DNA of 41,408 nucleotides from Spirochaetales bacterium (GTDB lineage: Bacteria > Spirochaetota > GWE2-31-10). The notes beneath the pieces were generated by a model. The model saw only the letters and a list, made by a program, of their open reading frames with translations, did not search any database and was not told the origin of the DNA. How positions within the stretch are numbered: position 1 is the first letter of the stretch; each line of letters begins with the position of its first letter. The position numbers and the translations under genes were made by a program. The stretch is from assembly GCA_022508205.1 (NCBI GenBank), contig JAFLVQ010000003.1:1-41408 (forward strand), given 5' to 3'. Below, in pieces: positions 1 to 41,408 of the stretch.

Positions 1-624
1 ATAGTTCAGTACAAAATTAACGACCCGGTAGCTTATCTTTTTAATTTGAAAGAACCTAAAAAAACATTGCGGGAAATATCAATTGTTGCGATGAGCAAGA
101 TTTGCGGCGATTATCTTTTTGATGAAATCATCACTATTGCAAAATCCGATATTACTTTTAAAGTTTCCGAACTGCTGCAGCAGATGAGCGATTACATGAA
201 AATGGGAATCCAAATCAATACAGTTCAGCTGATGAATGTTACGCCTCCGCAGGCAGTGGAAGCCGCTTATAACGAAGTTTTGCAGGCGCAACAGGAAAAA
301 GACAAAATCGTTAACGAAGCAAAAACGGAATACAACAAAAAAGTTATTCCGGTAGAAGGCGAGGCTGAAAGAATTATTGCGCAGGCACGCGGATATTATG
401 CACAGCGAGTGAAAATTGCGGAAGGTGAAGCCAAATATTTCAATTCGCTTTATGAAGAATATTCCAAAGCACCGGAAATCACAAAAAAACGTATTTATCT
501 CGAAACATGGACGGAAGTATTGAAACGTTTCAAAAATGTTCAGGTTATTGATGAAAATCAGAAGAATGTGCTGCCGTTTTTGCCGCTGAATGGACAAAAT
601 GCGCAGACTAAGGAGGAAAAATAA
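1..624 (+). CDS. hflK: FtsH protease modulator HflK (5'-truncated by window edge)
   Basis: Frame is open from base 1 (IVQYKINDPVAYLFNLKEP...). SPFH/band-7 features: VTPPQAVEAAYNEV, AEGEA, APEITKKRIYLET. Abuts hflC. Confidence 0.92.
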   Translation: MVQYKINDPVAYLFNLKEPKKTLREISIVAMSKICGDYLFDEIITIAKSDITFKVSELLQQMSDYMKMGIQINTVQLMNVTPPQAVEAAYNEVLQAQQEKDKIVNEAKTEYNKKVIPVEGEAERIIAQARGYYAQRVKIAEGEAKYFNSLYEEYSKAPEITKKRIYLETWTEVLKRFKNVQVIDENQKNVLPFLPLNGQNAQTKEEK

Positions 625-1635
625 ATGAGAGAAGTAAACCCTCAAAAGTCAGGATACAAACTGTTTTATGAAAAAAACAGGAAATGGATGATTTTCACAA
701 TTACGGTGCTGGTTGTCGTTGTGCTGTTTATGTGGCTTATGCCGGTTTATCTTTTGCAGGAAACTCAATATGCGGTAGTGACGCTTTTCGGTAAACCTAT
801 GCGTGAAATTAAAACTGCCGGATTGCATTTGAAAATTCCATACGTTGAAAAAGTCAATATTCTGCCTAAAGTTATAATGGATTGGGGCGGAGAAGTTCGT
901 CAATTTCCGACTTATGACAAACGAATGATTCTTGTCGATACTGCGGTGCGTTGGAAAATAAAAAATCCGATTGTTTTTTTTGAATCACTGTCTACGGTGG
1001 ATAATGCAATGCTGCGTCTTGACAACATTCTTGATTCCGCGTCACGGCAGGTAGTATCTCAGCATCCTTTTGAATCGCTTGTAAGAGATTCAAACCGTGT
1101 CAATCAACTTGATGAAAGAACAGTGGATTTGCTGCTTCAGCAGGGTTTTACAAAGGAAGATTTGATTTTTCCTGATATAGAACTCGGAAGAAGCGATTTG
1201 TCAAAGGAAATGTGCAGTGCTGCGGAAGAAGAACTTGATAAAATGGGAATCGAGATTGTTAATTTTTGGGTAAAAAAGATTAATTATATTGATGATAATT
1301 TGAAATCCGTTTACGAAAGTATGTGTGCGGAACGTCAGAAAATCGCGCAGACGTATCGTTCGGAAGGAGAGAAGTATCGGGAAAAGAAATTCGGCGAAAT
1401 CGAGGAACGGACAAAAGAAATTTTGGCATCCGCACAAGAAGAATCACGCCAGATTATGGGAGAAGCAGACGCAAAAGCTGCCGAAATTTACAGTCAGGCG
1501 TACAATCGTGATCAATCGACGAGAGATTTCTACGAGTTTATGAAAAAAATGGAAGCGTACAGAAATATTCCCGAAACCGTTTCATTGGTAATTTCTACCG
1601 ATTCGGAATTTTTTGACATGCTAAAGGAATATTAG
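625..1635 (+). CDS. hflC: FtsH protease modulator HflC
   Basis: N-terminal TM segment, AVVTLFGKP..GLHLKIP, AERQKIAQTYRSEG, GEADAKAAEIYSQAY, FYEF. SD AGGAGG upstream. Confidence 0.92.
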   Translation: MREVNPQKSGYKLFYEKNRKWMIFTITVLVVVVLFMWLMPVYLLQETQYAVVTLFGKPMREIKTAGLHLKIPYVEKVNILPKVIMDWGGEVRQFPTYDKRMILVDTAVRWKIKNPIVFFESLSTVDNAMLRLDNILDSASRQVVSQHPFESLVRDSNRVNQLDERTVDLLLQQGFTKEDLIFPDIELGRSDLSKEMCSAAEEELDKMGIEIVNFWVKKINYIDDNLKSVYESMCAERQKIAQTYRSEGEKYREKKFGEIEERTKEILASAQEESRQIMGEADAKAAEIYSQAYNRDQSTRDFYEFMKKMEAYRNIPETVSLVISTDSEFFDMLKEY

Positions 1636-1644
1636 GAGTAAAAA

Positions 1645-2586
1645 ATGACCGAAAATGAAAAAAATAAAATGGCGGTGCTGATAGATAGTGAAAATGTTTC
1701 GTCAAAGAAAATCGAGTTTATAATGAAAGAATCAATTCGGCACGGTCTTCTTACCATTAAAAGAATATACGGTGATTGGACGGATTCTTCTATGACTTCA
1801 TGGAAAAAAATTTTGCCCGACTACGCAATTCAGCCTATTCAGCAGTTTAAAAATACATCCGGTAAGAATTCTACGGACAGTGCATTGATTATCGATGCAA
1901 TGGATATTTTGTATACAAGCGAAATCGACGGTTTCATCATTGTTTCCAGTGACAGCGACTACACAAAACTTGCTGTGCGGCTGAGGGAATCGGGAAAGGT
2001 TGTCGTCGGAATCGGCGAGAAGAAAACTCCCAAGTCGTTAGTAAATGCCTGCAATGAATTTCGTTATATCGAAATTTTGGAAAAGAATTTTGAAGGAATA
2101 AAAAAAGAATTGACCGAGAAAAATACAAATAATATCGGCAATGAAAAACTGAAAGAAGAAGACGAACTTTTGCAGCATTTAATAGAAGCTTATGAAATGA
2201 TAGAGCAGGAATCCGAATGGAAAAATTTAAGCAGCATTGCAAATAATTTGAAGCGTCTTGATCCTGCTTTTACTCCGAATACATACGGATTCGGCAAACT
2301 TTCTCTTTTGATGGAATCTTATTCAAAAATTTTCGAACTGCGCAAAGATCCGCACCACAGAATTATAAAAGTGCGAAAGTTGAACGACAGAGAAGCTGCC
2401 AAACTGAAAAAAAAACCGAATCGTCGTCGGCGAAGCCGCAATAATACTGTTTTGAAAAATAGTTGTGAAACTGTGAGCGTTTCGGAAATTCAACTGGAAG
2501 AGCCCGACTGCGCAGATGCAAATAATAGCACACCTGAAAAGAAATGGAATATTTTGAGTCTTTTCGGCAGCCAAAAGGAAGACTGA
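1645..2586 (+). CDS. NYN (LabA/DUF88, PIN-like) domain protein with OST-HTH/LOTUS domain
   Basis: IDSEN, YGDW, GKNSTD..LIIDAMD and VSSDSDY acidic motifs. LOTUS-like 'LKRLDPAFTPNTYGFGKLSLL'. Confidence 0.88.
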   Translation: MTENEKNKMAVLIDSENVSSKKIEFIMKESIRHGLLTIKRIYGDWTDSSMTSWKKILPDYAIQPIQQFKNTSGKNSTDSALIIDAMDILYTSEIDGFIIVSSDSDYTKLAVRLRESGKVVVGIGEKKTPKSLVNACNEFRYIEILEKNFEGIKKELTEKNTNNIGNEKLKEEDELLQHLIEAYEMIEQESEWKNLSSIANNLKRLDPAFTPNTYGFGKLSLLMESYSKIFELRKDPHHRIIKVRKLNDREAAKLKKKPNRRRRSRNNTVLKNSCETVSVSEIQLEEPDCADANNSTPEKKWNILSLFGSQKED

Positions 2587-2680
2587 AAAATTGTCGATGT
2601 TTACATTCCGAGCATTTTAGTGTATGTAACTGTATTCAATTGTTGCACTTCCGGATAGGGCAGGAGGAATTATAATTATT

Positions 2681-5557
2681 ATGGAAAAAATAAATCATAT
2701 AGAAACATTGATTGCTGATTTGGAGTCAGGAAAAATTACGTGCCGTGAAATTTTGGGAAATGTACTGCGTAATATTAAACAGTATGACAAAATTCTTGAC
2801 TGCTATATCAGTTTAAATGATGAAAAAACAATTTTGGAGCAAGCAGATGCTGCCGATAAACGCCGCAGAGAAGGCAAGGCACTTTCTAAAATCGACGGCT
2901 TGCCGATAGCGATAAAAGATAACATTACAGTATACGGAATGCCTACTACGTGCGGCTCGCGCATACTTGACGGATATAAATCTCCGTATGAAGCGACTGT
3001 CGCCGAGTCTCTTCGCAAGGTCGGTGCAATTATTTTGGGAAAAACAAACATGGACGAATTTGCTATGGGGTCTACTTCGGAAACGTCCGCATATCGCAAA
3101 ACCCGCAATCCCTATGATGCTCGGCGCGTTCCCGGCGGTTCTTCCGGTGGTTCGGCGGCGGCAGTCGCAGCAGGATTAGCTCCGTTTGCACTCGGAAGCG
3201 ATACCGGCGGTTCCATTCGTCAGCCGGCTGCGTTTTGCGGAGTTGTTGGAATAAAACCGACTTACGGGTTGGTTTCCCGTTACGGACTTGTTTCTTATGC
3301 ATCATCATTAGACCAGATAGGAACATTTGCCGGTGATGTGTACGGTGCTGCACTGCTTTTGAATTTTATTGCGAAAAAAGATGATAAAGATTCGACTTCG
3401 ATTTATTCATTTGACGGTGATTATACGCAGATGCTGCATCGGTCCATTGCCGGTAAAAAAATTGCATATTTTAAAGAATTTGTCGGTGAAGGTCTGCGAC
3501 CGGAATTAAAAGCAAAATTCGATGATTCGGCAGAAATATTGAAAAAACTCGGAGCTGTTGTGGAAGCGGTGGATTTCCCGGCGATTAAATACGCAATTGC
3601 TGTTTATTATTTCATTGCAACAGCCGAAGCTGCCGGAAATTTGGAACGGTATGACGGCGTAAAATATGGGTTTCGCAGTGATAAGCAGCAGAATTATGAA
3701 GAGATGCTTTTGTCAAGCCGCAGTTACGGTTTTGGAAAAGAAGTAAAGAAAAGAATTATGCTCGGAAATTTCGTGCTTTCTTCGGGTTACTATGATGCAT
3801 ATTATCGAAAAAGTCAAAAACTGCGAACATACATAATGAAAGAAATGGAAAAAGTTTTTGAGAAGTACGATTTTGTCATTGCACCGACAACTCCCGATAT
3901 AGCGTTTAAATTCGGTGAAGGCGACAGCGACCCGATGAAATTGTATCTCAGCGATATTACGACAGTACTTGCCAATTTAGCCGGGATTCCGGCATTGTCC
4001 GTGCCTTGCGGAACGGTTGATGAAATGCCGGTTGGTTTGCAGATTTTCGGGAAACCGTTGGATGAAGAAGGAATTTTAAATGCGGCTTATCAATTTGAGC
4101 AGGCTTTAAAACTTGATTTGGCACCGGATTTATCAAAACTCGCTGATTTGAAAACCGAAGCGAAAACCGAAAATGCCGAACATGAACCCGTGAAACGTGC
4201 GTCTGCGGTTTACACAAAAGAATTTATCCAGTCAATTTCCGATGGTTACATGAACCGCACAGCCGAGAACAGCAGGGTTCTTTGCCGCGAATTGGAGTCT
4301 TTGGTCGGTAAAAAAGTTATGATGTCGGGCTGCATTTATAAAATCAACAGTCTGGGCGGAATAGAATTTTATACACTGCGGGACAGAACGGGAATGACTC
4401 AGCTTGTGCTTGAAGGCGATTTGGCGAGAACGAAAATTTCGCCTATGTCTGCAGTGGAAGTTTACGGAAAGGTAACAAAAGAGGAACGAAGCCCTTATAA
4501 AAATATCGAAATAAAAGTTGAGAAACTTACTGTGCTTGCAGCTGCTGCACCGGAACTGCCGTTCCAAATAAGCGGTGATTTGGGGAAACTCAATTTGCCT
4601 ACGGTTCTTGACCATCGTCAATTATCTTTGCGAAATACGGAAATTGCGGATATTTTCAAGATTCAGGCTGAAATTGCCGGATCGTTTTCGGAGTTTCTGC
4701 GTCAGAATGAATTTATCGAAATAAAGACTTCAAAAATCGGAGCAAACGAAACCGAAGGCGGTACTAATGTATTCGAAATTAAATATTTCGATAGAAGTGC
4801 GTTTCTTGCACAATCTCCGCAGTTTTATAAACAAATGCTTGTCGGTACATCATTTGAGCGTGTATTTGAAGTTGGGCCGGTATTTCGTGCGGAAAAGCAT
4901 AATACAGTTCGCCATTTGAATGAATATACCAGCTTGGACTTTGAAATGGGTTACATCAAAGATGAGCAGGACGTAATCGATGTTCAAGAGCGTATGATTA
5001 AATATATATTGAAAAATATCAAAGACAAATATTCCGATGTATTGGAACGGCTTGGTGTAGATATGAAAATTCCCGATGCAATTCCGAGAATTCATTTCAT
5101 TCAGGCACTTGAAATTGCGGAAAAACTCGGTGTTAAAGATATGGACGGGGATTTGTCGCCGGAAGGTGAAAAAACAGTTTGCCGCTATATAGAGGAAAAA
5201 ACCGGAAGCCAGTTTGTTTATATTGTCGGGTATCCGGTTAAAAAGCGTCCTATGTATACAATGCCTGACGAAAGACTGCCGGGATACACTCGTTCGTTTG
5301 ATTTATTGTACAAAGGTTTGGAAATTACGTCCGGAGGTCAGCGTATTCATGATTATGAACAGCTGAAAAGCAGTATGATTGCCAAAGGATTGAATCCGGC
5401 TGCATACAAACCTTATCTTGATGCCTTTAAATTCGGAATGCCTCCTCACGGCGGACTGGGAATGGGCTTGGAACGGCTTACAATGCGTCTGCTTGAACTC
5501 AATAATATTCGTGAAGCAACCTTATTCCCTCGTGATATTGGCCGCCTTGAACCGTAG
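2681..5557 (+). CDS. gatA-aspS: Fusion: Asp/Glu-tRNA amidotransferase subunit A (aa ~1-477) + ~55-aa linker + short archaeal-type (probably non-discriminating) aspartyl-tRNA synthetase (aa ~532-958)
   Basis: Amidase signature IAIKDN, GKTNMDEFAMGS, PGGSSGGS, GSDTGGSIRQPA, RYDGVKYG, EVKKRIMLG. Then an OB-fold (LRDRTG), LAQSPQFYKQ, motif 2 FRAEKHNT.RHLNEY, EITSGGQRIH and motif 3 GMPPHGGLGMGLERL. No stop between the two domains. Confidence 0.93.
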   Translation: MEKINHIETLIADLESGKITCREILGNVLRNIKQYDKILDCYISLNDEKTILEQADAADKRRREGKALSKIDGLPIAIKDNITVYGMPTTCGSRILDGYKSPYEATVAESLRKVGAIILGKTNMDEFAMGSTSETSAYRKTRNPYDARRVPGGSSGGSAAAVAAGLAPFALGSDTGGSIRQPAAFCGVVGIKPTYGLVSRYGLVSYASSLDQIGTFAGDVYGAALLLNFIAKKDDKDSTSIYSFDGDYTQMLHRSIAGKKIAYFKEFVGEGLRPELKAKFDDSAEILKKLGAVVEAVDFPAIKYAIAVYYFIATAEAAGNLERYDGVKYGFRSDKQQNYEEMLLSSRSYGFGKEVKKRIMLGNFVLSSGYYDAYYRKSQKLRTYIMKEMEKVFEKYDFVIAPTTPDIAFKFGEGDSDPMKLYLSDITTVLANLAGIPALSVPCGTVDEMPVGLQIFGKPLDEEGILNAAYQFEQALKLDLAPDLSKLADLKTEAKTENAEHEPVKRASAVYTKEFIQSISDGYMNRTAENSRVLCRELESLVGKKVMMSGCIYKINSLGGIEFYTLRDRTGMTQLVLEGDLARTKISPMSAVEVYGKVTKEERSPYKNIEIKVEKLTVLAAAAPELPFQISGDLGKLNLPTVLDHRQLSLRNTEIADIFKIQAEIAGSFSEFLRQNEFIEIKTSKIGANETEGGTNVFEIKYFDRSAFLAQSPQFYKQMLVGTSFERVFEVGPVFRAEKHNTVRHLNEYTSLDFEMGYIKDEQDVIDVQERMIKYILKNIKDKYSDVLERLGVDMKIPDAIPRIHFIQALEIAEKLGVKDMDGDLSPEGEKTVCRYIEEKTGSQFVYIVGYPVKKRPMYTMPDERLPGYTRSFDLLYKGLEITSGGQRIHDYEQLKSSMIAKGLNPAAYKPYLDAFKFGMPPHGGLGMGLERLTMRLLELNNIREATLFPRDIGRLEP

Positions 5558-5582
5558 TTTTCAGCAAATAGGAGTGCAAAAA

Positions 5583-6803
5583 ATGAATAGTTGTTTAAAT
5601 ACATTAAAAGAGCGCGGTTTTTTTCAGCAATGTACTGATATTGAAGGACTTTCGGCTTTGATGGATAAAGGTCCGGTAACATTTTACGTAGGCTGCGATC
5701 CAACGGGAGTGAGTTTGCACATTGGTCACATGGTGCCGTTTTTTGCACTACGTCATTTAAAAAATGCCGGTCATCACGGTATTGCACTGATTGGCGGAGG
5801 AACGGCTCGTATCGGAGATCCGTCGGGCAAAACGGAAATGCGCAAAATGCTGACTTATGAAGCAATTGACCGAAATGTAGAAAAGATTAAAGCGCAGCTG
5901 GATAGATTTTTGAGGTTTGATAATGAAACTGCATTTGCCGTCAACAACAAAGATTGGCTTGCGGATTTGAATTATATCGATTTTTTGCGTGATATAGGTT
6001 CGTGTTTCTCGGTAAACAGAATGCTCACTTTTGAAGCGTATAAGAAACGAATGGAAACAGGGTTAAGCTTTTTAGAATTCAATTATCAATTGCTGCAAAG
6101 TTATGATTTTCTGAAGCTACATGAAAAATACGGCTGTAATCTGCAAATTGGCGGGGATGATCAGTGGGGAAATATGGTAGCCGGAGTAGATTTGATTCGC
6201 CGCAAAATGGGAAATGATCGTGAAGTTTATGCATTGACATTTCCTTTAATTACTCGTTCCGACGGAAAGAAAATGGGAAAAACCGAAAAAGGTGCGCTGT
6301 TTCTTGACCCGGAACTTACACCGGTTTATGATTTTTTCCAGTATTGGCGAAATATAGCAGATCAGGATGTGCGAAAATGTATGCTTTTATTTACATTTTT
6401 GTCGATTGATGAAATCGATGAAATTTGTGCCGGTGACATAAACAAGGCAAAAGAACGTTTGGCTTGGGAAGTTACTGCCGAAATTCATGGAAAAGATGCA
6501 GCGGATAATGCGCTTGCCGGTGCTAAAGCTGCATTCGGCGGCGGTGACAGTATCGAGATGATGCCGACTACGGAAATTCACGAAGAACGCTTAAAGAGCG
6601 GAATCGGCATTCTCGATTTAATGGTAGAATGTAAAATGGCGGCAACAAAAAGCGAAGTACGCCGTTTGATTTCGCAAGGTGGCTGCAAAATTAACGGTGA
6701 AAAAATTACCGATGACAAAATGATTGTTGATAATTCCTATGTTACCGACAAGGGAATTATTTTACGAATGGGGAAAAAGAAAGTTCACAGGATAAAAGTT
6801 TAA
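5583..6803 (+). CDS. tyrS: Tyrosine--tRNA ligase
   Basis: YVGCDPT..LHIGH, IGDPSGK, QIGGDDQWGN, KMGKT and a C-terminal S4 domain. Start moved to ATG 5583 behind SD GGAG. Confidence 0.96.
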   Translation: MNSCLNTLKERGFFQQCTDIEGLSALMDKGPVTFYVGCDPTGVSLHIGHMVPFFALRHLKNAGHHGIALIGGGTARIGDPSGKTEMRKMLTYEAIDRNVEKIKAQLDRFLRFDNETAFAVNNKDWLADLNYIDFLRDIGSCFSVNRMLTFEAYKKRMETGLSFLEFNYQLLQSYDFLKLHEKYGCNLQIGGDDQWGNMVAGVDLIRRKMGNDREVYALTFPLITRSDGKKMGKTEKGALFLDPELTPVYDFFQYWRNIADQDVRKCMLLFTFLSIDEIDEICAGDINKAKERLAWEVTAEIHGKDAADNALAGAKAAFGGGDSIEMMPTTEIHEERLKSGIGILDLMVECKMAATKSEVRRLISQGGCKINGEKITDDKMIVDNSYVTDKGIILRMGKKKVHRIKV

Positions 6804-6812
6804 TCGAAAGAG

Positions 6813-6850
6813 AACGTGGGATTTGTTTTGAGCAAATTCCACGTTTTTTT
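6813..6850 (+). terminator. Rho-independent terminator after tyrS
   Basis: AACGTGGGATTTGT-loop-GCAAATTCCACGTT followed by a T-run. Confidence 0.8.
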
Positions 6851-6883
6851 ATTTCGGGCAAATATATTTCTTACTTACTTTAT

Positions 6884-6911
6884 ATCCCAAATAAGAATAC
6901 AGGTCTGGGCA
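6884..6911. repeat. REP-like palindrome, partial copy A (right half)
   Basis: GAATACAGGTCTGGGCA is identical to the right half of copy B. Confidence 0.65.
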
Positions 6912-7139
6912 TTTTTTTTATTCCTCCGATATTTTAGCTTCTCAAATTATTACGAAATTAAATTGGCGCATGTTGTTATTTTTGTATCAATTGTAAATAT
7001 ATTTATTTTATGCACTCTGCTTACCCGATAGGCACGCAAACACGAAATTAAAGTAAATTGCTGTAATTTCGTATATTAAAAGTATTATTTGTACTTTTTG
7101 GAAATCGTTCTTTTAAATTGAAAACGGAGGAATATCAAA

Positions 7140-8132
7140 ATGAAGATCGCTTTTTACGATACAAGAGTTTATGACAAGGCAGCTTTCAGTGCGCAGAATA
7201 AAAATTTTCTTTATGATATTGATTTTTTTGATTTCAGACTTAATGAAAAAACTGCATTGGCTTCAAAAAATTACGATGCCGTGTGTGTGTTTGTAAATGA
7301 TAATTTGGATAAAAAAGTCATTAATGTATTAAAGTTGAACGGAATTAAACTGATTCTTCTGCGGTGTGCCGGCTTTAATAATGTGGATTTAAATGCTGCA
7401 AAGGATGCCGGCATTACGGTTTTAAGAGTGCCGATGTATTCGCCGTATTCGATTGCCGAACATGCAGTAGCTCTTTTATTGGCTCTTACGCGCAAAATTC
7501 CGCAGGCATATTTGAGAACCCGAAGCGGAAATTTTACGTTGGACGGACTGACCGGACGCAATCTTCACGGACTTACCGCAGGAATTTTGGGTACGGGAAA
7601 AATCGGCAAAGTTATGGCTGAAATACTTGCAGGCTTTGGAATGAACATCGTTCTTTATGATGCGTATCCGGATAAAAATTGGGCAGAGTCAAAAGGCTTT
7701 GCGTACTTGCCGCTGATTGATTTTTTCAAACAGGGCGATGTAATCAGTCTGCATTGCCCGCTTACAAACGATACAAAACATATTATAAATGAAAATTCGC
7801 TTAAATTAGTTAAGCATGACGCTATTATTATAAATACGGGACGAGGCGCACTTATCGATACGCATTCGCTTGTAAAGGCTTTGAAGCAGGGAAAAATCGG
7901 CGGTGCGGCACTTGATGTTTATGAGGAAGAAAGCAATTATTTTTTTAATGATTGGTCTGTAGATGTAATTCGTGATGACGTACTTGCAAGACTTTTAACA
8001 TTCCCGAATGTCATAATAACAAGTCATCAGGCTTTTCTTACTTCAAATGCGCTTAATTCCATTGCAGAAGTTACTCTTGCGAATGCCAATGCATTTGAAA
8101 ATGGCAAAGAACTTGTCAATCTTGTGGAATAA
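7140..8132 (+). CDS. ldhA: D-lactate dehydrogenase (D-2-hydroxyacid dehydrogenase family)
   Basis: LRCAGFNNVD, YSPYSIAEH, GTGKIG, SLHCPL, INTGRG, LDVYEEE, TSHQAF. Confidence 0.88.
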   Translation: MKIAFYDTRVYDKAAFSAQNKNFLYDIDFFDFRLNEKTALASKNYDAVCVFVNDNLDKKVINVLKLNGIKLILLRCAGFNNVDLNAAKDAGITVLRVPMYSPYSIAEHAVALLLALTRKIPQAYLRTRSGNFTLDGLTGRNLHGLTAGILGTGKIGKVMAEILAGFGMNIVLYDAYPDKNWAESKGFAYLPLIDFFKQGDVISLHCPLTNDTKHIINENSLKLVKHDAIIINTGRGALIDTHSLVKALKQGKIGGAALDVYEEESNYFFNDWSVDVIRDDVLARLLTFPNVIITSHQAFLTSNALNSIAEVTLANANAFENGKELVNLVE

Positions 8133-8173
8133 AAAATATTTTGCGTTGCAGCAAGTTGTGAATCGGGCAATAA

Positions 8174-8217
8174 GGTGTCAGACCTTGATTCCGAAACAGA
8201 ATACAGGTCTGGGCATC
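8174..8217. repeat. REP-like palindrome, copy B
   Basis: GGTGTCAGACCT-TGATTCCGAAACAGAATAC-AGGTCTGGGCATC hairpin downstream of ldhA. Confidence 0.8.
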
Positions 8218-8327
8218 AATCTCGGCAGAATTGAAATGAGAATTATTGACACTCTGATTATTTCAAGTATACTTCCCGCATGTTTCTCAATGTTTTGGGA
8301 TATAAATTTACGGTCAGAGGTTTTACT

Positions 8328-9143
8328 ATGAGAAAAGGTATGAATACGGCATTGATTTTAGCGGTGACATTTTCAATGATCGCTGCTGCGAGCTGTAAAA
8401 AAACAGTCAATAGGGTAGATAACTCGCTTTCCGCGTTGAAGGAGCGCGGAGTTTTTGTTTTGGGACTTGACGATTCATTTCCTCCGCTTGGTTTTCGCAA
8501 TGAGGATAATGAAATCGTAGGTTACGACATTGATTTGGCAAAAGAAGTAGCTGCCCGTTTGGAAGTGAATTTCAAAGCGCAGCCTATCGATTGGGATGCA
8601 AAAGAAATGGAACTGGAAACAGGGAAAATCGACTGTATTTGGAACGGTTTTACAGTGACAGCCGAAAGGGCGGCTGTTTTATCTTTTACAAAACCATATT
8701 TGAATAATGAACAAGTTTTGGTTGTGCGTGAAAACAGCGGAATTACTGCATTGGCAGATATGAAAGGAAAAACCGTAGGAATTCAAAGCGGGTCGAGTGC
8801 TCAGGCCGCTGTTGACGGCAACGAAGGATTCTCATCATCATTGGCAAATAAAGTACTGTTTAAAGATAATATTACAGCGTTAAATGATTTGGATATAGGC
8901 GGGGTCGACGGTGTTGTAATGGACAGTGTTGTTGCAAATTATTCGATTGCCCAATCTAAAAAGGCGTTTAAAGTAGTAGATGAAGCATTATCGAATGAGG
9001 CTTATGCTGTTGCATTCAGAAAAAGCGATGTGCAGCTTCGTGACGAAGTTCAGAAAATCCTAACGGAAATGCAGGCTGACGGGACTGTTACCGCTATTTC
9101 TCAAAAATGGTTTGGGCGCGATATTTCTGTTATTGAAAAATAA
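8328..9143 (+). CDS. Polar amino-acid ABC transporter substrate-binding lipoprotein
   Basis: Lipobox AAASC, GLDDSFPPLGF, GYDIDLA, IDCIWNG. Likely start ATG 8328. Confidence 0.9.
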   Translation: MRKGMNTALILAVTFSMIAAASCKKTVNRVDNSLSALKERGVFVLGLDDSFPPLGFRNEDNEIVGYDIDLAKEVAARLEVNFKAQPIDWDAKEMELETGKIDCIWNGFTVTAERAAVLSFTKPYLNNEQVLVVRENSGITALADMKGKTVGIQSGSSAQAAVDGNEGFSSSLANKVLFKDNITALNDLDIGGVDGVVMDSVVANYSIAQSKKAFKVVDEALSNEAYAVAFRKSDVQLRDEVQKILTEMQADGTVTAISQKWFGRDISVIEK

Positions 9144-9146
9144 AGT

Positions 9147-9827
9147 ATGGGGTTCGATAAATACTTGAAAATGCTTAAAGCGATGCTCGGCGGTTCGCTG
9201 GTATCGCTTGAAGTTTTTTTTCTGACACTTCTTTTTTCCATACCGCTGGCACTTCCGATTGCTGTTGGCAGAATGTCTAAAAACAAATTACTTTCAGGCA
9301 GTACAAATGTATTTCTTCTCATTATACGCGGTACGCCGCTTATGCTTCAGCTGCTTGTCGTATATTTTGGACCGGGAATTTTTATTCGCTGGCTGAATGG
9401 ACTGGGGTATGAAATAGCTTTTGTGTGGAATCGTTTTGCGGCAGCTATAATTGCGCTGTCCATTAATTATTCTGCATACTTTGCGGAAATCTACCGCGGC
9501 GGAATTGAGTCTATTCCGAAAGGGCAGTATGAAGCTGCGAGGGTTCTCGGTTTTACTCCGGCTCAGACATTTTTTAAAATAGTTTTGCCGCAGGTTGTAA
9601 AGCGTATTGTTCCGGCTATGGGGAATGAAGTAATTACACTTGTAAAGGATACGGCATTGGTTTCCGTAATCGGAGTTGCGGAATTGTTAATGGTGGCTAA
9701 GGAACGGCAAAGCGCATTATTTTCGTTTACGCCGCTTTTTATTGCCGGAGTATTTTATTTTATAATGAATTGGGGCGTTTCTGCTGCATTTGCAAAACTG
9801 GAAAAGAAACTGTCGTATTATCATTAA
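9147..9827 (+). CDS. Amino-acid ABC transporter permease (HisM/GlnP family)
   Basis: [29 protein letters not shown] (EAA loop), LVKDTAL. Confidence 0.92.
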
Positions 9828-9846
9828 TTTTGTGGGATGCAGTTTT

Positions 9847-10608
9847 ATGGAAGATACTAATCGAAAAATTATCGATGTAAAAAACTTGCGGAAATCTTTT
9901 GGTGATACGGAAATCATCAAAGGTATTTCGTTTTCTGTGCATAAAGGAGAAGTTCTCGGGATTATAGGGCCGAGCGGCTCCGGAAAATCCACGATATTAA
10001 GATGTATTTCTCAATTGGAAACCGTAAGCAGCGGTTCTATCAGTATTTGCGGGCGTCCGCTTGTAACCGACGGAGTTTATGCTGCGAAAAACGAGCGTCA
10101 TGAAATTATTTTAAAAAGCGGACTGGTTTTTCAGAATTTCAATTTGTTTCCTCATTATTCGGTATTGGAAAATGTTACTGCGGCGCAAATTACCGTTTTA
10201 AAAAAAACGACCGATGAAGCACGGCAGACTGCGTCGGAGCTGCTGAGACGAATGGGGCTGATAGATAAAGCCGATAATTACCCGTACGAACTGTCCGGCG
10301 GTCAGCAGCAGCGCGTTTCCATTGCGAGAGCACTGGCATTAAAACCGGAAGTGCTGCTTTTCGACGAACCGACGAGTGCGCTGGATCCGGAATTAACCGG
10401 AGAAATTCTTGCGGTGATAAAAGAGCTTGCCGCAGAAAAAATGACTATGGTTGTGGTTACTCATGAAATGGCATTTGCCAGAGATATTTCCAGTGAAGTA
10501 ATTTTTATGGACAACGGCGTGATTGTGGAGCAGGGAAATCCGACCGATGTTATCAACAATCCGCAGACTCAGCGGACAAAAGTTTTTTTATCCAGATTCA
10601 ACAGTTAA
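9847..10608 (+). CDS. Amino-acid ABC transporter ATP-binding protein (GlnQ family)
   Basis: [37 protein letters not shown]. Likely start ATG 9847. Confidence 0.92.
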
Positions 10609-10802
10609 TTTCGATTTTGGCAATTCTGTATTTATTCTTCGGTTTTTATGATTGCTTTAAACGTGGTAATAATTTTGTTTCCCGCTGCAAACAAAATTTT
10701 TATTTGATAAAAATTTGAGTATATGAATACTCCATGCCGAAAAATGGAACGCAATATCTATAAAATTTTTTGCAGTGAAAGTAAAAACTCGGAGAACTTA
10801 CT

Positions 10803-12755
10803 ATGAGAAAAAAAATCTTGATTGCCGTATTGATGTGCCGTTTTTTATCTGCCATGAGTGCGTCGGATATTGAAATTGCCAAAACGTATTTGAAACGGGC
10901 AATTATTAATCGTGATAATCCGCAGATTTCATCATTTATGATTGATAAAGCCGGTGAATACGCCGCTTTTTTCCCCGAGTGCGAGTTTTTACTGCTGGAA
11001 AATTGTCGGAAAACCGGTAATTTCGGCAATGCGGAAAAACTCGTAGCCGATATGTTGATAAAGAGAGATAAAGCCTTTTTGATTGATGATTACGATATTG
11101 ATTTGCTGTCTGCGCAAATTTATTACTATCTGCATTCTTATAAGGAGGCACTTCCGTTTTACAAATCGGTAATTAGTCACCCCGGCAAAAGAACATTCGA
11201 CAACTATTTGGAATATTTATCATGTGCATTTTTGGCTGATGCTCCGGCTGCGCAAATGCTGCCTGTACTGCGCGAAGCTTCTTCATTGTTTCCCAATCGG
11301 GAAATTGTTTTTTATCAGACTTTGTATTCTTTCAAAACCGGAACAACACCTTTCGGCGAGCCTATTCAACTGATTCGTCAATTGGAAAATAATGATTATT
11401 CTGTGCAGGAAGTTCAATATTTAAAGTCTTTCCTTGTAAAAAATGAAGAAGAGCTGGGAATATTCATAGATGATTTTATGCAGATACAGGATATTTCGCC
11501 GAAATGGGGGCGCGATATTGTTTACGAGCTTTTGCGGCGGCTTACCATTACCGATGAACGTATTTTGGATAATTGTTTGTCGTTGTGGGAAAAATATGAC
11601 GGAAACAATGACGTGCGGACTTTTCGATTTCTTGCCTATTCACCGCTTGCGGATTGGATTAAATCCAATGAAAAATTTGCATGGTGGGCAGACTATACCG
11701 GAAAGCGTACGGTCGATACGGACAACAACGGCAGACCCGAACTGGTTGTGGAAGTAAAAAACGGAATTGTTATCAACCGCAGTGAAGATAAAAATCAGGA
11801 CGGAATATCGGAAACGGAGTTTGATTTTTACGATAACGGCAAAATTGACAAAATTTATATCCGTGAAGATAATGAAAATTTTTGGTGTTATGATTTTAAT
11901 CAGTACGACGGTTCGCTTTTGACAGTGGAAAATGTGCGTGCAGGTAAATTGGCGGAAAAAAATGTTATGCGCAGAGGTGCGTTTGTTTTCAATGAAAGCA
12001 TGCCGTATCCGGTTCTTCAGGATTTGCTTGTCGATTTTCGAGAAGAATATCGTGACGGTGAAGTCCTGCGAAGTAAATTTTCCGAAGGAAAAATAGTCAT
12101 GCAGGAAAAAGACAGCGACGGCGACGGCTTTTTTGAATATTGTGCTTTGTTTAACAACGGAGTAATTTCGGAAGCGTTTATCGACATGGATAAAGACGGC
12201 GTGCCGGAGCTGCATGAAATATACGACAACGGAAAACTTGTGCAGTGCGAATCGGGATATTCAAATACCGCCGGAGTTTATTATTACAAAGAGATGTTTG
12301 CAAATAACACAATTGAAAAATATTGGGACAATAACAGAGATTTGAAATACGAAATTTTGGAAAAGACGCTTCCGTCCGGAGTTGTGCAGATGTACTTTGA
12401 TTCGGATAATGACGGAGTATACAATTACATGCATGAAAAAAATAAAGACGGAACGTATGATGTTTATGAGTTGAATTCCGACGGAACTAAAAAACGCAGA
12501 ATTGCAGCGGCTGCGGCAAAGCAGCGCACTGTTAAGATGAAAAATTGGACGGTAGTTTCTTCGCGCAATGCTGATTTGCTGCCGATTCCGGATGAAATTA
12601 ATTTCTTTGATACGCAAACCGAAGGCATGAGTGGCTTCTTTTTGTATAAGAATCGAAATTTTTATTTTTCGGACGGCTTATTGGAATCTCCCGACTTCAG
12701 CTTCCGTTTACTGCGAAATGGAGAAAGATTGTTTTTGTTTGACTGCGGAGCTTAG
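10803..12755 (+). CDS. Exported hypothetical protein: helical/TPR-like N-half and acidic DxDxDG-repeat C-half
   Basis: Signal-peptide-like N-terminus. Repeats DTDNNGRPE, DKNQDGISE, DSDGDGFFE, DMDKDGVPE, DNNRDLKYE, DSDNDGVYN. Confidence 0.7.
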   Translation: MRKKILIAVLMCRFLSAMSASDIEIAKTYLKRAIINRDNPQISSFMIDKAGEYAAFFPECEFLLLENCRKTGNFGNAEKLVADMLIKRDKAFLIDDYDIDLLSAQIYYYLHSYKEALPFYKSVISHPGKRTFDNYLEYLSCAFLADAPAAQMLPVLREASSLFPNREIVFYQTLYSFKTGTTPFGEPIQLIRQLENNDYSVQEVQYLKSFLVKNEEELGIFIDDFMQIQDISPKWGRDIVYELLRRLTITDERILDNCLSLWEKYDGNNDVRTFRFLAYSPLADWIKSNEKFAWWADYTGKRTVDTDNNGRPELVVEVKNGIVINRSEDKNQDGISETEFDFYDNGKIDKIYIREDNENFWCYDFNQYDGSLLTVENVRAGKLAEKNVMRRGAFVFNESMPYPVLQDLLVDFREEYRDGEVLRSKFSEGKIVMQEKDSDGDGFFEYCALFNNGVISEAFIDMDKDGVPELHEIYDNGKLVQCESGYSNTAGVYYYKEMFANNTIEKYWDNNRDLKYEILEKTLPSGVVQMYFDSDNDGVYNYMHEKNKDGTYDVYELNSDGTKKRRIAAAAAKQRTVKMKNWTVVSSRNADLLPIPDEINFFDTQTEGMSGFFLYKNRNFYFSDGLLESPDFSFRLLRNGERLFLFDCGA

Positions 12756-12758
12756 GTA

Positions 12759-14588
12759 ATGAAAGCAAAAAAGCGTGTTTCGGTTATTGCATATTTTTTG
12801 ATGATTGCAGTGTTTTGGCTGTGCAGCTGCCAGACGATACATGATAATTCGGTAACTGAGTATCCATATCACAGTGCAGCGGAAAATATCGATGCAAATA
12901 TAAAAGACGATGATACAGAGTCGCTTTCCAAAGGATATATGAATGCTTTGAAGGAATACAATAAAAATAATTCCGAAGAAAATGCGCAATTAGTGGCTTC
13001 GATTCTGAAACGCATGAACAATCTTCTGAAAGTTTACACTGAGGATAAAAATTATGAACAGGCTGTTGATATTGCCGATACTTTGGTAAATCTGGGTGTT
13101 GAGCCGGATATTCCGTATGAGGATTGCTACAGGAATTATCTTGCCGAATTGGAGGCTTCCGATGATGTGGATAATTTTACTATTGAAAGCATAAAAAATC
13201 GTATGGGCGATAAGAAGCTGCTTTCTGAAAACGAGATTGCGGCATTTTTGGATGATTATTTCAAGCAAAACAACATAGGGCTTTTTTCTTACTATCTCAA
13301 TCATTATAAAGAAAAGTATCTTACTCTTACGGCAAGATTTCCCGATTTGGAGAAGAAATTCGGAATTCTCCTCGATAATACTGCCGCTCCCGATTTTGAA
13401 ATGTTGATGAAATCGGTAGTGACCGTGATTCTCGATAAGGGCATTGTCATAAAAAACGGAGTAGGAGGGCAGGACAAATCATTGGGAACTGGTTTTTTTA
13501 TTGACGGAAACGGATACATTCTTACGAATCATCATGTAATAGCAGAACATGTGGATCCGAGTTATAAAGGTTATACGTCGGTAAAAGTTTCTCTGCGAGA
13601 TAATCCCGATATTGAATATTCAGCAAAAGTCGTCGGTTGGGATAAAATTTACGATGTTGCTTTGCTGAAACTGCTTGGACATAAAAACGAAAACTTTATG
13701 ATTCCCGGAATTTCCGGCAGTATGAAAACCGGCGATAAAATTTTTACCATAGGCAATCCGCTGGGGATTCGCTATACGGTGACTTCCGGAATTATTTCCA
13801 ATCGTGAAATCGATATTTTCCAGATGGGACAGGGATTTCAAGTGGATGCGGCAATTAATCCGGGAAATTCCGGAGGTCCGCTGATTGACGAACGAGGGCA
13901 AGTTGTGGGAATCGTTTTTGCGGGAATTCCGCAGTATGCCGGGATAAGTTTTGCGATTCCGTTTGAGTGGGTGCGCCAGACAATTCCGCTGTTGTACCGA
14001 GGCGGTGAAGTAAAACGTTCTTGGATGGGAGCGGGGCTTTATCATGATTACGAAAGAGGAAATTTGCAGTTTTATTATTTGATGCCGGGCGGCGGCGCAG
14101 ACGAAGCGGGGATTTTACCGGGGGATGTTCTCGTAAGCATTAACGGACAAAATGTTTCGGGGATTGCACAGGCACAGTCTTTGACTGCGTGGGAAAAAAG
14201 CGGCGGGATAATCCGTGTCGGAATTAATCGTAATGGGCAAAATATGGAATTGCCGGTACGGTTGGATGATAGACCTCAGATCCCGGTTGAACAGATTTTT
14301 AAAAAGGATTCATACACGAATATTATAAAACTTATTACCGGAATGAGAATCGAACAGACAAGAAGGAGATTCGGAGTTCGCTATTATAAAATAGATTATG
14401 TGTATAAAGGTATGCCGGCATATTCTCTCAATATATCGGAAGGAGATCCGTTGATTGTATACGGAATAAAATATCTGTCAAAAGAAAAAGCCGTAGTAAT
14501 AAGCATTAATTACACAAACCGAGAAATATCGATGATGCAGCGAAGCGTTACATTGGCACTGCCTGCGGAAATTAATAATTTGCTGTGA
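12759..14588 (+). CDS. HtrA/S1C-like serine protease lipoprotein with PDZ domain and long N-terminal extension
   Basis: Lipobox-like LCSC. GTGFFI, triad TNHHV / YDVA / NPGNSGGPL, IGNPLG, PDZ-like AGILPGDVLVSING. Confidence 0.88.
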   Translation: MKAKKRVSVIAYFLMIAVFWLCSCQTIHDNSVTEYPYHSAAENIDANIKDDDTESLSKGYMNALKEYNKNNSEENAQLVASILKRMNNLLKVYTEDKNYEQAVDIADTLVNLGVEPDIPYEDCYRNYLAELEASDDVDNFTIESIKNRMGDKKLLSENEIAAFLDDYFKQNNIGLFSYYLNHYKEKYLTLTARFPDLEKKFGILLDNTAAPDFEMLMKSVVTVILDKGIVIKNGVGGQDKSLGTGFFIDGNGYILTNHHVIAEHVDPSYKGYTSVKVSLRDNPDIEYSAKVVGWDKIYDVALLKLLGHKNENFMIPGISGSMKTGDKIFTIGNPLGIRYTVTSGIISNREIDIFQMGQGFQVDAAINPGNSGGPLIDERGQVVGIVFAGIPQYAGISFAIPFEWVRQTIPLLYRGGEVKRSWMGAGLYHDYERGNLQFYYLMPGGGADEAGILPGDVLVSINGQNVSGIAQAQSLTAWEKSGGIIRVGINRNGQNMELPVRLDDRPQIPVEQIFKKDSYTNIIKLITGMRIEQTRRRFGVRYYKIDYVYKGMPAYSLNISEGDPLIVYGIKYLSKEKAVVISINYTNREISMMQRSVTLALPAEINNLL

Positions 14589-15139
14589 CAGATTCCAAGC
14601 AGGCACTGTTTATTTTTTTGCTGTTCTACTGCGGATTCTTCTTTGTTTCCGGAGTTTCTCACTTTATTCTGCTGATCATAATAATTGCGGTTTTGGGGAA
14701 AAATCATATTTGCACATTGGAAAAAGTATCGTGGCAGCATATATTAAGTGCGGTCGGAGGGATTGCAGTTTATAGTGCTGCAAAATTTTCGGTTCAAATC
14801 TTGTCCGTTCCCGGTGGATATACTGCAGCGGATTTCGATTTCAATGCATTGTTCTTTATTAAAGTATTGATATTGGTACCGATAGCGGAAGAACTGCTGT
14901 TCAGAAGCTGTCTTGCCGATGTATGCAGCGGTTTAATGTCGCATTTTTTTGTGCCGTTAAGTACGGTTTTATTTGCATCTGTTCATTTGTCCCAAGGTTT
15001 AGGCGGTGTAATCTTTGCCGCTGTATGCGCGGTGGTCCTTTCTTTTACATATAAAATGAAGAAAAAAATAATATTTTCTGTTATAATGCACTCGTTTATC
15101 AATCTCGGCGGCTGCCTTGATTGTATTTTTTTTGACTGA
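14585..15139 (+). CDS. CPBP (CAAX/Abi) family intramembrane glutamic endopeptidase
   Basis: PIAEELLFR, LFASVH, MHSFIN motifs in a hydrophobic protein. GTGA overlap with the upstream gene. Confidence 0.85.
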   Translation: MTDSKQALFIFLLFYCGFFFVSGVSHFILLIIIIAVLGKNHICTLEKVSWQHILSAVGGIAVYSAAKFSVQILSVPGGYTAADFDFNALFFIKVLILVPIAEELLFRSCLADVCSGLMSHFFVPLSTVLFASVHLSQGLGGVIFAAVCAVVLSFTYKMKKKIIFSVIMHSFINLGGCLDCIFFD

Positions 15140-15148
15140 GGAAAATAA

Positions 15149-15985
15149 ATGGACGCGATACAACCGGCTTCAGAGATATTCGATTCATTATCAAAACTGG
15201 GGCTGACACAGAATGAAAGCAGAATTTTTTTATATCTGGCGCAAAATCCCGGCTCTAATGGGTATGAAATCTCGAAAAATACGGGAATCTCCCGTTCACT
15301 CGTTTACGGTGCGTTGGAAAAAATGCGCGCAGGCGGTGTAATAGAATTAACACAGACAAAATCATCATCATATTTGTTAAAACCGCTGCCGGAAATTCGC
15401 GATACGGTAAATCATGGAATAGGGCAGGCGTTTGATGAATTGGAACGCCAGCTTGCCGATATGAAGCCGCTTCCGGCAGATGAACTTTTTGTGACAATTC
15501 AGGACAGAATGCAGCAACGGGCGAAATTGGCATATATGATTAAAAATGCAAAAAAAATGCTTTTTATAAGTGCGGGGATAAATGAACTGGAATGGATACA
15601 CAAAGATTTGCAGCAAGTGCCGCCTTTCGTTGCCGTTCATATTTTCAGTTTGTCGAAATTATCCGATTTCCCGCCTCATTTTCAGCTGCATTCCAAAGGA
15701 ATGGAAGAAAGTTTTATTCAGAGTTTGGGTAATTTAAAAGCACGCTGGCGCATTCTCATGATAAAAGACCGCAGCGAAATGATGCTTTGCGGTGGCGACG
15801 AACAGCACAGTGGTACGGCAATTTATACAAAAAACAATATGATGGTTACTTTTGCGACGGAGCATTTTGTGCACGATGTAAAAATTTCTAATATCGAGCG
15901 TAATTATAATATAAGCGATTATACCGAGAACTTATTTAATGAATATTCACCGGAAAATTCGTGCGGAGAGTCGGAGAAGAGGTGA
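15149..15985 (+). CDS. TrmB-family transcriptional regulator
   Basis: LSKLGLTQNESRIFLYL..GYEISKNTGISRSLVYGALEKM winged HTH plus a C-terminal effector domain. Confidence 0.85.
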   Translation: MDAIQPASEIFDSLSKLGLTQNESRIFLYLAQNPGSNGYEISKNTGISRSLVYGALEKMRAGGVIELTQTKSSSYLLKPLPEIRDTVNHGIGQAFDELERQLADMKPLPADELFVTIQDRMQQRAKLAYMIKNAKKMLFISAGINELEWIHKDLQQVPPFVAVHIFSLSKLSDFPPHFQLHSKGMEESFIQSLGNLKARWRILMIKDRSEMMLCGGDEQHSGTAIYTKNNMMVTFATEHFVHDVKISNIERNYNISDYTENLFNEYSPENSCGESEKR

Positions 15986-16014
15986 TGAGCAAGCGGTTGA
16001 TTGCATGGTCTTCG

Positions 16015-16043
16015 TTGTCTCTTTGATAATTTTTTAGTATATT
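16015..16043 (+). promoter_or_regulatory. Candidate sigma70 promoter of mcsA-mcsB-clpC
   Basis: TTGTCT-17 bp-TATATT, about 75 bp upstream of mcsA. Confidence 0.5.
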
Positions 16044-16119
16044 GATTGCCTGCGAGTAAAAAAAAATAATTCCCGAACGATTTTGATAAATTAATAATTT
16101 TTAATAAAGGAGACACAAA

Positions 16120-16668
16120 ATGAAATGTGATATATGCAAGAAACGAGATGCAGTATTTCATATGCAGGAACAATCGGCAATGGGTGTGCGTAAAATAAGC
16201 CTGTGTGTAGAGTGTGCTCTTACCAAAGGATTGAATATTCGCGCGGAAGATATTGATAAACTTTTTGCATCCTTTATTTCCAATATTTTTGCCGAAGGTC
16301 AAACTTCTCCTGTAAATATAGCGAGTCAGACAGCTGCGAGGATATTGATTTTAAAATGTCCGGAATGCGGCAGAAGTCTGGAAGATATAACAAAGACGAA
16401 TGAAGTCGGCTGTCCGAAATGTTTTTCGTACTTCAAAAACGTTATAGATGCAATGCTTGCGAATATGAATAATTCGATAAATTATCGTGGAAATTTTCCG
16501 ACTGACTTGAGGACAAAGCATGACTACAGAGTGGAAATTTTTAATCTTAAAAAGCAGCTGAAACAATGTGTTTCTATGGAAGATTTCGATAAAGCCGCAG
16601 AAATCAGAGATAAAATAAAAGCACTGCAAGACGGCGAAAATACAGATGACAAAACAGAGGAAAAATGA
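16120..16668 (+). CDS. mcsA: McsA-like protein (four CxxC motifs + UVR domain)
   Basis: CDIC, CVEC, CPEC, GCPKC and EDFDKAAEIRDKI. Lies upstream of mcsB-clpC. Confidence 0.88.
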   Translation: MKCDICKKRDAVFHMQEQSAMGVRKISLCVECALTKGLNIRAEDIDKLFASFISNIFAEGQTSPVNIASQTAARILILKCPECGRSLEDITKTNEVGCPKCFSYFKNVIDAMLANMNNSINYRGNFPTDLRTKHDYRVEIFNLKKQLKQCVSMEDFDKAAEIRDKIKALQDGENTDDKTEEK

Positions 16669-17723
16669 GCGGTATAGTTAAAAGTAATGAGATTATGAGA
16701 CCGCATATCGAGCTGAAAGAAATGTTTATAAATTTCAGACTTATGCAGGTACGAAATTATGAAAAATTGCCGTTTGTTTCTTCGATGTCGGAAGAATGCC
16801 GCAGTGAATTTGAAGATGATTTCATAAGTTTTATTCTGAGGAAAAAAAAACATTTGATTGTAACCAATATCGATTATTTGAGCAAAGAAAAAAGGCTTCA
16901 GCTTTATAGCCGCGGATTGTGGCTGAAAGAGCTTGATAACGAAAAGAACGTTACATTTATATATTCGGACTGCGATGATACGGCAATAATTCTCAATTAT
17001 AAAAATCATGTGACCATTTTAGTGTCGACATGTCAGCCGGCTTTTAAAAAGGTTTATAAGAAACTTACCGACATTGAAAAAAAAGTCAGCGAATTCGCCC
17101 GTGTAACTGCAAGCGAACATTATGGCTATATTTCTCCGCAGCTTAAAGACTGCGGACTTGGTTTTAAGATAACGGCGTTAATGCATATTGTTTGGATAAG
17201 AAACTTTAAATTTTTGGCATCGGAAAATAAAGAAGCTGCCGTAACTTTTGAAAGGGTTCGCAATGACCTTTTCAACCGTGGCTACCAATTGGAAAAAAGT
17301 TATTTTGAAAAAGCGGATTGTGATGATTTCTGCGAGATTTCATCCAGATTTAACTACGGTGTGACGGAGCAGGAGCTGATGGAACGCTTTGTGGAAGGAT
17401 TGAAGAGCTTTCTTGAACTTGAGCAGGACGCAGTTAATCTTGCACTGAGTGAAATCCCCGAAATAATGACAGATATGGTTTACAGAAGTTTCGGTGTGCT
17501 CAAATATGTGCGGTTATTAGGATTAAACGAAGCGATTCGTCATTGTGCGAATTTACGAATGGGCATAAAAATGAAGCTGCCGATACCGGTTGATTTGGAT
17601 TTGCTTAATAATTTGCGGCAGGTGGTTTTCGATTTTGATTTACCCGATGAAAACAGAGAAAATCAGGCAAAACGAGCGCAGCTTGTTCGTTTATTGTTGG
17701 AAGGAGATAATAATGCAAAGTAA
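16665..17723 (+). CDS. mcsB: McsB-like ATP:guanido phosphotransferase-fold protein with degenerate catalytic motifs
   Basis: Synteny mcsA-X-clpC and 352-aa length. Residual motifs QVRN, YGY...[29 protein letters not shown]. Confidence 0.72.
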
Positions 17724-20181
17724 AGGGTTTACTCCGGCGGCAAGCAGAATTCTTTCGGAGCTTGCGCAAAATGAAGCAAGACGTTTTAATGCCGAAAAAT
17801 TGTATCCTGATCATGTGGCTTTGGCAATTTTAAGGGAAAACAAAGGTGTTTCCGGCAGAATTTTAAAAGACAACGGCATTAATCCCAATGTGGTTATTGC
17901 GGAAGTGGAAGCTGCTCAGGAAGTATCAAATGCACCTGTTTCACTTGGTGAATTGGCAGTGTCTCAGGCTTTGCAGGATGTAATAGAGATAAGCACGATA
18001 GAATCAAAGCGGATGGGGCATAATTATATAGGGACCGAGCATTTAATGCTGGGATGTATTATCGATTCCAACAGCCCTGTGTCGATAGCTTTCGGACATC
18101 AGGGAATTACACCGGATAATTATCGGGATTACATTATCAAAACCATAGGTCACGGTAAAAACGAGACGGCCGAAAAAGGCAGTGTGAAAAAAAATTCCAT
18201 TCTTACGGAATTCGGACGGGATTTGAATGAAGCCGCCAAGTCCGGCAAAATGGATAAAGTTATCGGTCGTGAAAATGAAATTCAGCGGTTGATTCAAATT
18301 CTTACGCGGCGCAGAAAAAATAATCCGATACTGCTCGGAAATCCCGGAGTCGGCAAAACCGCAATAGTAGAAGGATTGGCGCAAAAAATAGTAAGCAGAA
18401 ACGTCCCGGATAATCTGCTGCGCAAACGAATAATTGCGCTTGATATGGGGATGGTTGTTGCCGGAACAAAATATCGCGGCGAATTTGAGGAACGTTTGAA
18501 AAAAATCATGCATGAGATAAAAGAGTCCGGCGACGTGATTTTATTTATCGATGAACTGCACACTATCATCGGTGCAGGCGGTGCGGAAGGTGCAATGGAT
18601 GCGTCTAATATGCTTAAACCGGCATTGTCGCGCGGGGAACTTCAATGTATCGGTGCCACAACTCTCGATGAGTACCGCAAATATATAGAAAAAGACAGTG
18701 CATTGGAACGGCGTTTTCAGAATTTACTTGTGGAAGAAACATCCGTCGAAGATACGATAGAAATTTTGAACGGAGCAAAGCATCTTTATGAACGTCATCA
18801 TAATGTGACTTATACGAGTGAAGCCGTGCGGCAGGCTGTTTTGTTGAGCCAACGTTATATTTCGGAACGCTGCCTTCCCGATAAGGCGATTGATGTTTTG
18901 GACGAAGTCGGTGCCAAGATGAAACTGAAGCATTCGTCAAAACCTAAGGAAATTTCGGATATTGAAAATAAACTCAAAGAATTGGAAGAACGCAAAAATC
19001 AATATATAAAAGCTCAAGAGTATGAAGCGTGTTCTGCAATCAAGGAAGAACGCGAACGGCTTATCGAAACAAAAAGTGCGTTGATGAGCGCATGGCAGAA
19101 AACCAATACAAAGGAAAATATCAAAGTAACGGAAAAAGATATTGCGCAGTTTGTGTCTTCCATTACAAAGATTCCGCTGTCGGAAATAGAAGCGGAAGAA
19201 AATGAAAAACTTTTGAGATTGGAAAATGAATTGACAAAGCGTGTAATCGGGCAAAAAGAAGCTATCTCAGCTGTGTCATCTGCGGTTCGGCGTGCCAGAT
19301 TGGGACTTACTTCACCAAAACGCCCTCTTGCATCGTTTATTTTCTTGGGACCTACGGGTGTCGGTAAAACCGAATTGGCAAAATCGCTGTCCAGGTTGCT
19401 TTTGGGCAGTGAAAATGCGCTTATCAGGCTGGATATGTCCGATTTTATGGAAAAACATAATACATCGCGTCTCGTCGGTGCGCCTCCGGGATATGTAGGA
19501 TATGAAGAAGGCGGGGCACTGACCGAAAAAATCAGACGTTCGCCTTATTCTATCGTACTTTTCGATGAGGTCGAAAAAGCGCACCCCGATGTATTTAATT
19601 TGCTTTTGCAGATTTTGGAAGAAGGGGAATTGTCGGACAATTTGGGGCATGTCGTATCTTTCCGCAATACAATAATCATTATGACTTCAAATTTAGGTGC
19701 ACGCGAAATCAATAAGGACAATGTACTCGGATTCGGCGGAGTTAATACTGACCCGGACAGTGCATTTAAAGATGTACGCAATTCTGCAATCAATGAATTG
19801 AAACGTCATTTCAGTCCGGAATTTGTCAATCGTATTGACGAGACAATTGTATTTCATCCGCTATCCAAAGAAAATCTTTATTCCATTATCGATGTTATGT
19901 TTAAAGAAACGGTTGATGTTCTTATGGAAAAAAGAAAAATCGGCGTATTTCTCGATACAAGCGCGAAAGATTTTCTCATTGATGCGTACTATGACAGAAG
20001 GTACGGAGCTCGACCTTTGCGCCGTGCAATTCAAAAAGAAATTATCAATGCGCTGTCAGTCGAATTGCTTGATAGAAAAATCAACGACAGCGACATCGTA
20101 AAAGTATACTGTGAGGATAAAAAAATCGTTTTGAAAAAAATGGAACCATTAGCGGAAAATGAAAACAAAGAAGAAAGGTAG
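17713..20181 (+). CDS. clpC: ATP-dependent Clp protease ATP-binding subunit ClpC
   Basis: Clp N-domain (IGTEHL), Walker A GNPGVGKT and [18 protein letters not shown]-like middle domain, LGF ClpP loop, YGARPLRR. Start ATG 17713 behind AAGGAG. Confidence 0.95.
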
Positions 20182-22867
20182 TCTCGTCCTATTGCTGATA
20201 TGTGCGGTGCAGCTGTTTTTTGCCGATGATTTGGAAGATTTTCGCGCAGCTTACGCTTTGTACAAAGACGGATTTTACGATGTCGCCGCAAGAGCTTTCG
20301 AGGAAACTGCGGCGCATTATCCTGCATCGTCGATGTATGATGATATGCTGTACTATCAAGCGATTGCACTGCTGAAACAAAACAAGATAAAGGAATCGTT
20401 GCCGCCGCTGTGGAAACTTTTCAATAAAAAAGATTACAAATATTACAAGGACGTTCTTTATTACCTTTCGCTGAACAACCACATGTTGGAAAATTACGGC
20501 GATTCGGAAAAAGCCGTTGCCCGACTTTTGCCGGTGGAAGAAGATTCGCAGCGTCGCGAGAAACTGCTCTATATTGCAATAAAGAATAATTTTTTGCTTA
20601 AAAAAAAATCGAAATGCTTTGCACTTGCTCAGGAATACGTCGACAATCCGAAGTTCGATACATATCGTGCGGACGTTTTGCGTATGCAGACTGATTTGTA
20701 TTTGCAGGAAGAAGATTATGAAAATGCGCTGATCAGAATGGATTTGCTGCTGCCTTACAATTCGTCACCGGAAGAATTGTCGGTACTGCGTTATAACTAT
20801 CTTTACGCATTGTATATGACAAATCGGGATAAAGACGCGGTGACTTTTTTTGAACACAGCGGTTTTGCTTTTTCGCAGGATTTGTATTTCCTCATGTCGG
20901 ATATTTATTATCGAAGAAAGCAGTTTGATAAGGCTTACGGGCTGCTCGATGAGATTTATAAAAATACAAAACTTGAAGAAGCGGCGCGGCGGCAGGCATT
21001 GATTGATTACGAGTGCGACAGATTCGGCAATGCGTTGACTTTGCTGGAGAATCGTACGAATGAAAATTATCTGCCATTTTTTAAAAGCGATTTGGCATAC
21101 AGAATCGGCAAAAAGGAAAAAAGCCTTTTTTATATTAAAAAAATTGCGCCCGAAAAAATGACGCAGAATGAATTGCAGCTGTATTATCAACTTGCTGCGG
21201 AATTGGAAAAAACAGATGAATATTATGTTTTTATCAAGCAGCCGGATTTATTGAATAAACTTGTAAAAGATGAGCGCAACCTTGTTTTGTATAATCTTGC
21301 GGTTTTTTGTTTTAATGAACAGCAGTATGACGATGCCGGAGTGCTGATGAAACGTTGGCTTGCGGAATTTTCCGGAGACGAACGATACGACAGCGTGCTT
21401 TATATGAGTGGTGTGACGCTGAATCATTTAAAGCGGTATCAAGAAGCGATTATCGAATTTACCAAGCTGCAAAAGTTCAACAAAAAAGACCGTATTTACT
21501 ATGAGTCGATGGTTGATAAAGGCGAAGCGTATTTTCTGCTGCTGGAATACGGAAGCGCCATACGCAGTTATGAAGAGTATCTTGCAAACAATGTAACATC
21601 GGAACGGAAAAAAGAAGCGCAGCTGCAGCTTGGCAATGCGTATTTTAACATCAAGCGTTACGAAAAAGCTTACAAAAATTATCTTAAATACGAAACCGAA
21701 TATGGTCGCAGTGCGATGATAGAACAAAAAATTGCGGAAACACTGTTGAAGAAAAAAGATTTCGGCGAGATTCAAAGTTATTTCGGCAGAAAGCGAAATT
21801 GGGAGCCGTATCCTTTTTTCGTATATTTGTATTCATGTTTTCAACGTGAGGATTATCAGGCTGTAGCTGCACAAAAAAATAATATATTGGACTATAAATC
21901 ATCTTCGTATTATGCGGATATGCTGTATATTTTTGTAATGGCATGTCAAAAAATACAGTCGGAAGATGAGCTTGTGTCGATTTACGAAAGTAATCGCAGT
22001 ATTCTGGATAATGACAGTGACTTGAAAATCAGAAAAGCACTGTTTAAATCTTTTCTTAAAATTCGCCGTATAGACCTTGCGAATGAGTTATTCATGGAAA
22101 AAGACAACGAGCTGCTGTATTTTCTCGGTGATGCTTATGCAAATGCGCTGTGTTTGGATGAAGCGGCATGGCATTTTATTTTACTGTTTGAACGCAATCC
22201 GCAGAATCTCAGTTATCCGCAGATGGTGAAAATTTACAAATTCATGTTTTCCGGAAAAAAGCTCGATGCCGCTTTGGCAGCTGCCGAATATCTTTGCCAG
22301 CTTTTCCCGAATGCGATTGAGCCGCAGCTTTATCGTTTCAATGTATTGTATTACGCAAATGACAGTGAGAAAATCAATCGGATGATGATAACGGATTCGC
22401 TGAAAGCTCGTGATTCGCTTTTTTATTCATTTGCATCGTATTCTGTCGAGTATTTGCAGAATCAAAATACCAAAAGTTATTTAAAAAATCTTCAGTCACT
22501 GCTTGATAAGGTTGATATTGACAAACCTGTTGTGCGTGAGATTGTGCGGATGATAATAGAAATCAGCCTGCGTACCGAAAATTACAAAACCGCAGCTTCT
22601 GTTTTGAATAAAATTCCGTCATCAAAAATGAATCATCTTGATGCCGAGATTCGGTACAACGAAGCGATTCTTTACGAAAAAAGCGGGAATCAAGACAAAG
22701 CGGTGGATTTGCTGCTGAAAATTTTCTATTTGTATCCGTCGGACGTGTTTTGGGTGGAAAAAAGCATTCGCGAAGTACTGCGAATCTATGAAGAACGCGG
22801 GGAAACGGAACGCAGCAGCCGAATAATCAAGATGTTTGAGGAAAAATATTTCCGTATGGATAAATGA
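20159..22867 (+). CDS. Exported tetratricopeptide-repeat protein
   Basis: Signal peptide and many TPR-like repeats (e.g. [22 protein letters not shown]). Overlaps the clpC end by 23 nt. Confidence 0.8.
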
Positions 22868-23126
22868 GGAAGTCTCAGTTTTTGTCAATGATTTCCGACA
22901 ATGTCGATTCTGCAAAATCCTTGTAAGCTGTGCTTATTGCCTGTTTTACTTATTCCGAAACGCAAAATGAAGTCGGAATCGGCATAAATAAATGATAAAT
23001 ATCGATATGTAATACTTCCGAAATCTGTGATAACGTTTTCTCACTGGGGCAAGCGCGGGAAAATTCTATATTTTTTATTGTTTTTCCCACCAATCAGTTC
23101 CGCTGTGGAACATGGGCTTGATCGAA

Positions 23127-23162
23127 AGACCGTAATTCCATTATGGAATTGCGGTCTGACAC
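23127..23162. repeat. REP-like palindrome, copy C (possible terminator of the minus-strand operon)
   Basis: AGACCGTAATTCCA-TTA-TGGAATTGCGGTCT-GACAC, 3 bp from the stop codon at 23166. Confidence 0.72.
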
Positions 23163-23165
23163 TTG

Positions 23166-23648
23166 TTAAAACTTGTACCCGAATTTTTTCAATAATTCCC
23201 GACGGGCTTTTTTATCGGAATCATTTTCTGTGCCTTTCGGAGAAACTCCGTCTATCACGCCGATAATTCCGGCACCGCCGTTTGCTTCTGCGGTCAGAAT
23301 TGTAACGGGATTTGCAGTAGCACAAAAAATTCTCGCAACTTCGTCACAATTTTTTATTTTTGCCATGACTTGAATCGGAAATGCATTTTTCAGCAGTATT
23401 ACAAATGTGTGACCGGCGGCAGTTTCATTCATCATCTCGACAGCTTTTTTTTCAAGCTCATTATCATTACTTTGATAACGGACTAAAGCCTCGCCCGATG
23501 CTTCATTAAAAGCAATCGCATATTTAGCCTGAGGGATGCTTGCTGCCACAATTTCTGCCAAATCGTCGACGGTTTTGATAAAGTGGCTCTGTCCCCAAAT
23601 CATATTGATTTCTCCGCCGAGGTCAAAAAAATGCGTTTTAATTTCCAT
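23166..23648 (-). CDS. Adenosine-specific kinase family protein (DUF355)
   Basis: GQSHFIKT, AFNEASG, AGHTF, FCATANP, GVIDG..PKG.E, LLKKFGYK. Confidence 0.85.
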   Translation of the reverse strand: MEIKTHFFDLGGEINMIWGQSHFIKTVDDLAEIVAASIPQAKYAIAFNEASGEALVRYQSNDNELEKKAVEMMNETAAGHTFVILLKNAFPIQVMAKIKNCDEVARIFCATANPVTILTAEANGGAGIIGVIDGVSPKGTENDSDKKARRELLKKFGYKF

Positions 23649-23660
23649 GATAGTAACTCC

Positions 23661-25361
23661 TTATTGCTTTTTATAACGCAGCATATTTTCAAGAATTTTC
23701 CGCTGCGGATTATTTGCAGCTGAGTAATGCACAATATGTATATTTTTGCGCTGCACATTTTTTCCGCTTACAAACATTGCCGTAGAAATTGTCTGCGGTG
23801 TGGGCGTAAAATCTTGATACTGCCTCGTACTGATGTTGTACTTTAACAAAAAATTGCCGACTGCACGAGCACTGTCGTTTGTGCTGCCCGGATGCGATAG
23901 AATTAAATACGGCAAAATATAAAAATTCAAATGATTCTTCTTTTTAATTTGTTCAAAAAAATCAATAAACCGTATAAATTCCTTTGCCGGTGGTTTTCGC
24001 ATAAGCTGCAAAATGTCATCGCAGAAATGTTCCGGTGCAATCTTCAAATGACCGGAAGTAAAATTACAGATTATTTTTTCGGCAGCGGCTTGCTCTTCCA
24101 ATGCCATGTCATAGCGAATCCCCGAATTTACGAATACGTGCTTTACTTCGGGAAGTCCTTTGATTTTAAACAGTAAATCGGCGTAACTCTTTTGGTTCAT
24201 CTGTAAATTGGAGCAAGGTGACGGGAAAAGGCACTTCGGGTCTTTGCAGCCGCCGACTTTGCAGACCGACGCATACATATTTGCCGTAGGACCGCCGACA
24301 TCGGTAATTGTTCCGTGAAAATTTTTCAGTTCTGCGATTTTTTTTACTTCCGCAATGATTGATTTTTCGCTTCTTCTGCTTATGATCGGCCCCTGATGCG
24401 AAGCTATTGCGCAGAAGCTGCAGCGTCCAAAGCAGCCGCGATGTGACGTTACCGAGTGCTGAATCATCTTCCACGCCGGAACCCGTTCGCAGTATTCCGG
24501 GTAATTGCGTCTGTACGGCAGCGAGTAAACGGCATCCATTTCATCTTGAGTCAGCAGCGGCTGCGGTCTGAAAGATGCAACAATATTATTTCCGTCTTGC
24601 TGATAAAGCCCGCTGGCTGTTTCATGCACCATATTGGCTTCTATTAGCGACGTTGCGGTCAACAGTTTTTCTTTATTATCGATAATTTCTTCGTACGACG
24701 GAAGCCTAAGCAAATTGTTGCATTCTTCCGGTTTGATTTTAATGACGGTACCTTCGATTCCTTTTAAATTCTGGTGAGTTTTAATGCGGTGAGCAATTTC
24801 CGTCATTGATTTTTCACCCATTCCGTAGCTGATAATGTCCGCTTTGCTGTCAATCAAAATGGAATGGCGGATTTTATCCTGAACATAATCGTAATGTGCG
24901 AAACGACGCAGCGAAGCTTCAAGCCCTCCCAGTACAATAGGAATATTTTTGTAGCGCTGTTTTAAAAAAGATGTGTACACAATTGTTGCTCTGTCCGGTC
25001 GTTTTTGGTGTCCGTCGGGGAAGAGAGGATTTGCGTCAATGGAAAAATCATCGGTTTTTCTTCTGCTGCGAGTTCCGGTGTAATTGTTTACAACACTGTC
25101 GATGTTTCCGGCTGTTATGCCGATGAAAAGCCGAACTTCCGGTAAAATATGTAAAGTCTGCACGTTTCTGTAGTCCGGCTGGCTCCAAATTGCCACACTG
25201 TAACCTTCATTTTCCAAAACACGCGCGATTATTGCAATTCCGAATGAAGGATGATCCAAATACGCATCGCCTGTAACGAGCAGAATATCGACAGTCTGAA
25301 GATATTTTTTTGTTTCCGGTAGAAAAAAAAGATTATCGGCAGGATTGTCGTCGCTTATCAA
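23661..25361 (-). CDS. YgiQ-family radical SAM protein
   Basis: VTGDAYLDHPSFG, GGLEASLRRFAHYDY, HRGCFGRCSFC, DVGGPTANMY, SGIRYD, LKIAPEH, QDFTPTP. TTG start behind GGAG. Confidence 0.9.
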   Translation of the reverse strand: MISDDNPADNLFFLPETKKYLQTVDILLVTGDAYLDHPSFGIAIIARVLENEGYSVAIWSQPDYRNVQTLHILPEVRLFIGITAGNIDSVVNNYTGTRSRRKTDDFSIDANPLFPDGHQKRPDRATIVYTSFLKQRYKNIPIVLGGLEASLRRFAHYDYVQDKIRHSILIDSKADIISYGMGEKSMTEIAHRIKTHQNLKGIEGTVIKIKPEECNNLLRLPSYEEIIDNKEKLLTATSLIEANMVHETASGLYQQDGNNIVASFRPQPLLTQDEMDAVYSLPYRRNYPEYCERVPAWKMIQHSVTSHRGCFGRCSFCAIASHQGPIISRRSEKSIIAEVKKIAELKNFHGTITDVGGPTANMYASVCKVGGCKDPKCLFPSPCSNLQMNQKSYADLLFKIKGLPEVKHVFVNSGIRYDMALEEQAAAEKIICNFTSGHLKIAPEHFCDDILQLMRKPPAKEFIRFIDFFEQIKKKNHLNFYILPYLILSHPGSTNDSARAVGNFLLKYNISTRQYQDFTPTPQTISTAMFVSGKNVQRKNIHIVHYSAANNPQRKILENMLRYKKQ

Positions 25362-25405
25362 TTTACATATCTCCCATACTTTCAGCTCTTTTGCTTACAA
25401 ACAAG

Positions 25406-26707
25406 CTATGAATTAATAAACTCGACCATTTTATCACGAATTAAGCAAAATATTTTTCTGCGCTTTTCATTGTCTTCTTCCAATGATGTAAGGCGAATTC
25501 CATTGATTTTGGAATAAAAACTTGTCAGCGGAACTGTTATGATTCCCGTAGAACCAAGTAGGTAATAAACAAAACGCTTGTCATCCGCAATTTTACCTCT
25601 GCATAATTTTTCGATTTCTTCCTTTATAATAGGGTTTTCGATTGGTAATGTTTTGCTTTTATCAAGGATGCCGTCTTCAAACAACACCGTCATATAAAAT
25701 GCTCCGCGCGGCTGGATAAATTTAATGCCTTTTGTCGAACCGAAAATTTCTTTGGCTTCATTTGCGCGGTGTTCAAACTTATCTACGCGCATTTTCAGGT
25801 GTGACGGATAATTTTTGTGTCCCATTATAATCGGGATAGATTTTTGGGGCAAAGTTGTAGAACATACTTCCAACCGTTTAGCTTTTAATATCGTTTCGAT
25901 ATATTTTGCGAACTGAGGATCTTTGTTTTTATTGTAGACTTCCATCCAACCGCATCGGGAACCCGGCCAAGGATATTCTTTACTGATGCCTTTAATGCTG
26001 ATTCCGCAGGCGTCACCTATTACTTCGGCAAGTTTCACAGGTTCACCGTTTGAATATACCAATTCATTATAAATTTCATCGCAAATTACAAACAGATCGA
26101 GTTCGCGCGCAATTTCACAGATACGTTTTAAATTTGCTTTGGAAATAGTTGCACCGGTGGGATTGTGAGGATTTATGATTAAAATTCCGGCAATCGAATC
26201 GTTATACTTTGCTTTATTGTAAATTTCATCGACATCGGGTTCCCAATTGTTGTTTGGGTCGAGTCGGTAGGTAAGATGTTCGTATCCGGAATGAGATGCC
26301 TCTGCCGATGAATGAGATGAGTATGCCGGAGTCGGTCCTATTACACGCGCTTCTCTTTTTAAATGACCGAAAATTTTTGCGACGGCATCTCCGAGTCCGT
26401 TGAAAAAATAAATATCATCGGCCGTAATTTTGCACCCGTTCAGTGCATTTACTTTTGCAGCAAGAAATTCCCTCGTTGCAAGAACGCCCTGTGTGTTGCA
26501 GTATGCCCATGTTTCGTCTTTATCAATCAATTTTTTTATTTCTTCTTTTATCCACGGAGCGACTTTTTCCCCTTTTGCTATGGGATCTCCGATGTTTTCG
26601 TATGTCAATTTCAAGCCTAATTTCTCAAGTTTTTCGGCTATTACTACAATTTCGCGAATTTCGTATGAAAGTGAATCGGCTCCTGCCGGTACAATGTCTC
26701 TTCTCAT
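25406..26707 (-). CDS. PLP-dependent class I/II aminotransferase (AlaA-like)
   Basis: YEIR, ENIGDP, INPHNPTG, DEIY, GISKEYPWPGSRCGW. Confidence 0.88.
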   Translation of the reverse strand: MRRDIVPAGADSLSYEIREIVVIAEKLEKLGLKLTYENIGDPIAKGEKVAPWIKEEIKKLIDKDETWAYCNTQGVLATREFLAAKVNALNGCKITADDIYFFNGLGDAVAKIFGHLKREARVIGPTPAYSSHSSAEASHSGYEHLTYRLDPNNNWEPDVDEIYNKAKYNDSIAGILIINPHNPTGATISKANLKRICEIARELDLFVICDEIYNELVYSNGEPVKLAEVIGDACGISIKGISKEYPWPGSRCGWMEVYNKNKDPQFAKYIETILKAKRLEVCSTTLPQKSIPIIMGHKNYPSHLKMRVDKFEHRANEAKEIFGSTKGIKFIQPRGAFYMTVLFEDGILDKSKTLPIENPIIKEEIEKLCRGKIADDKRFVYYLLGSTGIITVPLTSFYSKINGIRLTSLEEDNEKRRKIFCLIRDKMVEFINS

Positions 26708-26785
26708 GTAAGAGCCCCCTGCTTATCTCAGAATTGATAAACTCGCCAGTCGTTATAATCGAAAATTATTATGATGTAAAGGCTT

Positions 26786-26838
26786 TGCAGGGGACAGGCC
26801 CTAATGCCAAGTTGGAATACAGGTCTGTTCCCATTGCA
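26786..26838. repeat. REP-like palindrome, copy D
   Basis: TGCAGGGGACAGGCC-CTAATGCCAAGTTGGAATAC-AGGTCTGTTCCCATTGCA. Confidence 0.75.
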
Positions 26839-26927
26839 CAATGAACAACCTACCGGCAGTGCTTAAATTCCAAAATAGAATGGGAATATCGATAAAAGCA
26901 CAATTAGTTTAATATATAATTAAATTG

Positions 26928-26956
26928 TTGACTTATTTTTTTTTTTTTTTTACAAC
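26928..26956 (+). promoter_or_regulatory. Candidate promoter with a T16 tract filling the -35/-10 spacer
   Basis: TTGACT (26928-33), TA, T16 (26936-51). The -10 at 17 bp is the imperfect TACAAC. Confidence 0.45.
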
Positions 26957-26989
26957 CTCATAAATTATTATTATATGGAGGTCATTAAT

Positions 26990-27307
26990 ATGACAAAAAA
27001 ATTTTTTAGTGCTTTGGTAGTATTGAGTATTGCGGCAATGATGTTTTTAAGCAGCTGTACCGCTGCAGGTGTGGAATGCGGTTTGATTGGAAAATGGGAG
27101 TATAAAGAAGGGTTTGTTACAACAACAGTTGAAATCACAAACGACGACAAATGTAAAATTGACGGTGTTGAATTTGAGGTTGAATCAGTAGACGATCATG
27201 TAATTAAAATCAAAAATTCTGGTTCTGTAGAATATAAGAATTTAGGTTGCGATTCTGTTGAATTTAAAGTAGGCGGTGCTTGGTTTGAATTTTCCAAAGT
27301 TAATTAA
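26990..27307 (+). CDS. Small hypothetical lipoprotein (beta-rich, lipocalin-like 'LIGKW' start)
   Basis: SD GGAGGT, MTKKFF...FLSSC lipobox, two further Cys residues. Confidence 0.75.
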   Translation: MTKKFFSALVVLSIAAMMFLSSCTAAGVECGLIGKWEYKEGFVTTTVEITNDDKCKIDGVEFEVESVDDHVIKIKNSGSVEYKNLGCDSVEFKVGGAWFEFSKVN

Positions 27308-27333
27308 TCTGCATTTGTAGAAGAGTTATTTGC

Positions 27334-27380
27334 AAAGTGTCAGACCTCAATTCCAAGTCGGAATACAGGTCTGACACTTT
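27334..27380. repeat. REP-like palindrome, copy E (possible bidirectional terminator)
   Basis: AAAGTGTCAGACCT-CAATTCCAAGTCGGAATAC-AGGTCTGACACTTT with perfect 14-bp arms, between convergent genes. Confidence 0.85.
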
Positions 27381-27398
27381 TTTTGTTACTTGCGGCGA

Positions 27399-27791
27399 TT
27401 ATTCGTTTAACAATCTCTTCTCCGAATGTTCCATTATTTTGTCATAATGCTCTATTTTATACTTCAGCCGCTCGGCACCTTTTCGCATCGCTTCTATTCT
27501 ATCCAACAGAGCTTCATATTCTTTCGTTAATATAGCTTTTCTTGCTTCCCGAGTGGACACTCCCTGCGAAAAGAGCGATATATATTCCACAAGAGATTCG
27601 ACCGGAATCATTGCTTCGCGCATGCATTTGATGAACTCAATCCAGTTTAAATCTTTTTCCTGATAATCTCGCAGTCCGCTTGATGTGCGAGTTACCATTG
27701 GAAGAAGTCCGATTCTTTCATAATAACGCAGGGTATCCGTACTCAAACCACATTTTTTTGCAACTTCGGAAATTGTCACTTTTCTCTCCAA
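27399..27791 (-). CDS. MerR-family regulator, AdhR/NmlR clade
   Basis: TLRYYERIGL, SGLRDY and WIEFIKCMR with the clade's conserved sensing Cys. TTG start. Confidence 0.9.
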   Translation of the reverse strand: MERKVTISEVAKKCGLSTDTLRYYERIGLLPMVTRTSSGLRDYQEKDLNWIEFIKCMREAMIPVESLVEYISLFSQGVSTREARKAILTKEYEALLDRIEAMRKGAERLKYKIEHYDKIMEHSEKRLLNE

Positions 27792-27839
27792 ATTGTTTAT
27801 TTAAAAAGCATTGCTTATACAACGAATTATCGATTTAAA

Positions 27840-27878
27840 AAATCATAAATTATGATTCAAAATCATAATTTATGATTT
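27840..27878. promoter_or_regulatory. Double palindrome (two self-complementary 17-mers), candidate operator
   Basis: AATCATAAATTATGATT-CAA-AATCATAATTTATGATT. Confidence 0.6.
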
Positions 27879-28002
27879 ATTTATTGATATATCTATAATC
27901 AAGCAGATTCTGTTGAATTCATTTGTGTATACAGTATAGACTGTATTTGAAAATAACTGAAATGATTTGTGGTTTTGTTCGATAAAAAAGGCAGTATCCA
28001 AA

Positions 28003-28665
28003 ATGAAAAATTTAAAAATCGGAATTCCCCTGTATTTTGCGGGACTTTTCATTATGACAATCGGCATATCATTGTCTGTCAAATCCGATCTCGGAGTTTC
28101 TCCTCTGAGTACGATTCCGTATACTATGACATGCGTTTGGGGGATCGAAATGGGAAACGCCACTATTATCTTTCACTGCGTACTTGTGTTGATTCAGCTG
28201 ATAGTTTTGCGAAAAGATTTCAGTCTGCTGATTCTTCTTCAAATTCCGGTTGGAATTGTATTCGGAAAATGTACTACTTTTTGCAATTACCTCGTCTCGT
28301 TTCTTCCTGATGTGCAAAATATTCCGATTAGGCTGTTGATGATTATCGCAAGCTGCGTTCTTGTGGCATTGGGAATTTTTTTGTATGTACCGACAAATAT
28401 CGTTCCGCTTGCCGGTGAAGGCTGCATGACGGCTGTTTCACGCGTCGCGGGAATTGAATTTTCAAAGGTAAAAATCGTGTTTGACTGTTTGATGGTATGT
28501 ATATCGGCAGCAGTGAGTCTTATTACGATACACGAATGGGCAAGTGTCGGTGTCGGAACCGTAATTGCGGCAATTCTTGTCGGCATTATTTTGGGATTTA
28601 TGGTAAGAAAATTCGGCCCTATTCGCGACCGTATTCTTGGGTACGCGCAATTCTCGGATATGTAA
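28003..28665 (+). CDS. YczE/YyaS/YitT-like (DUF6198) membrane protein
   Basis: GLFIMTIGI, SDLGVSPLSTIPY, QIPVGIVFG, KIVFD, VGVGTVIAA. Multi-TM. Likely start ATG 28003. Confidence 0.8.
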   Translation: MKNLKIGIPLYFAGLFIMTIGISLSVKSDLGVSPLSTIPYTMTCVWGIEMGNATIIFHCVLVLIQLIVLRKDFSLLILLQIPVGIVFGKCTTFCNYLVSFLPDVQNIPIRLLMIIASCVLVALGIFLYVPTNIVPLAGEGCMTAVSRVAGIEFSKVKIVFDCLMVCISAAVSLITIHEWASVGVGTVIAAILVGIILGFMVRKFGPIRDRILGYAQFSDM

Positions 28666-28695
28666 TCAATCGAATAAAAATTTACAAAAAAAACC

Positions 28696-28726
28696 TTGAC
28701 TTGGAGTTTACTCTAAATTGTAGACT
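28696..28726 (+). promoter_or_regulatory. MerR-type promoter with AdhR/NmlR-like operator
   Basis: TTGACT-19 bp-TAGACT, with the dyad TTGGAGT-TT-ACTCTAA in the spacer. Confidence 0.85.
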
Positions 28727-28771
28727 CGCCCTGTTAAAACAAAAACAGAACAAATTAATTGGAGGCATGAC

Positions 28772-29845
28772 ATGAAGTCATTAAAGAAAATCTCAAAACT
28801 GGGATTGGCAATTTTATTTACCGGAATTGCATTTTCCGCAATCGCTGCGGATAGTTCCAAATCGGCAAAAAAGGCTTTATCAGCAAAGGCGATGAAGGAC
28901 GATCACTATACTTTCGAGCTTGCCGATAATGTTGTCCGAACACGCGTAGCTTTTCACAACAGATTCGGAGTTACGCTTGTCGGAGATTTGTATACTCCGA
29001 AAAACGCATCAGGCAAAATGCCCGGAATTGCAGTTGCCGGACCGTTTGGAGCTGTAAAAGAACAGGCTTCCGGACTTTATGCCAATCAATTGGCTTCACG
29101 CGGATTTGTGACATTGGCGTTTGACCCGTCTTTTACCGGAGATTCAGGCGGTGATGTTCGCGATGTCGCTTCATTTGATATAAATACCGATGATTTTTCC
29201 GCTGCCGTAGATTATCTTTCCACTTACGGCGGAGTTGATCCCGAAAAAATCGGAGCAGTGGGAATTTGCGGCTGGGGCGGATTTGTGCTGAATACGGCTG
29301 CGATCGACACAAGAATCAAAGCAACTGCGGCAATTACAATGTACGATATGCACCGAATATCGGCTAACGGGTACGATGATGTAAATGACAATGAGGCTTC
29401 TCGTGCGGCAGTAAAGAAAGCTCTGAATGAAATAAGAACAAATGACTATGCACAAAACAAAGTTACATTTGCCGGCGGAAATCCGGAAACGCTTACCGGT
29501 GATGAACCGCAGTTTATGAAAGAATACTGGGAATATTATAAAACTCCGCGCGGTTATCATAAAAATTCCGTAAATTCAAACGGCGGCTGGAGAAGCACTT
29601 CTGCACTTTCACTTATTAATACGCCGATTCTTGCCTATATCGATGAAATCGAGAACCCGGTTATCATTATCCACGGTGAAAATGCGCATTCCCGATATAT
29701 GGGGGAAACTGCGTTCGGCAAACTGAAAGGCGACAACAAAGAACTTCTTATTGTCCCAGATGCCAATCACACTGATTTGTACGATAATATGGAAAAAATT
29801 CCGTTTGATAAAATTACAGACTTTTTTAAAACGAATTTGAAATAA
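28772..29845 (+). CDS. Alpha/beta hydrolase (YcjY-like, Cys nucleophile) with signal peptide
   Basis: GPFGAVKEQ, AFDPSFTGDSGG, GICGWGG, HTDLYD. N-terminal Sec-like signal ending AIA. Confidence 0.85.
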   Translation: MKSLKKISKLGLAILFTGIAFSAIAADSSKSAKKALSAKAMKDDHYTFELADNVVRTRVAFHNRFGVTLVGDLYTPKNASGKMPGIAVAGPFGAVKEQASGLYANQLASRGFVTLAFDPSFTGDSGGDVRDVASFDINTDDFSAAVDYLSTYGGVDPEKIGAVGICGWGGFVLNTAAIDTRIKATAAITMYDMHRISANGYDDVNDNEASRAAVKKALNEIRTNDYAQNKVTFAGGNPETLTGDEPQFMKEYWEYYKTPRGYHKNSVNSNGGWRSTSALSLINTPILAYIDEIENPVIIIHGENAHSRYMGETAFGKLKGDNKELLIVPDANHTDLYDNMEKIPFDKITDFFKTNLK

Positions 29846-29860
29846 TTTTTGGAGGTAAAC

Positions 29861-30376
29861 ATGAAAAACTTTTTTGCTGCAATTTTTGCAATTACAATCA
29901 TTGCCGGTGGTTCAATTGCGTTCGCACAGTCAAAATCGGAATATCCTTCCGAACAAGCCGTTATGAAGGACTTGAAAAAGGAAAAAGGGACAATTTTTCC
30001 GCTCGGTGAACCTAACCGCAATTACGAAAACTATTTTACGGGAAGAACCTTTCTTTGTACTATGGCAAGCGACAGTATGAAAATTTTAAATGTTACCTTT
30101 ACAAAAGGTGCACATACTTTCTGGCATATTCATCATGGTTCCTGTCAGATTCTTGTAACGGAAGCAGGACGCGGATTCTACCAAATTTGGGGTGAAGAAC
30201 CGGTTGAGCTGAAACCCGGTGTGGTTGCTACGATTCCCGAAGGCACAAAACATTGGCATGGAGCTGCTCCGAATGCGACAATGCAGCACCTTTCCGTAAT
30301 GCAGGAGAATCCCGATGTTTCGACTGAATGGCTTGAAGAAGTCGATCCTGCGGAGTATGCCAAGTTGGGAAAATAG
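29861..30376 (+). CDS. Cupin-domain protein with signal peptide
   Basis: FPLGEPN..Y..YFTG, WHIHH..Q, HWHGA. SD GGAGGT before ATG 29861. AFA-Q cleavage site. Confidence 0.85.
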   Translation: MKNFFAAIFAITIIAGGSIAFAQSKSEYPSEQAVMKDLKKEKGTIFPLGEPNRNYENYFTGRTFLCTMASDSMKILNVTFTKGAHTFWHIHHGSCQILVTEAGRGFYQIWGEEPVELKPGVVATIPEGTKHWHGAAPNATMQHLSVMQENPDVSTEWLEEVDPAEYAKLGK

Positions 30377-30404
30377 ATTGAAAAAATAATTCGGGGGAAT
30401 TAAA

Positions 30405-30938
30405 GTGAAAAAAATTTTATTCATACTTTTTATCGGAGGTTCGATCATGGCTCAAGTAAATGCAAAAACGCTTGTAACGTATTTTTCCGCAACGGGAAAT
30501 ACGGAACGGCTGGCAAAAACTGCGGCAGCATCGTTGGAGGCGGACATTTTTGAAATTGTTCCTGCCCAAAAATATACAACGGCAGATTTAGACTGGCGCA
30601 ACAAAAAAAGCCGTTCGACAATCGAATGCAACGATCCGTCGGCGCGTCCGGCGATTGCGGAAAAAATAGATTTATCCGGTTATGATACTGTTGTTGTTGC
30701 GTTTCCTATCTGGTGGTACAACGCGCCTAAAATAATTTACACCTTTATGGAAAGTTATGATTTTACAGACAAAAAAGTGGTTTTGCTTTGTACTTCCGGC
30801 GGAAGCGGACTTGGCAGAACAACAGATGACCTTAAAAAAGTCACAACATCTGGAGCGCGGTTTTTGGGCGGGAAAAAAATCAGTCCCGAAGCCGGCGCAG
30901 ATGAAATAAAGAAGTATTTCGACACTGTGCTGAAATGA
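30405..30938 (+). CDS. Flavodoxin (flavodoxin_4 type) with short hydrophobic leader
   Basis: YFSATGNT, FPIWW, TSGGSG. Alternative in-frame ATG at 30447. Confidence 0.85.
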   Translation: MKKILFILFIGGSIMAQVNAKTLVTYFSATGNTERLAKTAAASLEADIFEIVPAQKYTTADLDWRNKKSRSTIECNDPSARPAIAEKIDLSGYDTVVVAFPIWWYNAPKIIYTFMESYDFTDKKVVLLCTSGGSGLGRTTDDLKKVTTSGARFLGGKKISPEAGADEIKKYFDTVLK

Positions 30939-30959
30939 GTTTTTAGGAGGAATATTTTA

Positions 30960-31778
30960 ATGAAGAAACTTGTACTTTCTGCGACGGTGATTTTCGCAGC
31001 AGTGTTCTTGTGTTGTGCTGCTCCGAATCAGGATAAAAATAATAAGGGAAAATCGAAAATGGATTTATCACTTTTTAAAACCGATGCAGAGTTTATGCAG
31101 ACTTTCCGCAATTTTTCGGATATTGAAGTTCCCGAATATGCAAAAGGTAAAATCGAGGAGAAAGAGCGGAACTTGGCAATTCTTGCGGCACTGCTCGCAG
31201 TTCAGGGGAAAGAGGAATTCGAGGTCGCACTGGATAAGGCACTTGCTTCCGGCAGTGTTACGGCTGTCGAGGCAAAGGAAGTTGTGTATCAGGCAACGGC
31301 ATATCTTGGATTCGGGAAAGTTCGTCCGTTCCTTGATTCTGCTAATAAAGTTATAAAAGCACGCGGAACAGCACTTCCGCTTGACAGTCAAAAAACGGTA
31401 AATGATGCAGCTGACGGTGAAAATTCGAGACTTCGTGCCGGAAATCAGAAGCAAATCGATTTTTTCGGCGAAGGAATACGCGAGGCTTGGCTGAACGGTG
31501 TGCAAAGCAGCCGTATAATCAACTATTGGCTTGCCGATAACTGCTTTGGAGATTACTACACGCGCACGGGTCTTACCGACAGACAGCGCGAGTTGATTAC
31601 CTTTTGTTTTCTTGCGAGTCAAGGCGGGTGCGAACCGCAGCTGGCAGCTCATGCAAAGGCGAATATCGGTATAGGCAATGACAAAGAATATTTGATTGTT
31701 GTTGTAAGTCAGATTCTTCCATATATCGGTTATCCGCGCAGTCTGAATGCAATCAGAGTTGTAAATGAAGCGGAATAA
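30960..31778 (+). CDS. Carboxymuconolactone decarboxylase (CMD/AhpD-like) family protein with signal-like leader
   Basis: KEVVYQATAYLG, NCFGDYYTRTGL, RELIT, GGCEPQL..H, PYIGYPRSLNA. Confidence 0.88.
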   Translation: MKKLVLSATVIFAAVFLCCAAPNQDKNNKGKSKMDLSLFKTDAEFMQTFRNFSDIEVPEYAKGKIEEKERNLAILAALLAVQGKEEFEVALDKALASGSVTAVEAKEVVYQATAYLGFGKVRPFLDSANKVIKARGTALPLDSQKTVNDAADGENSRLRAGNQKQIDFFGEGIREAWLNGVQSSRIINYWLADNCFGDYYTRTGLTDRQRELITFCFLASQGGCEPQLAAHAKANIGIGNDKEYLIVVVSQILPYIGYPRSLNAIRVVNEAE

Positions 31779-31793
31779 CTTTTTTTAAAATGA

Positions 31794-31830
31794 TGAAGCA
31801 CTTGGCGTAAAGCGGGTGCTTCAATTTTTT
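31794..31830 (+). terminator. Rho-independent terminator after the CMD gene
   Basis: TGAAGCACTTG-loop-CGGGTGCTTCA followed by ATTTTTT. Confidence 0.7.
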
Positions 31831-31880
31831 CTTTTAAGGTGTATCTGTAAATTGAAAATTTCTATTTTAAAGAGGCTGAT

Positions 31881-32450
31881 ATGAAAATGTTCTCAAGGAT
31901 TGCGCTGGCGGTTGTTATGATGTTTGGTGTGTGCGGTTTTGCATCTGCACAGGAGGCGACCGCAAAAAAGGACACATCAAAGACGCTGATTGTGTTTTAC
32001 AGCTGGGGAGGCACAACACGTGGAATCGCACAGAAAATTCGGAATAAACTGAACTGCGATAATTTTGAGATTCAGCTGATACATCCATATTCGACAAATT
32101 ACAATACCGTACTTAATGAAGCACAAAGGGATCAGCGCAGTCAGGCACGGCCGGAGATTAAGAATAAAGTAGCTGATTTTTCAAAGTACGACACAATTCT
32201 GTTGGGGTACCCGAACTGGTGGGCTTCTATTCCCATGCCGATAGCGACTTTCCTTGAAAGCTACGATTTTGACGGTAAGACGGTAATTCCGTTTTGCTCA
32301 AACGGCGGCGGAAGACTTGGGCAAAGCGTTTCGGCGATTACAAAACTTATTCCCGATGCAGTTGTACAAAATCCGCTTTCAATTCATTATTCCGGCGGAA
32401 CTACGCTTGATTCTGATTTGGACAAGTGGCTTGCAAAAAACGGGTATTAG
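31881..32450 (+). CDS. Flavodoxin with Sec signal peptide
   Basis: ASA-Q cleavage site. FYSWGGTT, LGYPNWW, PFCSNGGG. Confidence 0.85.
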   Translation: MKMFSRIALAVVMMFGVCGFASAQEATAKKDTSKTLIVFYSWGGTTRGIAQKIRNKLNCDNFEIQLIHPYSTNYNTVLNEAQRDQRSQARPEIKNKVADFSKYDTILLGYPNWWASIPMPIATFLESYDFDGKTVIPFCSNGGGRLGQSVSAITKLIPDAVVQNPLSIHYSGGTTLDSDLDKWLAKNGY

Positions 32451-32459
32451 GAACTTAAT

Positions 32460-33338
32460 ATGAAAAAAATATTTTTTGACAGTTGTTTGTATTTAAGCGC
32501 AATTTTGGTTCTGCTTTTTCCTGTCGGGACATTGTCTGCCCAATCAAAAAAATCATCATCGGTTCAGAACATGATTTTGATAACCGGCGGAACTTTCAAC
32601 ATGGGAAGTCCGGAAACCGAAAATTGGCGCGAAAAAGACGAACTGCTTCATCCCGTGACGCTGGACAGTTTCTATATATCACGCTATGAAGTGACGCAGG
32701 AAGAATATGAACGTGTGATGAAGAAAAATCCGTCGTCATTCAAAGGGAAGCTGCTTCCGGTGGAAAATGTCACGTGGTATGATGCAGTACACTTTTGCAA
32801 TGCACTCAGTGCAGCGGAAGGACTTTCGCCGGTTTATGAAGTCAGCGGTGACCGAGTTGTTTGGAATAGAAATGCAGACGGTTACAGGCTTCCGACCGAA
32901 GCCGAATGGGAATTTGCCGCACGTGCCGGAACTCAAACGCCGTTTAGTTCCGAGAAAGCTCCGGGTGATTCAGATGCTAATTTTTATGCCCATTATCCGT
33001 ACAACATTGAGCAGAATTATTTTAATGACAGTGTCCTTGATACTCGTCCGGGTCATTATCGACAGCATACTGTGGAAGTCGGAAGTTTTAAACCGAATGG
33101 CAGCGGACTTTACGATGTGCATGGGAATGTAAGCGAGTGGTGCTGGGATTTTTACGGAAACTATTCGATTGGTGCGGCGAAGAATCCGACTGGTGCCGAA
33201 AAAGGTTCTGCAAGAATAGCGCGTGGCGGCGGCTGGAACGATTTCGGGAAACATCTGCGCTGTGCATATCGTTCAAGTCAGATTCCTGATGAAGCTTCGC
33301 TGAGCTGCGGGATTCGCGTTGCAAAAAACACAAAATAA
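32460..33338 (+). CDS. Formylglycine-generating-enzyme-fold (FGE-sulfatase/SUMF1) protein, exported
   Basis: GGTFNMGS, YEVTQ, PVENVTWYDA, RLPTEAEWEFAARAG, GNVSEW, RGGGW. Lacks the catalytic CxxxxC of true FGE. Confidence 0.88.
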   Translation: MKKIFFDSCLYLSAILVLLFPVGTLSAQSKKSSSVQNMILITGGTFNMGSPETENWREKDELLHPVTLDSFYISRYEVTQEEYERVMKKNPSSFKGKLLPVENVTWYDAVHFCNALSAAEGLSPVYEVSGDRVVWNRNADGYRLPTEAEWEFAARAGTQTPFSSEKAPGDSDANFYAHYPYNIEQNYFNDSVLDTRPGHYRQHTVEVGSFKPNGSGLYDVHGNVSEWCWDFYGNYSIGAAKNPTGAEKGSARIARGGGWNDFGKHLRCAYRSSQIPDEASLSCGIRVAKNTK

Positions 33339-33339
33339 T

Positions 33340-34032
33340 ATGAAAATGAAAAATTATAACGCAGTAAAAATCGTAAAGCGGGTTATTGATCTCGCAATGA
33401 TTTTGCTTTCTGTGCTGCTGATGGGCGGCATAACGGCATTTAGGAATGTGACGGTGCATGAATGGCTGGGTACGGCTCTTACGGTACTGTGGATTTTTCA
33501 CAATATATTAAATCGCAATTTTTATAAGTCGATTTTTCGCGGGAAATACAATGGTTTTCGTATTATTATGGTTTCTGTAAATCTTGCGCTTATTGCTTGT
33601 GCGTTTTTACTTGCTGCAAGCGGAATTATACTTTCCAATTCGGTGTTCGTTTTTCTCGGAATAGAGAACGGAATGGCGTTTGCGAGAACGGCGCATCTTG
33701 TGGCAAGTCATTGGTATTATATTTTGATTGCATTTCATTTTTCACTTCATGCCGGAGTGATTTTCAGTTGTATTCCGGTATTAAAAAACGGCTCAATGGT
33801 CGGAAAAATTCTTCGCAAACTTCCTTTAATTATATCTGTCTACGGAATTTATGCGTTTGCGATTCGCGGATTTTATAAATATCTATTTTATCTCCAGCCG
33901 TTTTTCTTTTTTGATGTAGAACGCGGGGTTGCTCTTTTTATTTTGGATTACTTTTCGATTTTTGTTCTTGTGGCAACGGTCTTCTATTATATTGGAAATA
34001 TATTGAAGTATTTTTCAAAGAAATCGATATAA
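33340..34032 (+). CDS. DUF4405-type membrane protein (putative cytochrome b-like)
   Basis: ID..M, HEWLG, FHN, ASG, AHL..SHW, FHFSLH. Several TM segments. Confidence 0.75.
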   Translation: MKMKNYNAVKIVKRVIDLAMILLSVLLMGGITAFRNVTVHEWLGTALTVLWIFHNILNRNFYKSIFRGKYNGFRIIMVSVNLALIACAFLLAASGIILSNSVFVFLGIENGMAFARTAHLVASHWYYILIAFHFSLHAGVIFSCIPVLKNGSMVGKILRKLPLIISVYGIYAFAIRGFYKYLFYLQPFFFFDVERGVALFILDYFSIFVLVATVFYYIGNILKYFSKKSI

Positions 34033-34146
34033 AAAAGCCGTTTTTACTTTGCGGAACTTTTTTTGTTCTGCCGTAAGATCAACAGCCGATGCGTAGTTTA
34101 GCTCGCAAATTGTGTTATGACAAATCAGTATAATTAAAAATCGGAA

Positions 34147-34850
34147 GTGAGAGAAATGAAAGACGAAAAGAAGCCCGAGCCGAACTCAATATATCCGATT
34201 GCGGGATACGATAAGGAAATCTATGTGAAACCGACAATTACAAATCCGAATATTATTGTCGGAGATTTCACATATATTGCGGATTCCGAATTTGAAAACC
34301 GTGTTTCATATCTGTACGAATGGAACGACGACAAACTGATTATCGGAAAATTCTGTCAAATTACGGCAGGAGTTAAGTTTGTTATGAACGGTGCGAATCA
34401 TCAGATGAATGCCGTTTCTACGTTTCCTTTTTACACTTTGGAGGGGTGAATGCGCCCGCAAAGTCTGATATGCCGCTGAAAGGTGATACTGTCGTTGGAA
34501 ATGATGTGTGGATTGGACAGAATGCTGTTATTCTTCCGGGCGTACATATCGGGGACGGCGCAATAATCGGTGTGGACAGTGTCGTCGGCAGCGATGTCGA
34601 ACCATATACTGTTGTCGTTGGCAACCCGGCAAAAATTTTACGAAAACGATTTGACAGCGAAATGATTGGACTGTTGCTGAAGTTTAAGCGGTGGGACAAG
34701 AGCATTGATGAGATTAATAATTTAATCCCGATACTTACTTGCGGTAATTTGGAAAAGGTTAAAACAGAACTCGGAATGTCAGCAAATTGCCATTTTATTT
34801 TTTACACGAAAATAATGTGCCGCTTTTTTGTATTTACGTTTTGTAAATAA
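34147..34850 (+). pseudogene. Frameshifted Vat/CatB-type (xenobiotic) hexapeptide O-acetyltransferase
   Basis: N-half (NIIVGDFTY, DKLIIGKFCQI, MNGANH, STFPF) stops at TGA 34447-49. C-half (KGDTVVGNDVWIG, PGVHIGDGAIIG, VGNPAK) continues in another frame. Confidence 0.82.
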
Positions 34851-35333
34851 GGCAAAGTCGTTTTTCAAATAATTCTGTTCGGAACAGATAATTTTTGCGG
34901 CTTTTAAAATTTTCTTTTGAGTTCTTAACAGCATTTTCGATATTTCACTTTCACCGAATATATTAGAGTAAGAATAATGATTGCCGCATTCTTTCATCTT
35001 CACCGGAAAAATCGCGTTAATCGGAGTTTCGCACGAAATCATTTTTTCTCTTATCTGCAAAGATGTAATTCCATTGTTATTATTATATGTGTAAATTGAA
35101 AAAATATAAGGGGTTCCGTCTATTTTTAATTCGGACAGAAAATGCTTAACGATATTGGGAAGTCCGCCTCGAAATACAGGAAATACAAAACCGATTTTTT
35201 TTGCGCGGATAGGTTTATTTATATCGTAATCTTTTATTGCGATTATGTCACAATTTGTTAATTCATTTGCTAATGCAAGAGCTGCCCAAAAACTTTTTCC
35301 GGTAGTACTGAAATAAAAAATCTTGTTTTCCAT
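34779..35333 (-). pseudogene. EFR1-family flavodoxin-like protein lacking its C-terminal ferredoxin domain (probably truncated)
   Basis: IFYFSTTGKS, IGFVFPVF.GGLPNIVKHFL. Ends at ...KMAIC* where CxxCxxC would be expected. Overlaps the vat frame. Confidence 0.55.
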
Positions 35334-35415
35334 ATTTCCCCCTCATGATGAAAATGATTCTTCTTTAATTGTCGGAAAAATAAAATTTTTCATGAAGGAT
35401 AAATTTATATTTAGA

Positions 35416-36015
35416 TTAAAGATGTTTAAAAATATCAGTAAAAATTTCAGTAATTGCTTTAGTGCCGTCGACGATGTGAATATTCCATCCTGCATTTTTG
35501 AATAATTCGATCCCTTTCAGGTAATTCACTCTGATTTTCTGCTGTGATTCTCGGAATTCATAGATTTCACGGTTACTCCGTTTTTCCAGACGTTGCATAC
35601 AAATATCGACAGGCGTATCGATGAAAAAAGTTACCTGCGGAATCGGAAAGTTTTTGTTTAAATTCAAAATAATTTCTTCATTTACATCAATGCCTTGATA
35701 TGCAAATGAAGAAAGAATGTATCTGTCGCAAAATATTTTCTGTTTTTTGGATTGTTCGATAATACCGCCATTGCTGTATAAATGGCAACTTCTGTCTGCT
35801 GCGAATAAATAAGCCAAAGTAATTTTATCGATTAATAAGCGATGACTGAGAATATTTCTTATTAATTTTCCGATTTCACTGTCGGTCGGTTCGCATGTAA
35901 AAATGCTGTTCGGCAATTCTGCGGCTAATTTTTTTGCCTGCGTGGTTGTTCCGGCTCCGTCGAGTCCTTCTATTGCAAAAAAATTAGGAATAACTTTATT
36001 TTCATTCTCAGTCAT
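35416..36015 (-). CDS. tmk: Thymidylate kinase
   Basis: IEGLDGAGTTTQ, EPT, LFAADR, DRYILSSFAYQG. Confidence 0.93.
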   Translation of the reverse strand: MTENENKVIPNFFAIEGLDGAGTTTQAKKLAAELPNSIFTCEPTDSEIGKLIRNILSHRLLIDKITLAYLFAADRSCHLYSNGGIIEQSKKQKIFCDRYILSSFAYQGIDVNEEIILNLNKNFPIPQVTFFIDTPVDICMQRLEKRSNREIYEFRESQQKIRVNYLKGIELFKNAGWNIHIVDGTKAITEIFTDIFKHL

Positions 36016-36023
36016 ATCAACTT

Positions 36024-38174
36024 TTACTTATCAATTAATATAATTATACTTCTCGGAGCAACTGTAATAACCGAAGTTCTCACACGTGTTTCTTTTCCCG
36101 GAGTTTTTAATCCGGCAGGGGTAGAAGTATCTACTGCCAAATGCCAATATTTTTTTGTGGCAGGTGTGGGCAGATGAAATGTTTGACTTTCCCAATGGGC
36201 GTTAATTGCAACATAAATATTATTGTCGTTTAAGTCTGCACCCGTTACAGCTTTATTACCGTTCAGCATAAAAGCTATACAGTGACTGTTTTCGCTCCAA
36301 TCCGGTTTCCCGATTTCAAAACCATGCCAACTTATGTCGGAAGAATTGTATCCGCTGGAGTTTATTCCGGTAAAGAAGCTGTTTCGCCGCAGTACGGGAT
36401 GAACTTTGCGGAATGCAATCATATTTTTGCAGAAGTTAAAAAATCTTTTGTTTTTAGTGTATAAAGACCAATCGAACCAGTTGAGCTTATTGTCGTGGCA
36501 GTATGTATTGTTATTTCCGTTTTTGGAAAATTTCACTTCGTCGCCATACAAAAACATCGGAGTTCCCTGACTTATCATTAATAATGTAAATAAATTGCGC
36601 ATCTGTTGTTCGCGCAGTTCGAGAATATTTTCATCGGTTGTAATGCCTTCTTGCCCGCAGTTCCAGCTTACATTGTTATTATTGCCGTCACGATTTCCTT
36701 CTCCGTTTTCGATGTTATGCTTTGTATTGTACGTTACGATGTCGTTCAGTGTAAAGCCGTCATGTGCAGTGATGAAATTTATACTGTGGTATGGGCAGCG
36801 GTTTTTTAATGAAAATAAGTCTGCGCTTCCGGAAAGACGCTGCGCAAGTTCTCCGACAAGATTATTGTCACCTTTTACAAAGCCGCGTACCGCGTCACGA
36901 AATTTTCCGTTCCATTCCGCCCATCCGGCAGGGAAATCTCCGACTTTGTATAATCCGGCGGCGTCCCATCCTTCGGCAATAATCTGAGCCGAACTTAAAA
37001 TAGGGTCATTGCTGATTTCATTCAAAATAGAATAATTCGGCACCCAGTTTCCGGCTTCGTCCCTCCCCAAAATTGCGGCTAAATCGAAGCGGAAGCCATC
37101 GACGTGCATGTCGACAACCCAATATCTTAAACTGTCGAGTATTAATCTTTTTACAATCGGATGATTGCAGTTCAATGTATTTCCGCAGCCGGAATAATTC
37201 TTATAATATCTGCCTTGTTCCGTCATATAATAAATTGAGTTGTCGATACCTTTGAAACAAACAGTCGGACCGTATTCGTTGCCTTCTCCCGTGTGATTGT
37301 AAACAACATCGAGAATTACACTGATTCCGGCTTTATGAAGAGCTTTTACCATTTCTTTGAACTCATACACTGCATTAAGACCGTTTTCGTTTTTTGCATA
37401 CCAACTGTCAGGCGCGAAAAATCCCAGTGAAGAATATCCCCAGAAATTGTATAAAGATTCATTTGTTATAGGGTTCTTTTTAAGATTTTCTTTGTGATTG
37501 AAATGATGCACCGGCATAAGCTCTACGGTTGTGATCCCCAGTTCTTTAAGATACGGGATTTTGTCTATTATTCCCAAATATGTTCCCGGTTCATGTTTGC
37601 CGTTTTTATCATTCAATGTAAATGCACGAATATGCATTTCGTAAATAATCGAATCTTTCATGGGAGCGGACAATGCCATGTCGCCTTCCCAATCGAAATT
37701 TTGCCCATCGACAACAACTGATTTTGCAGTAAAACCGAAATTGTTTTCTTCGCTGAAAGACAAATCACCCAGCGGACTGCCGACTTGGTACGCGAAAACT
37801 TCCTCTTTCGACCAATCGTATTTGCCGGAAATCGCTTTGGCATAAGGATCCAAAAGTAATTTATTTTTGTTAAAACGGTGACCTTCATTGTCGGGCCAAT
37901 AAGGACCGTCGATTGTATAGCCGTAACATTGACCTTCTTTTATGCCGGCAATGAATATATGCCAAATGTCGCCCGTTTTATTTATTTTGGGGTCAAGATT
38001 CAAAATATGCGAAGGTTTTGAATCGTTCGGGGTATCAAATAGTAACAATGAGACTGCCGTTGCGTTTTTAGAAAAAATGGCAAAGTTGCAGCCGTTTTGA
38101 TTAAGTTCCGCACCGAGCAAATACGGCATACCCGGTTCTGTTTTTAAAGTTCCAAACATAATGAAGTTATGCAT
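36024..38174 (-). CDS. glgX: Glycogen debranching enzyme / isoamylase (GH13)
   Basis: LLDPYAK, IYEMH, VELMPV, NFWGY, LDVVYNHT, DGFRFDLA, AEGWD, TAHDGFTL, GNNNTYC. Confidence 0.95.
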   Translation of the reverse strand: MHNFIMFGTLKTEPGMPYLLGAELNQNGCNFAIFSKNATAVSLLLFDTPNDSKPSHILNLDPKINKTGDIWHIFIAGIKEGQCYGYTIDGPYWPDNEGHRFNKNKLLLDPYAKAISGKYDWSKEEVFAYQVGSPLGDLSFSEENNFGFTAKSVVVDGQNFDWEGDMALSAPMKDSIIYEMHIRAFTLNDKNGKHEPGTYLGIIDKIPYLKELGITTVELMPVHHFNHKENLKKNPITNESLYNFWGYSSLGFFAPDSWYAKNENGLNAVYEFKEMVKALHKAGISVILDVVYNHTGEGNEYGPTVCFKGIDNSIYYMTEQGRYYKNYSGCGNTLNCNHPIVKRLILDSLRYWVVDMHVDGFRFDLAAILGRDEAGNWVPNYSILNEISNDPILSSAQIIAEGWDAAGLYKVGDFPAGWAEWNGKFRDAVRGFVKGDNNLVGELAQRLSGSADLFSLKNRCPYHSINFITAHDGFTLNDIVTYNTKHNIENGEGNRDGNNNNVSWNCGQEGITTDENILELREQQMRNLFTLLMISQGTPMFLYGDEVKFSKNGNNNTYCHDNKLNWFDWSLYTKNKRFFNFCKNMIAFRKVHPVLRRNSFFTGINSSGYNSSDISWHGFEIGKPDWSENSHCIAFMLNGNKAVTGADLNDNNIYVAINAHWESQTFHLPTPATKKYWHLAVDTSTPAGLKTPGKETRVRTSVITVAPRSIIILIDK

Positions 38175-38433
38175 TATACCTTCCTGAAATGATTAAGTTA
38201 TTAATAATAGGGTATTTCCCTAAAAAACTTATCGGCAATTATTTTAATTCGGAGGCAAAACTTTTTTTGATAGTTTGGAAGTAACTTTTTATTTTTGATT
38301 GATAATCGTGAAAGATTTAGCATAAAATCGAATTGCTTTCAATGAAATATGTAAAAAAGCTGTTTTCGTTTGTTTTTTGCTGTCTTTATGTCGAAAGCTA
38401 AATAAAATTTTGGAAAAAGGATTTTTGAAAAGT

Positions 38434-39294
38434 ATGAAGAAGACAATTTTATTTTTATCAATGCTCATATTTGGCACTGTCGTAATGTCCGCACAGACTT
38501 TGCATACAACACTTGGAGATTTGTCGGATGATGCAGTTGTGGTTGAAGTCGGAGAATACGGAGTTACGGCATTGGAACTGAAAGTTTATATGTCGGGGTA
38601 TCAATCCGTAAAGGAATGGAATAGTGAAAATATTTTGAATGTATTGAATTCAATGGTTCTTGATTTATTATTTACCAATGCCTGCCTTGACGAACAAATT
38701 ACGGTAAAGCAGTCTGAAGTTTTGTATTACACTGAATATTATTTCAATAAAATCGGTATCGATCTGAATAATGAGCAGCAGGTGCAGGCGTATTTCGATA
38801 CTACGGATCCTTATGCCGATATGGAAGATTTTTTGAATAAATCAACATTTTTTCTTTTGAAGATGAAATATTTTGCGAAAAAAAATCTTTTATCTGCGAC
38901 GAAAGTTTCGCACGTATTTTTTTCTACTCAAAAGAAAACCGCAGCAGAAAAGAAAATGGTTCAAAACAGAGTGTCTCAGGCTTTTTATGATATAGAAATG
39001 GGCGATGTGACTTTTACCGATATGTTCAGATTATATTCGGAAGATGAGAATTCAAAAAATAGTTTGGGAGACATCGGAACATGCTCTTTAAAATCGAAAA
39101 ATGACTTTATTCCCAAGAAGAGAACAGAAGACATATTGAGTGCAGGTTTGTTTGTTCCCGTGATAGTAGAAAATGCAAAAGGCTACAGCATTGTTCTAAA
39201 TACAACTTCACAATTTCCGTCTGGCAATGAACTTGATTTGGTAATACGAGGTTTGTTCGATAAATATCCGCCTAAATACCATATAAGTTTTTGA
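38434..39294 (+). CDS. Exported SurA/PrsA-like protein with parvulin-type PPIase domain (divergent)
   Basis: Signal peptide MKKTILF...MSA-Q. VSHVFF and YSEDENSKNSLGDIG motifs. Confidence 0.62.
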   Translation: MKKTILFLSMLIFGTVVMSAQTLHTTLGDLSDDAVVVEVGEYGVTALELKVYMSGYQSVKEWNSENILNVLNSMVLDLLFTNACLDEQITVKQSEVLYYTEYYFNKIGIDLNNEQQVQAYFDTTDPYADMEDFLNKSTFFLLKMKYFAKKNLLSATKVSHVFFSTQKKTAAEKKMVQNRVSQAFYDIEMGDVTFTDMFRLYSEDENSKNSLGDIGTCSLKSKNDFIPKKRTEDILSAGLFVPVIVENAKGYSIVLNTTSQFPSGNELDLVIRGLFDKYPPKYHISF

Positions 39295-39327
39295 CAGAGA
39301 AAATATAAAAAAAAACACAAAAAACAT

Positions 39328-39358
39328 TTGACATAATTTCGATTACAGTGTATACACT
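39328..39358 (+). promoter_or_regulatory. Candidate promoter of the tRNA pair
   Basis: A-rich UP region and TTGACA. The -10 is ambiguous within TATACACT (TATACA at 17 bp or TACACT at 19 bp). Confidence 0.55.
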
Positions 39359-39369
39359 AAACATCGTTT

Positions 39370-39442
39370 GCCGGCTTAGCTCAATTGGTAGAGCAGCTGA
39401 CTTGTAATCAGCAGGTTGAGGGTTCAATTCCTTTAGCCGGCT
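39370..39442 (+). tRNA. tRNA-Thr(TGT)
   Basis: Acceptor stem GCCGGCT/AGCCGGC, D-arm, anticodon loop CT-TGT-AA, GGTTCAATTCC. CCA not encoded. Confidence 0.96.
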
Positions 39443-39455
39443 ATATTTTAAAAAA

Positions 39456-39536
<81 letters not shown>

Positions 39537-39537
<1 letters not shown>

Positions 39538-39563
39538 AGAGTCTTGTAAAGACTCTTTTTTTT
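39537..39563 (+). terminator. Terminator after the tRNA pair
   Basis: AAGAGTCTT-GTA-AAGACTCTT followed by a T-run. Confidence 0.8.
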
Positions 39564-39591
39564 TATTCTTTTCAAACTTGCGAGGCGGTAA

Positions 39592-40050
39592 ATGGTCCTT
39601 TCTGAAGCTCGGTTGGTGGAAAAATTATCAAAAAGAAAATTTACTTGTAAAAGATGTTCACGCTGCTGCCGTATTGATCCCGGAATGGTTATGCTGACAG
39701 CGGAAGATGCGGATAATGCAGCCTCACTGCTTGGTATTCCGCGAGATGTGTTTGTTGAAAAATATTGCCGCGAAATTTACAAAGACTCTAATACGTATGT
39801 AGGGCTGAAAGAAAAGCAAAACTATGACTGCATTTTTTGGGAAAAAGAAGGCTGTTCGATTTATAAAGCTCGTCCGCTGCAGTGCAGAACTTTTCCATTC
39901 TGGCCGTATCTTGTGGAAGAGGATGCGCAGTGGATTATTGAAAAAAATCGTTGTCCGGGATTGGACTCGGCTGTCGACAGCTTAAGTTTGAGTGATAAAC
40001 TTGCGTTTTATCGACAAGAAAAATGCGCAAAATATCTCGAATGGAAGTAA
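39592..40050 (+). CDS. YkgJ-family (CxxCxxCC) cysteine-cluster protein
   Basis: FTCKRCSRCC, CIF, CSIYKARPLQCRTFPFW, CPG. Confidence 0.9.
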   Translation: MVLSEARLVEKLSKRKFTCKRCSRCCRIDPGMVMLTAEDADNAASLLGIPRDVFVEKYCREIYKDSNTYVGLKEKQNYDCIFWEKEGCSIYKARPLQCRTFPFWPYLVEEDAQWIIEKNRCPGLDSAVDSLSLSDKLAFYRQEKCAKYLEWK

Positions 40051-40093
40051 TTTATTAGATTTATTTTTTAATTCCGTATACTATTTAAAGAAC

Positions 40094-41408
40094 ATGATAA
40101 AAAATAATTTCATGACTTCCCAATTTTTTATTTACTTTTCGTCGCTGTTCTTGTTAATCGGATGTACAATTAATAATGCATGCTTTGATGAACGCGAATT
40201 TAAATCTGAATATATAAAAAATACGGATTGGACCATAATGCATTACTGCGCGGGAGATTCAAACGGACTTGCTTCGTATTTGTGCAATGATATAGAAGAA
40301 ATTATAAATGGATACAAAGGCAATTGTAATGTTTTGGTATTTATTGATGTCGGTGAATCAAATGAATATGTAATTAACGGGGAACTTTTTTCCGGGACAT
40401 GCATATTCCGTGTGGAAAAAAATAAATTGACACGCATTGATTTGCATGATGTCTGCGAAGATTTCGGAACCGCAGTCGATTCTGCCGATACTGCTGTTTT
40501 GCGGGCGTTTATTTCCTATTGCAAGAAAAATTATCCGGCAAAGTATTACGGAATGTTTTTCGGCGGTCACGGAGGCGGAGTCAGCTCGACTGTCTACTCT
40601 AATACGATTTTTAAAAATATTTTATTTGATGGTGATACAAAGCGATGGATCTGCGCTGTGGATTTGACGAATAACCTTGATGAGAGTTGCTCTGTCGATT
40701 TTCTCGGAATAGATCTTTGCTATATGGGAAATACTGAATTTTTATACCAAATCAGAAAAGGAAACGGAGGATTTTCAGCTGATTATGTAACTGCTTCCGC
40801 GCCCGAAGTTTGGGGAGAGGGATTGAACTACAGCTGTATTTATGGAAGTTTTACAAACGGAATTATGCCAAAGGAATTGGCTTGTCTCGTAGTAACATGT
40901 CAGAATGTATATACGTATATGCAAAGCAGTTCTAAACCCCAAGCTCGTAGGCAGTCACTTGCCGCTTATGATTTGTCCAAAATTGATAATTTAAAGCAAA
41001 GATTCGATGCATTTTGCAATGTAATGACTGATAAAAAAGCAATTGCCGAATGTATTCGCGGGAAATTGGGAGAAAAAAGTCAAAATGATATAACCCATTA
41101 TTTTTCATCAAACCGCATTAACGACTGGAAATGTTATCCTTATTTTGATTTGTACGATTTTGTCCGTCAGCTTGGAGAAACAGATGAGTCGCTGAAAAAA
41201 TCGGCAGAAGAAGTCTGCGAAGCAATAGATGAACTGATTTTGGATTCGTTTGGGCGAAGTTTTTATTCCAGATTCGATCCGGGCAAAATGGGACTTTCGA
41301 TTTTTTATCCGGATTTTTCGATTTCCGGCTGGGATTACATGATGTGGAATCAAATTTCATCATCGGGAAATGAATGTTACGGCAAATTATCATGGTGTAC
41401 TGATAATG
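40094..41408 (+). CDS. Clostripain-family (C11) cysteine peptidase lipoprotein, 3'-truncated by window edge (absent from the ORF track)
   Basis: Hand translation is open for 438 codons: lipobox LLIGC, WTIMHYCAGD, YPAKYY, catalytic GHGGG and DLCYM, ASAPEVWG, YFDLYDF, YGKLSWC. Confidence 0.88.
   Translation, partial: MIKNNFMTSQFFIYFSSLFLLIGCTINNACFDEREFKSEYIKNTDWTIMHYCAGDSNGLASYLCNDIEEIINGYKGNCNVLVFIDVGESNEYVINGELFSGTCIFRVEKNKLTRIDLHDVCEDFGTAVDSADTAVLRAFISYCKKNYPAKYYGMFFGGHGGGVSSTVYSNTIFKNILFDGDTKRWICAVDLTNNLDESCSVDFLGIDLCYMGNTEFLYQIRKGNGGFSADYVTASAPEVWGEGLNYSCIYGSFTNGIMPKELACLVVTCQNVYTYMQSSSKPQARRQSLAAYDLSKIDNLKQRFDAFCNVMTDKKAIAECIRGKLGEKSQNDITHYFSSNRINDWKCYPYFDLYDFVRQLGETDESLKKSAEEVCEAIDELILDSFGRSFYSRFDPGKMGLSIFYPDFSISGWDYMMWNQISSSGNECYGKLSWCTDN

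Follow-up and report, generated by a model that had tools for sequence, protein, structure and literature searches.

A GatA-AspRS fusion and its GatC-GatB partner in spirochetes: a candidate covalent Asn-transamidosome

The indirect synthesis of Asn-tRNA yields a mischarged intermediate, Asp-tRNA-Asn, which has to be kept off the ribosome. The known transamidosomes are described as transient complexes that are glued together by the tRNA, with a stability and a mechanism that vary between species (available text of PMC3367201). In Thermus thermophilus, the Asn-transamidosome (PDB entry 3kfu) consists of four separate proteins that are joined via the tRNA (PMC3367201). Operons of the Clostridium acetobutylicum type, with the gene order aspS-gatC-gatA-gatB and a T-box leader, have been reported (Saad et al. 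2012, as cited in PMC4206432), and NCBIfam catalogs a bifunctional family of AspRS and amidotransferase (AdT) subunit C (NF009460, PRK12820), on which no paper was found in the literature searched. Genomes that combine GatCAB with both GlnRS and AsnRS are listed for 67 of 547 genera (PMC4206432). Synthetases can also be tethered to the next enzyme, so that the aminoacyl-tRNA is passed on inside a single protein, as in ErdS (AspRS and DUF2156) and LysX (LysRS and MprF), according to the available text of PMC9437257 and PMC13219428.

The window analyzed here, i.e. the complete stretch of 41,408 nt from the genome of a gut Spirochaetales bacterium, contains a gene in which GatA is fused to AspRS. 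It is located at 2681..5557 of the plus strand and has 958 codons plus a TAG stop, corresponding to a protein of 106.8 kDa. A Shine-Dalgarno-like AGGAGG can be read at 2663..2668 (plus strand), 12 nt 5′ of the ATG at 2681. The translation has zero internal stops, which confirms the single uninterrupted frame that had been claimed in a first-pass annotation. Pfam and NCBIfam profiles revealed the domain order, i.e. GatA followed by an archaeal-type aspartate--tRNA(Asn) ligase, both complete, with a linker of about 53 residues in between. The Pfam matches are Amidase at residues 24-466 (E-value 2.9e-145), the tRNA_anti-codon OB domain at 550-619, and tRNA-synt_2 at 641-952 (E-value 1.7e-83).

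The GatA (glutaminase) domain comprises residues 14-477 (2720..4111, plus strand), which align to positions 5-465 of the 466 positions of the gatA model TIGR00132 with 591.9 bits (cut-off 481.1). K79 (2915-2917), S154 (3140-3142), and S178 (3212-3214; all plus strand) have the identical numbering in the GatA of Staphylococcus aureus (alignment to 2df4_A) and are invariant in 58 fused homologs, in agreement with the earlier description of a full GatA with intact Lys/Ser/Ser motifs. We take these three residues to be the catalytic triad, i.e. the Ser-cisSer-Lys of the amidase signature. The fused GatA sequences form one clade (SH-aLRT 100). In one genome with short contigs (G018), a GatA of this clade ends in a stop, and no adjoining AspRS domain was found on these contigs.

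The archaeal-type aspartate--tRNA(Asn) ligase domain comprises residues 531-958 (4271..5554, plus strand). It scored 534.5 bits with NF003483 (aspartate--tRNA(Asn) ligase, cut-off 353) and 420.6 bits with TIGR00458 (aspS_nondisc, cut-off 368.4); bacterial aspS models matched solely in split pieces, below their cut-offs. The best PDB match is the ND-AspRS2 of T. thermophilus (1n9w, also contained in the transamidosome entry 3kfu; E-value 2.6e-103). The 428 residues align end to end with the 422 residues of 1n9w, and thus the GAD insertion, which distinguishes the bacterial-type AspRS (PMC4206432), is indeed missing. The OB-fold anticodon-binding domain (PF01336, residues 550-619, 4328..4537, plus strand) contains a short L1 loop, EERSPY (residues 601-606, 4481-4498, plus strand), and the class II catalytic core (PF00152) is situated at residues 641-952 (4601..5536, plus strand). 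The AspRS-type QSPQ that had been pointed out is present at residues 711-714 (4811-4822, plus strand), and the catalytic-motif residues are invariant among the 58 fused homologs. The anticodon-loop proline that had been noticed in EERSP is P605; it aligns to the proline of the T. thermophilus AspRS2 and to a lysine of the T. kodakarensis AspRS. This proline was found in 66 of 72 fused rows of the loop alignment and is missing in six, and the second signature position (beta-1) is a His in 59 of the 72 rows and a Tyr in the genus of the window. Both positions are presumably those that have been linked to tRNA-Asn recognition by mutational studies. The fused AspRS sequences form one clade (SH-aLRT 100), and the L1 loop of the stand-alone AspRS is four residues longer than theirs. 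A non-discriminating type of the AspRS half is supported, with a tRNA specificity that is predicted from these signatures. The tRNA-Asn(GUU) of this genome has U1-A72 and its tRNA-Asp has G1-C72; U1-A72 is a requirement for the bacterial GatCAB (PMC4206432).

The linker (residues 478-530, 4112..4270, plus strand) was characterized by column conservation and by the pLDDT values of an AlphaFold2 model. The model is moderate (mean pLDDT 76.2, pTM 0.54). P482 is conserved in 98% of the sequences. The charged stretch at residues 492-510 (nt 4154-4210) is variable and modelled as disordered, with pLDDT values below 50. It is followed by a fusion-specific conserved motif, YTKEFIQSISDGYMNR (residues 511-526, 4211..4258, plus strand), with conservation values of 88% for Y511, 97% for I516, 98% for S520, and 97% for Y523, and with a helix predicted at 513-524. 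The motif lies N-terminal of the start of the T. thermophilus AspRS2, and the conserved helix is absent from the latter.

Among 401 genomes taken as a sample of the phylum, 32 encode GatA::AspRS at full length as a single frame, with identities of 48-95%, and three more have a copy that is cut by contig ends. The three-domain architecture forms about 65 database clusters at 90% identity. From the lack of gatB and gatC in the window, it had been concluded that gatCAB no longer forms its usual operon. It is correct that the two genes are outside of the window, but the conclusion was wrong, as the genome has canonical gatA and gatB as a pair, and also a gatC, at other sites. The partners of the fused GatA are not lost either: gatB and gatC are joined to each other and, in the genus of the window, relocated. 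This second fusion, GatC::GatB, has 592 aa (66 kDa) and was found on contig C190 of this genome. It is present in exactly the 36 carriers of GatA::AspRS (34 full length, two cut), and this constant company of a second fusion is new. In 26 of the 36 carriers, it is encoded directly downstream on the same strand, and in the genus of the window on another contig; the two ORFs share 4 nt in G187. In the fused GatB, both the cradle and the YqeY tail domain are complete. The GatA and the GatB part have counterparts in 3kfu (chains E and F). A complex prediction for residues 1-490 of the GatA part and residues 1-420 of GatC::GatB yielded a score of 0.94 in three of three runs, compared with 0.00 for the best control; of 80 solved complexes, 58 attain this score, as do 2 of 110 mismatched pairs. 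The partner pLDDT was 85-86, the contact agreement was at least 97%, and residues 7-96 of the GatC part touch GatA in the model. Because GatCAB complexes have already been solved, the score shows likeness to them and is not an independent proof.

In the genus of the window, the position held by gatC::gatB in most relatives is occupied by tyrS (tyrosine--tRNA ligase; 5583..6803, plus strand; TIGR00234, 415.9 bits), which starts 25 nt past the stop of the fusion gene. No terminator-like site was found between the two genes, and tyrS is probably co-transcribed with the fusion gene. In two genomes (G044 and G161), asnS is located directly upstream of the fusion gene. No T-box leader was found in ten spirochete loci with a total length of 66 kb.

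The first-pass annotation had called for an inventory of gatB, gatC, asnS, glnS, asnA/B, and any second aspS or gatA, and in this inventory the distribution of canonical GatCAB and GlnRS fits a fused enzyme for Asn rather than Gln. In 27 of the 36 carriers, GatA and GatB come from the fused set alone, and 25 of these 27 have GlnRS. In the other two (G147 and G267), which are 86% and 92% complete, GlnRS was not found. Only nine carriers possess a canonical GatA and GatB besides the fused set, and GlnRS occurs in none of the nine. The pattern of GlnRS versus canonical GatCAB is phylogenetically clustered, i.e. it requires three changes on the GatC::GatB tree, one of which is forced by well-supported branches, and the resulting one to three independent contrasts are too few for any test. 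In the usual description, the bacterial GatCAB has a dual role (PMC3367201, available text), and the gene inventories suggest a bacterial amidotransferase that would serve Asn and not Gln.

A second AspRS was found in every carrier except two incomplete genomes. Within the window's own order, 15 of 17 carriers (G000 included) have a stand-alone archaeal-type AspRS. In families f32 and f42, the second AspRS is of the bacterial type and was found in 18 of 19 carriers. Two non-carriers (G032 and G112) have the stand-alone AspRS only, together with a canonical GatCAB, and neither AsnA nor AsnB, so that the stand-alone AspRS may likewise be non-discriminating. Of 35 carriers that were searched for AsnRS, 32 have a match above the cut-off (47 of 50 when all genomes searched are counted), and so does G000. 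As AsnRS is nearly universal in carriers, the module is not required merely to charge tRNA-Asn. An AsnA or AsnB-family gene was found in 22 of the 36 carriers, this genome included, and therefore the module is not the sole possible Asn source in these genomes; neither gene was seen in the other 14 carriers. The AsnB-family copy of this genome scored 473.7 bits with TIGR01536, and its best match is an EPS-type amidotransferase model.

Taken together, GatA::AspRS and GatC::GatB probably form a dedicated Asn-transamidosome of two polypeptides and four domains for tRNA-dependent Asn synthesis, with glutamine not covered. All components are encoded, i.e. GatA::AspRS, GatC::GatB, and tRNA-Asn(GUU) with U1-A72. 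The candidate status as a covalently tethered Asn-transamidosome that had been assigned on first sight is strengthened by the scores above the family cut-offs, the likeness to AspRS2, the U1-A72 pair, and the co-occurrence with GatC::GatB in 36 of 36 carriers, with the activity being a prediction from sequence. Between the N-terminal GatA glutaminase and the C-terminal AspRS, the connection would consist of about 20 flexible residues and, after these, the conserved short helix. The AspRS domain would load Asp onto tRNA-Asn, the acceptor end would then move to the GatB site for phosphorylation, and the tethered GatA would free ammonia from glutamine, yielding Asn-tRNA-Asn by such putative channelling. 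Because AspRS is a dimer, a stoichiometry of (GatA-AspRS)2(GatC-GatB)2 would be expected, with one amidotransferase fixed per AspRS subunit. The module would be dedicated to asparagine, i.e. to the tRNA-dependent synthesis of Asn and Asn-tRNA as in Thermus and Deinococcus, and Gln-tRNA-Gln would be supplied by the separate canonical GatCAB in the genus of the window and by GlnRS in most other carriers.

A wider reading is put forward tentatively, and as a whole. It holds that the two jobs of GatCAB are split between paralogous enzymes: the delivery of its substrate in cis would make the wired particle Asn-specific, and the canonical GatCAB (or GlnRS) would serve glutamine. The tethered AspRS would be a loader dedicated to tRNA-Asn, Asp-tRNA-Asn would stay inside the particle, and AspRS would have been fused independently to GatA, GatB, and GatC in different phyla, so that AspRS-AdT fusions would represent a recurrent answer to the fidelity problem.

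The source genome is a fragmented MAG (207 contigs, 86% complete), in which two adjoining genes could look like a fusion after a chimeric join or the loss of a stop. However, independent contigs from two runs cross the junction without indels. The one from run X1 (16,176 nt) extends over positions 2400-5900, with 12 substitutions and zero indels, and the one from run X2 (740 nt) over positions 4059-4798. Both runs belong to one study, which is possibly the window's own source. In addition, close relatives do not all have separate genes, and the architecture recurs in the 32 genomes and in the clusters mentioned above, with sequences from NCBI, JGI, ENA, and Logan. The probability of an artefact is thus negligible, and for practical purposes this explanation is already refuted. 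The gene probably encodes a real bifunctional protein of 107 kDa, with activities deduced from its domains. It is very unlikely that the fusion is confined to the gene level, with processing or an internal start giving separate GatA and AspRS and no tether in the cell. The stretch at residues 492-510 that is modelled as disordered could be protease-sensitive, but the linker frame stays open in all 32 full-length genomes despite the sequence divergence, and nothing would keep one shared frame if the parts acted apart. The conserved linker motif also argues against separation, as does M524, the sole Met of the linker, which is the majority residue in just 45% of the sequences.

A general-purpose AdT that was tethered by chance is an unlikely explanation as well. 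It would serve both tRNA-Asn and tRNA-Gln, the tether would do no more than accelerate the Asn branch, with the canonical GatCAB of the genus as a redundant leftover. This would account for the 27 carriers that have the fused set as sole GatA and GatB, including the two in which no GlnRS was seen, for the U1-A72 in both tRNA-Gln genes of this genome, and for the complete cradle and tail of the fused GatB; moreover, the complementarity rests on just one to three independent transitions. However, apart from these two, all carriers in which GlnRS was not found (nine) retain the canonical gatA-gatB pair, GlnRS is present in 25 of the 27 carriers that lack the pair, and G147 and G267 are incomplete. 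The canonical GatA of the carriers forms a clade of its own (SH-aLRT 100; eight of the nine copies are in the tree) and scores above the gatA family cut-off in all nine, a pattern unlike decay. Highly improbable is a role outside of translation, by analogy with ErdS and LysX, in which Asn-tRNA or Asp-tRNA would be provided for the envelope or a natural product, or the module would be a regulator. Such a role would agree with the presence of AsnRS and, in many cases, of AsnA or AsnB, which makes the module look redundant for translation. Moreover, some fusions of aminoacyl-tRNA synthetases are known to supply other pathways (PMC9437257). Yet all the fused partners score above their family cut-offs and are genuine AdT subunits, and no conserved transferase-like neighbor was found in the loci examined, the neighbors being asnS, tyrS, and gatC::gatB. 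In ErdS and LysX the amino acid is passed to lipids, whereas for the spirochete module we propose that it would be converted on the tRNA and kept in translation.

The proposed dedicated Asn-transamidosome shares its four protein modules with the complex of T. thermophilus, and its AspRS domain is closest to AspRS2. The covalent AspRS-GatA and GatC-GatB links would force one AdT per AspRS subunit, a ratio that differs from that of the Thermus particle. The presumed job is alike, i.e. tRNA-dependent Asn formation despite the presence of AsnRS (PMC4206432, PMC3367201). The parts are covalent in two polypeptides, which are known from their genes, and are not tRNA-scaffolded separate proteins; therefore, we describe the spirochete system as a transamidosome-like covalent variant. 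The Asn-confined GatCAB of Deinococcus, Thermus, and Bdellovibrio resembles the situation in the carriers with GlnRS and AsnRS, but is an ordinary three-subunit AdT. Like the fusion, the clostridial operons couple an extra archaeal-type AspRS with a short, Pro-containing L1 loop to a dedicated gatCAB, but they consist of separate genes in a different order. Their AspRS and the fused AspRS domain share 43-51% identity, compared with 41% for the stand-alone AspRS of this genome, and a T-box leader was detected in three of the six clostridial loci scanned. The NF009460 family is likewise a natural covalent AspRS-AdT link. However, its 723-position model joins AspRS to GatC, whereas the GatA::AspRS fusion has an N-terminal GatA and no GatC domain, and NF009460 is absent from the best 25 of the 45 families that match the fusion.

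The natural AspRS-GatA and GatC-GatB fusions are a ready test of tethering, in which rate, fidelity, stability, and stoichiometry can be compared between fused and split forms. The fused particle should assemble without tRNA and would be suited to structural work. If the wider reading is true, evolution would have responded repeatedly to the fidelity problem that indirect aminoacylation poses, by capturing the mischarged intermediate covalently. In Ruminococcus and Oscillospiraceae, a GatB::AspRS fusion of about 955 aa also carries an archaeal-type AspRS C-terminal to an AdT subunit. It has 181 database matches; nearly all of the 120 listed contain all four domains, and named isolates are included. 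In this case AspRS is attached to GatB and a separate GatA gene lies upstream, whereas AspRS is attached to GatA in the spirochete fusion. The AspRS of GatB::AspRS falls into a different clade, indicating that this fusion arose independently; it is apparently common in the relatives of Ruminococcus and undescribed. For GatA::AspRS, the suggestion that the fusion is undescribed holds in so far as no published description was found in the literature searched, but its architecture is already contained in public protein databases. There, the approximately 65 clusters of GatA::AspRS and the well over 100 of GatB::AspRS are currently labelled simply as 'GatA', 'GatB', or 'hypothetical', and hence name-based counts of aspS and gat genes in pathway reconstructions misread these genomes.

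The fusion gene (positions 2681..5557, + strand) is a single ORF: the ORF listing gives it 958 codons, its translation is not interrupted by a stop, and the motif AGGAGG stands 12 nt before its ATG. In the encoded protein (P0001, 106.8 kDa), Pfam assigns residues 24-466 to Amidase (E 2.9e-145), residues 550-619 to the OB-fold anticodon-binding domain, and residues 641-952 to the class II D/K/N synthetase core (E 1.7e-83). The NCBIfam gatA model matches residues 14-477 with 591.9 bits (cut-off 481.1), and residues 531-958 match both the aspartate--tRNA(Asn) ligase model NF003483 (534.5 bits, cut-off 353) and TIGR00458 aspS_nondisc (420.6 bits, cut-off 368.4). The claim of the first-pass annotation that GatA and AspRS share one frame at this position was thus borne out by the ORF, Pfam, and NCBIfam.

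With the junction region (residues 400-640) as a database query, 114 proteins were matched. The proposed search for the architecture Amidase, anticodon OB, and tRNA-synt_2 found it in about 65 of these proteins (P0002-P0066, mostly 936-1011 aa and 43-89% identical at the junction; sources NCBI, JGI, ENA, and Logan), whose source MAGs are assigned to Spirochaetes/Spirochaetota and, in one case, to Chrysiogenales (partial protein P0066, 'Chrysiogenales bacterium'). Within the phylum of the window, 32 of 401 sampled genomes encode the fusion as one uninterrupted frame of 957-991 aa with 48-95% identity, and in three further genomes (G154, G161, and G147) it is cut by contig ends. A stop, an indel or a chimeric join in the linker had been named as a possible flaw; contigs from two public runs span the junction without an indel (the runs stem from a single study and possibly include the source of the window itself). 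One of these contigs, with a length of 16,176 nt, covers 2400-5900 with 12 substitutions. The database proteins, the 32 genomes, and the indel-free contigs of two runs show that the fusion is real. A contig scan beyond the phylum gave at least 600 rows and one spirochaete fusion among the 80 loci kept, and the distribution outside the phylum is not readable from it. An apparent triple fusion GatA::AspRS::GatC in one genome (G282; frame of 1116 aa) was rejected, because the long frame results from a stretch of N that separates AspRS and GatB.

A gatB search of the window's genome (G000; 2.23 Mb, 207 contigs, 86% complete) revealed a 592-aa ORF whose first ~95 residues are GatC-like. This GatC::GatB gene (G000:C190:7950-9725, equal to L005:1483-3258, + strand) encodes Pfam domains GatC (residues 20-92; 24.9 bits, cut-off 23), GatB_N (residues 120-406), and GatB_Yqey (residues 447-590), and it reaches 641.7 bits with the NCBIfam gatB model. 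Among the 401 genomes, 34 contain GatC::GatB at full length and two a cut copy, and this set consists exactly of the 35 genomes with GatA::AspRS and one additional genome, G018; the remaining 16 matches to the query (E <= 1e-150) comprise the GatB part only. The GatA of G018, which belongs to the fused clade, ends in a stop (G018:C2:80185-82538), and no AspRS domain was found by it on the short contigs of this genome. In 26 of these 36 carriers, GatC::GatB lies directly downstream of GatA::AspRS on the same strand. For 23 genomes, the spacing between alignment ends is 5-212 nt, two others have 310 and 643 nt, the joint is masked by a run of N in G282, and the two ORFs share a 4-nt overlap in G187. 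The two genes are on separate contigs in the window's genus, G056, G104, G087, and G018.

The structure-prediction test of GatA(1-490) with GatC::GatB(1-420) gave 0.94 in three runs, a mark attained by 58 of 80 solved complexes and two of 110 mismatched pairs, and 0.00 for the best of three controls. The pLDDT of the partner was 85-86, contact agreement was at least 97%, and residues 7-96 of the GatC part wrap GatA in the predicted complex. Because GatCAB structures have already been solved, the prediction shows a likeness to the known GatCAB and is not a proof. Related GatC::GatB proteins of 581-584 aa are found in Candidatus Uabimicrobium amorphum and Ca. Uabimicrobium sp. HlEnr_7 (45-48% identical to the G000 copy over residues 1-170). 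Since the junction-search matches include no GatA::AspRS assignable to Uabimicrobium, the GatC::GatB fusion may also exist alone elsewhere.

In an alignment of 58 fused proteins, the GatA residues K79, S154, and S178 are invariant, with numbering identical to that of S. aureus GatA (2df4), as are the AspRS motifs QSPQ (711-714), FRAE (735-738), and the GLG.GLER block (~925-932). According to column conservation, the linker contains P482 (conserved at 98%), a charged stretch of variable sequence at ~488-510, and the motif Y511-x4-I516-x3-S520-x2-Y523-x2-R526 (88-98%), which falls ahead of the start point of T. thermophilus AspRS2; the AspRS start is marked by the invariant R532 and L538. An AlphaFold2 model based on the same alignment (mean pLDDT 76.2, pTM 0.54) has both enzyme bodies folded, pLDDT values <50 for residues 492-510, and a helix at 513-524. 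The conserved motif, the low pLDDT values, and the predicted helix indicate that the linker is modelled as a flexible tether of ~20 residues followed by a conserved, fusion-specific helix.

The closest solved relative of the fused AspRS is the non-discriminating AspRS2 of the Thermus transamidosome (3kfu). The Pro in the short L1 loop of the fused AspRS aligns with the Pro of AspRS2 and with a Lys in the T. kodakarensis enzyme, which is discriminating. In 72 fused rows (13 genome loci and 59 database proteins, some of them duplicates), the Pro of the loop motif E-x-R-S-P-[YF] is present in 66, and the second signature position is His in 59, with Tyr in the window's genus and its kin. The stand-alone AspRS has a loop that is four residues longer and a Gln at the second position. 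Clostridial AspRS enzymes encoded in aspS-gatC-gatA-gatB operons have the same short loop (Pro in 7/10, His in 7/10). The signature of the fused AspRS domain thus appears to fit a role on tRNA-Asn. The stand-alone AspRS may also be non-discriminating, because genomes of family f3 manage with only this enzyme and a canonical GatCAB.

The first-pass annotation had concluded that the gatCAB operon is broken up. This is incorrect: G000 has a second, canonical set, of which gatA (481 aa, C109) overlaps the start of gatB (continued on C193) and gatC (96 aa) is on C197, and GatC::GatB, the partner of the fusion, is encoded on C190. The gene inventory that it had called for yielded, in addition to this second GatA, a second AspRS of the stand-alone archaeal type (445 aa, C166; NF003483, 492 bits), an AsnRS (653 bits), and an AsnB-family protein (TIGR01536, 473.7 bits), the best match of which is an EPS-type amidotransferase model, under the cut-off of that model. 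Neither GlnRS nor AsnA was found in the contigs of this 86% complete genome. The genome also encodes LysRS, one GluRS, and an EpmA-like protein. The LysRS (G000:C48:1924-4032, - strand; L009) has 702 aa, of which the ligase models cover the part up to residue 487; the ~215 residues that follow form a C-terminal extension. ARAGORN predicted 28 tRNAs, including one tRNA-Asn(GUU) gene with U1-A72, one tRNA-Asp gene with G1-C72, and two tRNA-Gln genes, both with U1-A72. The fused and canonical copies are 47% identical for GatA, 57% (N part) and 39% (C part) for GatB, and 21% for GatC, and the fused and stand-alone AspRS are 41% identical; judged by their sequences, the two sets are old paralogues.

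A second, canonical GatA and GatB is present in nine of the 36 carriers (G000, G002, G096, G140, G154, G044, G161, G104, and G087), and the fused set is the sole tRNA-dependent amidotransferase (AdT) in the other 27. GlnRS is found in none of the nine and in 25 of the 27; it was missed in G147 (86% complete) and G267 (92% complete). Among 50 genomes, 35 of carriers and 15 of non-carriers, AsnRS scored above the cut-off in 47. All carriers except G133 and G351, each 85% complete, show a second AspRS. In the window's own order, this second enzyme is of the stand-alone archaeal type, and a bacterial AspRS is found in 0/20 genomes; in families f32 and f42, it is of the bacterial type (30/31 genomes). 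The inventories of non-carriers fit the same GlnRS/GatCAB logic: G119 lacks GatA and GatB and encodes GlnRS, AsnRS, and AsnA, G032 and G112 are without GlnRS and have one canonical GatCAB, and canonical GatA occurs in f32 non-carriers together with GlnRS, AsnRS, and a bacterial AspRS.

Canonical GatCAB is therefore kept only where GlnRS is missing, despite a second complete AdT, and the fused module is kept regardless of the presence of GlnRS, AsnRS, AsnA or AsnB. As the former tracks the missing GlnRS while the latter stays, the simplest reading is that the fused AdT acts on tRNA-Asn in a role of its own and not on tRNA-Gln. The complementarity is clustered by phylogeny, with three changes on the GatC::GatB tree, only one of them forced by strongly supported branches, leaving 1-3 independent pairs; it is therefore an argument from necessity and not a statistic. 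AsnRS, together with AsnA or the AsnB family in 22/36 carriers, could make the module redundant. Neither of the latter two was found in 14 carriers, including G044 (97% complete), G067 (95%), and G297 (96%). AsnB-family genes do not serve as an explanatory variable, because they are not associated with the module (20/36 carriers versus 7/15 non-carriers); AsnA occurs in 5/36 carriers versus 1/15 non-carriers. In G018, asnA is next to asnS, and AsnA may be replacing the tRNA-dependent route in this lineage. The situation in which the fused module occurs matches that of Deinococcus, Thermus, and Bdellovibrio, where a GatCAB makes Asn on the tRNA in a genome with GlnRS and AsnRS, and a second, archaeal-type non-discriminating AspRS is possible, as stated in PMC4206432. 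We rate GatA::AspRS with GatC::GatB as a putative covalent, two-polypeptide form of the Asn-transamidosome, with the likely extra feature of a bacterial AdT confined to asparagine beside a canonical one for glutamine.

In the GatA tree, the fused GatA (13 sequences and G018) forms one clade (SH-aLRT 100), the canonical GatA of carriers a separate one (eight rows, SH-aLRT 100), and the canonical GatA of other spirochaete families is likewise separate from the fused clade (SH-aLRT 90). Likewise, a single clade unites the fused AspRS domains (SH-aLRT 100), apart from the stand-alone AspRS (100). Because both halves are each confined to one clade, a single origin of the GatA::AspRS fusion is likely. 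The copies of f32 and f42 nest inside those of the window's order (SH-aLRT 99; unrooted tree), while their non-carrier relatives keep canonical GatA, a pattern that points to a transfer of the two-gene module from lineage to lineage within the phylum, with displacement of canonical GatCAB in a GlnRS-positive background. The base of the AspRS tree is without resolution, so that no outside donor can be named.

A comparable protein of 960 aa, GatB::AspRS (GatB_N, GatB_Yqey, OB, tRNA-synt_2), is encoded in the MAG Ruminococcus sp. RGIG8501 (JAGAJO010000009; L106:3908-6787, + strand), directly after a separate gatA. A search with its junction matched 181 proteins, and nearly all of the best 120 have ~955 aa and the four domains; their names include Ruminococcus sp. 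Marseille-P6503, Ruminococcus sp. YE71, Hominimerdicola, and Oscillospiraceae, named isolates among them. As the NCBIfam model NF009460 describes an AspRS/GatC bifunctional protein, fusions of AspRS with all three AdT subunits exist, by domain content, across different lineages. Other Gat fusions among the GatA::AspRS junction matches (P0067, P0096, and P0085) are two 592-aa proteins with Amidase and GatC and one 554-aa protein with Amidase and GatB_N.

The first-pass annotation knew of no described natural fusion of this kind. This stands with respect to publications, since no description of a natural GatA-AspRS, GatB-AspRS or GatC-GatB fusion was found in the full-text literature, a scope that excludes most subscription journals. 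It does not stand for protein databases, where the architecture is already present in the ~65 matches, unrecognised under the names 'GatA', 'hypothetical' or 'nondiscriminating aspartyl-tRNA synthetase'. The nearest published case (PMC7541841) is a gatC-gatA fusion in M. smegmatis, a laboratory mutant.

In the window, the fusion gene is followed after 25 nt by tyrS (5583-6803, + strand), which has its own AGGAG and in the window's genus occupies the slot of gatC::gatB in most relatives. Just upstream is the gene for a 313-aa NYN and OST-HTH/LOTUS protein (1645-2583, + strand; NYN E 4.8e-36), a predicted RNA-binding nuclease, preceded by hflK and hflC. The gene directly upstream of the fusion is asnS at G044:C43:60248-66423 and G161:C79, from two further genera of the same family; the order in G044 is asnS, 90 nt, gatA::aspS, 46 nt, gatC::gatB. 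Riboswitch control of the spirochaete module was rejected, as an Rfam scan (E <= 0.01) of 10 loci (66 kb) found none. T-box leaders were detected only at three of the six clostridial loci scanned (L097:1970-2229, L100:2027-2367, and L164:2112-2394; 97-115 bits, gathering score 93), each ahead of the archaeal-type aspS of an aspS-gatC-gatA-gatB operon. Promoter and terminator counts were not above those of shuffled sequence, and the three runs listed as containing the window stretch are all DNA, from one study, and labelled gut metagenome, with no RNA run among them. No tRNA genes adjoin the module in 11 loci. Elsewhere in the window, genes for tRNA-Thr(UGU) and tRNA-Tyr(GUA) lie 14 nt apart at 39370-39537 (+ strand).
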